From assembly GCA_938074525.1 (NCBI GenBank), contig CALJEX010000040.1:18-64017 (forward strand): DNA of 64,000 nt, written 5' to 3'. Below are positions 1-64,000 of the stretch, piece by piece; within the stretch, counting starts at the first letter, position 1, and every line of letters begins with the position of its first letter. A model generated the notes under the pieces. That model saw only the letters and a program-made list of their open reading frames with translations, did no database searches and was not told the origin of the DNA. Both the position numbers and the translations under genes were made by a program. Origin of the DNA: an uncultured Gammaproteobacteria bacterium. Its GTDB lineage: Bacteria > Pseudomonadota > Gammaproteobacteria > UBA4575.

Positions 1-430
1 CGACATTAGCTGTTAATCCAAATAAATGCACAACAATCACTGCGCGTGTTTTTTCTGAAATTGCATTTTTGATACAAGCAGGATCTATATTTAATGATAT
101 CGGGTCTATATCCGCAAATACCGGCGTTGCTCCGACGTAACGAATAGCTTCGGCCGTTGCTGCAAAAGTATATGAAGGGCAAATGACTTCATCGCCAGGC
201 CCAATGCCCAATGCGCGTAATGCTAAGTGCAAGGCATCAGTGCCGGATGAGCAGCTAACAGAATGTTTAATGTTTAAGTATTGAGAGACTTCATCTTCTA
301 ATGCATGCACATTAGGACCCATGATAAAGGCAGTATTTTCTAGCGTTTCATTTAGTGCGCTTTGGACTTCATCTTTGATTGATTGGTATTGCAGGCGCAA
401 ATCAACCATAGGAATTGCTGTTGAATTCAT
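1..430 (-). CDS. DegT/DnrJ/EryC1/StrS-family PLP-dependent sugar aminotransferase, N-terminal ~143 aa only (C-terminus lies beyond window start)
   Basis: Reverse-complement translation starting at ATG 430..428 reads MNSTAIPMVDLRLQYQ...CSSGTDALHLALRALGIGPGDEVICPSYTFAATAEAIRYVGATPVFADID...KTRAVIVVHLFG, the typical DegT-family N-terminus (ArnB/WbpE/GnnB-like). Not in the supplied ORF track because it runs off the window edge. Lies immediately downstream of the oxidoreductase gene on the same strand. Confidence 0.8.
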   Translation of the reverse strand, partial: MNSTAIPMVDLRLQYQSIKDEVQSALNETLENTAFIMGPNVHALEDEVSQYLNIKHSVSCSSGTDALHLALRALGIGPGDEVICPSYTFAATAEAIRYVGATPVFADIDPISLNIDPACIKNAISEKTRAVIVVHLFGLTANV

Positions 431-435
431 GTTAA

Positions 436-1365
436 TTACTTGGCGTTATGTAGTTGTATTGTGTTGGCGATTTGATTGGCTGTGTGTAGTGCGCGCAAGC
501 CATCAATGCCGGAAACAAGCGGTTGAGTATTGTTAAGAATACAGTCTAGAAAATGAGTGATCTCAGTGAATAGTGCATCTGATTTTTCGAAATTGAAACT
601 TTGCGAATTAATTTCACTATTTTCTCGCGTGTATATTTTTAGATCATGATTTCCAAGGTCAGCAGAAAAATAAGCATTGCCTTGGAACAGCCGCAGTTTG
701 CGTTCACTTTTAGTGCTTACTCGACTGGCGGTGACGTTGGCAACGCAATCATTGGTGAATGTGATTCGGGCGTTGGCGATATCAATATCATCAGAAAGTA
801 CGCTCATTCCTGAGGCTTGAATTGATTCGATGTCAGATTTAACAATACTAAGAATGATGTCGATATCATGAATCATTAAATCAAGGACAACATTGACATC
901 AGTGCCGCGTGCTTTAAAGGGTGATAAGCGTTGAGACTCAATGAACTTGGGTTGCTGCATGTGTTCATCCATTGCAAGCACGGTAGGGTTGAAGCGTTCA
1001 ATATGGCCAATTTGTAGTATGCAATGCTTGTCTTCGGCAATTTTGATTAACTCTTGTGCTTGCTCGGTTGTCGAAGTCATGGGTTTTTCTAGCAGTACAT
1101 GTTTGCCGCGGGATAAAAATTGTTTGGCTATTTCAAAATGTGATGGAGTGGAAGTGACGATGCTAACGGCATCGACATCATCAATTAATGTTTGAAAATC
1201 TGTGCTGGCTTTTGCATCTGGATACAAATTAGCCATTTCCTTAACGGTGGCAGAATCGCTGTCTATCAAGCCCACTAGCTGGCAATTATCCAACGCCGCA
1301 TACTTTTGAGCATGAAATTTACCCAAATAACCCGCACCAATGACCGCTATATTCACAATTCCCAT
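436..1365 (-). CDS. Gfo/Idh/MocA-family NAD(P)-dependent sugar-nucleotide oxidoreductase (GnnA/WbpB-like UDP-sugar 3-dehydrogenase candidate)
   Basis: 309 aa. N-terminal Rossmann motif MGIVNIAVIGAGYLGKFHAQ, with the catalytic EKP motif (VLLEKPM) typical of Gfo/Idh/MocA enzymes. Paired with the DegT aminotransferase downstream. Confidence 0.8.
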   Translation of the reverse strand: MGIVNIAVIGAGYLGKFHAQKYAALDNCQLVGLIDSDSATVKEMANLYPDAKASTDFQTLIDDVDAVSIVTSTPSHFEIAKQFLSRGKHVLLEKPMTSTTEQAQELIKIAEDKHCILQIGHIERFNPTVLAMDEHMQQPKFIESQRLSPFKARGTDVNVVLDLMIHDIDIILSIVKSDIESIQASGMSVLSDDIDIANARITFTNDCVANVTASRVSTKSERKLRLFQGNAYFSADLGNHDLKIYTRENSEINSQSFNFEKSDALFTEITHFLDCILNNTQPLVSGIDGLRALHTANQIANTIQLHNAK

Positions 1366-1510
1366 TCAACTAAAAATCTGTATTATAAAAACCTCGCAGT
1401 ATACGTCCTCTAGCTCAAATGTGGGCCGAAATATGGGCTCAAATATGAGCATCATCGAGTAAAAAAGACTCTTGATTAAAAAGCACTCTAATGTAGTTGA
1501 ATTCGCTGAT

Positions 1511-2086
1511 ATGCAGGTTGATATTAATACCTATGCTGGCATTGATGAAGTAGGGCGTGGACCACTTGCAGGGCCTGTGGTTGCGGCAGCGGTGATACTT
1601 GGAGACGCTCGTGAATGGTTGGGTCTTAAAGATTCAAAGATGTTAACAGCGAAACGACGCGAAGCCTGTGCCATCGAGATTAAGCAAAATGCATCGGCTT
1701 GGGCGATTGGTCGTTGTGAGCCTGAAGAAATTGATCAATACAATATTTTTTATGCGAGTTTGCTGGCCATGAAAAGAGCATTTGAAGGTATATCCCTAGT
1801 GCCAGAATTAGCGCTTGTTGATGGTAAATATAGTCCGGAGCTAGCAGTGCAGTCTTATGCGGTTATAAAAGGTGACCAACATGTGCCTGCCATCAGTGCT
1901 GCTTCTATCTTAGCTAAAGTAACAAGAGATTTAGAAATGTGTGAGTTAGATACATCGTATCCACAATATGGGTTTGCAAAACATAAAGGTTATCCTACTG
2001 CTTTTCATATTGATGCACTCAAACAACATGGTCCATGCATACATCATCGTCGAAGCTTTAAACCAGTTGCCAATGTATTAAAATGA
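1511..2086 (+). CDS. rnhB: Ribonuclease HII
   Basis: Motif [21 protein letters not shown], the RNase HII catalytic DEVGRG. Start chosen at ATG 1511 ([17 protein letters not shown]) because it aligns with the E. coli N-terminus; the track ORF begins at TTG 1472. Stop overlaps the dnaE start (ATGA). Confidence 0.88.
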
Positions 2087-5000
2087 ATCCGCAATTTGTC
2101 CACTTACGTTTGCATAGCGAATTTTCCATTGTTGATGGGCTAGTACGTATTCCTGCTTTGATGCGCAAGGTGTCTGAGCTAGAGATGCCTGCCGTTGCAT
2201 TAACAGATTTCTCAAACTTATTTGCCCTGGTTAAATTTTATCGTGCGGCGATTTCCAATGGTGTGAAGCCGATTATTGGTGCTGATGTATTAATTTCAGA
2301 CCCGCAATTAAAAGAGCGCTATCGAATTGGCTTGCTGTGTATGAATAACTCAGGCTATCGCAATTTAACTGAATTATTGACGCGTGCTTATTTAGAGGGC
2401 CAACATGGTGGTCAACCAACTATCGATCGAAGCTGGATTGATGAGTTTAATCAAGGTTTGATTGTGTTATCGGGTGGGCGTGAAGGTGATTTGGGTAAGC
2501 TGATTTTAAAACAAGACAATACGCGTATCGAGGAATGTATTAACCGGTGGAAGAAGAACTTTTCAGATCGTTTTTATATAGAGTTACAAAGAACAGGTCG
2601 TGAAGGCGAAGACGTTTATAACGAAAGTGCTTTAGACATTGCTGAAAAAAACAATCTTCCCGTCGTTGCGACCAATGATGTTAGATTTTTAACGTCAGCA
2701 GAATATGAAGCACATGAAGTACGTGTTTGTATTAACCAAGGTCGTGTGTTGTCAGATCCTCGACGAGCAAGAACTTATAGCGAACAACAATATTTACGTC
2801 CAGTAGATGAAATGGTGGCGTTATATTCAGATGTGCCGTCGGCAATTTCAAATACGATAGAAATCGCTAAGCGCTGTAATGTGCGATTAGAGTTTGGTAA
2901 AAATGTTTTACCAGAATTCCCTACTGGCGAACTTACAACAGATGAATACTTGCGAGAGCAATCTAAATTGGGATTGCAGAATCGACTGGAAAGAATTAAA
3001 GCGTCACGTGAATCTGTAGATATAGATACCTATGATCAAAGATTAGAAGTGGAGCTTGATGTGATTGAGCGCATGGGTTATCCAGGCTACTTTCTGATTG
3101 TTTCTGATTTTACTAAGTGGGCACGAGAAAATGGTGTGCCAGTGGGTCCGGGTCGTGGTTCTGGTGCAGGTTCGTTAGTTGCCTATGTTTTAGGTATTAC
3201 TGACATTGATCCACTTGAATATGATTTGTTATTTGAGCGTTTCTTAAATCCTGAGCGAGTATCAATGCCCGATTTCGATATCGATTTTTGTATGGCAGGG
3301 CGTGATCGCGTGATTGATTATGTAGCGACACGTTATGGGCGAGAAAAAGTTAGCCAGATCATCACTTACGGCACCATGGCGGCGAAAGCGGTCGTGCGTG
3401 ATGTGGGTCGTGTGCTTGGGCATCCGTATGGGTTTGTCGACCGCATTGCCAAAATGGTGCCTTTTGAAGTTGGCATGACATTGTCTAAAGCGTTAGAGCA
3501 AGAGAAAGACTTCAAGCAAATGGTAGAGGATGAGGAAGAGGTTGGGACTCTCATTGATATGGCGTTACAACTTGAAGGTCTTGCGCGTAATGCTGGCAAG
3601 CATGCAGGGGGTGTGGTGATTGCACCGTCTAAGCTAACCGATTTTACCCCGCTCTATTGTGAAGAAGGCGGCGCTAATGTTGTCACACAGTTAGATAAAG
3701 ATGATGTTGAAGCGATAGGGTTAGTTAAATTCGATTTCTTGGGTTTGCGTACGCTCACAATTATTGATCGCACCCTAGATAAAGTGAATGCGCGTTTAGC
3801 AAAAGATAATAAACCACCGGTGGATTTGAATGCTTTACCACTTGATGATGAAGCTACTTATACCTTGCTGCAAAATCAGCAAACTACTGCGGTATTTCAG
3901 TTGGAGTCTGATGGCCTGAAAGATATTTTAGGTCGCTTGAAACCTGATAAGTTTGAAGACATTGTTGCACTAGTTGCTTTATATCGACCAGGTCCATTGC
4001 AGTCAGGCATGGTAGATGATTTTATTGATCGTAAACACGGTGCATTAGTTGAATACCCTCATCCCGATTTAGAACCGATTCTAAATGAAACCTATGGCGT
4101 TATTTTATATCAAGAACAAGTAATGCAAATTGCCCAAGTTTTGGCAGGTTACTCTTTAGGTGGTGCGGATTTATTACGACGTGCCATGGGTAAAAAGAAA
4201 GCAGAAGAGATGGCAAAACAACGTGCCATTTTTGTTAAAGGCGCGACTGAGCGTAACGTCGAAGATACTAATGCGAACTTCATATTTGATTTAATGGAGA
4301 AGTTTGCAGGCTACGGTTTTAACAAATCACATTCAGTAGCCTACGCCATGCTGTCATACCAAACCGCGTGGTTAAAAGCACATTATCCTGCTGAATTTAT
4401 GGCGTCGGTGCTTTCTGCTGATATGGATAACACTGATAAAGTTGTGCATCTACGCGAAGAATGTAAAACCATGGGTTTAGAAGTTTTGCCTCCTTGCGCT
4501 AATGCTTCTTATTATGGTTTCACCGTGACTGAAGATCAGAAGATTGTTTACGGTTTGGGTGCGATTAAAGGCGTGGGTGAAGCTGCTATTGAATCATTAG
4601 TCAAAGAGCGAGATAAAGAAGGACAGTATAAATCGCTGAATGATTTTTGTATGCGACTAGAAACACAAAAATTTAATCGTCGCAGTATGGAAGCGATGAT
4701 TCGTTCCGGTGGGTTAGATTCATGCGGGCATACGCGTGCAACATTAATGCATCATTTACCAAGAGCGATGCAAACAGCTGAACAACATCATCGTAATGAT
4801 GATATTGGGCAGAACGATATGTTTGGCGGCGGACAAGTCGTTGCGCGTGAAGGGGTGATCGAAGAAAAACCAGAATGGGATGAAGATTCTTTGCTGGCAG
4901 CGGAACGCGAAACACTAGGCTTGTATTTTTCCGGTCATCCTGTGGATCAATATCGAGACGAATTGGTGAGTCTAGCAGGTAAAACACTTAAAGATCATTT

Positions 5001-5553
5001 AGCTCAGCCTATTGCTCCAGTTGATACTAGCTATCGAAACAAAGACGCAAACATGGTCAAAGTAGGAGGGCTGTTAATGGATATGCGTCTTCGGAATAGT
5101 CCTTCAGGACGCATTGCATTTTTAACTTTGGATGATAATACTGCGCGCATGCACGTTGCAGTATTTGCTGATGCTTATAGCGAATTTAAACATCATATTG
5201 TAAAAGATCAAATCTTGATCATTGATGGCGTCATCAGTATTGATGACTATAATGGCAAGCCACGGATTCGCGCGAAAGAAATTACTCGCTTAGATGATGC
5301 GCGCATTGATTACGGTAAAGGTATTGTCGTTAGTATCAATGCGGAGGATAGAAAAGGCTCATTGATCACCGATCTTGAGAATACCTTAAAGCCTTACCGT
5401 GATGGCAATTGTAAAGTACTGATTCAATATCAATCTGCACAGGGTGAGGCAAAATTTCAGCTAGGTGAACAATGGAACGTGATTCCAGAGAGAGATTTAC
5501 TTCGAAGACTGTCGAGTCTTGAGGGTGTGGTTGCCGCTAGAGTCGTTTATTAA
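2083..5553 (+). CDS. dnaE: DNA polymerase III alpha subunit
   Basis: 1156 aa. PHP domain N-terminus ([14 protein letters not shown]), polymerase core motifs and an OB-fold C-terminus. Classic rnhB-dnaE-accA synteny. Confidence 0.97.
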
Positions 5554-5658
5554 ACGTGCTTTATTCGCTTATTTTTTGACACTTTCCTGAAATCGTCGCC
5601 GAGTCCGACTATAATGCAAAAAATTTAATGAAAATGATTTGGTTAATATATAAGGCCT

Positions 5659-6615
5659 ATGGTTTCTGATTATTTAGAATTTGAACAACCGATTGCTGAG
5701 TTAGAAGCAAAAATTAATGAACTGCGCCGAGTTGAGTCAGACAATGAAATGCAGCTGGGAGATGAAATTGCCAAGCTGGAAGCAAAAAGTCGTGCGCTGA
5801 CTGAAACTATTTATAAAGATTTATCTGCGTGGCAGGTCGCTCAGATTGCTCGTCATCCTCGTCGTCCTTATACCTTGGATTACGTAGAAAAGTTATTTAC
5901 TGATTTTGAAGAGTTGCATGGTGATCGTGCCTATTCTGATGACGCGGCGATTATTTGTGGCATTGCAAAATTTGAAGGCCGTTCAATCGCTGTCATTGGT
6001 CATCAAAAAGGTAGGAATACTAAAGAAAACCTGAAGCGGAATTTTGGTATGCCTAGACCAGAAGGATATCGCAAAGCATTGCGCATTATGGAAATGGCAG
6101 AAAAATTTCAAATGCCAATCGTCACCTTCATCGATACACCAGGGGCTTACCCGGGCGTTGGCGCAGAAGAGCGCGGACAAGCGCAAGCAATTGCACGTAA
6201 TTTATATCGTATGGCTGAATTGAAGACGCCTATTATTTGTAATGTCATTGGAGAAGGTGGGTCAGGTGGAGCGTTAGCTATTGGTGTTGGCGATCATTTA
6301 TCAATGCTAAGTTACAGTACTTATTCGGTGATTTCTCCAGAAGGCTGTGCTTCGATACTTTGGAAAAATGCGGACAAAGCAGAAGATGCAGCCGAGACGT
6401 TAGGCATTACATCTGATCGATTGCTAGAACTTAACTTGGTTGATGAAGTGATTAAAGAGCCTATGAGTGGTGCGCACCGAGATTTGGATGTGACAAGTGA
6501 AAATATGCGAGCTTCGCTGAGTGAGAACATTGCTCGTTTAACAAAAATGAACACTAGCGATTTATTAGAAGCGCGATTTGAACGACTCACATCATACGGC
6601 ATATTTAAAGATTAG
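5659..6615 (+). CDS. accA: Acetyl-CoA carboxylase carboxyltransferase alpha subunit
   Basis: 318 aa. N-terminus [17 protein letters not shown] and the [13 protein letters not shown] motif match AccA. Confidence 0.95.
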
Positions 6616-6630
6616 CGCTGCTGACAGTGT

Positions 6631-7902
6631 ATGTCTGTCATCTTAAACAAACTACGAGATAGTCTTTCACACATTGATCTTAATAAATCTGTTTGTATTG
6701 CTTACAGTGGTGGGATAGATTCAACAGTTCTTTTGCATGCGGCTAGTATTGCTTGTCAGCAAAGCGGCCATTCGTTAATGGCAATACATATCAATCATCA
6801 GATTCATGCTGATTCCCAACAATGGGCCGACCATTGTATTGACCAATGTCGCATGCTCGATGTTGAAATAAATACTCTTTGTGTCGATGTGCAGCAATTT
6901 AGCCAACATGGTATAGAAGGTGCGGCGCGCGAGGCACGCTATCAAGCATTCGAAAACACATTAGGTGATAAAGATGTATTGTTCACAGCCCATCATGCAG
7001 ATGATCAGATTGAAACCATCCTGCTACAACTTTTTCGTGGTGCAGGTGCACATGGATTAGCGGGTTGCGCTCAAACTAGAGTAGTTGGCAATGCTTTGCT
7101 TGTTCGACCACTACTAGAAATTTCACGCCAAGAAATAGAACACTATGCCGAGCAAAATCAATTGCAGTGGCGTGATGATCCCTCTAATCATTCTCTGGTT
7201 CATGATAGAAATTATTTGCGTCATGAGGTAATGCCTTTGTTACATTCGAGATGGCAAGGTTTGCGAGAGACAATTGGACGCAGCAGTCAATGGCAAAGTG
7301 AGTCGTCACAAATGCTGGATAACTTGGCTAAGCTGGATGCGATAAATGTTATTGACGAAGATTACAGTTTAAGTGTTAAAAAGTTGGTGACGCTGGATAA
7401 TGTGCGTCTAAAAAACATGTTGCGCTGGTGGATCAGAGAAGCAGATTGTTTAGTACCAAGTGCCGATGTGCTGGATAGGGTCATTAATGATGCAATCCAT
7501 AGCCGAAGCGACTGCGAAGCCTGTATTCGCTGGAAGAATTATGAAATCAGAAAATACCGTGATCAGCTTTATCTGCAAACAGTGGATACGATTCACGATG
7601 CAACATTAAGTTATCAGTGGGATTTGCAGCAATCATTAACTATTCCTTCGCTTGGGTTGACATTAACCCGACAACAATTAGATCACTTTGGCGTGAATTT
7701 GGACAATATTGATCAACTTACCGTAAGTTTTCGTCGTGGTGGCGAAGTCATGCGTCCGCGTGGGCGTGGTTGCCAGAAAGAATTAAAAGCATTATTTCAA
7801 GAGCAGGGTGTTAAACCATGGGAACGCAACAGAATTCCTTTGCTATTCCACGATCAACAGCTAATTTTTGTCTGGGGATATTGGATTGGTGAAGGATATT
7901 GA
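6631..7902 (+). CDS. tilS: tRNA(Ile)-lysidine synthetase
   Basis: 423 aa. PP-loop ATP pyrophosphatase motif SGGIDSTVLL near the N-terminus, and the accA-tilS synteny. Confidence 0.9.
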   Translation: MSVILNKLRDSLSHIDLNKSVCIAYSGGIDSTVLLHAASIACQQSGHSLMAIHINHQIHADSQQWADHCIDQCRMLDVEINTLCVDVQQFSQHGIEGAAREARYQAFENTLGDKDVLFTAHHADDQIETILLQLFRGAGAHGLAGCAQTRVVGNALLVRPLLEISRQEIEHYAEQNQLQWRDDPSNHSLVHDRNYLRHEVMPLLHSRWQGLRETIGRSSQWQSESSQMLDNLAKLDAINVIDEDYSLSVKKLVTLDNVRLKNMLRWWIREADCLVPSADVLDRVINDAIHSRSDCEACIRWKNYEIRKYRDQLYLQTVDTIHDATLSYQWDLQQSLTIPSLGLTLTRQQLDHFGVNLDNIDQLTVSFRRGGEVMRPRGRGCQKELKALFQEQGVKPWERNRIPLLFHDQQLIFVWGYWIGEGY

Positions 7903-7960
7903 TTGAGGCAATCTCCAGGCTTTGGTACTCTAATATCCCATCTTGCATTTCGGAATTTAA

Positions 7961-10485
<2,525 letters not shown>

Positions 10486-10495
10486 AAATTAATAG

Positions 10496-11809
<1,314 letters not shown>

Positions 11810-11846
11810 TGTTTTGATACGCGAAAGGGTGTGCTAGATAAACTCA

Positions 11847-12140
11847 ATGAAGCTGTTTATTTTATTTTTGGTGGCTGTGTTTATTGTTTTGCAATATCAA
11901 TTGTGGGTCGATAAAGACGGTGTTAGAAAACTGGTTCATTTGAGTGATCGCATCGAAGACCAAACAGAAAAGAATCAACAGCTTTATGAGAGAAACGAAG
12001 TGCTTGCCGCTGAGGTGGAAGATCTTAAATCTGGATTCGATGCGATAGAAGAACGTGCAAGAATGGAGCTGGGAATGATTCGTGAAGGTGAAACATTCTT
12101 TCAAGTAATCGAAAGTGATAATGCTCAGAAAAACAAATGA
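11847..12140 (+). CDS. ftsB: Cell division protein FtsB
   Basis: 97 aa. One N-terminal TM helix followed by a coiled coil. eno-ftsB-ispD synteny. Confidence 0.85.
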   Translation: MKLFILFLVAVFIVLQYQLWVDKDGVRKLVHLSDRIEDQTEKNQQLYERNEVLAAEVEDLKSGFDAIEERARMELGMIREGETFFQVIESDNAQKNK

Positions 12141-12847
12141 GCAATATGCCCAAATGCTGGGTTGTTATTCCTGCCGCAGGGATTGGTGAAAGAGTCGGCT
12201 CCTCAATACCTAAGCAATATCTGCAAATAGCAGGTAAAACTGTTCTACAACACGCAATAAGCCCTTTTGTTGGCAATGGCCGTATCGCTGGCATTACTGT
12301 TGCGTTGCATCCTGAAGATACTCATTTTTCAACATTAGAGATGAATGCTACTACCTGCGATAAAATACATTCGGTTATTGGCGGAGAAACACGGGCACAC
12401 TCGGTACTAAATGCCTTAGATAGCATTGAAGCGCAATTAGCTAAAGATGATTTTGTGTTAGTGCACGATGCTGCGCGACCTTGCCTATCTAATAATGATT
12501 TGGATTTATTGATAGATGCATGTTTAACGCATGAGGTTGGTGGCATTATTGGATCGCGCGTGGCAGACACAATTAAGCATGTTGAGAATAATAATATTGT
12601 CAGTACTTTAGATCGTGAAAATATTTGGCGTGCATATACACCGCAGATGTTTAAGTTTGGATTGCTTCAAAGTGCAATCCAGAAGGCATTTAAAGACAAT
12701 ATATATATTACTGATGAAGCCAGCGCGATAGAATATATTGGTTATCAACCATGTATGATTGAAGGTGACGCGCGTAATATTAAAGTGACAACTGCAGAAG
12801 ACATCTCTTTAGCGGAAATATTTTTACAAGAAGAAAAACGTAAATGA
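12137..12847 (+). CDS. ispD: 2-C-methyl-D-erythritol 4-phosphate cytidylyltransferase
   Basis: 236 aa. N-terminus VVIPAAGIGERVG matches IspD. Overlaps the ftsB stop and the ispF start. Confidence 0.92.
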   Translation: MSNMPKCWVVIPAAGIGERVGSSIPKQYLQIAGKTVLQHAISPFVGNGRIAGITVALHPEDTHFSTLEMNATTCDKIHSVIGGETRAHSVLNALDSIEAQLAKDDFVLVHDAARPCLSNNDLDLLIDACLTHEVGGIIGSRVADTIKHVENNNIVSTLDRENIWRAYTPQMFKFGLLQSAIQKAFKDNIYITDEASAIEYIGYQPCMIEGDARNIKVTTAEDISLAEIFLQEEKRK

Positions 12848-13311
12848 GAATTGGTCAGGGATTTGATGCGCATCGTTTCACTGATGGGAGTGAAATTACA
12901 TTGGGTGGGGTGATAATCCCGCATAAATTTGCAATTGAAGCGCATTCTGATGGCGATGTATTGTTGCATGCGATTTGTGATGCAATGTTAGGCGCTGCTG
13001 GATTAGGGGATATTGGTAAACATTATTCTGACCAAGACAGCCAACATAAGAATAGAAATTCTCGTGAGTTTATAGTGGACATCGCAAATAAGATCCAAGC
13101 GCAAAATCTCACTGTAGTGAATATAGATGCTACTGTGATTTTGCAGTCACCTAAAATAGCTTCTTATATTGATGAGATGTGCCAAGTCATAGCCAATGAT
13201 CTGAAAATGGATGTAAGTGCAGTAAATGTGAAAGCAACTACAACTGAGCGAATGGGATTTGTTGGTCGTGAAGAGGGAATCGCAGCAATGGCTGTTGTTC
13301 TGTTGCAATAG
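12844..13311 (+). CDS. ispF: 2-C-methyl-D-erythritol 2,4-cyclodiphosphate synthase
   Basis: 155 aa. MRIGQGFDAHRF and HSDGDVLLHA, the IspF metal-binding motifs. Confidence 0.95.
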   Translation: MRIGQGFDAHRFTDGSEITLGGVIIPHKFAIEAHSDGDVLLHAICDAMLGAAGLGDIGKHYSDQDSQHKNRNSREFIVDIANKIQAQNLTVVNIDATVILQSPKIASYIDEMCQVIANDLKMDVSAVNVKATTTERMGFVGREEGIAAMAVVLLQ

Positions 13312-13326
13312 TGAGCTAGTAATACT

Positions 13327-15255
13327 TTGCCAATCGAAAATTATTTCTCCTCAAAAGGAGAACTCGCTCAAAAAATCAAAGGTTTTAAGTATCGTCCTCA
13401 GCAAGTTACGATGGCGAGTGCTGTGCATCAAGCGATTAACGATTCAAGTACCTTAGTGGTTGAAGCAGGCACTGGTGTTGGTAAAACATTCGCGTATCTA
13501 ATTCCCGCGATGTTGTCTGGTAAGAAGGTTGTGGTGTCGACAGGCACACGACACTTGCAAGATCAGCTATTTTATACAGACTTGCCGCTACTGCAGCATG
13601 CAGCCTCGCTCTCTATTAATGCCTCTATCCTCAAAGGCCGCTCAAACTATTTGTGTAAGTACCGCTTTGAACGATTTGAGCATGATCTTGGCGATAATCC
13701 AAGACTGACAAGTGCTTATAGTGAAGTGAAAGATTGGTCGCTTGTCACTAAAACAGGCGATGTTGCCGAAGTGAATGAATTGTCAGAGCAATCTGAAATT
13801 TGGCAGCATGTAACTTCCACGCGCGATAATTGTTTAGGTGGCGAATGCCCAGATTATAATAAGTGTCACGTGCTGAAAGCACGAAAGCGTGCGCAAGAAT
13901 CTGATCTTGTCGTAATTAACCATCATTTATTGTGTGCAGATCTAGTGCTTAAAGGAGAAGGCTTTGGTGAACTGTTGCCAAGTGCCGATGTTTTTGTTCT
14001 GGATGAGGCGCATCAGCTGACGGATGTGCTGCCAAATTTCTTTGGTAGTAATCTTAGTAGTCGCCAGTTGCAAGATTTGGTTGCAGATATTAGTAAGGAA
14101 TGTTCTAAGCTGACGAGTAATATTACATCAATCAGTAAAAGTTATTATGCGGTGCTAGATGTAGTGGAGAAATTTTATAGTAGCGTTGCTAAGAAGATGA
14201 AAGAACAGCGTGAGCTATGGCGCGATGTTATTAGTGATAAAACTGTTCATGCTGCATATGAGAAATTAACATCGTGTCTGCTTGTGTTGGAAGATCAATT
14301 AGCTGCAATAGGAGGAGAATCTCCTGGTTTGGCCCAGTCGTATAAGAGAGTCAGTGAAATTAATGGTTTGTTAGATGAGTTTAAAAGCGTTGATAGCAAA
14401 TTTGTTCAGTGGATAGAGTTAGGTCGAAGACGTTTTCGCTTGGGCAGTGTTCCATTGAATGTGGCAATCCCTTATCAGAAAGCAATTCAAGAATACAAAT
14501 GTGCTTGGATTTATACTTCAGCTACCCTCACGGCTAAGCAAAGCTTTAGTCATTTTACGGAGCAATTAGGTCTACAAGATTCGGAATGCGTTATGTGTGA
14601 TAGCCCATTTGACTATGCAGGACAATCTCGTTTGTATTTGCCCTCAATTAATCTTCAACCAAATGAACAGGGTTATACTGCAGAAGTTGTAAAAAGATCG
14701 ATGCCATTATTGAAAGCGAGTCGAGGAAATGCATTTATGCTATTTACTAGTCATAAGGCATTAAATCAAGCTGCTGATTTGTTGAAAGATAGTGCGTTTA
14801 ATGTATTGGTTCAAGGTGCTGCAGCCAAGCGAGAGCTTTTGAAGCAATTCCAAGAAGCTAGTAATTGCGTGTTGTTAGGTACGCAAAGTTTTTGGGAAGG
14901 TGTAGATGTTAAGGGTCAAGGTCTACGCTTAGTTATCATCGATAAACTGCCGTTTGTTTCTCCAGCTGATCCGCTAGTACGTGCGCGTTCAAAAGCATTA
15001 GAAGAGGCGGGAGAAAATCCATTTATGGTCTACCAAATTCCCCAAGCGATTTTAAATCTTAAGCAAGGGGTGGGGCGTTTAATTCGTGGCGAGCAAGATT
15101 GTGGTGTGGTCGTGCTGATGGATCCTAGGTTAAAATCTAAAGCCTATGGAAAATCATTCTTAAAAAGTTTGCCACCGATGACAATTAGTGAAGACGAAGC
15201 ACAAATCAAACAATTTCTAGATATTATTCATGACAGTGAAACTGCTGGGTATTGA
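13327..15255 (+). CDS. yoaA: DinG-family (Rad3-like, DEAD_2) ATP-dependent DNA helicase, YoaA-type
   Basis: 642 aa. N-terminus GELAQKIKGFKYRPQQVTMASAVHQAI aligns with E. coli YoaA. Walker A AGTGVGKTFAYLIP, a 4-Cys cluster region and a DEAH box (VLDEAHQL). Adjacent to tsaB (yeaZ) as in E. coli. Confidence 0.88.
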   Translation: MPIENYFSSKGELAQKIKGFKYRPQQVTMASAVHQAINDSSTLVVEAGTGVGKTFAYLIPAMLSGKKVVVSTGTRHLQDQLFYTDLPLLQHAASLSINASILKGRSNYLCKYRFERFEHDLGDNPRLTSAYSEVKDWSLVTKTGDVAEVNELSEQSEIWQHVTSTRDNCLGGECPDYNKCHVLKARKRAQESDLVVINHHLLCADLVLKGEGFGELLPSADVFVLDEAHQLTDVLPNFFGSNLSSRQLQDLVADISKECSKLTSNITSISKSYYAVLDVVEKFYSSVAKKMKEQRELWRDVISDKTVHAAYEKLTSCLLVLEDQLAAIGGESPGLAQSYKRVSEINGLLDEFKSVDSKFVQWIELGRRRFRLGSVPLNVAIPYQKAIQEYKCAWIYTSATLTAKQSFSHFTEQLGLQDSECVMCDSPFDYAGQSRLYLPSINLQPNEQGYTAEVVKRSMPLLKASRGNAFMLFTSHKALNQAADLLKDSAFNVLVQGAAAKRELLKQFQEASNCVLLGTQSFWEGVDVKGQGLRLVIIDKLPFVSPADPLVRARSKALEEAGENPFMVYQIPQAILNLKQGVGRLIRGEQDCGVVVLMDPRLKSKAYGKSFLKSLPPMTISEDEAQIKQFLDIIHDSETAGY

Positions 15256-15910
15256 GACTGCTACCGAGGCTTGTTCTGCCGCCGTGCTTGTGGATGGCGA
15301 GGTGGTTGAACGATTTGAAGTCTCGCCACGTAAACATAACGAACTCATCCTTCCTATGTGTGAGGCCGTATTAGCAGATGCCGGTATTTCTTTAAAGCAA
15401 TTAGACGGTATTGCCTTTGGCTGTGGTCCTGGCGCGTTTACTGGAATCCGTATTGCTGCAAGTGTGACTCAGGGGATTGCGCTAGCCCATGATTTGCCTG
15501 TCGCCAGTATCTCAACATTAGCGAATCTCGCCTATCAGGCTGATGAAGTTGAGGTGGATGAATTGATAATGCCGGCGATAGATGCACGCATGGATGAAAT
15601 ATATTGGGGTTTATATAAGAGAACACGAGATAGTGTCGAGCTTGTTGCTGAGGAACGAGTGCAACTGCCTGGTGAGGTATCTGTCGTTGATAGTATTTCA
15701 TGTGGTCTAGGTACGGGATGGGGTGCTTATAAGCAGGTTCTACAGCAAAGAGTAAACAGTGATAGAGAAAATATTATTGAAGATGCCTTGCCCCATGCAA
15801 AAGTTACTGTGCAACTCGCAAAAAATAAATACCTTAGTCAGCAAATGGTAGATGCAATGCATGCGCTACCAGTGTACTTGCGTAATCAAGTGGTACATCA
15901 GAAAAAATGA
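15230..15910 (+). CDS. tsaB: tRNA threonylcarbamoyladenosine biosynthesis protein TsaB (YeaZ)
   Basis: 226 aa. N-terminus LLGIETATEACSAAVL is typical of TsaB. Overlaps the yoaA 3' end by 26 nt. Confidence 0.85.
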   Translation: MTVKLLGIETATEACSAAVLVDGEVVERFEVSPRKHNELILPMCEAVLADAGISLKQLDGIAFGCGPGAFTGIRIAASVTQGIALAHDLPVASISTLANLAYQADEVEVDELIMPAIDARMDEIYWGLYKRTRDSVELVAEERVQLPGEVSVVDSISCGLGTGWGAYKQVLQQRVNSDRENIIEDALPHAKVTVQLAKNKYLSQQMVDAMHALPVYLRNQVVHQKK

Positions 15911-16329
15911 GTATGGCTCCATTTCATCTGGCATTTCCTGTCACTAATCTTGCTGCTGTTCGTGAGTTTTATTGTTCGGCATTAAGGTGTGACATTGGCA
16001 GAGAGGGCGATCGCTGGATTGATTTCAACTTCTTTGGTCACCAAATCACTGCGCACTTAGATGGAACTGCTGTGCATCAACCAAGTCGAAATCAAGTGGA
16101 TAATAAAGCAGTGCCTGCGAGACATTTTGGTGTGATTTTGGATTGGAATGCATGGGATGAATTGCTTGCACGCATAAAGTCATATGATATTGCATTCTAT
16201 ATTGAACCGTATACTCGGTTTGCAGGAGAAGCAGGCGAACAAAGAACTTTTTTTATTCAGGATCCAAGCGAAAATTTTTTAGAATTTAAATGTTTTCAAG
16301 ATAAATCTTATATATTTAGAAAAGAATGA
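15907..16329 (+). CDS. VOC-family (glyoxalase/bleomycin-resistance/dioxygenase fold) protein
   Basis: 140 aa. The FHLAFPV N-terminal beta-strand motif is typical of VOC proteins. Translationally coupled to tsaB (ATGA). Confidence 0.6.
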   Translation: MSMAPFHLAFPVTNLAAVREFYCSALRCDIGREGDRWIDFNFFGHQITAHLDGTAVHQPSRNQVDNKAVPARHFGVILDWNAWDELLARIKSYDIAFYIEPYTRFAGEAGEQRTFFIQDPSENFLEFKCFQDKSYIFRKE

Positions 16330-16331
16330 TC

Positions 16332-16694
16332 ATGAAGAAATTAATACTACTATCTTTAATGTTGAGTACTTCAGTGTATGCGCAACCACCACAGGTGGTG
16401 AAAGCAGAAGCTAGCCTAAAAACAAATCAATTATTTGATGTTTAGGTAACAATACGTCATCCCGATACAGGTTGGGATCACTACGCGAACGAATGGATTG
16501 TGTTAGACGGCGATGGTAAAGAGATTGCTAAACGGACCTTATATCATCCTCATGTGAATGAGCAGCCATTCACGCGATATGTTAGAGATATAGTGATTCC
16601 AGCAGATGTTAGCAAAGTAACAATAACGGCAAAATGTAATAAAGGGCATGATTCAAAGCCCTATGTTCTTATGGGTAAAGAAAATAAGCAGTAA
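16332..16694 (+). pseudogene. Small secreted superoxide-reductase-like (desulfoferrodoxin Fe-domain-like) protein interrupted by an in-frame TAG at 16443..16445
   Basis: ATG at 16332 gives a signal peptide MKKLILLSLMLSTSVYA, then QPPQVVKAEASLKTNQLFDV, then TAG, then (same frame) VTIRHPDTGWDHYANEWIVLDGDGKE...TAKCNKGHDSKPYVLMGKENKQ. The segment HPDTxxDHYxxEWIxL plus C-terminal CNxGH resembles the SOR centre-II pattern (IPHPNTTEHHIRYIEL ... CNIHGLW). The track shows only the post-stop piece (16500..16694). Confidence 0.45.
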
Positions 16695-16731
16695 AGTTTT
16701 TCAGGCTTTACTGCTATGTCTCTTATTTGCT

Positions 16732-18451
16732 TTAGTGTCTCTTTTTTTTCACAATGAAGACATTTTTTTGCAGTTCATTGCCGACATTGGTATTGCGCTT
16801 AATTATTTTAGCTAAAGTTGTTTTCTTGATTTTTCTTAGCTCCTTACCCCAAAAATTGTTTTCATACCAGAATCGATCGCCATCACGTAGTCTTTCAAAC
16901 TGATCTTTAAGAGTAGTGTAAAAAACTTCGCCAACCAAGGCATCGTCTATATGATCTTCTGCTAAACCACCTACCCATAAATCGACATGATCAACACTGT
17001 CGTAAGCATTCTCTAGTCTTGCTTGAACTTCTGGGTTAGACGATATTTCTGAGAATGATACTACTGGCTCTAAGCCTAACTTTTTGCGGGTGTCATTATA
17101 GCTGAGTAGGCCGTGATCACGACCTCTTTGGATATTTAATGAAGCTAAATCAAAGCCACCTTTGCCGGGTTGTCCAAATAAGAAATTCCTAACATCGTCT
17201 ATCACGAATATGTCCAAGTTTTGGCAGGTTTGTGATGCTAAACCTCTTAGTATTGGTCCGATATTGCCTTGTTCTGTTAACAGGTGTGGTGCAAAAAATG
17301 CTTCACGCAGTGAGATGTGTCCATGGCGTGTTTCTTTGCCATTCCGATTTAATCTCATAATTCTTAGTGATAATAAACTATGACCTAAGCGATATGCGGC
17401 AGTAGAGAATTCATTTGCTATGCGGGCATCAACGTCAGGCTTGTAACCCTCGTACTTAGATAAGGCATGTTTGCCTAAAAGGACCGGGATGAATTCATTG
17501 TAAGTAATGACTTGCATTTGCGCTGCAACAATACGTCTGGCGCGTTGATAAATTTCATCACCTGACAGGTGATGATTTTTTTGTTTAATCTTTTTGGCAA
17601 GGCGATTGTGTTCGCGAACAAACAAGGTATGCATAGTAGTTAAGCCTATTTGTTCATTTGCACGCACATCACCCGCTAAAAATAATTTGTCACTACTGCC
17701 GCCGGCATTGCTTAAGCCAGCAGTATTAAAAGGTAGTAACCCTTTTTTACTCGTTTTAAGTTTGCCTCAGCCATTCATTTTACGCAGTTCTATAGCACGA
17801 TCTTCATCGGATCCATATACGTTTGAAGCATCTATCCAGCCTGTGATTTCATTTAACTGTTGTCTGGGGTTGGAGCCGGGTTCATAAATTGACCTATTAA
17901 AACTCATGACGACACTTCCTGAGCTGTCTGGGTCGAACTGCGGGTCCCCGCTAGGAATTAAAATTGGTGCTAATTCTTCGGGACTAACGCCATCTGTAAT
18001 ATCTATATCGTGATCTAGGAATTGACCCCATTGCCATAGAAAATCGCTAGCGTGTTTTTTTGTTTGTGTTGAGTTTGTTTGTGACATGACAGCATTGCTA
18101 ATGTCTCTTGGGTTAGGTCTATCAATGCCTGCCATCGCGCTAGATTGATCGCTGTACCCCGCTTCTGTTGTACGAATCAATTCTATATCGGCAGCATTCA
18201 TTTCATGGTCACTCAGATTGTTATTGCTACCATCAATGGTTCTATAAAATATTTCTGAATGATTTTTTTTTATATTTATTATGATTTCTTTCAATTCTTC
18301 TAACAGGAGATGAATTAGGGTTAGACATGGTGTGATCAGCTTGATTTAGAAGGTCTTCGGTAGGGGAGATTCCTTCTGAACTGTCTGATAATGCGTGCGT
18401 TGCATATATTGATATGCATAGCGCGGCTACGCTTATAGAAATATATTTCAT
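16732..18451 (-). pseudogene. Bacterial animal-type heme peroxidase (peroxidase-cyclooxygenase superfamily), disrupted by a +1 frameshift in an A9 run and an in-frame TGA
   Basis: Three track ORFs (18242..18451, 17767..18294, 16732..17667) concatenate into one protein of about 570 aa. It has a signal peptide MKYISISVAALCISIYATHALS, then RTIDGSNNNL, then the distal heme pocket FLWQWGQFLDHDIDIT. Further on are VDASNVYGS, LLPFNTAGLSNAGGSSDKLFLAGDVRANEQIGLTTMHTLFVREHNRLA, the proximal His in YRLGHSLL, and DLWVGGLAEDH. All are hallmark animal heme peroxidase motifs. Frame change at T9 18263..18271 (A9 on the coding strand). In-frame TGA at 17767..17769. Confidence 0.78.
18263..18271 (-). repeat. 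A9 homopolymer (T9 on the plus strand) at the peroxidase frameshift site
   Basis: With A8 instead of A9 the reading becomes continuous: ...RRIERNHNKYKKNHSEIFYRTIDGSNNNL. Confidence 0.7.
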
Positions 18452-18632
18452 TTCAGTCCCTCATTTAAAATGATGTGCTTAAAAGAATAATATTCACTAT
18501 GATTGTGAATTTTTATTTAAAAATTTTTAAATTGTTGTTTTATTTTTTGATTCTTTATTTTTGTCAGATGTAAGCATTTAAGAATGTGAACTAGATCACG
18601 CAATTAACTTTAGTATGTATGGATTTTATTGC

Positions 18633-19265
18633 TTATGGTGGGCCCGATAGGGCTAAGTTTATTGCTAGCAATATAAAGATAATCGCAGTAAGCCGATTGA
18701 TAGATTTATAATTTACAGATTTTATAAGTGTTATGTTTTTATATCTCGCAGTAATAATGCTAATGCTGCCAAAGATGATTGCAACCAAGGTGGCGAACAC
18801 CATTCCTAAAAAGATAATACTGATATGTGGTTGCGTTGATGAGGAAGGTATAAATTGAGGCAAAAAAGCTAAGAAGAATAACGCTATTTTAGGATTGAGC
18901 GTGTTGATTAGTAACCCTTTTGTGTAAAACGATGTGTATCTTTGGTTCGTATCGATCGGTTTTTTGTTATTAGTATTGCTCGATGTGAGTATTTTATAGG
19001 CTAGGTATAAAAGATATCCTGCGCCTATATATTTTAAGCCGGTAAATGCAATTTCAGATGTTTGGATGATTAACGAGATGCCTAACGCGGCGGCAGTAGT
19101 ATGAATCAAATTGCCACTTGCTAATCCTAGTGCGGTAAGAAGGCCTGCTTTAGCCCCATGATTTAGTGACTGTGTGATTAAAAATATTATATCAGGGCCG
19201 GGTGCAATAATTAAAAGCAGAGATGTGATAACAAAGTAGCTGAATTCAGGCTGATCTATCATCAT
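18633..19265 (-). CDS. LysE/RhtB-family amino-acid exporter
   Basis: 210 aa, about 6 TM segments. N-terminal APGPDIIFLITQS motif typical of LysE/RhtB translocators. Confidence 0.72.
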   Translation of the reverse strand: MMIDQPEFSYFVITSLLLIIAPGPDIIFLITQSLNHGAKAGLLTALGLASGNLIHTTAAALGISLIIQTSEIAFTGLKYIGAGYLLYLAYKILTSSNTNNKKPIDTNQRYTSFYTKGLLINTLNPKIALFFLAFLPQFIPSSSTQPHISIIFLGMVFATLVAIIFGSISIITARYKNITLIKSVNYKSINRLTAIIFILLAINLALSGPP

Positions 19266-19285
19266 TTTAAAGCAAATCGATCTTG

Positions 19286-22045
19286 CTATAGTTTTTCCAT
19301 TTTATCTTTTTGTTGTTTTAATTCCGCTAGCTTTTGTTCCTGTTCTTTTAATTGGTCTTGTACTTTTTCTACTACGTCAACAGGAGCCTTGTCTTTGAAA
19401 TTTGGGTTGTTTAATTTAGCGCGGGTTTTTTCAATATTAGCTTCTAGCTTAGTGACGTCTTTTGTTAAGCGTTGTAGTTCTTCATCTTTATTGATTAGGC
19501 CTGCCAGGGGTATCAAAATTCTCATTTCGCCTACCAAGGCTAATGCGGCTTCAGGAGCTTCTTCGTTGGTCAAGACAGTGATGCTTTCCAGTTTAGTCAG
19601 TTTGTCCAACGCGTTACGGTGTGTTTCTAGTCTTTCTAGGTCTGTACTTGAACATTGTTGTAGTAAGGCGGGTATGCTTTTACTTGGAGGAATATTCATT
19701 TCCGAGCGAATTTTGCGGATGCCGGCGATAAAGTCTTTTAACCAATCTATTTCAGCAGCACTATTCACATCTACCAAATCATTGTTACTTCTTGGGTAAG
19801 GTTGAAGCATGATGGTTTTTTCGCTGATGCCTAATTTGGGTGCAATTGATTGCCAAATTTCTTCGGTAATAAAAGGAATGATTGGGTGTAGTAACCTTAG
19901 TAAATTTTCTAATACTTCAAGTAATACGCGGCGTGTTTGTTTTTTTGCTTGTTCGTCATCAGAGAACATGACTGGTTTGATTAGCTCTAAATACCAATCG
20001 CAGAATTCATTCCAAGTGAACTCGTACAAGGCTTTAGCGGCCAAGTCAAAACGATAATTTTGTATATCGCGATGAACTAAGTCGGTTAGTTCTTGTTGAC
20101 GACTAAGTATCCATTTGTCTGTGGGTGGCAATGATGCAAAATCAATTTGATCGGCGACTTGCTGATCTTCGCAATTCATTAATACAAAGCGAGATGCATT
20201 CCATAATTTGTTGCAGAAATTTCGGTAACCTTCAATGCGATTTAGGTCGAACTTAACGTCACGACCTGTTGAGGCTAACGCTGCAAAAGTGAAACGTAAT
20301 GCATCTGTGCCGTATGAAGGAATGCCGTCAGGATATTGCTTGCGTGTAGAGGCCTCAATTTTAGCAGCCATTTTAGGTTGCATGAGTCCCTTGGTGCGTT
20401 TCTCTACTAGCGCTTCTAAAGTAATGCCATCAATTAAATCAATGGGGTCTAATACATTACCTTTGGACTTTGACATTTTCTGTCCATCAGAATCACGTAC
20501 CAGTCCATGGATATAGATATCCTTGAAAGGAATGTCATCCATGAATTTCATGCCCATCATGATCATACGTGCGACCCAGAAGAAAATAATATCAAAGCCA
20601 GTGACTAGTACGGAGGTGGGATAAAATTCTTTCAGTACAGGTGTTTTGTCAGGCCAGCCTAATGTTGAGAATGGCCACAGGGCTGATGAGAACCAAGTAT
20701 CGAGCACATCTTCGTCTTGTCTAAGAGAAATACTTTCATCTAAATTATTTTTGCTGCGTGCTTCTACTTCGTCGCGACCCACATAGACATTGCCTTGTTC
20801 ATCGTACCAAGCGGGAATGCGATGCCCCCACCATAATTGACGACTAATGCACCAGTCTTGAATGTTGCGCATCCACTCGAAGTAAGTGTTATTCCAGTTT
20901 TCTGGGATAAAACGAATAGTGCCGTCTTCGACTGCTTTAATCGCGGGTTCGGCAAGCGGTTCAATTTTCACATACCATTGATCTGTTAAGAATGGTTCGA
21001 CAACGGCGCCGGAACGATCACCACGTGGCACCATAAGTTTGTGGTCGACAATTTTTTCTAATAAATCTAATTCGCTAAGATCATTGATGACTTTTTTACG
21101 TGCGTCGTAACGATCTAAATTATGAAATGCAGCAGGTGCGTTTTCATTAATCTTTGCATCAATAGTGAAAATATTAATCTTGGGTAAATCATGACGTTGG
21201 CCAACTTCATAGTCATTAAAGTCATGCGCAGGCGTAATCTTTACGCAACCTGAGCCGAATTCTGGGTCCACATAATCATCTGCAATGATAGGTATTTCTC
21301 TATCGCATAGAGGTAGTGTGATAGATTTTCCGACTAAATGTTTGTAACGTTCATCTTCTGGATGCACTGCCACTGCGCTATCGCCAAGCATGGTTTCGGG
21401 GCGAGTGGTGGCGACGACTAAGTGTCCACTACCGTCAGTTAACTGATAACGCATATGCCAAAGGTGGCCATTTTCTTCTTCTGAGATGACTTCTAAGTCA
21501 GAGACCGCAGTATGTAATACAGGGTCCCAATTGACTAATCGTTTGCCACGGTAAATTAAACCTTCATCATGCAAGCGAACAAATACTTCGCGTACGGCTT
21601 TGGATAAACCTTCATCCATGGTGAATCTTTCACGCGACCAATCGACTGAAGAACCTAACCGTTCTAATTGTTGTGAAATGGTGTTACCGGATTGTTGTTT
21701 CCATTCCCAGACTTTATCTAGAAAAGCTTCACGACCTAATTCTGTACGTGATGTGCCCGCAGCGTTGAGTTGTCGTTCTACTACCATTTGTGTAGCAATA
21801 CCTGCGTGGTCGGTGCCAGGTTGCCATAGAGTGTTGTCACCACACATGCGGTGATAACGAGTTAAGCTGTCCATCACGGTATTATTGAAAGCGTGACCCA
21901 TATGTAAGGTACCAGTGACATTGGGAGGTGGGATCATTATGCAAAATGGCTGAGTGCCTGATTCGCCAGGTTTGAAATATCCTTGAGATTTCCATTCCTG
22001 ATACCAATGTTTTTCAATGTCGTGAGGCTGGTAGACTTTTTCCAC
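19286..22045 (-). CDS. valS: Valine--tRNA ligase
   Basis: 919 aa. [19 protein letters not shown]-terminus, [13 protein letters not shown] (HIGH motif), KMSKS motif and a C-terminal coiled coil. Confidence 0.97.
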
Positions 22046-22173
22046 GGTGGGTAGGTTTCCTGAAGATGATTATTATTGTTGCGTGAGAATTTATGCTCAC
22101 TATTCTATTTGTAAACGGGTGTGCTCACCATTGTTTGTTGCTTAAATAGTATAAAAAAGTGCGTGAGTAACCT

Positions 22174-22596
22174 TTAGCTAACTTGGTGATGAGTGGGTGT
22201 ATCGCCTTTTTCTTTGTAGAAGCGGAAACGCTCACGCGCTTTTTGTTTCATTGTATCGTCAGGACCTACAACTTCTATCACGCGTTCAAATTGATTATAA
22301 AAATCTGGTGCGTCAGGTGTTAGATTCACCAATAGTTCACGTTGGGTGGGTAGTTGCTCGTGATTTAGGGTAACGGCACATAGCTCATTTTCTGAGCAGA
22401 CTTGCTGGTGGGGAATGAAACTTCGGTCGCGAAACACCCAAAGTAGCTCATCCATTTGCATGGTTAAGCTTTCATTGGGCGTATGGATATGAACATGCAT
22501 ACCTAGTGTGTAAGCTTTCTCAACCAGTCTGCACGCGTACCTCAGCCAAGCGTCAGCTGCGCTATCGTCGACAATATAAAAATCGATTTGTGGCAC
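22174..22596 (-). CDS. holC: DNA polymerase III chi subunit
   Basis: 140 aa. N-terminus MPQIDFYIVDD. pepA-holC-valS synteny as in E. coli. Confidence 0.82.
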   Translation of the reverse strand: MPQIDFYIVDDSAADAWLRYACRLVEKAYTLGMHVHIHTPNESLTMQMDELLWVFRDRSFIPHQQVCSENELCAVTLNHEQLPTQRELLVNLTPDAPDFYNQFERVIEVVGPDDTMKQKARERFRFYKEKGDTPTHHQVS

Positions 22597-22597
22597 G

Positions 22598-24091
22598 TTA
22601 TGCGGTACGTGCGCGTCGCATCAGATATTCAGTCAGCATGGGAACTGGTCGACCTGTGGCACCTTTGTTTTTTCCTTGATTCCAGGCGGTTCCGGCAATG
22701 TCTAAGTGAGCCCATTTGTATTCTTTAGTAAAGCGAGCAAGAAAACATGCGGCGGTAATCGTTCCTGCCCAACGTCCACCGATGTTGGCGATATCTGCAA
22801 AGTTGCTATCAAGTAATGGTTGGTACTCCTCCCAGATAGGTAATCGCCATGCTCGATCGCCAGTGGATTGACCTGCTTCTAATAAGTCATCACTTAATTT
22901 GTCGGAGTTGCTCATGAGTCCGCTAGCTTCATGGCCGAGTGCAACTAAACATGCACCAGTTAATGTAGCCATATCAATTACCACATCTGGATCATAGCGT
23001 TTCGCATAGGTGAGAGCATCACATAATACTAAGCGACCTTCGGCATCAGTATTTAATATTTCTATCGTTTGACCAGACATTGAGGTGACGACATCACCAG
23101 GCTTTGTTGCTTTGCCACCTGGCATATTTTCAGCCGCAGCGACTAATCCGACAACATTTAATGGTAGCTGCATGTCGCAGATAGCTTGCATGGTGCCGAG
23201 TACTGTTGCGGCACCACACATATCGAATTTCATTTCATCCATGCCTGCACCAGATTTGAGTGAAATCCCTCCAGTGTCAAAAGTGATGCCTTTGCCTACC
23301 AGTACAACAGGCTTGCTATTTCGAGCAGCGCCTTTGTATTGAAGTGAAATTAACTTGGCAGGTTCAACGCTACCAGCAGATACGGATAATAAAGAACCCA
23401 TGCCAAGCTTTTTCATTTCACGTTCATCTAGTATCGTTAAAGATAATTTGCCTTGGCCTTTTTTGATGCTTTGTGCGGTTTTTGCAAGATAATTAGGTGT
23501 ACACACGTTTGCAGGTAAATTACCCAGTTCTTTGGTCACCATCATGCCATCTGCAATGGCTTTGCCTTGAACGATGCCTTGCTTAATTTGTTTTAGCTGT
23601 GAAGCCAGACTGCAAATAAATTTAATTCGCTTTAGTTTATTTGGTTTTTTCTTTTTAGAAAGTGTTTGATCGTACTGATAATAGATATCTTCAGCTAACA
23701 GAATATGCATGCGTGTGAGTGACTGTACGCTGTGATTTTTTATATCTAGTGTGGTGAGTGTACTAATGGCCTCAGGTGAGCCAGTACTCTTTAAAGCAGT
23801 GATGCAGGAATTGAGGACCTTTCTATACTTTATAATGTCCAATTGCTTAGGATTGCCGCAGCCAACTAGCAATATTCGCTTTAAATTTGAGTTTTTAGGT
23901 GTATGTAGCAACAGGGTTTGACCGAGATCTCCACTGATATCCCCACCTCTTGTTGCGGCGGATAAAATGCCGCCATAGAGCTTGTCTAACTGTTGGGCTT
24001 CATCGCTTAAACGCTTGTTTGCAAATACTGCCACAATAACGCATGCGCTTTTCTCGCTAGTAATTGCACTACGTTTTACGAGATACTCCAT
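22598..24091 (-). CDS. pepA: Leucyl aminopeptidase (cytosol aminopeptidase)
   Basis: 497 aa. M17 peptidase signature NTDAEGRLVLCDAL. N-terminus aligns with E. coli PepA. Confidence 0.95.
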   Translation of the reverse strand: MEYLVKRSAITSEKSACVIVAVFANKRLSDEAQQLDKLYGGILSAATRGGDISGDLGQTLLLHTPKNSNLKRILLVGCGNPKQLDIIKYRKVLNSCITALKSTGSPEAISTLTTLDIKNHSVQSLTRMHILLAEDIYYQYDQTLSKKKKPNKLKRIKFICSLASQLKQIKQGIVQGKAIADGMMVTKELGNLPANVCTPNYLAKTAQSIKKGQGKLSLTILDEREMKKLGMGSLLSVSAGSVEPAKLISLQYKGAARNSKPVVLVGKGITFDTGGISLKSGAGMDEMKFDMCGAATVLGTMQAICDMQLPLNVVGLVAAAENMPGGKATKPGDVVTSMSGQTIEILNTDAEGRLVLCDALTYAKRYDPDVVIDMATLTGACLVALGHEASGLMSNSDKLSDDLLEAGQSTGDRAWRLPIWEEYQPLLDSNFADIANIGGRWAGTITAACFLARFTKEYKWAHLDIAGTAWNQGKNKGATGRPVPMLTEYLMRRARTA

Positions 24092-24204
24092 CTTGTTCTC
24101 CTGAAAGTTTTTAGGTGGTTTAATGAATTCTATTGGGTGGATTCTACATGGATCAAAAAAATTGAATCAACTTTTTCATGGGTTGTACTAAATACTATTA
24201 AATA

Positions 24205-25290
24205 ATGCGAATAATTTCTCGATATATTGCCCGTGATATTGTTGCGGCTATTGCATCTGTCGCATTAATTTTGCTGCTGATTATTTTAGGAAAGCTGTTT
24301 ATTCAGCTGCTGGGTGAAGTGTTGGATGGAGATCTCACTGCCAACATGCTTGGTGTAGTATTGCTGCTCGGAGTGATTAGGTACCTGGTTATTTTACTGC
24401 CATTTTCATTATTTATTGGCATAATTTTGGTATTGAGCCGTATGCATAAAGATAGCGAGATCAATGCGGCGATGGCGAGCGGGGCCAGTAGCAGGGATTT
24501 CATTCAAGCAGTGATGCCTATTGGTATTCCTGTGTTGGTGATTTTATATTTGTTGGTTTCTTATATTTCTCCTTGGGCAAATCGATTCGCCGAAGTGATT
24601 GAGAGCGTTACTGAGCAAAGTATGGTGCTTGGGCAATTATCGCCAGGGAAGTTTTTCGAGCTCGAAAGTACCGGTTGGGTAGTGTACGCAGAGTCTGAAG
24701 ATGCTCAGGATGGCACTTTACAGAATATCTTTTTGCAAAGAAAAGAAGATGGGAAATTAATCGTAGAAGTAGCAGAGCTTGCGCAAATGCAAAAAGATGA
24801 AAGCTTAGCTCAAGTGTTTGTGTTATTTGACGGTAAGACAATAGAAGGTATTCCTGGACAGGCTAATTTTTCTATTTCTACTTATCAAGAGCATCGAGTT
24901 TATCCTCCGCAAACTGATTTTTCTCGTGAAGCCGGGAAAGCTAAATATCAGAATATAATGTCGTTGTTTAGTTTGCGTGATTCAAGCTATGTCGCTGAAA
25001 TTTTTCAACGTGGCTCGATAATTTTTTCTACCCTGGTTCTAATGTTGTTGGCAATTCCTCTAAGTAAAGTAGCGCCTAATTCAGGTAGATTTTCACGCCT
25101 AGCGCTTGCTGTCCTGATTTATGTATTGTACCTAAATCTGGTGATTGTGACCTGTAGCTGGATTAAGCGAGGTGAGGGCTATGGATTGATTTCTTTAATG
25201 AGTATTCATCTGTTGGTTGCTATGGGTACCTATATCGCATATCAGAAAACACTTTTATCACGCTTAAAGCGCGTAGTTACTTTTGGTTGA
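24205..25290 (+). CDS. lptF: LPS export ABC transporter permease LptF
   Basis: 361 aa YjgP/YjgQ-family membrane protein, divergent from pepA as in E. coli. Confidence 0.8.
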   Translation: MRIISRYIARDIVAAIASVALILLLIILGKLFIQLLGEVLDGDLTANMLGVVLLLGVIRYLVILLPFSLFIGIILVLSRMHKDSEINAAMASGASSRDFIQAVMPIGIPVLVILYLLVSYISPWANRFAEVIESVTEQSMVLGQLSPGKFFELESTGWVVYAESEDAQDGTLQNIFLQRKEDGKLIVEVAELAQMQKDESLAQVFVLFDGKTIEGIPGQANFSISTYQEHRVYPPQTDFSREAGKAKYQNIMSLFSLRDSSYVAEIFQRGSIIFSTLVLMLLAIPLSKVAPNSGRFSRLALAVLIYVLYLNLVIVTCSWIKRGEGYGLISLMSIHLLVAMGTYIAYQKTLLSRLKRVVTFG

Positions 25291-25293
25291 TCG

Positions 25294-26355
25294 ATGAAAG
25301 CATTAGATATTTATTTGGCTCGTTCTGTATTGATAGGCGTCATCGTTGCATTGCTAATAATCTGTGCAATTGATTGGTTGGGGGACTTATTTTATCAGGT
25401 GGGAAGAATGGATAGCGGAGATAAATTCTCTGATGTGTTGATATTAACGATATTAGATATTCCTCATAAATTATTCGAATTCTTGCCCAGTAGTATGTTG
25501 ATTGGTACCTTGTTCAGTCTAGGCCAGTTTGCTGCTAGTTCTGAACTAGTAGCGGCAGGTGCAAGCGGCTATAGCCGATTTAGAGTCGGCGTAATGTCTT
25601 GCATTGCGGGGCTATTAATTACCATCGTTCTGAGTGTTGTCGTGGAGGCGTATGCGCCAATCAGCGATAAAATTTCATTAGCTATGAAGCAGCAGAGTGA
25701 GCAAGAAGATATTTTGCTAGCGTCAGATGAGAGTTATTGGGTGCGTGATCAGCATCGATTTATAAGAGTCGGGCGTGCGGTATCTCAAGATCTGTTGAAC
25801 GATTTGGCGATTTATAGTTTTAACCAAAGCGGAGAAGTTGAATCTATCAGCGAGTCGAAATCTGCTATTCGTAAACAAGGCGCTTGGCAATTGAATGATT
25901 ACCGCAGTTCGCAATTTGTAAGTAATAAAGTGATTGCCGAAACTGCCGAAGTTTACCCTGTACAAAAATTATTCCTAAGTAGTTTTTTGCAATCAGTGGC
26001 ATCAGATCCGTTTAAAATGTCAATGCAGCGTTTGTATGAATATATCTACTATCTAGAGGATAATCATTTGGACGCAAGTGAATATGAAGTGGCGTTGTTT
26101 AAAAGAATGGCAGTGCCATTTGTAGGGCTGGCTATGCTATTGCTAGCATTGCCGCTAGTATTTAGACCGCGTCAAATGGGTGGCGCAGGTCAGCGCCTGT
26201 TGATAGGGATTGTCATTGCATTAATAGCACATCTGATCGTAGAAGTGATTGCGAATGGCGCTGTTGTGTACCATTTTCCACCAGTATTGGTGGCATTTTT
26301 GCCGGTAATCATTATTTTAACGTGTTCAATAATGGCGTTTAAATTCACTCGCTGA
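25294..26355 (+). CDS. lptG: LPS export ABC transporter permease LptG
   Basis: 353 aa YjgP/YjgQ-family paralogue directly after lptF. Confidence 0.8.
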   Translation: MKALDIYLARSVLIGVIVALLIICAIDWLGDLFYQVGRMDSGDKFSDVLILTILDIPHKLFEFLPSSMLIGTLFSLGQFAASSELVAAGASGYSRFRVGVMSCIAGLLITIVLSVVVEAYAPISDKISLAMKQQSEQEDILLASDESYWVRDQHRFIRVGRAVSQDLLNDLAIYSFNQSGEVESISESKSAIRKQGAWQLNDYRSSQFVSNKVIAETAEVYPVQKLFLSSFLQSVASDPFKMSMQRLYEYIYYLEDNHLDASEYEVALFKRMAVPFVGLAMLLLALPLVFRPRQMGGAGQRLLIGIVIALIAHLIVEVIANGAVVYHFPPVLVAFLPVIIILTCSIMAFKFTR

Positions 26356-26773
26356 TCATCTTTAAGCGAGTTTTGGAAATTATATCATTCCATGCGAGCC
26401 GTTCTTTATTGGTGTAACACCATAAAAAGCCTACGCCTAAGCTTAGCCAGCAAAGCAGGGAGCCAACATAGCGTAAAAATGCATGCTTCCAGGTGACATT
26501 GTTGCCAGAGTCTGCCACTAGTTTTATCTTCCATGTTTTTGAACCTAACGTTTGTCCGCCTCGAGTCCAGCACCAGCCAAAGAATAAAAACGCAACTAGG
26601 TGTATATAAAGTATGAATAGAGGATAGAAAGGATGTTCCATAGTTATTTCGAATGGGACAGCAACAGGTAATGATGCAAAAAATAATAAAGCTATTAGTA
26701 AGATTGAGTCGTAAAACATAATTGCAATTCTGCGTAGCAAGCTCACTGCGTGGTTAGAATTATTGTCTTTCAT
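26345..26773 (-). CDS. RDD-family small membrane protein
   Basis: 142 aa, 3 TM segments, GQTLGSKTWKIKLV and AWNDII motifs of the RDD family. Its 3' end overlaps the lptG end by 11 nt (convergent). Confidence 0.6.
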   Translation of the reverse strand: MKDNNSNHAVSLLRRIAIMFYDSILLIALLFFASLPVAVPFEITMEHPFYPLFILYIHLVAFLFFGWCWTRGGQTLGSKTWKIKLVADSGNNVTWKHAFLRYVGSLLCWLSLGVGFLWCYTNKERLAWNDIISKTRLKMISE

Positions 26774-27024
26774 TTTAGGTGAAGTGGTTAAGGTTAATGT
26801 TTGTTTATCTTATGCAACTTGATGATGCTGACTGATAAGTAAACAAAAGATGAAAATTATTTAAAAAGCATTTACACTATACAACAGGTTTACCAATTAA
26901 AAGTGTATATGATTCATTGCATCGTTTTTAATTTTGTTAAAACAAGCCAAGTATCTTATCTATCATCCTTTCCTGTTGTGTCGAGCAGCTGCTCTTCATC
27001 ATCTATATATTTTGAGTAATTAAT

Positions 27025-27948
27025 ATGGCGACTAATGCGGCGAATCAATTAATGGATCAAGATAGTAATATTGTCGAAATGTTTTTGGATAATATTTGGA
27101 TGGAACATGGGCTCAGTGAAAATACATTGAGCGCTTATAGAAACGATCTGTTTAATTTGTTGCGCTGGTTGTCGAGTTTCCAGGTTTCAATATCTGATGT
27201 TAAGCATGAACACTTACTAGATTATTTGGCTCATCGGGTTACCCAAGGAATGCAGCCTAGATCAGGTGCGCGATTGCTTTCAAGTATTCGCCGTTTTTAC
27301 CGCTATCAATTACGCCAAGGTAATGTTGTTGCGGATCCTACAGAAAAAATTGAATTTCCTAAATTGGGTCGATACTTGCCTGAAGTATTAACCGAAGATG
27401 ATGTAGAAATGCTGTTGGCTGCCCCAGATATAACAAAATCCCAAGGCATCCGTGATCGAACAATGTTAGAAGTGCTATATGCATGTGGGCTGCGAGTTTC
27501 TGAGTTGATTAATTTGCAATTACACCAAGTTAATATGCGAACAGGTGTATTAAGGGTGGTTGGGAAAGGCAATAAAGAGCGTTTAGTGCCATTTGGCGAA
27601 CAAGCCGGAGAGTGGCTGGAAAAATATTTTAATGACGCAAGACCCGGGTTGTTAAAAGAAGGTCATGATTGCAATGTGTTATTTGTTTCAAACCGCGGTT
27701 TGGGCATGACGCGGCAGGCATTCTGGCATGTGATTAAAAGACATGCACGCGTAGTCGGAATTGAGAAACACCTTAGTCCTCATACGCTTAGGCATGCTTT
27801 TGCGACTCATTTGTTAAATCATGGAGCGGATTTGAGAGTGGTGCAGATGCTATTAGGGCACAGTGATTTGTCCACCACTCAGGTATATACCCATATCGCT
27901 CAGGCGCGATTACAGGAGTTACATCGGGAACACCACCCTCGCGGCTAA
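27025..27948 (+). CDS. xerD: Site-specific tyrosine recombinase XerD
   Basis: 307 aa, near-colinear with E. coli XerD. Catalytic R...HxxR...Y: LRHAFATHLL, LLGHSDLSTTQVYTH. Confidence 0.93.
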   Translation: MATNAANQLMDQDSNIVEMFLDNIWMEHGLSENTLSAYRNDLFNLLRWLSSFQVSISDVKHEHLLDYLAHRVTQGMQPRSGARLLSSIRRFYRYQLRQGNVVADPTEKIEFPKLGRYLPEVLTEDDVEMLLAAPDITKSQGIRDRTMLEVLYACGLRVSELINLQLHQVNMRTGVLRVVGKGNKERLVPFGEQAGEWLEKYFNDARPGLLKEGHDCNVLFVSNRGLGMTRQAFWHVIKRHARVVGIEKHLSPHTLRHAFATHLLNHGADLRVVQMLLGHSDLSTTQVYTHIAQARLQELHREHHPRG

Positions 27949-28038
27949 TGTTTTGGGATAACTTTGATGTTTTCCCGGTCTAATGATTTAATCCACCAAA
28001 TTTCATTTTAAATTCACTATTTTATACAAGGAAACATC

Positions 28039-28767
28039 ATGTTCAGATGCTTGTCTGTACTCATCATATTGGCTGTAATTTCATTTTCATCGCATGCGGA
28101 TTCTGCGAAACAATCCGAAGCGATCAAAGCAAAATTGGTCGAATCATTCCCTACCCATTCTCCAGATAGTGTTTCCAAATCACCTGTCGAAGGTCTTTAT
28201 GAGGCTGTGTATGGCACACAAATTATCTACGTGACTGAAGATGCAAGATATATCATTCAAGGTGTCGTGATGGATCTTGATGATGGAAAACGAGATATCA
28301 CTGAAGTGGCTTCAAGTCGAGCGCGAAAAAAATTTATGAAGCAGGTTAATGACCAAGAAAAGATAGAATTTGGTTCAGAGAAACCTAAACACACGATTAC
28401 CGTGTTTACAGACATTGACTGTGGCTACTGCCGAAAACTGCATAATGAGATGGATCAATATGCAAGCTATGGAATTAAGATTGATTATCTATTGTTTCCA
28501 CGTAATGGCATTACCTCGCCTAGTTACACTAAAGCGGTGTCTGTTTGGTGTAGTGATGATCGTGCTGATGCTTTAACCAAATCTAAGAATGGACAAGAAT
28601 TGCCTGCAGCGAATTGTGAAAATCCAGTGGCGGCTCATTTCGAGCTCGGACAGAAGATTGGTGTGACTGGAACGCCTGCAGTTTTAACAGCGGATGGGCA
28701 ATTAATGCCAGGCTATTTGCCTGCAAAGCAATTAGCTCAACGCTTAGATGATATGGCGAAGAAGTAA
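28039..28767 (+). CDS. dsbC: Thiol:disulfide interchange protein DsbC
   Basis: 242 aa. Signal peptide, dimerisation domain, thioredoxin CGYC active site. xerD-dsbC synteny. Confidence 0.85.
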   Translation: MFRCLSVLIILAVISFSSHADSAKQSEAIKAKLVESFPTHSPDSVSKSPVEGLYEAVYGTQIIYVTEDARYIIQGVVMDLDDGKRDITEVASSRARKKFMKQVNDQEKIEFGSEKPKHTITVFTDIDCGYCRKLHNEMDQYASYGIKIDYLLFPRNGITSPSYTKAVSVWCSDDRADALTKSKNGQELPAANCENPVAAHFELGQKIGVTGTPAVLTADGQLMPGYLPAKQLAQRLDDMAKK

Positions 28768-28773
28768 TAAAAA

Positions 28774-31700
28774 TTAATTGGTTGGTGTACTATTTATTGG
28801 TACATCAACCAATAATGCAATTTTGGTAAAGACAACTGAGCAGCGTATCGGTAATGAAGGGTAAAGAGGTTGTACTGCGTAGGCATAGCGTTCTAGTTGT
28901 GTTTTAAATTTCTCCGCTTGTTTATGCGCATTTGTTTTTGATATATCTGCTTGTGTTTTGAAATCTATAATCCATACATTCTCTTTGCTTACTATCATTT
29001 GATCGATAACGCTGATTTGATGTTTGTTTGATATGTTGGCAACAGTTACTTCGTGATATGTCTGTTGACTCTCTGTGTGTTTAAATATTGGTTCAAGAGT
29101 AACACTGGTTAAGCAATCTATAGCTTCCTTCTTGAGCGGTTTTAGTTGCTCAATAGTGATATTTGCGTTGGTTTCTAAATTGACCCTATTTAATAATGCC
29201 TGATCATTAATGCTTGGCGACTGAGTTAAAATTTCTAATAACTTGTGAATAAGTGTTCCTTCAAGTGCTTCATTGCTTATCTGCTCAGACGCAGTCACAT
29301 TTGTCGTTGAGTTATTGATAGGTGCGAACAAAGCTGTGTAATCATCTAAAGGCTCGTTGACAGGGAGTGCGGGCGATTTAATGTTGTCTGATAAAGGCAT
29401 AACGTGATGTTCGTGTAGCCATATTTCATCGCTATCTTTTTCAATCTCTAAAGCTGAGCGACATTGAGAGTGCCATCCTTCCTGAGAGCTTCTTTTAGCG
29501 TTCACGCCAGTCATAATGAGAATCTGTTTAGCCCGTGTTAATGCTACATAGAGCAAATTAAGACCTTCATTGCTGGATTGATTGGTTTTATCTTTAAGCT
29601 GTTGAGCCGCATTACTCATAGAGCTCTTTTTGCAACCGAGCATGAAAACATCAGGGATTTCTGAACTAGCAGGCCATTGAGTGATAGCACTAAACTGCTC
29701 GGGTGGTTCGGTGCTTGGGCCACTATCTGCGATAAATACGATGGGTGATTCCAATCCTTTCGAGCCATGTACGGTCATGATTTTAACCGCATTAGTATTT
29801 TCGTTATCGTTGACAAATAATGCTTCAGGATTAGTTTCTTTTATTTTGCGGAGAAATCTAGCGATGCTTGAATATCTGCCGCTTTCTATTTCTAAACTTT
29901 GTTGTAAAAATTGATTGAGGCGAGCGCAGATATGTTGAGATTCTGAATTAGGTATCGCTGCGCGATATCGATCAAGGATATTCCAGCTAGAGAAAATGTA
30001 ATTAAGCAAATCATGAACTGGAATTCGATCAGTAAATTGTTTCCACTCGTGAAGTTTAGTGTTAACGACATGTAGTGGATGGTCTGACTTTGATTCGTTA
30101 CTAAGGATATCTAATTTCTGTTTCCACGTGTCGGCAGTGATTTTTTGCAGCTCAATTAAGTGATATTCATCGATATTGAAAATTGGGCTAGATAACAGAT
30201 GTGTGAATGCTAAATCATCATATGGATCTACTAAGCAAGTTAGTAGCGCAAGCATGTCTTTTATTTCGAGATAGTCTAATAGACGAGTTGCATCGTTCGC
30301 GTGTATCGGGATGGATGCGTTAATTAGTCCTGCTTTAAGTTCGTCTAGGTGGGATCGCGTGCGTGTCAAAATCAAAACATCATCAAACCTGGCGGGGCGT
30401 ATTTGTTCTCCGTCATAGATGGGCGTATTGCTGTCTATTAATTGGCTGATTTCTTGCGCGATCAGTACTCCCTCTTGATAGTGAGCAGTTTCTTCGCTGT
30501 TTTCACGAGACGTCTTTAACGGATGACGAAAATCTTGTTGCTCCTGTTTATCTTCAATCTCAATTAAAGGGTGAATTTTGACAAACCCCCAGCGGTCTTG
30601 GTGCTGATAAGTATGGGCTTGAAAAGAGCAAAATTCTTGGCAAATAGAAGAGTGTGAAAATAACTGGTTAACACAATCGATAATGGCTGGAGATGAACGC
30701 CAAGAATGATCATTAGTTAATAGCTTGCTGTTTAATTCTTGCTGGGACCAATCAGAGGCTAATGTCTGTATTTCTGGGTTGGCACCGCGGAATCGATAGA
30801 TTGACTGTTTGATGTCGCCGACTAAAAACAAACTACTTGTTTGTGATTGGTGTTGATCATAAGAAGATTCTATTAATGGTTTAAGTAACTGCCATTGAAT
30901 AGGGTTGGTGTCTTGAAATTCATCGACTAAGAAGTGGCGAATTCGCTGGCCTAACTTGTATTGCACCCATAATGCATGATCTTCCTGTTGAAGCAATCGA
31001 TAGGTTTCCCATTCTAGGTCGTTAAAGTCAATCACACCGTGTTCAAACTTCATATGCTGATACTGTTGTAAGAGTTCTCGGCCAGCATAAAACCAAGCAT
31101 GATTAGCATTTAATAATTGTGCATGAATTTTGTTATCAACTAGTTGTAAGATTTTCTCAGCAAATGCTTGATGGGTCTGAATGAGAAGTTCAGATTGTTG
31201 TTGGTCAATTAATTTCTGCCAAGCTTTACTGATGGTCAGTTTGCGTGGTTTGTTGTCATTGGTTAAAACTACGGACTGCAAAGCTGATAGGTGAGACTCT
31301 GTAAAATGATTGTGTGAGGATAATAGTGGTTCAATTTTATCAGCCCAGTTTTGATATGTTTTAGCTGGGCTTGTGCGTAGAGTTTGATAATATTGTTTAA
31401 GCAAGGCTAAAAAATCATCGCTTCCAAACCATGATTGATAATCATCGTTTTGTGCAGCACCTATTTTTTTCACCAGCTCGTCGTTAGCAAAAGATACTGC
31501 GTCTTTGGCTTGTTTAGTAAACGCACGCCATTCGCTGCGCGCATTTAAGAAACCAAGTAACGCTGCTTTTGTGCCATTCAGGCCAAAGCAAAAATCAAAT
31601 AAAGTATGCATTGCTTCACGTAATTTAGATTTGCCAGCTTGTTCACTGGTAGATAATAAGCGTTGCCATGCCTGGTTAGCATATATATGGGCGTGTTCTG

Positions 31701-32115
31701 TTAGTTCGAAAGTGGTTGGTAATTCGCTTTCTAGGGGAAATGCGCGAATGATCTCTTTGCAAAATGTATGAAATGTACTAATGCGAATAGTTTGATCTGA
31801 AAATAGAAGTTTTTCATATAGACCTCTAGCTTTTTCAATAGTGTCGCCATTAGCAGTTTCCTTGATGGCAGACAATTCGTCACTTAGTTCGGATTCACTC
31901 ATCACTGACCAAGCTTCAAGCTTATCGAATAATCGAGCACGCATTTCAGCCGCGCTTTTGCGCGTAAAAGTGATTGCCAAGATGTGCTGAGGTTCGGCGC
32001 CTGCTAGTAACAACCGACAGATTCGTGTGATTAGTAACCATGTCTTGCCTGAGCCTGCCGATGCAAACACGTTGGCATTGTGCTGGGGGTGAGTTGATGT
32101 GTCTAAACTAGCCAT
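28774..32115 (-). CDS. UvrD/Rep-family SF1 helicase fused to a C-terminal RecB-family PD-(D/E)xK nuclease (AddA/RecB-like)
   Basis: 1113 aa. Walker A AGSGKTWLL, motif Ia ILAITFTRKSAAEM, helicase motifs throughout. The C-terminal nuclease has VIDQM ... IIDFKTQ ... QLERYAYA (the RecB nuclease D...DxK...QxxxY pattern). No AddB/RecC/RecD-like gene on either side. Confidence 0.8.
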   Translation of the reverse strand: MASLDTSTHPQHNANVFASAGSGKTWLLITRICRLLLAGAEPQHILAITFTRKSAAEMRARLFDKLEAWSVMSESELSDELSAIKETANGDTIEKARGLYEKLLFSDQTIRISTFHTFCKEIIRAFPLESELPTTFELTEHAHIYANQAWQRLLSTSEQAGKSKLREAMHTLFDFCFGLNGTKAALLGFLNARSEWRAFTKQAKDAVSFANDELVKKIGAAQNDDYQSWFGSDDFLALLKQYYQTLRTSPAKTYQNWADKIEPLLSSHNHFTESHLSALQSVVLTNDNKPRKLTISKAWQKLIDQQQSELLIQTHQAFAEKILQLVDNKIHAQLLNANHAWFYAGRELLQQYQHMKFEHGVIDFNDLEWETYRLLQQEDHALWVQYKLGQRIRHFLVDEFQDTNPIQWQLLKPLIESSYDQHQSQTSSLFLVGDIKQSIYRFRGANPEIQTLASDWSQQELNSKLLTNDHSWRSSPAIIDCVNQLFSHSSICQEFCSFQAHTYQHQDRWGFVKIHPLIEIEDKQEQQDFRHPLKTSRENSEETAHYQEGVLIAQEISQLIDSNTPIYDGEQIRPARFDDVLILTRTRSHLDELKAGLINASIPIHANDATRLLDYLEIKDMLALLTCLVDPYDDLAFTHLLSSPIFNIDEYHLIELQKITADTWKQKLDILSNESKSDHPLHVVNTKLHEWKQFTDRIPVHDLLNYIFSSWNILDRYRAAIPNSESQHICARLNQFLQQSLEIESGRYSSIARFLRKIKETNPEALFVNDNENTNAVKIMTVHGSKGLESPIVFIADSGPSTEPPEQFSAITQWPASSEIPDVFMLGCKKSSMSNAAQQLKDKTNQSSNEGLNLLYVALTRAKQILIMTGVNAKRSSQEGWHSQCRSALEIEKDSDEIWLHEHHVMPLSDNIKSPALPVNEPLDDYTALFAPINNSTTNVTASEQISNEALEGTLIHKLLEILTQSPSINDQALLNRVNLETNANITIEQLKPLKKEAIDCLTSVTLEPIFKHTESQQTYHEVTVANISNKHQISVIDQMIVSKENVWIIDFKTQADISKTNAHKQAEKFKTQLERYAYAVQPLYPSLPIRCSVVFTKIALLVDVPINSTPTN

Positions 32116-32210
32116 GATTTGATAAGAAATTTTTGCTGCGTGCCGGTTTCATATAGAATGCGTCTTCTCTAAGCGCTATTGCCCTAACGAATATTTCCTT
32201 TTGATTTTAA

Positions 32211-34100
<1,890 letters not shown>

Positions 34101-34124
34101 CATCTAGATAATCTTGGATTAGTT

Positions 34125-36386
34125 ATGAGTGAAAATATTGAATTTGATTACGGCGATATAGAACGCGTACCGCTACATTCTTTCTCAGAGAAAGCCTACC
34201 TCGACTATTCGATGTATGTCATTCTTGATCGCGCTTTACCACAGATTGGTGATGGTTTGAAACCGGTGCAGCGCAGAATAGTTTATGCTATGTCTGAGTT
34301 GGGGCTATCGGCAACTTCAAAGCCTAAGAAGTCAGCGCGTACTGTCGGTGATGTAATTGGTAAATTTCACCCACATGGTGATTCAGCCTGTTATGAAGCG
34401 ATGGTATTAATGGCGCAGCCATTTTCTTATCGTTATCCCTTAGTGCAGGGGCAGGGGAACTGGGGTTCTACGGACGATCCTAAATCTTTTGCAGCAATGA
34501 GATATACTGAATCTCGATTGACGCCTTATGCAAAATCTTTACTTCAAGAATTGGGTCAAGGCACGGTCGACTGGACGCCAAACTTCGATGGTACCTTGCA
34601 AGAGCCAGTTGTATTGCCTGCACGCTTACCTAATATCTTACTCAATGGTGGTATGGGGATCGCCGTGGGTATGTCGACGGATATTCCTCCTCATAATATT
34701 CGAGAGGTTGTGTCTGCCTGTATTCGATTATTGGACGAACCAAAAGCAACAACGAGTGAATTGTGTGAGCATGTACTTGGCCCTGACTATCCTACCGATG
34801 CAGAAATAATTTCTAATCCAGATGAAATTAAAAACATTTATGAGACCGGTAACGGTCAAGTGCGTATGCGTGCTGTGTACGAACAAGAGACTGACGGAAT
34901 TATTGTTACAGCATTGCCATATCAAGTATCGGGTGCGCGCATATTGGAGCAAATAGCGCAACAAATGAATGCCAAGAAATTGCCAATGGTAGATGACTTG
35001 CGAGATGAATCAGATCATGAGAATCCAGTGCGTCTGGTTATTGTGCCAAGAAGTAACCGTATTGATGTAGAGGCTTTAATGCTGCACTTGTTTGCTAGCA
35101 CCGACTTGGAGCGCACATATCGAGTCAATATGAATGTGATTGGCATTAATGGTCGCCCACAGGTTAAAGATTTGCGCACCTTGCTACAAGAGTGGCTAGA
35201 ATTTAGAACGCACACAGTTACGCGTCGTTTACAGTGGCGCTTAGACAGGGTTAACGAGCGTCTACATATTCTCAAAGGTTTGTTGATTGCCCACCTTAAT
35301 ATCGATGAAATTATTGCCATTATTCGTGAGGAAGATGAGCCTAAGCCTGTGATGATAATGCGCTTCAAGCTGAGTGACATTCAGGCCGAATCTATTCTGG
35401 AAATAAAATTAAGACGACTAGCTAAACTTGAAGAAATTAAAATTAAAGCCGAAACAAAAGAGTTAAGTGAAGAACGAGATAAGTTAGAGAAAATATTGGG
35501 TTCAAAGGCGCGACTTAAAAAATTAATTCGTACTGAATTGTTAGAAGATGCGGAAACTTATGGCGATGAAAGAAGATCTGCCATTGTTAGCCGCGCCACT
35601 GCTCAACAGTTAGATGAAACTCAATTAATGCCTACTGAATTAACCACGGTAATTTTGTCGCAACGTGGCTGGGCGAGGGCAGCGAAAGGGCATGAGGTTG
35701 ATCCAATAGAAATGAATTATAAATCGGGTGATCAATATCAAGCACATGCGTTTGGTAAGAGTAACCAGATGGCAGTATTTTTAGATTCGCAAGGTAAAGC
35801 TTATACATTACCTGCTCATAGTTTACCTTCAGCGCGTGGGCAAGGTGAGTCATTGACGGCACGTTTCAATCCAGCAGATGGCGCCAGTTTTGTTGGTGTC
35901 ATGATTGGCGACCCTGGTAACCTATATTTTCTCGCAACAGATTTTGGCTATGGGTTTGTGTGTAAATTGGAAGACTTGTATTCACGTAATAAGGCCGGTA
36001 AACGTATTTTGAATGTGCCAGATGGGGCAAAAGTCTTACCGCCAGTGTTGGTGCGTTCTCATGAAGAAGACTGGATTGTTGCAGTAGGTTCTGAGGGTTA
36101 TATGTTAGTGACTGAGCTTTCTGAATTTCCGTTAATGTCTAAAGGCAAAGGGATTAAATTTATCAATATACCAAGTGCCAAGCTTAAATCAGGTGAAGAG
36201 AAAGTAGATCATGTTTGTCTTGTACAAGATGGTGAGGCACTCACGTTACACTGCGGTAAGAAACATAAAACTATGAAAGGCAATGAAGTGGATGAATATG
36301 CTGGAGAACGCGGTAGACGCGGTCTCAAGTTGCCTAGAGGTTATCGAGTGGTAGATCGCTTAGATGTAGATTTTTTATCTGACTAA
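34125..36386 (+). CDS. parC: DNA topoisomerase IV subunit A
   Basis: 753 aa. GyrA/ParC N-terminal catalytic Tyr region (AAMRYTE). A short C-terminal domain rather than a GyrA-box one. Paired with parE. Confidence 0.93.
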
Positions 36387-36483
36387 TCGTGTGAACTATT
36401 AAAAGTCGATTTGTCATAAATTATCGTTATGTTTATATTTGCTGATGTTGGAATTTTAATTGCCCATTGAATAAGAGGTAATC

Positions 36484-37368
36484 ATGTTTTCACGTATAGG
36501 ATTATTTTTAGCAGCGAACTTTGGCGTATTAGCCGTGCTCAGTGTTTCATCTCGCATACTGGGAGTTGATGCCTGGTTAGCTCAGCAAGGGATGGCTGGC
36601 CAAGTTAATGGTTTATTGATTATGGCGCTGGTAATGGGCTTTGGTGGTTCGTTTATTTCTTTGGCAATCTCCAAATGGATGGCAAAGAGAAGTATGGGGG
36701 TACAGATAATAGAATCTCCACAAAATGATAGTGAACGATGGCTAGTTGAAACAGTTCGTAGGCAAGCGCAACAGGCGGATATCGGGATGCCAGAAGTCGG
36801 CGTATTTGAATCACCGCAACCGAATGCATTTGCCACTGGCATGAATAAAAACGATGCCCTAGTTGCTGTTAGTACAGGTTTACTACAGTCAATGTCTCAG
36901 AATGAAGTGGAAGCGGTGCTAGGTCACGAAGTTAGTCATGTCGCTAATGGTGACATGATAACAATGGGTTTGTTGCAAGGTGTATTGAATACCTTTGTTA
37001 TTTTGTTTTCTCGCATTATTGGGATGATAATCGATCGTGCGGTATTTAAAATTGAACGTGGCATAGGCCCAGGCTATTGGATAGGAAGCATTGTTGCTGA
37101 AGTGGTATTGGGTATCTTGGCTGCCATTATTGCTAAATGGTTTTCGCGCCGAAGAGAATATCGCGCAGACATAGGTGGCGCTGAACTTGCTGGTAAACAA
37201 AATATGATCGCGGCATTACGCAGGTTACAATCAGCTCATGAGCCTGAAAATCTACCTGGTGAACTAGCAGCGTTTGGAATATCGGGTGGAGTGAAAGGGG
37301 GATTGCAGAAATTACTTATGTCGCATCCACCATTAGAGCAGCGTATTGCTGCGCTAGAAAATAGTTAA
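36484..37368 (+). CDS. htpX: Membrane zinc metalloprotease HtpX
   Basis: 294 aa. HEVSHV zinc-binding motif (HExxH) between TM helices. Confidence 0.92.
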   Translation: MFSRIGLFLAANFGVLAVLSVSSRILGVDAWLAQQGMAGQVNGLLIMALVMGFGGSFISLAISKWMAKRSMGVQIIESPQNDSERWLVETVRRQAQQADIGMPEVGVFESPQPNAFATGMNKNDALVAVSTGLLQSMSQNEVEAVLGHEVSHVANGDMITMGLLQGVLNTFVILFSRIIGMIIDRAVFKIERGIGPGYWIGSIVAEVVLGILAAIIAKWFSRRREYRADIGGAELAGKQNMIAALRRLQSAHEPENLPGELAAFGISGGVKGGLQKLLMSHPPLEQRIAALENS

Positions 37369-37372
37369 TAAT

Positions 37373-39448
37373 TTAAGCGGCGCTAGAGAAGTCGTAACCT
37401 AGATTCTCATTAGGTTCGCGGAAAAAGTCACCGCTGACGAAATCAATATTGATTGACCAGATTTGGGATAGTGCTTCTGCAGATTCAACGAATGGTGCAA
37501 TAGTCATAGTGTTTTTCTGTTTCGCTTGTTCGCAGATATGTTTGATATCTTCAATACGTTCTTTATCGCCATTCTTAAGGCTGGCCATAAGCTGGAAGCT
37601 CAGTTTTAAATAGCTAGAAGGAATCATTGATAGAATCTTTTCTGGTTCTTGGCTGATTCCAAACGCATCAATAGCGATCTGACAACCAAGTTGTTTTAAT
37701 CGTGTTGCAAATTCGCGGGCATCTTTTAAGTGACTGACAATGCTTTCTTCGCGCATGTCGAACACTAGCCTAAACGGATCGACATTATTGCTTTGGCATT
37801 GTTTTTCTAACCATGGGGCAAATTGTTGGTCGTTTAAAGCACCGGTAGTTAACTTAATGAAAAACTGGGAGTCAGGGCTTTTGTCTCCATGCTCAGCAAG
37901 TTTCTTGATTGCAGTGGTGACTACCCAGCGATCGAGCATTGCAGACACGCCGGATCTCTCAATACTTGGAAGTAGCTCAGCCACAGAAATTTTTGCACCT
38001 TCTTTGCTGACTAACTGGGTGTAGACTTGGTAACGATCTTCAGTTTTTCCGGTAATGCTAACAACCGGTTGAAATAATAGTAATAATCTATTTTCGCGAA
38101 TCGCATCTTGTAGTTCCTGCGTCCACTTTTGATCAAGCAAAGTGCCCGTTAGGCTGCGTGATTCCTTAGCAAAAATATAAAGCTCTTGTATTTCATTTTC
38201 CCAAGCGTAGTCACATGCTGATTTTGCTGCTGATAGTGCATCTGCAACTTCTTTTAAACTTGGGTCTAGTGGTGTGGCGCCGATGTATAGTTCCGGGGAA
38301 ACCTTTAGATTGTTGATTGTGACAGGGTTGTTGTCAATCGCAGCTCTAAGGCGTGCACCCAATTTAACTAGTTTGTCTTCATCGTTTTTAGGGGTCAGTA
38401 TGCCAAACGATTCATCATTAATTTTTCCAAGTGCTTCCTCGTCGCCACATACTTGTTTAAGTGCGTCTGCAATATGTGAGCCTAGCTTGTCAATTGCACT
38501 GATACCGAATTGATCTTTGATGGTGTCGATATTAGCAATGTCTATCTGAATATAAGTCGATGGAGTTTTTCCACCTTGTGTAGATTCAATCGCTTCTTGA
38601 ATTTTGTCTGTTAGTGACTTCCTGTGGAAGAAGCCAGTTTCATGATCACGTTCGCTGATGTAACTAAGTTGTTCTTGAAGTTCTTTTGACTCGCTTGTTT
38701 GCATATGTAATACAAATTGTACGCAAGTCTCGCCTTCGACTAGTACTGGATTGTATTCAATATCTGTATGGAAATATTCTTCACCAGACTTGAAGTTTAA
38801 ACTAGCAGTTCCAGATGTGCGATTCTTGCTAACATCTTTTAGAATTGATTTTAACGAGGCTTGGTCATCAGGTGAAACTAGTTCGAGAATTGATAGTATG
38901 CTTGCGTCTTCTGCGCCATTGATATCAAATAATTCTAAATACGATGTGTTGGCGTATGTGTGTAAACCTTCATGTATATAACAGATTGCATCACGCGAGG
39001 TATCAAGTATTTTATTGTAACGCTGGTCTAGATCTTTATAGTTGTCGGCTTGGACTTTTAAGTCTTGGATATAGAATTCGGTTTGTGCGAAACGTGAAGT
39101 GGCTTGTTTTAGCTGTTCAGTATCATCGTAAGGCAAAACTATATTGGCGCCGTCGGTGAATAGCTGTGCTTGCTGGCTGGAAACATCTTCACAGAGAGCA
39201 ACAATAGGTGTTTCGTGATTATCAAATTTGAAGCAAGAACGAGCATCTTGAATGCCTAATTCGTCAATATTGTTAGCTTGAATAATAATGTGTGGATTGA
39301 CTTCTAGATTTTTGATCTCTTCAAATTGTTCTTTTGATGAAACAATTGTCTCCCGCACTGCAAAGCCTGACGACTTGATTGTTCTCACAATATTGTCGGC
39401 ATTATTTGCATTTTGGTCTATCACCAAAATTTTTAATATCTGATCCAT
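37373..39448 (-). CDS. FimX-like c-di-GMP receptor: degenerate REC - PAS - degenerate GGDEF (NDESF) - degenerate EAL
   Basis: 691 aa. REC-like N-terminus lacks the phospho-acceptor Asp (HIIIQANNIDE). PAS segment (AICYIHEGLHTYANTSYLELFD). GGDEF fold with RDHETGFFHRKSLT ... IDIANIDTIKDQFG ... NDESFGIL, so GG(D/E)EF is replaced. EAL fold with LLLLFQPVV, but the EAL triad is replaced (YTQL), DDFG becomes IDAFG, and the KxD Asp is lost. Confidence 0.7.
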   Translation of the reverse strand: MDQILKILVIDQNANNADNIVRTIKSSGFAVRETIVSSKEQFEEIKNLEVNPHIIIQANNIDELGIQDARSCFKFDNHETPIVALCEDVSSQQAQLFTDGANIVLPYDDTEQLKQATSRFAQTEFYIQDLKVQADNYKDLDQRYNKILDTSRDAICYIHEGLHTYANTSYLELFDINGAEDASILSILELVSPDDQASLKSILKDVSKNRTSGTASLNFKSGEEYFHTDIEYNPVLVEGETCVQFVLHMQTSESKELQEQLSYISERDHETGFFHRKSLTDKIQEAIESTQGGKTPSTYIQIDIANIDTIKDQFGISAIDKLGSHIADALKQVCGDEEALGKINDESFGILTPKNDEDKLVKLGARLRAAIDNNPVTINNLKVSPELYIGATPLDPSLKEVADALSAAKSACDYAWENEIQELYIFAKESRSLTGTLLDQKWTQELQDAIRENRLLLLFQPVVSITGKTEDRYQVYTQLVSKEGAKISVAELLPSIERSGVSAMLDRWVVTTAIKKLAEHGDKSPDSQFFIKLTTGALNDQQFAPWLEKQCQSNNVDPFRLVFDMREESIVSHLKDAREFATRLKQLGCQIAIDAFGISQEPEKILSMIPSSYLKLSFQLMASLKNGDKERIEDIKHICEQAKQKNTMTIAPFVESAEALSQIWSINIDFVSGDFFREPNENLGYDFSSAA

Positions 39449-39484
39449 GTGCTTAGAGTCTGAGTCCCTTCGGCAAATTTGTTA

Positions 39485-41278
39485 TTATTCTTTGCTGAAT
39501 ATTTTTATCACTTCAATATGTGAGAAACAGCTAGTCTTTTCCAATGTTCTTCCCAGCATCACAGTGCGTTGACTGTTAGAGCCTTTAATGTTTATTTCAC
39601 GCGAATCTAAATTTGAATTAGAAGGTAGTAATAAACTATAGCTTTTACTATTCTCAAAAATTCTTTTAAGTAATAGTCCTTGATATTCTAAGTGAGTATT
39701 ATTTTTGTTATATGCGGTCACGCATGCGCACTCAGCGCCAAAAAGTTCTACTCCCACTTTGTGTTCTTTGTTAGGGAGGCCTTGCATCCATCTAATAATG
39801 CCAACACGCCACTGCAGAGTCTCACGACTTTTATTCTCATCGCGAATAGCAATAATCTCACCAACCCGAGTAGTGCAAATACCGTCTGCTTTGTAGTGTA
39901 GACAGAAGCCTCCAGCATTGAAGTTTTCTACTTGCCATTTGTCTAATGAAGCTACGATGCTAGAATATTTTGCTTGGTCTTGTTGATTGACGTCGGCAGC
40001 ATCTTGCATTCCTTTTTGAACAGCAAATGGATTCCATACATCGCTTAATGTTTCATTAGCTGAAGCTTGGCTTAATGTTTTAGGCGAGCTGGCATTGATG
40101 GTTTCTTCCACTGGTAATAAGGAAAGGCTATTGACCACAAACGAACTCTGATCAGCATAATCGACAGTGTCCTCTGGTTTTGGATTCATTGTTTCTACTA
40201 TGCGCGATAGGCCAATAATCGCACGCACGACTTGGTCGCTTTTGATTCTTTTTTTATGGCGCTGACTTGGGTTGCCAATCATAGTGATTAAACGGCCCGC
40301 TAGTTCAGGATCTAATTCTTCGTTTGACTGTAAATAATAAGAAGTGCTTTGAGCAAACTTCTTGGTTGATTCTGCAAGTTTGCTAACTAATGCCGCGTAA
40401 CCGATAAAGCGATTCTCAGTGGAGATAGGCATTTCTCTGGGAATATAATATGTTGGGTGCTTGCCGGTGGCGAGATTGGCAATATAGATATACTCACCGC
40501 TTAAACTGTCTGTATTAGGTGTGATATCAATTAACTCATGATGCATTTCAAGGAACTTGTTTACTTTGTCGGCCTCACCTTGGCGTAATTGGTTAAATGA
40601 TATTAATGTGAGTGCGCAAAGGTGCTTGAATATATTGATAATCGTGGTTTTTTCTTTTGTTCCGTCTGTGCTGATGAATGCGGTGTGCAATCCATAGTGT
40701 TCTGCTACTCTGTATAGCTGGCAAATGTCATGCCATAGACTTTTAGGTATTTCTTGGTACATTAATAAACTTGCAACATACTGATGTTGCAGATGTGAAA
40801 TAGCATTGTATATGCAATGGAGTAATTTCTTTTGGTCTAGCCTTGCATCGCCTTGTACTACTTCCGATATGATAATCTTGAATGCGATAGCAAGCTCGGA
40901 ATTCATGTTTTGTTGCAGCTGAAATATCTCGGTAGCACTTGGTGACAGCGGGAATGTTTGGCAAGCTAAGTATCTGCGATGATGGTCAAGAAATGTTTTT
41001 GATAATGGTAGTAACAACTCTATTGAAGCAAATCTTTGTTTAACAGGATATGACTGCCGATTACTAGCAGCGATTAACTGGAAGGTTTGTTTGCTCGCGG
41101 TGTCAAGATTGATCATGGGTAACTCTTTGATCCACTTCTTAACTTGGCGCGGGGTAAATGCAATATCCGGCTGTGCCAACGGATCTTGTGTAGGCATATA
41201 GATTTGCATGTCCAATAACATCGAAATAGTTCCCTGCGTGTTTAAATTTTCAACTTTAGATTCTAAAACTTGTACCAA
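39485..41278 (-). CDS. Hypothetical 597-aa soluble protein, no recognisable family; encoded 36 nt upstream of the FimX-like gene
   Basis: Long uninterrupted ORF with typical codon usage and its own AT-rich upstream region (41279..41436). No TM helices, P-loop or metal motifs seen. The C-terminal ~120 aa is beta-rich, with NFNAGG only partly resembling the PilZ (D/N)xSxxG element; no RxxxR. Confidence 0.6.
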   Translation of the reverse strand: MVQVLESKVENLNTQGTISMLLDMQIYMPTQDPLAQPDIAFTPRQVKKWIKELPMINLDTASKQTFQLIAASNRQSYPVKQRFASIELLLPLSKTFLDHHRRYLACQTFPLSPSATEIFQLQQNMNSELAIAFKIIISEVVQGDARLDQKKLLHCIYNAISHLQHQYVASLLMYQEIPKSLWHDICQLYRVAEHYGLHTAFISTDGTKEKTTIINIFKHLCALTLISFNQLRQGEADKVNKFLEMHHELIDITPNTDSLSGEYIYIANLATGKHPTYYIPREMPISTENRFIGYAALVSKLAESTKKFAQSTSYYLQSNEELDPELAGRLITMIGNPSQRHKKRIKSDQVVRAIIGLSRIVETMNPKPEDTVDYADQSSFVVNSLSLLPVEETINASSPKTLSQASANETLSDVWNPFAVQKGMQDAADVNQQDQAKYSSIVASLDKWQVENFNAGGFCLHYKADGICTTRVGEIIAIRDENKSRETLQWRVGIIRWMQGLPNKEHKVGVELFGAECACVTAYNKNNTHLEYQGLLLKRIFENSKSYSLLLPSNSNLDSREINIKGSNSQRTVMLGRTLEKTSCFSHIEVIKIFSKE

Positions 41279-41436
41279 TAAAAAGCGGCTAACTAGTCGC
41301 CTACCTGTCGGCAGTAGCCATCCGTCTATCCTAATTGACGCGAATTAGTGTAATTGTTATCCAATTTGCGGTTTGTGATTGCCTTATCAACCTGAAAATT
41401 TAAATAAAACGACTAACAACTAATAGGTTAGAGATG

Positions 41437-42429
41437 TCAGTAAGATTTGCTGCTTTCACCGGGAATTTCCTGGGCAAGCCTAGGGACTAAATAGCCAGGT
41501 AGGTTATTTTTCATTTGTTGGTGAAGTTTTTTCGCTTGAGTGTCGGAAACCTTGAAATGATGCGTTCCTTTGGCTAGGTCTAGTTTGTGTAAGTAGTAAG
41601 GTAGTATTCCTGCAGCGAATAATTTGTTGGATAAATCAATCAGAATGTCTGCACTGTCATTTACATTTTTTAGTAATACAGATTGATTGAGTGTTGTGGT
41701 ATTTGTTTGTTTTATTTTTTGCACTACATCACAAAATTCTTGGCTGATTTCATCAGCATGATTGATGTGAAACACACATACTTTGTTAAGTGTGCATTCT
41801 GCAAGTGTGGTGATTAAGTTTTCAGTGATGCGTTGTGGAAATATGGATGGAAACTTCGTGTGTAAGCGAATTGTTTTAATGTGTGGAATTTTTTCTATGT
41901 CTTTAAAAAGTTGATTGAGAGATTCATCTTCCAAGCTAAGTGGGTCTCCACCGCTAAGAATGATTTCGTTAATGGATTCGTCCCTTTGACAAAACTCTAG
42001 TGCCTGTTTGAATTGATGAGTATTGGGATTGGATTGTGGATAGGGAAAGTCTTTTCTGAAGCAATAACGGCAATGTATCGGGCAGGTGTTATTGGTGATG
42101 AGTAATACTCGGTGGTTGTATTTTTTGATTACGCCTGGTTGCATAGTTGCCGTGACATCGCCAACTGGGTCGTGGGTGTAGCCTGGGAGATCCGCAAGTT
42201 CTTGCAAACTAGGTAGATATTGCATTAATACTGGACCGTCTAGAGGGTGGTCGTCGAGCAATTGCTGAGATACTTGGATGGGAAATAGCGAATCAATTTT
42301 GTCCAGTTTATCTAGGCTAATTGAATTATCCGGCAGATTATCAGATATTTGTTTAATGCCTACATAGGACTTGGCAAATAATTTTTTCCAATGTAGGGGA
42401 TGTTCTGCTGTTTGCTTGCACGGTATCAT
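41437..42429 (-). CDS. epmB: EF-P beta-lysylation protein EpmB (lysine 2,3-aminomutase-like radical SAM)
   Basis: 330 aa. Radical-SAM cysteine motif CPIHCRYCFRK. Adjacent to efp. Confidence 0.9.
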   Translation of the reverse strand: MIPCKQTAEHPLHWKKLFAKSYVGIKQISDNLPDNSISLDKLDKIDSLFPIQVSQQLLDDHPLDGPVLMQYLPSLQELADLPGYTHDPVGDVTATMQPGVIKKYNHRVLLITNNTCPIHCRYCFRKDFPYPQSNPNTHQFKQALEFCQRDESINEIILSGGDPLSLEDESLNQLFKDIEKIPHIKTIRLHTKFPSIFPQRITENLITTLAECTLNKVCVFHINHADEISQEFCDVVQKIKQTNTTTLNQSVLLKNVNDSADILIDLSNKLFAAGILPYYLHKLDLAKGTHHFKVSDTQAKKLHQQMKNNLPGYLVPRLAQEIPGESSKSY

Positions 42430-42461
42430 GTTGCGTCTTTTAAATTATCTAAATTATCTTT

Positions 42462-43034
42462 ATGGCAAATTACAGCACTAACGAATTCAAGTCAGGTCTT
42501 AAAATCATGCTCGATGGCGATCCTCACACTATCGTAGAGAATGAATTTGTTAAACCTGGAAAAGGCCAGGCCTTTAGTCGAGTTAAGATCCGTAATCTTA
42601 AAACAGGTCGTGTCGTAGACCGTACCTTTAAGTCTGGAGATAGTGTAGAAGGTGCTGATGTCATGGATGTCGATATGCAATATCTATATACCGATGGTGA
42701 ACAATGGCATTTTATGGATCAAAGCACATTTGAACAGCATGCCGCAGATGAAAATGCTGTAGGTGAGACTTATAAGTGGTTGAAAGACCAGGATATCTGC
42801 CAAGTCACACTGTATAACGGTGCGCCTTTGTCAGTGAGTGCGCCTAATTTTGTCGAATTGAAAATCACTCAATCTGATCCTGGTGTAAAAGGTGACACAG
42901 CTCAGGGTGCGACCAAACCAGCAACGCTTGAAACTGGGGCGACCGTAAAAGTCCCTCTGTTTGTCGAAGAGGGTGAAGTGATCAAAATCGATACACGTAC
43001 AGGTGAATACGTGTCTCGGGTAAAAGATAGCTAA
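42462..43034 (+). CDS. efp: Elongation factor P
   Basis: 190 aa. The KPGKGQAF loop carries the modifiable Lys (K34 equivalent). Confidence 0.97.
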
Positions 43035-43048
43035 TTAAGTAAGACTGG

Positions 43049-44008
43049 GTGATGTCTGATTGGCGTCCGACAGCCAGTTTGCACAATCTGGCAAGACGTG
43101 CCGAACTGTTAAATCTGACACGTCGCTTCTTTTCGCAACGTGATGTGCTTGAAGTGGAGACGCCTCTAGCGTGTTCAAATACAGTCACTGAGCCAAATAT
43201 TGAGTCGTTTAGCTTTACTGTCGGTAGCATTAAACGATATCTGCAAACCTCTCCTGAATATGCCATGAAGCGACTACTGGCCGATGGCGCCCCTGATATT
43301 TTCCAAATATGTAAATCGTTTCGCGTGGGTGAGCAAGGCACTGCGCATAATCCAGAATTCACTATGGTTGAATGGTATCGGCGCGGATATAGTTTGAAAC
43401 AAATCATGCAAGAGACTGTTGATCTTATTGTCTCCTTGCTAGCAAAAAGTGATGTGTCAATGAATGTTGAATATATTAGTTATCGTGATTTGACTGAGAA
43501 AGCCTTAGGTGTAGCACTGGACTCACTGACTGAAGATGCGATTAAAAATTTAGCCGCAGACAATGGATTAGTGTTGCAAAGTGATAATTCTTTACAACAA
43601 TGTACCGATTTTTTATTTTCGCATAATGTTGAACCTGCGATGTGCGAACAATCTATCACAGTAGTATTTTACTATCCTGCGACACAGGCAGCGTTGTCTA
43701 AATTAAATGAGGATGACACTTCTGTCGCAGAAAGATTTGAAGTGTTTTATCGGGGAATAGAGTTGGCCAACGGCTATGTTGAGTTGTTAGACTCTGAACA
43801 ACAATTAGATCGTTTTGTGAATGATCAGCAGATTAGAAAGCAGTGTAACTCGATAGAGGTAGGAATAGATCAGCGTTTAATAGACGCGCAACGGCATGGC
43901 CTTCCTGAATGCGCGGGAGTGGCTGTTGGGTTTGATCGTGTAATGATGCTGGCGGTCGGCGCATCTTCGTTAGCAGAAGTAATTAGTTTCGATTGGGATA
44001 ACGCCTAA
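43049..44008 (+). CDS. epmA: EF-P--(R)-beta-lysine ligase EpmA (PoxA/GenX)
   Basis: 319 aa. Class-II LysRS-like core (EFTMVEWYR, ELANGY), colinear with E. coli EpmA. Confidence 0.92.
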   Translation: MMSDWRPTASLHNLARRAELLNLTRRFFSQRDVLEVETPLACSNTVTEPNIESFSFTVGSIKRYLQTSPEYAMKRLLADGAPDIFQICKSFRVGEQGTAHNPEFTMVEWYRRGYSLKQIMQETVDLIVSLLAKSDVSMNVEYISYRDLTEKALGVALDSLTEDAIKNLAADNGLVLQSDNSLQQCTDFLFSHNVEPAMCEQSITVVFYYPATQAALSKLNEDDTSVAERFEVFYRGIELANGYVELLDSEQQLDRFVNDQQIRKQCNSIEVGIDQRLIDAQRHGLPECAGVAVGFDRVMMLAVGASSLAEVISFDWDNA

Positions 44009-44011
44009 CGC

Positions 44012-44884
44012 TTAATTGCTGCGTGAGGCAATAGTCTGTCCCATTTTAATCGGTTGATCGATATGTAGTTGTTGTAGTGCTTGCGCATAATTTTTCGAAA
44101 ACATCATGACCACGGTGGAGCCCATATTAAATATGCCTATCTGCTCACCTTTCTCTAGTGATATCGATTGATCTTCATAATTGTAATGCACCACTGTATT
44201 TAAATGTGGTGGTGTGACTAATCCTTCCCAGGCCATTTCAATCGCTGCAACGTTAACAGCACCAACCATGGTGAGTGCCATGTAGCCACCATCAATTTTG
44301 AAAATAGAAGCGACTCTTTCATTACGTGCATATAGTTTCTCAATTGCCTTGGGTGCGTAAGGCGCCACGCTGAATAATCTGCCCGGCACGTAAATCATTT
44401 CTAATAACTGTCCAGAATAGGCGGTATGCACGCGATGGTAATCACGTGGCGATAAGTAAATTGTATAAAAGCTGCCACCAATAAATTTATCTAAATGTTT
44501 GCAGCTAGGCGTTAAAAATTCATTAAGCGTGAATGTTTTGTTTTTAGCTTGGAGTAACGTGTGTTGATCAATGTCGCCAAACATGCTGATTTTGCCATCG
44601 CAGGGAGACACAATAGATGTAATGCTGTCATCGATTGGACGAGTGCCTGGTTTTAAGGTGCGTGTGAAAAATTCATTAAATGTCGAGTATTGTGAGATAT
44701 CTTCAATCGCGGCATCTTTCATATCGACTTTGAAAGTGCTAACAAAAAGATTAATTAATTTTTCAACAAAGGGAAGGCGTTGACGTGTTAGCCAAAAAGT
44801 TATGCGTGATAGTAAGTGGTGTGGGAAGCAGTGAAAAATTAATCCTTTTAGCTTTTCCCAAGTCGTAGCAAGTGCAGGTTCCAT
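44012..44884 (-). CDS. psd: Phosphatidylserine decarboxylase proenzyme
   Basis: 290 aa. LGST-type self-cleavage site (FNMGSTVV). Confidence 0.92.
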   Translation of the reverse strand: MEPALATTWEKLKGLIFHCFPHHLLSRITFWLTRQRLPFVEKLINLFVSTFKVDMKDAAIEDISQYSTFNEFFTRTLKPGTRPIDDSITSIVSPCDGKISMFGDIDQHTLLQAKNKTFTLNEFLTPSCKHLDKFIGGSFYTIYLSPRDYHRVHTAYSGQLLEMIYVPGRLFSVAPYAPKAIEKLYARNERVASIFKIDGGYMALTMVGAVNVAAIEMAWEGLVTPPHLNTVVHYNYEDQSISLEKGEQIGIFNMGSTVVMMFSKNYAQALQQLHIDQPIKMGQTIASRSN

Positions 44885-45528
44885 TAGCGATAAAATTTAC
44901 GAATAGTTAAAAAGTCCTGAGTGATGTCCTCAGTATTATGCGGTGCGCCAAAAACAGCGCTAATTCCTGTGTCGGGTGCAATTAAGAAAATTGAACTACT
45001 ATGATCGACTAAATAATCTGATGATTCTGCTTTAGGCGGTTGCTTAACAGCAATGATACCCATGTTCTTAAGGAAGGGGGTCAATTGTTCTTGCTCAGCG
45101 GTGACACCCAGTGCGTGTTGGCTAAATGCGCTGGTATAAGTCTTTAGCTTGGCAGCTTCATCTCGTTGCGGGTCAACTGATACGAAAATAATTTTTATTT
45201 CGTCTTCTATATTATATGTCGACTTTAGTTTACTTACTGTGGCGCTTAATGTGCCTAGTGTAATTGGACATATATCTGGGCAGTGGGTGAAGCCAAAAAA
45301 CCAGAATGTCCAGACACCTTTGATGCTGTCTGGTGTGAAAGTGTTATTGTTGTGGTCGATTAGAGTGAAATCAGCGATCGCTTTTTGCTGGTCATACAAG
45401 TAGGTTGCTATGGTTAGTTGCTGATTGATGTCGCCTAAAGCGAACTTTTTACCCGAAGCATAAATGCCTAAGCCAATTGATATGACAATTGCTAGGATAA
45501 TTAAGATTGCTTTGTTGATCGCGTTCAT
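44884..45528 (-). CDS. SCO1/SenC-family copper chaperone / thioredoxin-like protein
   Basis: 214 aa. N-terminal TM anchor, then the CPDICP motif (CxxxCP of SCO1/SenC). TAATG overlap with the psd start. Confidence 0.75.
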   Translation of the reverse strand: MNAINKAILIILAIVISIGLGIYASGKKFALGDINQQLTIATYLYDQQKAIADFTLIDHNNNTFTPDSIKGVWTFWFFGFTHCPDICPITLGTLSATVSKLKSTYNIEDEIKIIFVSVDPQRDEAAKLKTYTSAFSQHALGVTAEQEQLTPFLKNMGIIAVKQPPKAESSDYLVDHSSSIFLIAPDTGISAVFGAPHNTEDITQDFLTIRKFYR

Positions 45529-45595
45529 GGTTAATATCTTTGTAAGGCTTAAGTTTACCGTCTTGAATAAAATTTAAATTAAATCTGACCAATTA

Positions 45596-46522
45596 TTGAA
45601 TATGGAAAATTCTATAGCACTGGCTTGTAGTAGCGTGGCAGAAGCGGTGCATGAAATTGCGGACCTTCTACAAAAGTACCCATTAAATTATGGTCACGGC
45701 ATACAAACCTCAATAGATGAGGCCGCGTATCTTGTCAGTTTTGTAGCGGGATTGCCACCCGATTTTGGTGAACAGGCAGCTGCTCATTTACTTGATCAGG
45801 CAGAGGTTGATCGATTGCAAGCTTTTTTGCATAAGCGCATATTTGCTCGGATACCACTAGCTTATTTGCTAGGAGAAACATTGCTGTCAGGGGTGAAATT
45901 TTTTGTTGATCCGCATGTGCTAATTCCGCGTTCGCCTATAGCAGAAATGATAGAAGATCGATTCTTTCCCTGGTGGTCAGACAAACAGCCAGCTCGAAGG
46001 ATTCTAGATTTATGCACTGGCAGCGGTTGTCTGGGGATACTGGCAGCATTGGAATTTGACCATTCTCAAGTCGATGTTAGTGATATTGATCCCAAAGCAT
46101 TGCGGGTGGCTAATAAGAATATTGTCTTTCACGGCATGGAATCGCGCATAAATGCTGTACTTTCAGATGTCTACGAGCAACTTCCCGGCCATCAATATGA
46201 TATTATTGTTGCTAATCCGCCGTATGTTCCTGTGTCAGAGCAGCCAGACTTACCTAGTGAATTCTCCCATGAGCCAGCGCATGCCTTATTTGCTGGTGAG
46301 GACGGCCTCGATATCGCCAAGCGAATCATCTTGGGCGCGAGTCAGTTCCTCGAGCCAAAAGGTATTTTAGTGCTGGAAGTGGGTCAGTCTGCACAAACGC
46401 TGCAAACACAGTTTCCACATTATGATTTCATGTGGCATGAGTTGGAGCATGGTGGTGAGGGAATATGCGTGCTGACCTGTGAAGAATGTAAGCAAATTGT
46501 TGAAACAAATTCTATTGAGTAA
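45596..46522 (+). CDS. prmB: Ribosomal protein L3 glutamine N5-methyltransferase PrmB
   Basis: 308 aa. NPPYV motif. Colinear with E. coli PrmB (YfcB) and located immediately upstream of aroC as in E. coli. Confidence 0.85.
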   Translation: MNMENSIALACSSVAEAVHEIADLLQKYPLNYGHGIQTSIDEAAYLVSFVAGLPPDFGEQAAAHLLDQAEVDRLQAFLHKRIFARIPLAYLLGETLLSGVKFFVDPHVLIPRSPIAEMIEDRFFPWWSDKQPARRILDLCTGSGCLGILAALEFDHSQVDVSDIDPKALRVANKNIVFHGMESRINAVLSDVYEQLPGHQYDIIVANPPYVPVSEQPDLPSEFSHEPAHALFAGEDGLDIAKRIILGASQFLEPKGILVLEVGQSAQTLQTQFPHYDFMWHELEHGGEGICVLTCEECKQIVETNSIE

Positions 46523-46527
46523 ATTAA

Positions 46528-47625
46528 ATGTCCGGTAATACCTTTGGAACTTTATTTTGTGTGACCTCCTTTGGGGAAAGTCATGGACCTGCGATTGGAG
46601 CCATTGTTGACGGCTGTCCTCCTGGTATTCCTCTAACAGAAGAACACTTACAACCAGATTTAGATCGCCGCAAACCAGGACAGTCTAAATTCACAACTCA
46701 ACGACGTGAATCTGATCGCGTTGAAATATTGTCAGGTGTGTTCGAAGGCGTAACCACTGGCACACCAATTGGATTAATGATTCGTAACGAAGATCAACGT
46801 TCCAAAGATTATTCCAATATTGCACAGAGTTTTAGGCCGGGTCATGCGGATTACACATATTTCAAAAAGTATGGCATTCGTGATTACCGAGGCGGTGGCC
46901 GATCTTCTGCTAGAGAAACAGCGATGCGCGTTGCGGCAGGTGCAATAGCGAAACAATTTTTATTGCGTGATTACAACACTGAGATACATGCTTGTGTGAC
47001 GCAGATCGGCGATATTCGTATACAGAATATGAATTGGGGTGGGGTAGAGAGCAATCCATTCTTCTTCGGTGATGATGCGCAAGTACCTAAATTAGAAGCA
47101 TTGCTAGATCAATTGCGCCGCGATGGTGATTCAATTGGTGCGCGTTTAATGGTGCAAGCCAGTGGAGTGCCGGTCGGTTGGGGTGAACCTATCTTTGATC
47201 GTTTAGATGCTGATGTTGCTAAAGCAATGATGTCTATTAATGCGGTGCAAGGCGTGGAGATTGGCTCAGGCTTTGATTGTGTAACACAACGCGGCAGCGA
47301 ACACCGCGATAATATTCAACCAAGCGGCTTTCTGTCGAATAATTCTGGCGGCACCTTAGGTGGAATTAGTTCAGGCCAAGATGTGATTGCTTCAATTGCA
47401 CTAAAGCCAACGTCTAGTATTCGTGTGCCAGGGGAGTCTGTTGATGAGCAGGGAAAGCAAACAGAAGTCGTGACTACGGGACGCCATGATCCATGTGTAG
47501 GGATACGTGCAGTGCCTATTGCGGAAGCAATGATGGCATTAGTGTTAGCCGATCACGCGATACGTCATCGTGGTCAAAATGCCAAAGTCAGTACTGACTT
47601 TCCAGATATTCCTGCATCTAAATAA
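46528..47625 (+). CDS. aroC: Chorismate synthase
   Basis: 365 aa. [25 protein letters not shown]-terminus, and the [14 protein letters not shown] motif. Confidence 0.96.
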
Positions 47626-47712
47626 ATAGCATCTGAGTAAAATAACAATCGGATTTTTAAAATTCGATGAATATTAATTTAATCGACAAAACGAAATAAG
47701 CAATAAATATCC

Positions 47713-49122
47713 ATGACTGCATTATCTTTATACGACAAGCTTTGGAATTCTCACGTAGTGCATACGCAGGATGACGGCACTAGTCTGATCTATATTGATC
47801 GGCATTTAGTACATGAAGTCACATCTCCTCAAGCGTTTGAGGGTTTGCGTTTAGCAGGCCGAGTGCCATGGCGTAAAGCTTCGATTCTTGCGGTACCAGA
47901 TCATAATGTGCCGACAACGGATCGAGATAAGGAAATTGCTGACCCTGTGTCACGCAAACAATTACAAGCACTAGATCAAAACTGTGATTTCTTTGCGCTG
48001 CAAAAATTTGAAATGAATGATCCGCGTCAGGGCATTGTGCATGTGATCGGACCAGAGCAGGGAGCGAGTTTGCCGGGTATGACAATAGTTTGTGGTGACT
48101 CGCATACGTCTACGCATGGTGCATTAGCTGCGTTGTCTTTTGGTATTGGTACTTCTGAAGTGGAGCATGTGTTAGCAACCCAGTGTTTATTGCTAAGGAA
48201 AACCAAATCAATGCGCGTAAATGTCAGCGGAGCATTACCCAAAGGTGTTTACTCAAAAGATATCGTGCTGGCGTTAATCGCCAAGATTGGCACTGCAGGT
48301 GGTAATGGCCACACTATCGAGTTTTGTGGTGAGACGATTGAAAAACTATCTATAGAAGCGCGCATGACGATTTGTAATATGTCGATCGAAGCAGGTGCGC
48401 GTGCAGGTGTGATTGGCGTAGACGATAAAACTATTGAATATATTGCTGGGCGTCCATTTGCGCCTAAAGACGCAATGTGGGATGCCGCAGTAAAGTCCTG
48501 GCGTCAACTGGTCTCAGATGAGGGTGCTAATTTTGATAGCACAGTCGATTTAGATGCTAGCCAATTAAGCCCCCAAGTGAGTTGGGGAACGTCGCCAGAA
48601 ATGGTAGTGCCGGTTGATGGTGTCGTGCCTGACCCTGATCAAGAGCCTAATGCGACTAAAGCAGAGGGAATGAGGAATGCACTGACTTACATGGGACTAA
48701 CACCTGGGCAAGCAGTTAATCAAATTAATATAGATAAGATTTTCATTGGTTCGTGTACCAATTCTAGAATTGAAGATCTGCGTGTAGCGGCGCAAGTAGT
48801 GAAGGGTAAAACACTCGCCAGTAATATTAAGTTGGCAATAATTGTTCCCGGTTCAGGCTTAGTCAAGCGACAAGCTGAACAAGAAGGGTTAGATCAAATA
48901 TTCAAAGCGGCTGGCTTTGAATGGCGTGATCCTGGCTGTTCTATGTGCTTAGGCATGAATGCAGACCAGCTTGAGTCAGGCGAACGTTGTGCGTCAACTT
49001 CAAATAGAAATTTTGAAGGTCGCCAAGGGCAGGGTGGTCGTACACATCTGGTTAGTCCTGCGATGGCGGCAGCTGCCGGAATTGCGGGTCACTTTGATGA
49101 TGCGCGCAAATATTTTAATTAA
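47713..49122 (+). CDS. leuC: 3-isopropylmalate dehydratase large subunit
   Basis: 469 aa, aconitase family. Cluster-binding cysteines in [12 protein letters not shown] and [11 protein letters not shown]. Confidence 0.96.
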
Positions 49123-49133
49123 AGAGTTTAACT

Positions 49134-49778
49134 ATGGAAGCATTTACTAAACTGACATCAAGTTTGTTGCCATTGGATCGACCTAATGTTGATACTGACG
49201 CAATTATTCCTAAGCAATATTTGAAGTCTGTAAAAAAGAGTGGTTTTGGGATTAACCTGTTTGATGATTGGCGTTACTTGGATCCAGGTGAGCCTGATCA
49301 AGATAATAGTCAGCGCCGTCTTGATAAAGATTTCATTCTCAATAATGATCAATATAAAAATGCACAAATACTGTTAGCGCGAGATAATTATGGCTGTGGA
49401 TCGTCACGAGAACATGCTGTGTGGGCAATGTTGGATTACGGTTTTCGTGCGGTTATTTCAACTAGCTTTGCTGACATATTTTTTAGCAACTGTTTTAAAA
49501 ATGGAATGCTCCCTATCGTTCTTAAAAAAAGTGAAGTCGATAAGTTATTTGAAGCAAGCTTGAATGATCCTGATTATTCAATTTCTATAGATTTGGAGAA
49601 GCAACAGGTAGTCGCTGATGGTATTGGTAGTTGTCAGTTTGATATTGATGAATTTCTTAAACACTGCATGCTTAATGGCTTAGATGAGATCGGTATTACA
49701 CTACAATATGAAGACAAAATTCATGCTTACGAAGAAAGATTAAAACAATCATCACCGTGGTTATTTGCTCATGACTAA
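49134..49778 (+). CDS. leuD: 3-isopropylmalate dehydratase small subunit
   Basis: 214 aa. LeuD swivel-domain sequence (GCGSSREHA). Overlaps the leuB start by 14 nt. Confidence 0.95.
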
Positions 49779-50868
49779 TTCAAATACACCTAAAATACTC
49801 ATATTACCTGGCGATGGTATCGGTCCAGAAATTGTTGATGAAGCGGTTAAGGTGCTTGAGTGCTTGCGTGGAAATGGATTGTTAGTTGAGGTTGAGCATG
49901 GTCTCATTGGAGGTGCTGCATATGATGAAACTCGTTCGCCATTCCCTGAACAAACTATTGCACAGGCGGAAAGCTGTGACGCCATTTTGTTGGGCGCCGT
50001 GGGTGGTCCTCAATACGATGAGGTGGAAAGACATCTGCGTCCTGAGCAAGGCTTGCTAGATATACGTGCGCATTTAAATTTGTTCGCAAATTTGCGTCCA
50101 GCATTATTGTATGCCGAGCTGGCGTCAGCCTCGTCTTTGAAGCCGGAGCTTGTGGCGAATCTAGATTTGCTGATTGTAAGAGAGCTTACTGGGGGAATTT
50201 ATTTTGGTCAGCCGCGTGAGCAACTGATAGAGAATAATGTGCGCCGTGCATATAACACTATGGTGTATGACGAAAATGAAATAAGCCGCATTGCTCATGT
50301 CGCATTTCTAGCCGCACAAAAACGTGATAAGCGCTTATGCTCGGTAGATAAAGCAAATGTGTTAGAAGTGTCTTTGCTCTGGCGCGAGGTAATGGAAGAA
50401 GTGCATCAACAGTATCCTGACGTCGAACTCAGTCATATGTATGTAGATAATGCAGCTATGCAGTTAGTTAGAGCACCTAAACAATTTGATGTCATGGTGA
50501 CTTCAAATTTATTCGGCGACATACTTTCAGATGCAGCAGCGATGTTGACTGGCTCAATTGGTATGCTGCCATCCGCGTCTTTAAATCAAGAAAATAAAGG
50601 CATGTATGAACCAATTCATGGATCAGCGCCGGACATTGCAGGCCAAGGTATCGCGAATCCTTTGGCAACGATTTTATCGCTTGCCATGTTGTTGCGCTAT
50701 TCGTTAAATCAAGAGATGGCAGCACAAAATATTGAGCAAGCTGTGATTGCTACTTTGCAGCAAGGTGCGCGTACACAAGACATTGTTGATGGAAATATTC
50801 AGGCAGTTTCTACCAGTGATATGGGCAATGCCGTGTTAGTAAATCTACAAAAAATTATATCTGTTTAA
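49765..50868 (+). CDS. leuB: 3-isopropylmalate dehydrogenase
   Basis: 367 aa. [15 protein letters not shown]-terminus and NLFGDILSD signature. Confidence 0.96.
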
Positions 50869-50900
50869 GATTCAAATTTAAGAAAGTTTAAGGAAGCGTT

Positions 50901-51923
50901 ATGGCTAAAAAATATGATGTTGCTGTTGTCGGTGCGACAGGTGCTGTCGGCGAGGTAATGCTATCAATTCTCGCGCAGCGTAAATTCCCAGTGGGGAATG
51001 TTTATGCATTAGCTAGTGAGCGTTCAGTAGGTAAACCCGTGCCTTTTGGTGGTCGCTGTTTAGAAGCTCAAGATTTAGCCAAGTTTGATTTTTCTCAAGT
51101 GCAAATCGGGTTATTTTCTCCAGGCGCCTCAGTGTCAGATATTTATGCGCCGATTGCTGCTGAAAAAGGTTGCGTAGTGATCGATAACACTTCCAGATTT
51201 CGATATGAAGATGACATTCCATTGGTTGTCCCCGAGGTTAATCCTCATGCGATTGCGGATTATAAAAATCGCGGGATTATTGCCAACCCAAATTGCTCGA
51301 CCATTCAAATGTTGGTGGCTTTGAAGCCGATTCATGATGCGGTTGGCATTGAGAGAATTAACGTTGCAACCTACCAAGCTGTGTCCGGGACTGGTAAAGA
51401 GGCGATTGATGAATTGGAAGCTCAAACTCAAGCGATTATGGCTAATGAGCCGTTGAATTGTCACGTCTATCCGAAACAAATTGCTTTTAACGCACTGCCA
51501 CATATAGATATATTCCAGGATAACGGATACACCAAGGAAGAGATGAAAATGGTATGGGAAACACACAAGATTATGGGTGATGACAGCATCCGTGTGAATC
51601 CTACCGCCGTCAGAATTCCTGTGAAATTTGGCCACTCCGAAGCCGTACATTTGGAACTTAAAAAGCCAATGACTGCAACACAGGCGAAAGAAGTGTTGGG
51701 CAAAGCGCCAGGGATCGTGGTCATGGACGAGAGACGAGATGGAGGCTATCCCACTGCTGCTACAGATGCAGATGGAACAGATCCAGTGTTTGTTGGCCGC
51801 ATACGAGAAGATATTTCACATCCTAGAGGTCTCAACATGTGGATAGTGAGCGATAACGTGCGAAAAGGGGCCGCTTTAAATAGTATCCAGATCGCAGAAT
51901 TTTTGATCGAAAATCATATATAA
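50901..51923 (+). CDS. asd: Aspartate-semialdehyde dehydrogenase
   Basis: 340 aa. VAVVGATGAVG Rossmann motif and the active-site NPNCSTI. asd-fimV-truA synteny. Confidence 0.95.
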   Translation: MAKKYDVAVVGATGAVGEVMLSILAQRKFPVGNVYALASERSVGKPVPFGGRCLEAQDLAKFDFSQVQIGLFSPGASVSDIYAPIAAEKGCVVIDNTSRFRYEDDIPLVVPEVNPHAIADYKNRGIIANPNCSTIQMLVALKPIHDAVGIERINVATYQAVSGTGKEAIDELEAQTQAIMANEPLNCHVYPKQIAFNALPHIDIFQDNGYTKEEMKMVWETHKIMGDDSIRVNPTAVRIPVKFGHSEAVHLELKKPMTATQAKEVLGKAPGIVVMDERRDGGYPTAATDADGTDPVFVGRIREDISHPRGLNMWIVSDNVRKGAALNSIQIAEFLIENHI

Positions 51924-51984
51924 TTTAAATTAGTATCGTGAGTTACTCATTTAACTTAAAGTAGAATCTTTATATAACTTGATA

Positions 51985-51998
51985 ATTCACTAGTGAAT
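51985..51998. promoter_or_regulatory. Perfect 14-bp palindrome ATTCACTAGTGAAT about 30 nt upstream of the fimV start
   Basis: Self-complementary sequence seen directly in the asd-fimV intergenic region. A GGGGGA Shine-Dalgarno follows at 52015..52020. Confidence 0.3.
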
Positions 51999-52028
51999 AT
52001 ACAAAAAGTAATCATGGGGGATACAAGA

Positions 52029-55000
52029 ATGCATAAGAAGATTGTGGCACTTACCTTATTGGCCACTCTGCTTGTTGGAAGCCCCGGGCTCGTTTTCGCA
52101 TTTGGATTGGGTGAGATCGAAATTAACTCAGCACTCAATCAACCAATGGATGCAGAGATTGATTTGGTAGGTTTCAGCGCAGCCACTATCGATGAAGTTC
52201 AAGTTGAACTGGCAAGCCAACAGATGTTTGAACGAGTTGGTGTACCACGTCCATATATTCTGACTCGCTTGAAGTTCACGCCAATGATCTCCAATGGCAA
52301 ACCAGTTATTAAAGTAACTTCAACTGATGCTGTACGTGAACCCTTCCTTACGTTCCTAGTCGATGTGCGTTGGGCGAAAGGTAAGTTACTTAGAGAATAC
52401 GCAGTAATGCTAGACCCACCAGTATTTGGTGAGAAAGCGAAAGCAACAATCCAAGCGCCAAAGGTAGCAACGCAAGCAGCAAAGCCTGCACCTGTTGCAA
52501 AAAAGCCAGTATCTAAACCACGCACGGTGGTTAATGCTCCAGCACCGAAAGTGCCTGCTCCAAGTGTGCGTCCCAATCAAGCAGCTGTACCCAGTACAGC
52601 ATCTAAACCAGTCCCGCTAAAAAAAACAGATTCCAGGCCAGTTAGACGTGGAGATACTCTTTGGAGTATCGCTGAGCCATATGCGCGTGAGAATGGTGTA
52701 AGCGTTAATCAAATGATGTTGGCTATTCAAGAAGCCAATCCACAAAGTTTCGCGAAAAATAATATTAATAATCTTAAGTCTGGTGTCGTTCTGCGTATTC
52801 CCGCAGATCAAGCGTCAAAATATTCTGCACGTGAAGCACTTGCAGAAGTTCAACGTCAATGGCAAGTATGGAAGCAAGGAACATCAGCTGATTCTGGTGC
52901 CGTGAATGTTGATGCTGGCGATGTGGTTGACAGTGAAGTGATGGAAACTCCTCAACCTGAGCAAGGACAGTCAAAAAGTACCGATTCTTCTTTGTCTATT
53001 TTAGGTGAAGGTGATGCTGCTGATGGTAAAACTGGTGACGATGCTAATGCCACTCTAAAAGAGTTGCGCAGGCAAGTGAGCTTGCTTAAGGAAAACACAG
53101 AATCGAAAGGCCAAGAAAATATTGAGCTTAAAGGCCGTATAGAAACACTCGAATCAATGATTAAAAAGCAGGAAGATATTATTAGCCTGCAGAATGAACA
53201 ATTAGCCCAATTGCAAAATACCCTGGCAACAGATAATTCTGATTCATTGGCACAGCCTGGGGCAGAAGAAAAAGTAATGGATGCTGCTGAACAAGCAGTT
53301 GCAACAGCAGAGAATCAAGTTGAAGAGCTAGCAGCAGAAGTTGATGCTAAATCTGAGCAAGGCATTAAAGCGGCATTGGTTGAGCCGTTGCCTGACTTCT
53401 CTGGTCCAATTCCTGAAGAATTCCTAGCTGCTGAGCAAGAAGCACAAGAAAGTTTGGTTGCACAAGCAGAAGTTGCGCCAAAGGAAATAGCGCCTGTAGA
53501 AACTGTGGCAGAAGTTTCATTTATCGAAAAAATTAAAACAATAATCCAAGATCAAGGTAAGACATTACTATATGCAGGTGGTGCATTGATTGTGCTTCTA
53601 TTGGGTTGGTTAGGCATCAAGCGGCGTAATGCAAATGTAGAAGATAGTAGTCTTGAAGCAAATGGATTGCCGGCTTTTGAAGATGAGCCGTCAATAGATG
53701 AAATGCTTGATGACACTGTTGTTGCTACGACTGATGATAATGTTGATGAAGTGTTAGATGATCTTGAAACTGTCGATGCACAAGGTGAGCCAGAGGAAAG
53801 TGTATTTGTTGGTGAGGATCCGAATGCGCCTGTAGCTAGTGATGATGTATTGGCTGAGGCCGACGTCTACATTTCTTACGGCTTATATCAACAAGCAGAA
53901 GAGCTTCTAAAAGAAGGTCTGGTCAAAGAGCCTGATAATGCAAATTACCAAGTAAAATTAGCCGAAATTTATTACGCTGATAAGAAGTCTGATGAATTTG
54001 TGCAACATGTAGAAGCGATGGAATCCGGTATGGATAAGCAATCGCCTGAGTGGGCTAAAATCGCTTCGTTAGGCGCAGCACTAGTCCCAGCACATGCTTT
54101 ATTTGCAGGGGCAGATGGATCATCGGCTGTCGCCGACGAAACACCTGCGTTTGCTGCAGATTCAACAGAAGACGTTGCAGAAACCGAAACCGATGACATA
54201 AGTGATTTCAGTATGGCTTCCGAAGATATGGAAGACTTTGATAGCGATGATCTTGACGACAACTCGCTTGATTTCACTTTCGATGATGATGGTGAGTTAA
54301 GTGATGGTGTATCTCAAGCTCTTGAAGATTCGTCAGCTGACGAAACACAGGCATTTGCAGCAGATCCAGAAGAAGACATACTAGAAGAGTCTTCTACCGC
54401 AATACTCGAAGCAGGATTGGATTTTGAAGATAATGATGCATCTACTGCCAGTTCTGGTGCTGATGATGAAACGTTAGCATTTGATAGTAATGATGTGGGT
54501 TCATCAAACGAGACAAGTGATGACAATGATGTGTTCTTGGACTTTGATGGGGATGCGTTAGAGAATGAATTGAATTCTTCAGTGGGTCATGATGGTGAGA
54601 CAGAAATGCTAGATGCGTCGTTGCTAACAGGATCAGATGCGGATTTAGATCTTGATGATGCGATTGATCTTGGTGATGATTTGAATACTGAATCTACTAA
54701 TGTGGGTATTAAAATCGATAACGATCTTGATGATATGTTGGATGGTGAGAATTCAGAGACAGCAATGTTTGATAGTTCTTTGTTTGATGTGAATAGCCCT
54801 GAAGCTAAGGCTTTCGCAGGCGGAGACGAAAGTGAGCGTGTTGATGAAGATACGGTAAGTCTAGAACAAGTACAGGAGAATCTAACAGCAGAACTTGAAA
54901 CATTAAGCTTCGATCCTTATGATATTGACCCTGAGAACATGGAAGAAGATTCACTGCCGACATTGCAGACTTCTGAGCTCGGTAAGCCGGATCTAGATAT

Positions 55001-55316
55001 TGATGATCTAAATGAGAGTTTAACTGCTAGCGAAACCGGTACGTTTGAAAAAGATATGCTTACAGATGATGTTACTGAGCAATTTGATGTCGGTAATATT
55101 GATTCAACCATGACTGATCTCGGTGAATTCGGAGATGATTATGAGTTAGAGAATCCATCTGTGATTGAAGAGGTTGGAACAAAGTTAGACTTAGCTAAAG
55201 CTTTCGTTGATATGGGTGATGAGGATGCTGCCAAAGAGACTCTCACTGAAGTGATGGAGCAGGGCGACTCAACTCAAATCCAACAAGCAAAGGATTTGCT
55301 AGATAAGTTAAATTAA
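52029..55316 (+). CDS. fimV: Peptidoglycan-binding (LysM) pilus/polar-organising protein FimV/HubP family
   Basis: Start moved to ATG 52029 (signal peptide MHKKIVALTLLATLLVGSPGLVFA; SD GGGGGA upstream); the track ORF starts at GTG 51993. FimV N-terminal motif FGLGEIEINSALNQP. LysM (RRGDTLWSIAE...LKSGVVLRIP). Coiled coil. One TM (LLYAGGALIVLLLGWLGI). Very acidic repetitive cytoplasmic region. Conserved FimV C-terminal motif LDLAKAFVDMGDEDAAKETLTEVMEQGD. Confidence 0.82.
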   Translation: MHKKIVALTLLATLLVGSPGLVFAFGLGEIEINSALNQPMDAEIDLVGFSAATIDEVQVELASQQMFERVGVPRPYILTRLKFTPMISNGKPVIKVTSTDAVREPFLTFLVDVRWAKGKLLREYAVMLDPPVFGEKAKATIQAPKVATQAAKPAPVAKKPVSKPRTVVNAPAPKVPAPSVRPNQAAVPSTASKPVPLKKTDSRPVRRGDTLWSIAEPYARENGVSVNQMMLAIQEANPQSFAKNNINNLKSGVVLRIPADQASKYSAREALAEVQRQWQVWKQGTSADSGAVNVDAGDVVDSEVMETPQPEQGQSKSTDSSLSILGEGDAADGKTGDDANATLKELRRQVSLLKENTESKGQENIELKGRIETLESMIKKQEDIISLQNEQLAQLQNTLATDNSDSLAQPGAEEKVMDAAEQAVATAENQVEELAAEVDAKSEQGIKAALVEPLPDFSGPIPEEFLAAEQEAQESLVAQAEVAPKEIAPVETVAEVSFIEKIKTIIQDQGKTLLYAGGALIVLLLGWLGIKRRNANVEDSSLEANGLPAFEDEPSIDEMLDDTVVATTDDNVDEVLDDLETVDAQGEPEESVFVGEDPNAPVASDDVLAEADVYISYGLYQQAEELLKEGLVKEPDNANYQVKLAEIYYADKKSDEFVQHVEAMESGMDKQSPEWAKIASLGAALVPAHALFAGADGSSAVADETPAFAADSTEDVAETETDDISDFSMASEDMEDFDSDDLDDNSLDFTFDDDGELSDGVSQALEDSSADETQAFAADPEEDILEESSTAILEAGLDFEDNDASTASSGADDETLAFDSNDVGSSNETSDDNDVFLDFDGDALENELNSSVGHDGETEMLDASLLTGSDADLDLDDAIDLGDDLNTESTNVGIKIDNDLDDMLDGENSETAMFDSSLFDVNSPEAKAFAGGDESERVDEDTVSLEQVQENLTAELETLSFDPYDIDPENMEEDSLPTLQTSELGKPDLDIDDLNESLTASETGTFEKDMLTDDVTEQFDVGNIDSTMTDLGEFGDDYELENPSVIEEVGTKLDLAKAFVDMGDEDAAKETLTEVMEQGDSTQIQQAKDLLDKLN

Positions 55317-55394
55317 ATGTAACTTCTCATAACAAGTTAGTTAAGAAAGCCTCAGTGTGTACACTGGGGCTTTCTTGGTTTTAGCAATAAATAT

Positions 55395-56144
55395 ATGAAA
55401 TTTGCAGGTATTGTTGAATACGATGGCAGTGATTTTTGCGGATGGCAGCGACAATCGCACGTACCATCAGTGCAAGAGGCGGTTGAGCGTGCGATTAGTT
55501 TGGTCGCTAACCATGAAGTGGGTATCGCTTGTGCCGGCAGAACTGATACGGGTGTGCATGCGTTAGGGCAGGTAATGCATTTTGAAACGAATGCTCAGCG
55601 TGAATTGCGTTCTTGGTTGCTGGGGATCAATTCTAATTTGCCACGCAGTGTGGTGCTGAGATCAATCAAGCTAATGCCAGAAGACTTTCATGCGCGTTTT
55701 TCTGCGCTTACGCGTTCATACCGTTATATTATATCCAACGAGAAGGTACGTCCTGCGTTACTAGCTAACAGGGTTGCGTGGGAGCATTCGCTTCTCGATG
55801 TGCAACTAATGCAAGCAGGGGCTGAATATCTCGTTGGCAAACACGATTACACTAGTTTTCGTGCTTTAGGCTGCCAAGCAAAAAGTCCTATACGAGAAAT
55901 TTCTCGGCTAAGCATACAAAGAGAGGGTGCTTTAGTTATTATGGATGTCACTGCCAATGGGTTTCTGCACCATATGGTACGTAATTTGGCGGGTGTGCTT
56001 ATGAGTATCGGAAAGAAAGAGTATCCCCCCGAATGGGCTTTGGAAGTGTTAATGAAAAAAGATCGTGCCGGTGGTGGTGTCACCGCACAAGCACAGGGAT
56101 TATATTTTATGTCTGTACAATATGATCCAAAGTATCAACTGTAA
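55395..56144 (+). CDS. truA: tRNA pseudouridine(38-40) synthase
   Basis: 249 aa. MKFAGIVEYDGSDFCGWQRQ and GRTDTGVHALGQV (catalytic Asp). Confidence 0.93.
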   Translation: MKFAGIVEYDGSDFCGWQRQSHVPSVQEAVERAISLVANHEVGIACAGRTDTGVHALGQVMHFETNAQRELRSWLLGINSNLPRSVVLRSIKLMPEDFHARFSALTRSYRYIISNEKVRPALLANRVAWEHSLLDVQLMQAGAEYLVGKHDYTSFRALGCQAKSPIREISRLSIQREGALVIMDVTANGFLHHMVRNLAGVLMSIGKKEYPPEWALEVLMKKDRAGGGVTAQAQGLYFMSVQYDPKYQL

Positions 56145-56185
56145 AATACTATCAATCACGTTTGTTTGAGAAAAGTAAGTTAATC

Positions 56186-56809
56186 ATGGCACGTACGCGT
56201 ATTAAATTTTGTGGCATCACTCAACTTGAAGACCTGCAGGTGGCAGTAGATCTCGGTGTAGACGCAATTGGATTGGTGTTTTGCCCAACTAGTCCGCGTG
56301 CAATCAATGTACAACAAGCGTGTATGTTAATTGATCGCTGTGGCCCATTTATCACCAGCGTAGGGTTATTCATGAATCAAGATGCGGGTACAATCAGTTC
56401 ACTAATAGACAAGGTTCCTGTTGATATGCTGCAGTTTCATGGCGATGAGTCAGAACAATTCTGTTGCTCCTTCGGGCTGCCCTACTTGAAGAGTGTCGCG
56501 ATGGGCGGAATGGGCCAAGCTGTGTCTGAGTCGGACTACGCCTCTGCCTCTGCTTTATTGCTAGATAGTAATGAATTAGGTCAGCCAGGGGGTTCAGGCA
56601 AGCAATTTAATTGGCAGAATATCCCTGCATTAGAAAGACCAATTATATTGGCTGGTGGTTTAGAACCGAATAATGTCAGTGATGCCATTAAACAAGTACG
56701 ACCTTATGCGGTTGATGTGAGTAGCGGTATTGAGTCAGTTAAAGGAAAAAAAGATATTAATAAAATGAAAAATTTTGTAACAGCAGTGCGAGATACTGAT
56801 GAGTGCTAA
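56186..56809 (+). CDS. trpF: N-(5'-phosphoribosyl)anthranilate isomerase
   Basis: Start taken at [12 protein letters not shown] (PRAI N-terminus); the track ORF begins 24 nt earlier at 56162. TIM-barrel PRAI motifs. Confidence 0.85.
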
Positions 56810-58025
56810 CGTAAAAGAAAATGTTATGAATGCAGCGATAATGCCTGATGAACGTGGTCACTTCGGTGTTTATGGAGGGCGTTTTGTCGCAGAGACTTTA
56901 ATGACGCCTCTGCAAGAGCTGGAAGCTGAATATGCTGCAAGTAAAGTTGACCCATCCTTCCAAAAAGAATTTGATGATGACTTGGCTCATTATGTCGGCC
57001 GTCCAAGTCCTCTTTATTTTGCTCAAAGATTAACAAAATTATGGGGTGGAGCTAAGGTTTATTTGAAACGTGAAGACCTCAATCACACAGGCGCACATAA
57101 AATTAACAATACAATTGGTCAGGCTTTGCTTGCTAAGCGTATGGGTAAAACGCGCATCATTGCTGAAACAGGTGCTGGCCAACATGGTGTGGCAAGTGCC
57201 ACGATTGCAGCACGTTTAGGATTGGAATGCGTCGTTTATATGGGTGCTGATGATATTCAACGTCAAGCGCCAAATGTGTACCGTATGCGTTTGTTGGGCG
57301 CCAAAGTTGTTCCTGTGACATCGGGTTCACGTACACTTAAAGATGCCCTTAATGAAGCTTTAAGAGATTGGGTAACTAATGTTGATAACACTTTTTATAT
57401 TATCGGTACTGTTGCAGGTCCTCATCCTTATCCATTGTTGGTAAGAGATTTTCAAACAGTGATTGGGCGTGAAGCACGTGAGCAGAGTCTTGATCAAACA
57501 GGCAAGTTACCCGATGCATTAGTTGCATGTGTAGGTGGTGGCTCTAATGCGATTGGTTTATTCCACCCTTTCTTGCCAGATGCTGAAGTGAAAAAATACG
57601 GTGTTGAGGCGGGTGGTGATGGTGTTGAAACAGGACGTCATTCCGCGCCATTAAATGCCGGCAGTCCTGGTGTGTTGCATGGTAACCGTACTTATCTAAT
57701 GGAAGATAACAACGGCCAAATTATAGAAACCCATTCTATTTCGGCTGGGCTAGATTATCCTGGTGTTGGCCCCGAGCATTCGTGGTTGAAAGATGAAGGC
57801 AGTGTTGAATATGTCACAGTTACCGATGATGAAGCGCTGGCTGCGTTTCACCAATTGACGCGTATTGAAGGAATTATACCTGCGCTTGAAAGTAGTCACG
57901 CGGTGGCTTATACGCAAAAACTTGCAAAGACAATGGATAAAGAGCAAACCATTATTGTTAATCTGTCAGGTCGTGGTGATAAAGATATTAATACTGTGGC
58001 ACGTATTGAAGGAATAGAACTGTGA
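56799..58025 (+). CDS. trpB: Tryptophan synthase beta subunit
   Basis: 408 aa. PLP lysine region [16 protein letters not shown] and the GGGSNAIG glycine loop. Confidence 0.96.
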
Positions 58026-58846
58026 GTCGTATACAAGCGTGTTTTGAACAGCTAGCGCAAAATAATAAAAAAGCACTTATTAGTTATATTACGGCCGGAG
58101 ATCCGCATCCGTCGAATACGTTAGAAATAATGCATGCGTTAACTGATGCAGGTACCGATATTATTGAGTTGGGCATTCCGTTTTCTGACCCAATGGCAGA
58201 TGGCCCAGTTATCCAGTTAGCCTGTGAGCGTGCACTTAAGCACGGCACCTCGCTGAAAGATGTTATAGGAATTGTTAAACAATTTCGTCAGACTAATACG
58301 ACTACGCCTGTAGTGTTAATGGGCTATCAAAATCCCATCGAAATTTTTGGTGTAGAAAAATTTGCTGAAACAGTCTCTGGATTGGTTGATGGCGTGATCA
58401 CAGTTGATTTGCCGCCGGAAGAAAGTCAGCAAGCTGCATCAGTTTATAAACAGTACGATATCGATACTATTTATCTGTTGGCGCCAACGACAAGTGATCA
58501 GCGAATACAAATGATTACTGATCTGGCTTCTGGCTTTTTATATTACGTCTCGTTCAAAGGGATCACTGGCGCCAGTCAAATTGATGTAAATAGCGTCGAA
58601 GCCAAAATTGATCAGATTAGAAAACATACAGATATGCCTATCGCTGTTGGATTTGGTATTAAAGACGCAAACACTGCGAAATTGGTAGCAGGCTGCTGTA
58701 ATGCGGTGGTTGTGGGTAGTGCAATCGTTTCAATCATCGCTGAACATGGAAAAGATATGCCAGCGACTACCAGTGAGGTGAAATCTTTGTTGCGTGAGAT
58801 CAAGGATGCATTGGATAATGACGAAACTATACAGAATATAGCCTGA
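58022..58846 (+). CDS. trpA: Tryptophan synthase alpha subunit
   Basis: 274 aa. [19 protein letters not shown] motif. ATGA overlap with trpB. Confidence 0.93.
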
Positions 58847-58904
58847 TAAGATTCGAAGATTTAACTTCTTAGTAAAAAATAACTTAGTAAAAAAATAAAA
58901 TAAC

Positions 58905-59762
58905 ATGAGCTGGTTAGAGAAACTAATGCCTTTGAAGATTCGTACTGATAGTACGTCTAAGCGAAAAGTGCCAGAAGGTTTATGGGATAAGTGTCCGAGT
59001 TGTAGCGCGGTATTATACGGTGCTGAACTTGAGCGTAATCTTCAAGTCTGCCCTAAGTGCGGCCATCATTTGCGAATTAGTGCACGTAGTCGAGTTAGAT
59101 ACTTTCTCGATGAAGGTGAACAAATAGAAATTGGCGATGAATTAGAGCCTAAAGATTTTTTGAAATTTAAGGACTCTAAAAAATATAAAGATCGTCTTTC
59201 AGCAGCGGTAAAAAGCACGGGTGAAAAAGATGCATTGATCGTGTCACATGGAAAATTAAAAGGCATGCCGGTGGTGGTGGCTGCTTTTGAATTTGGTTTT
59301 ATGGGTGGATCAATGGGTTCAGTGGTTGGTGAGCGCTTTTTGATGGGAGTCAAAAAGAGTATTGCTGAAAGTATTCCCTTTGTGTGTTTTTCTACAAGTG
59401 GTGGTGCACGCATGCAAGAAGCATTAATGTCCTTAATGCAGATGGCGAAAACAAGTGCGGCGTTAACTCGCTTATCAGAGCAGCGCCTACCATTTATTTC
59501 AGTGTTAACAGATCCAACAATGGGTGGAGTGTCTGCAAGTTTTGCAATGTTGGGTGATGTACATATTGCTGAGCCTAATGCATTGATTGGATTTGCTGGT
59601 CCGCGAGTGATACAGCAAACCGTGCGTGAAACTTTGCCAGAAGGATTTCAGCGCAGTGAATTTCTATTGGATCATGGAGCAATAGATATGATCGTCGAAA
59701 GAAAAGAGTTGCGTGATCGTATCCATAATTTGCTACATATTTTGACTGATCGTGTTGTATAG
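58905..59762 (+). CDS. accD: Acetyl-CoA carboxylase carboxyltransferase beta subunit
   Basis: 285 aa. MSWLEKL N-terminus and a Cys4 zinc finger (CPSCSAVLY...CPKCGHH). Confidence 0.95.
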
Positions 59763-59823
59763 ATAGTTGCTATAGAAATATCAATATGGCGAATCTGGTT
59801 TCTGCACTTAGTTGGTTAGTGTA

Positions 59824-61086
59824 ATGAAGTACAACACTTTAGATGATTGGCTAGCATGGCAGACCACGCTGCATGCGCGTGAAATAGAACTCGGCCTAGA
59901 CAGAATCGAAACTGTCGCTAAAAATTTAAACCTCCTTGATTGTCCTTTCCCTGTCATTACTGTTGCAGGTACCAATGGTAAAGGTTCCGCAGTAGCTATG
60001 TTAAGCACCATTCTGCATCATGCCGGCTATAAGGTGGGAACATATACTTCTCCTCATATCATTCATTACAATGAACGTATCAGGATCGGTTTGCGTTGTG
60101 TACAAGATGAGAGTTTGTGCCAATCGTTTGAGAAAATTAATACTGCACGAGATGGTATAAGCTTGAGCTTTTTTGAGTTTGCCACCTTAACCGCGTTAGA
60201 TATTTTTCATGACAGCCAAGTTGATGTCGCCGTGCTAGAGGTGGGTCTGGGTGGTCGACTGGATGCGACTAATATCATTGATAATGATTTGGCGTTTGTG
60301 ACGAGCATAGGTCTGGATCATACAGAATGGTTGGGTGATAACCGAGAATTGATTGGCTATGAAAAAGCAGGAATTTTTCGTGCCAATACGCCAGCTATTT
60401 GTGGTGATATTGATGCGCCCAATTCGATTGCTGAAACAGCAGAAAAAGTGAATGCGAATTTATTTCAGTTAAATACTGATTTCAGTTATAAAGTGGCAAA
60501 AACATCCTGGTCTTTTTTGACCGATGGGTATGAGCTACATGGGTTACCTCTGCCAAATCTTTCCGGTGCGATACAAATTCGAAATGCGGCAAGTGTGCTA
60601 ATGGGTTTACACTGCTTAAGCGATAAGCTACCTCTCAGTACAGATGCAATAGAAACCGGACTACGCGAAGTAACCTTAGAAGGAAGATTTCAGCGTATCG
60701 TTAAAGATTGTGAAATCATTCTAGATGTTGCGCATAATTTTGACAGTGCAAAAATATTGGCTGAGAATTTAATGGCGTTGCCTAAGCCTCAAAGGACTAT
60801 TGCAGTATTCGCAGTACTGAGCGATAAGGATGTTGACGGTATCGTAGCCTTACTGCATTCCCATATTGATGATTGGTATATCTCGCAAGTGAATTCGCCT
60901 CGATGCATGCAAGTAGATCAAGTGGAACAGTCACTTATGCAACAAAGTTCAGACACAAGTGTGGAAGTGTTTGAGTCTGTTGAGCAGGCATACTCTCAAG
61001 CGCAAATGGATGCTAGCGAAGGTGATCGAATTATCGTCTTTGGCTCAATCTTTACAGTCTCCGAAGTGCTCGCAAGTGAATCATAA
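59824..61086 (+). CDS. folC: Dihydrofolate synthase / folylpolyglutamate synthase
   Basis: Start at ATG 59824 (MKYNTLDDWLAW, aligning with the E. coli FolC N-terminus); the track ORF starts at TTG 59812. P-loop VAGTNGKGS. Confidence 0.9.
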   Translation: MKYNTLDDWLAWQTTLHAREIELGLDRIETVAKNLNLLDCPFPVITVAGTNGKGSAVAMLSTILHHAGYKVGTYTSPHIIHYNERIRIGLRCVQDESLCQSFEKINTARDGISLSFFEFATLTALDIFHDSQVDVAVLEVGLGGRLDATNIIDNDLAFVTSIGLDHTEWLGDNRELIGYEKAGIFRANTPAICGDIDAPNSIAETAEKVNANLFQLNTDFSYKVAKTSWSFLTDGYELHGLPLPNLSGAIQIRNAASVLMGLHCLSDKLPLSTDAIETGLREVTLEGRFQRIVKDCEIILDVAHNFDSAKILAENLMALPKPQRTIAVFAVLSDKDVDGIVALLHSHIDDWYISQVNSPRCMQVDQVEQSLMQQSSDTSVEVFESVEQAYSQAQMDASEGDRIIVFGSIFTVSEVLASES

Positions 61087-61190
61087 ACCCTTTGCTGGGC
61101 GTTAAAAGTTTAGAAATTCAAGCTTCGCATGTGCCACTCGGTTTATGTAGAATGCAGCTATGACTTTTAGCCATCAAACTTACTAAAATA

Positions 61191-61736
61191 GTGGATTCAA
61201 CGCTTAAATATCGAATCGTCGGCGCGACGGTACTGCTGTCTTTGGCGGTGATCTTTATTCCCATGATACTCGATGGTTCTGGGCAGGAATCAGTGACTAA
61301 GATCGATATGAAAATGCCACCTGAGCCAACCCTGGTGTTTTCAGATGAGTTGGATAGCCAAGTGAAAACGCCAGCCCCAGAACATACATCTTCTGGGAAA
61401 GAGACGAAAATAAGTCCACCAGATGCCGATCCAGTTAATAATGTGGTGCCAGAGGTGGTTGTCAGCGCAGATACTAAATCTGAATTACTTGGTTGGGTGG
61501 TTCAAGTGGGTGCATTTGGGGAAAGACAAAAAGCAGTGGCGATGCAGAAGCAACTTGTTGATGCAGGGTTTGATGCGTTAGTTGAAGTGGGTTCAAATAA
61601 AGGTAAAGACTATTTTCGTGTCAAAGTAGGGCCGGTTATTTCGCAAGATGAGGCAACTAAGATTAGGGATAACTTACGTAAGAAAATGAAACTAGAGGCT
61701 GCATTTGTAACGCGACATCCACGTACTGCTGGATAA
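61191..61736 (+). CDS. dedD: SPOR-domain cell-division protein (DedD-like)
   Basis: 181 aa. GTG start, one TM helix, a Pro/Glu-rich linker, then a C-terminal SPOR domain (GWVVQVGAFGERQKAVAMQKQL). accD-folC-dedD-cvpA-purF synteny. Confidence 0.7.
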   Translation: MDSTLKYRIVGATVLLSLAVIFIPMILDGSGQESVTKIDMKMPPEPTLVFSDELDSQVKTPAPEHTSSGKETKISPPDADPVNNVVPEVVVSADTKSELLGWVVQVGAFGERQKAVAMQKQLVDAGFDALVEVGSNKGKDYFRVKVGPVISQDEATKIRDNLRKKMKLEAAFVTRHPRTAG

Positions 61737-61754
61737 TAAAAACTATAAATACAC

Positions 61755-62321
61755 ATGGCTGATATTACTTGGATTGATATAATTATTGTCGTTGTTTTTT
61801 TGATTTCGACGACGATTGCTCTGTTAAGAGGGTTTGTGCGCGAAGCCGTTTCAATAGTGACTTGGGTGGCGGCAATTTGGTTGGCATTGAGTCAATCAGA
61901 GCAGGTTTCTTTCCTGTTGCCTGAGGCCATCGATAGTGCAAGTTTTTCGTTTGGAGAAAATGAGTACGGGACTAATATCCGTGTCGGGATTGCCTTTGTA
62001 TTGATCATGGTTGGTGTACTGGTATTTGGTGCGTTAATTAATTTTGTGCTGAGTCAGATTATGAAAGCGCAAATCCTTAAAGGAGTGGATCGCATGTTGG
62101 GCATGGTGTTTGGTGTGTTACGTGCATCAGTCATTACTACGATTTTGATAATGACTGCATCTGCATTTACTACATTGCCGCAATCATCGACATGGCAATC
62201 ATCTCGGTTAATTAAACCGTTTGAACAGGCAGCGGTGTGGGTGGTCGCCCAATTGCCTGAACGATATGCGCAGCAGTTTAGACTGCCTGCTAAAGTACAC
62301 AACGCTGATATTCAGCTTTAG
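61755..62321 (+). CDS. cvpA: Colicin V production membrane protein CvpA
   Basis: 188 aa, 4 TM helices, position upstream of purF. Confidence 0.8.
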   Translation: MADITWIDIIIVVVFLISTTIALLRGFVREAVSIVTWVAAIWLALSQSEQVSFLLPEAIDSASFSFGENEYGTNIRVGIAFVLIMVGVLVFGALINFVLSQIMKAQILKGVDRMLGMVFGVLRASVITTILIMTASAFTTLPQSSTWQSSRLIKPFEQAAVWVVAQLPERYAQQFRLPAKVHNADIQL

Positions 62322-62330
62322 AGAGCTATT

Positions 62331-63848
62331 ATGTGTGGAATTGTAGGGATTATTGGTAGCCAGCAACTCAACCAAGAGTTGTATGACGGACTAACAGTAC
62401 TGCAGCATCGCGGGCAAGACGCAGCAGGCATTGCCACTTCTGAAGGAAGCCGAGTATATCAGCGCAAAGGAAATGGCCTAGTTCGAGATGTATTTCAAGA
62501 TCGTCATATGCAGCAAATGCAAGGCAGTATGGGAATAGCACATGTAAGATATCCCACTGCGGGAAGTTCTTCTTCAGCTGAAGCTCAACCGTTTTACGTC
62601 AACTCTCCTTATGGCCTAACTTTGGGACATAATGGTAATTTGACCAATGCTGAAGCGCTGAAGCAAGAATTGTATATCGACGATCGTCGTCATATTAATA
62701 CCAATTCCGATTCGGAAATATTATTGAATGTGCTTGCTCACGAATTACTTCATTCGAGTCAGAGAAAATTATCACCAAGGACGATTTTTGATGCGGTGCG
62801 TGGTGTGCATCGCCGTTGCGAAGGTGCATACGCAGTGGTATCCATGATCTGTGGGATGGGAATTTTAGCATTTCGTGATCCACATGGTATTCGTCCATTA
62901 GTTTATGGCGTTAAAGAGACTAGCAGAGGCATGCAATACATGGTGGCTTCCGAGAGTGTTGCCTTAGATGTGTTGGGTTATGAGTTGGTGCGTGATGTTA
63001 AGCCGGGTGAGGCAATACTTATTGATGAGCAAGGCCAATTTCATTCGCAAATCTGTGTAGACGAAGGTGTGTATGCACCATGTATTTTTGAGTATGTCTA
63101 TTTTGCAAGACCTGATTCGATAATGGAAAATGTTTACGTGCAGAAAGCACGTATGCGCATGGGTCAACGATTAGCAGAAAAAATTCTCAAAGCATGGCCA
63201 GAGCAAGATATTGATGTGGTTATTCCTATTCCTGATACCAGTCGAACAGCTGCATTAGAAATGGCGCATGTTCTTGGTTGCAAATATAGAGAAGGATTCA
63301 TTAAGAACCGTTATATTGGTCGAACTTTTATTATGCCTGGTCAGACTCAACGTAAAAAATCAGTACGTCAGAAGTTAAATCCTATTAACTTAGAATACAA
63401 AAATAAGAACGTTTTGTTGGTCGATGATTCTATTGTGCGCGGAACAACATCAAAAGAGATTGTTCAAATGGCCAGAGATGCGGGAGCGAAAAACGTTTAT
63501 TTTGCATCAGCTTCTCCACCAGTTCGCTATCAAAACATATATGGTATTGATATGCCTGCAGCCACTGAATTGATTGCGCATGGTAAAAATGTTGATGAGA
63601 TCTGTGAAGAGATTGGTGCAGACAAATTATTTTACCAAGACATTGATGATCTGATTTGGTCTGTGCGTAAGGGGAATAAAAAACTCAAACAATTTGAGAC
63701 TTCTGTATTTACGGGGAAATACGTCACAGGTATTGGCGATGAATACCTTCGCTCATTAGAGGTGGTTCGTAGCGATGCTAGCAAAGCGATGCTGGAACAA
63801 GAAAAACAGCAAGATCTCACAAGTGTAGATTTGATTAGTAACTTGTAA
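62331..63848 (+). CDS. purF: Amidophosphoribosyltransferase
   Basis: 505 aa. N-terminal nucleophile MCGIVGI, Ntn glutaminase domain and a PRTase domain ([13 protein letters not shown]). Confidence 0.96.
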
Positions 63849-64000
63849 GTCGGCTAGCCTGTTGTCTCAATTGCCAGTTAATTTGGAGAATGCTTGTTTA
63901 GAAGTCGTCGAAAAGTTTTCTAGTAAAATTACCGATCCCTGGTTAATGGTGGATTCAAGCACGCAGCAGTTATATGTGATTGATAGCAAATCACAGTCTC

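Follow-up and report, generated by a model that had tools for sequence, protein, structure and literature searches.

A probable divergent FimW orthologue encoded upstream of a fimX gene in an uncultured gammaproteobacterium

The gene located directly upstream of a fimX gene in the window (the whole stretch of 64,000 nt that was analysed, from an uncultured gammaproteobacterium) probably encodes a divergent orthologue of FimW, a known protein family, and is paired with fimX as in Pseudomonas aeruginosa; we put the probability of this reading at roughly 0.78. The gene pair is the known fimW–fimX module and not a new one. The original prediction had described the upstream product as an orphan that could not be placed in any family and the pair as a candidate new signalling module. 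Neither description was sustained, since a protein identical to the window protein matches FimW_N, the homology to P. aeruginosa PA4958 extends over the full length, and the fimW–fimX pair has already been described in P. aeruginosa (PMC11656802). The features discussed below are listed in Table 1.

Table 1. Positions in the window of the fimW and fimX orthologues, their parts and nearby features.
Feature	Position	Strand	Remarks
fimW orthologue	39485..41221	−	578 aa from ATG at 41221
FimW_N, N-terminal region (residues 24–345)	40187..41152	−	
RxxxR, R321-H-K-K-R325	40247..40261	−	putative c-di-GMP-binding arginine pair
Variable, predicted-disordered linker between RxxxR and PilZ barrel (residues 350–418)	39968..40174	−	pLDDT <50
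Predicted C-terminal PilZ-fold beta barrel (residues 428–575)	39497..39940	−	
N433-F-N-A-G-G438	39908..39925	−	family (D/N)xSxxG with Ser replaced by Asn
fimW–fimX spacer	39449..39484	−	36 nt, without terminator-like site
Conserved region upstream of fimW	41222..41436	−	215 nt, conserved among relatives
fimX orthologue	37373..39448	−	691 aa; degenerate receiver-like N-terminus, PAS, degenerate GGDEF, degenerate EAL
Degenerate GGDEF, NDESF	38405..38419	−	
Degenerate EAL, YQVYTQL	38012..38032	−	
fimV (polar type IV pilus organiser)	51993..55316	+	Pfam FimV_N 3.3e-37 and TPR_19

Family placement of the upstream gene

The public protein that is 100% identical to the window protein (P0001) carries a precomputed match to the Pfam model PF27104 (FimW_N), the contigs carrying the window protein (L082 and L083) have a precomputed FimW_N match at E ≤ 1e-5, and PF27104 was present in 47 of a further 51 relatives. 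In the P. aeruginosa locus (L081) fimX is directly preceded by a gene of 607 aa that carries FimW_N and FimW_C (PF27125), and this gene, recognised by its two domains and its place next to fimX, served as the P. aeruginosa FimW query. BLASTP of the window protein against it (PA4958/FimW) gave an E value of 2e-29, residues 3–570 being aligned with 8–571, and hhalign returned a probability of 100% and an E value of 1.8e-50 over 558 columns. The identity to the characterised P. aeruginosa FimW is only 21%, so that the transfer of function spans a wide gap in sequence. No PF27125 match was recorded on the identical public protein or on most relatives at least 59% identical, and this model was recorded on relatives at 68, 52, 48, 31 and 24–27% identity; despite the missing FimW_C record, the C-terminal region of the window protein aligns with P. 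aeruginosa FimW.

An uncharacterised new family, whose member here would make up a new signalling module together with the dead GGDEF-EAL partner, has very little probability. It would be in agreement with the lack of any match of the window protein in the Pfam-A and NCBIfam copies scanned, and with the PDB sequence search, in which the family profile matched no chain at E ≤ 10. However, P. aeruginosa FimW, run as a control, also gave zero matches in the same Pfam copy, the blanks thus being due to library copies that contain no FimW models. Moreover, the identical protein is assigned to FimW_N by newer precomputed Pfam models, the alignment with PA4958 is significant from end to end, and the pair was already known. 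There appears to be no deposited FimW structure.

The FimW family is large, the profile retrieving 4,727 cluster representatives (50% identity level) at E ≤ 1e-3; repetition of the word-indexed protein search with the profile gave the same 52 proteins, and hardly any names came from a look-up of the clusters of 10 distant representatives. Motif counts given below refer to 193 family members, most of which share a C-terminal peptide motif. The primary FimW paper is reportedly that of Laventie et al. 2019. According to the original prediction, a confident profile match to a characterised family with no relation to c-di-GMP signalling would have told against it; the match obtained removes the novelty and, the family being related to c-di-GMP, leaves the functional guess in place.

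Gene extent, upstream region and neighbourhood

The upstream gene had been read as a 597-aa ORF from a TTG start (39485..41278, minus strand). The ORF itself was confirmed and, judged by its homologues, is real and conserved far beyond chance, while its length was revised: fimW most probably begins with the ATG at 41221, which gives 578 aa. The TTG start was rejected because homologues begin at the MLLDMQIYMP segment, the identical protein is called with 578 aa in public data, and in relatives the stretch between TTG and ATG contains a 1-nt indel and an in-frame stop. In addition, a Shine-Dalgarno-like AGGGA is found 9 nt 5′ of the ATG.

The 215-nt region upstream of this ATG is presumably promoter and leader, and showed a mean column identity of 85% in six loci with FimW proteins 68–94% identical. 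An AT-rich, promoter-like region had been proposed here; its GC content is 36.7% versus 41.7% for the whole window, and no sigma-70 consensus match was found in it on the fimW strand, but its conservation among relatives is strong. An Rfam search of the 215-nt region yielded no credible family match and covariation within it was unsupported, and a c-di-GMP riboswitch or other known RNA at this place was rejected on these two negative results.

The distance from the end of fimW to the start of the 691-aa PAS-GGDEF-EAL gene on the same strand is exactly 36 nt, as originally stated. A terminator-like site was looked for between the two genes and none was found; they are probably co-transcribed. 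The corresponding spacer is of 64 nt in P. aeruginosa and of about 40–200 nt in most other loci, with a maximum of about 590 nt. Conserved linkage of the pair in related genomes, on which the original prediction depended, was observed: of 70 informative loci (those with enough downstream DNA), 69 have a co-oriented FimX-like gene immediately downstream of fimW. This near-universal linkage in the sampled gammaproteobacteria supports a functional coupling of FimW and FimX. The gene order psd / epmA-efp / epmB–fimW–fimX / htpX–parC holds down to 23% FimW identity, and in P. aeruginosa the order is psd–fimW–fimX with parC nearby. The fimV gene is also in the window, approximately 10.7 kb away from the gene pair, and is mentioned as context only.

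Domain architecture and the putative c-di-GMP site of FimW

The fold of the window FimW was analysed on an AlphaFold2 model (pLDDT 74.8, pTM 0.71). Within the FimW_N region, residues 24–226 are all-helical in the model with pLDDT mostly of 80–95, and residues 230–345 form a mixed alpha/beta part with the RxxxR motif at its end. A generic two-domain PilZ receptor of the YcgR/PlzD type, with a non-pilus target such as the flagellar motor and a GGDEF-EAL neighbour by chance, is very unlikely, as the N-terminal 225 residues are modelled as all-helical with no YcgR-N/PilZN barrel, the FimW homology spans the full length, and adjacency to fimX in nearly all informative loci is not a coincidence.

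The C-terminus is predicted by the model to be a PilZ-fold barrel. A beta-rich domain of about 120 residues had been noticed at this end, and a PilZ-like barrel was to be sought by structure prediction; in the model the last ~150 residues are beta-rich and adopt such a barrel. The Pfam PilZ model matched neither the full protein at E ≤ 1 nor its C-terminal 161 aa at E ≤ 10, and P. aeruginosa FimW likewise gave no match. The NFNAGG sequence, likened in the original prediction to half of a PilZ-type site, corresponds to the family (D/N)xSxxG motif with Asn in place of Ser and aligns with N-H-S-P-G-G of P. aeruginosa FimW. The RxxxR half, thought to be absent, is present about 107 residues upstream; its counterpart in the alignment with P. 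aeruginosa FimW is R-T-F-Q-R, and neither arginine varies in 193/193 family members. The motif, whose model confidence is low (pLDDT <50 at residues 320–322), may take part in ligand binding.

In canonical PilZ domains RxxxR stands directly before the first strand, and the usual spacing between RxxxR and (D/N)xSxxG is about 20–30 residues. The PilZ site of the FimW family is split, the invariant RxxxR being separated by approximately 60–160 residues from the barrel. Between the two motifs there are 61–158 aa in the family (median 107) and 107 in the window protein, and the linker included in this segment is poorly conserved and varies in length among FimW members. The (D/N)xSxxG columns (n = 193) contain N in 167 and D in 25 members at the first position, S in 169, N in 21 and G in three at the third, and G in all 193 at the last. 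The Asn-for-Ser variant is limited to members at least 68% identical to the window protein. Ser is kept in three proteins 74–77% identical to it (P0014, P0016 and P0021) and in the locus L006 (78%), and the Ser-to-Asn change is therefore recent and may be neutral.

The window FimW lacks the C-terminal acidic tail ending in FDxLW(S/K)SL, which in P. aeruginosa FimW comprises about 30 residues and ends in DFDSLWKSL. No member with at least 30% identity to the window protein has the tail, and P0057 (30% identity) is the most distant one that clearly lacks it. The strict motif FDxLWSSL occurs in 101 of the 193 members and near-variants in many more; the tail was found in 52/52 complete distant loci with canonical FimX and in nearly all distant members. 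From this conservation, the tail may be a defining feature of FimW.

The FimX partner, proposed function and comparison with known systems

By sequence, the downstream gene is a FimX orthologue, as expected from the original description of a degenerate FimX-like protein. Its product has Pfam PAS, GGDEF and EAL matches, P. aeruginosa FimX entries take the first four places in the PDB sequence search (4j40 with 1.3e-56, 3hv9, 3hv8 and 4afy), and the Xanthomonas FimX entries 7lkq and 4foj also match. In FimX of the window lineage YQVYTQ replaces YEVLxR, with QVY in place of EAL/EVL, and in P. aeruginosa numbering E475, L477, R479 and Y673 are replaced by Q, Y, Q and D, respectively, in 8/8 lineage sequences. 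Outside this lineage E, L/F and R are kept in 55–57 of 57 FimX sequences. D507 is kept across the window lineage and in 57/57 others, and E654 is kept in the window lineage, its column being poorly aligned in other loci. The c-di-GMP contacts in P. aeruginosa FimX are L477, R479, D507, E654 and Y673 (PMC3527489), and an EVL-to-AAA FimX mutant is non-functional (PMC12533971).

[quoted passage not shown] The phenotypes of P. aeruginosa fimW mutants disagree between studies, one mutant twitching like the wild type (PMC12288467) and another showing no visible pili with twitching kept (2026 preprint). By analogy with P. aeruginosa FimW, the family would be a c-di-GMP family, in line with the part in c-di-GMP control of type IV pili originally proposed for the module. 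[quoted passage not shown] Since FimX has lost the L477, R479 and Y673 contacts, together with E475, FimW seems the likelier c-di-GMP sensor of the pair in the window lineage.

It is unlikely, although less so than the new-family and YcgR/PlzD-type readings, that the protein is derived from FimW and has lost c-di-GMP sensing, the pair acting as a ligand-independent pilus scaffold or adaptor or responding to another ligand. The clade-restricted Ser-to-Asn change (21/193 members), the loss of the conserved tail, the replacement in FimX of E475 and of three ligand-contacting residues, and the non-functional EVL-to-AAA FimX mutant would be in agreement with such a loss. Substitutions of conserved residues in the PilZ domain of Alg44, including S46A, were tested for loss of c-di-GMP binding (review PMC12564702). 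On the other hand, the RxxxR arginines and, in the second motif, the Asn/Asp and the two glycines are kept under evident selection, Asn can both donate and accept hydrogen bonds in place of Ser, the retention of Ser in close relatives marks the change as recent and possibly neutral, and D507 of FimX is retained throughout.

A more speculative and rather improbable idea is that the EAL pocket of FimX is normally a docking site for the FimW tail, or is regulated by it, and that the lineage was rewired so that FimW is the sole c-di-GMP sensor, or neither protein is one. It is drawn from the coincidence of tail loss, Ser-to-Asn change and loss of the FimX E, L and R residues in one lineage, together with the conserved adjacency. 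If true, it would mean a direct FimW–FimX coupling, beyond what has been demonstrated in P. aeruginosa; FimW is not known to interact functionally with either FimX or PilB (PMC11656802). Joint loss of the tail and of EVLxR was rejected as evidence of co-evolution, as it represents a single lineage and one event, and as in one locus (L010) E and R of EVLxR are gone but the tail is kept. This marine lineage without the tail and without the FimX EVLxR residues is a natural variant for asking which of the two proteins reads c-di-GMP.

The window FimW resembles P. aeruginosa FimW in size (578 versus 607 aa, collinear over the whole protein), in the matching positions of RxxxR and (D/N)xSxxG with a spacer of ~106–107 residues in both, and in its gene neighbourhood, with fimX immediately downstream in the same orientation and psd and parC close by. 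It differs in having NFNAGG instead of NHSPGG, in the absence of the acidic tail and of a recorded FimW_C match, and in a FimX partner devoid of the EVLxR residues. In comparison with the canonical PilZ receptors PA0012/TssZ, YcgR, PlzD/VCA0042, MapZ/PA4608, Alg44 and the BcsA PilZ domain, the window FimW gives no Pfam PilZ match at a threshold as loose as E ≤ 10, carries an insert of about 107 residues, largely disordered, between RxxxR and the barrel, and combines this barrel in a fusion with a large helical N-terminal domain that is confined to FimW. The Xanthomonas PilZ–FimX–PilB system is similar in that a PilZ-fold protein is tied to a degenerate GGDEF-EAL FimX in type IV pilus extension (PMC11656802). 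The Xanthomonas PilZ is small and single-domain, its complexes with FimX were crystallised and in vitro PilB joins them in a ternary complex, whereas FimW is a protein of about 600 aa that binds c-di-GMP itself.

Identification of the protein as FimW

The product of the minus-strand ORF at 39485..41278, which the original prediction had presented as an unrecognisable protein in a candidate new signalling module, matched no family in the local Pfam-A and NCBIfam copies, and no PDB chain was matched by a profile of its family. In precomputed annotation, PF27104 was found on a public protein 100% identical to it and on 47 of the 51 further relatives recovered, and PF27125 on some; both are newer Pfam accessions not contained in the local copy. 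P. aeruginosa FimW, scanned against the local Pfam copy as a control, likewise gave no match, and the earlier lack of matches is therefore due to what the library contains, not to novelty.

The P. aeruginosa FimX GGDEF-EAL sequence taken from the 4j40 alignment led to full-length FimX (P0218) and from there to its genomic locus (L081). A 607-aa gene annotated as PF27104:FimW_N plus PF27125:FimW_C is located there 64 nt directly upstream of fimX on the same strand; PF27104:FimW_N was also found on the window protein's own contigs. BLASTP aligned the window protein collinearly with P. aeruginosa FimW (residues 3–570 and 8–571, E 2e-29, 21% identity), and hhalign of A1, the family alignment of 15 sequences, against the same protein gave a probability of 100% (E 1.8e-50, 558 columns). 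The FimW family is large and established: in an exhaustive HMMER search 4,727 cluster representatives matched at E ≤ 1e-3, of which 1,984 reached E ≤ 1e-30, and nearly all were about 570–630 aa long, with the match spanning the whole protein. The pair in the window is orthologous to the known FimW-FimX pair but divergent from it, and the claim of novelty is refuted by FimW_N on the identical protein and by the full-length homology to P. aeruginosa FimW.

Start codon, gene order and upstream region

As originally described, the ORF ends 36 nt before the start of the co-oriented 691-aa FimX-like gene (37373..39448). Co-transcription of fimW and fimX is plausible, because no terminator-like site was found between them. 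The frame is indeed open for 597 aa from a TTG codon, but this start is probably wrong, and the ATG at 41221 is the likely start codon. Homologues begin with MLLDMQIYMP, the 100%-identical protein has 578 aa in public gene calls, an AGGGA Shine-Dalgarno-like sequence is located 9 nt upstream of the ATG, and in relatives the TTG-to-ATG stretch (window 41222..41278) has not been kept as coding DNA, containing a 1-nt indel, with an in-frame stop at one related locus (L005). For these reasons the gene was taken as 39485..41221 (578 aa), and residues are numbered from this ATG. Over-long versions of 596–619 aa are annotated in several public records.

Scanning of species-representative genomes gave 80 fimW loci, all from uncultured Gammaproteobacteria (labels among them Thiotrichales, Chromatiales and Thiohalophilus), and their neighbours were detected by tblastn with the window's neighbouring proteins. 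The conserved linkage of the gene pair that had been looked for in related genomes was found: a FimX-like gene lies immediately downstream of fimW on the same strand in 69/80 loci, or 69 of the 70 informative ones, the 10 loci whose sequence stops a few hundred bases or less from fimW being uninformative and left out. An asparaginase II gene takes its place in the sole informative locus truly without a downstream fimX (L045, 1/70), where FimW (8001..9737) has an atypical motif, NVSAAGFGL, plus RKSGR. The order psd / epmA-efp / epmB-fimW-fimX / htpX-parC is kept down to 23% FimW identity. A complete EF-P modification set (41437..44008) is located directly upstream of fimW, an arrangement kept in almost all 80 related loci. 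The FimV claimed for the window is also present, as a homologue about 10.7 kb from fimW.

The region upstream of fimW had been called AT-rich and promoter-like. Its GC content is lower than that of the window (36.7% vs 41.7%), and no sigma-70 consensus match was found on the gene's strand. The 215-nt stretch from epmB to the fimW ATG is 85% identical across six loci with FimW proteins 68–94% identical and contains long invariant blocks; no Rfam family matched it, and its consensus fold had no covariation support. It is probably regulatory, a conserved promoter, operator or leader.

Features of the window at and around fimW
Feature	Position	Strand	Basis or remark
fimW upstream intergenic region, epmB to fimW ATG	41222..41436	minus	215 nt
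epmB	41437..42429	minus	EF-P modification set
efp	42462..43034	plus	EF-P modification set
epmA	43049..44008	plus	EF-P modification set
asd	50901..51923		followed by fimV
fimV homologue	51993..55316	plus	FimV_N 3.3e-37 and TPR
FimW all-helical domain	residues 24–226		AlphaFold2, well predicted
FimW mixed alpha/beta segment	residues 230–345		AlphaFold2
FimW disordered stretch	residues 350–418		AlphaFold2, pLDDT below 50
FimW beta barrel	residues 428–575		AlphaFold2
FimW RxxxR, RHKKR (R321, R325)	40247..40261	minus	alignment of 193
FimW NFNAGG, (D/N)xSxxG with Ser to Asn	39908..39925	minus	alignment of 193
FimW tail-less C-terminus	39485..39500	minus	related loci L001–L009 vs L010–L080 and P. aeruginosa L081
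FimX-like YQVYTQL	38012..38032	minus	alignment with FimX orthologues
FimX-like residue aligned with Y673	near 37430	minus	D in window lineage

Motifs of FimW and its FimX partner

The AlphaFold2 model of window FimW (pLDDT 74.8, pTM 0.71) has four parts. In an alignment of 193 family members, P. aeruginosa FimW among them, the RxxxR motif thought to be absent was found as RHKKR, its two arginines invariant (193/193), at about 107 residues from the barrel (family range 61–158, median 107); the usual spacing in PilZ domains is about 20–30 residues. At position 433, 167 members have N and 25 have D; at position 435 the counts are 169 S, 21 N and 3 G, and G438 is invariant. NFNAGG, whose partial likeness to (D/N)xSxxG had been rightly noticed, is therefore the family's motif with Ser replaced by Asn, a replacement limited to members that share at least 68% identity with the window protein. 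In P. aeruginosa FimW and the majority of distant members, the protein ends in an acidic tail whose last residues form a motif like F-D-x-L-W-S-S-L (strict pattern in 101/193, near-variants in many more); the window protein and every member at least 30% identical to it stop 1–12 residues past the barrel.

The downstream protein contains PAS, GGDEF and EAL domains, and its best solved-structure match was P. aeruginosa FimX 4j40 (1.3e-56), with NDESF aligned to GDSIF and QVY to EVL. Q, Y, Q and D stand at P. aeruginosa positions E475, L477, R479 and Y673 in the window lineage, which for FimX is the window plus seven close relatives among loci L001–L009 (L004 and L006 gave no usable FimX); the E, L/F and R of EVLxR are kept in 55–57 of the 57 other orthologues. 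Of the five c-di-GMP-contacting residues reported for P. aeruginosa FimX (PMC3527489), three are among those changed, namely L477, R479 and Y673, and an EVL-to-AAA FimX mutant was non-functional (PMC12533971). With such residues changed, window FimX may have weak c-di-GMP binding or none, and FimW may be the likelier c-di-GMP sensor of the pair in this lineage. The Ser-to-Asn replacement, the tail loss and the FimX EVLxR/Y673 changes are three differences of a single lineage, that is, one evolutionary event, and one related locus (L010) has lost the E and R of EVLxR and kept the tail. For both reasons the coincidence of tail loss with EVLxR loss is to be taken as a lead, not as evidence for co-evolution.

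Proposed role and comparison with P. aeruginosa

Published work describes FimW as a protein that binds c-di-GMP, is encoded with FimX and is needed for optimal surface piliation; its polar accumulation on surface contact is c-di-GMP-dependent, and it is recruited to the poles, stimulating type IV pilus assembly there (PMC10212136). Reviews count it among PilZ-domain effectors (PMC12564702), its mechanism has been stated to be unknown (PMC7519303; PMC6581867), and fimW mutant phenotypes are inconsistent between studies. From homology at 21% identity, the best explanation for the window protein is that it acts as a c-di-GMP effector, and the original functional guess, that a PilZ-like c-di-GMP protein acts on type IV pili together with FimX, was a good one. 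The nucleotide would be bound by the invariant RxxxR and the PilZ barrel, binding would lead to polar recruitment of window FimW, and the ligand-bound protein would stimulate pilus assembly.

The lineage-specific variations are minor and could merit a biochemical test. The P. aeruginosa locus has the order psd-fimW-fimX with parC nearby, like that of the window, and P. aeruginosa FimW ends in ...EEDFDSLWKSL, whereas window FimW is without this tail.
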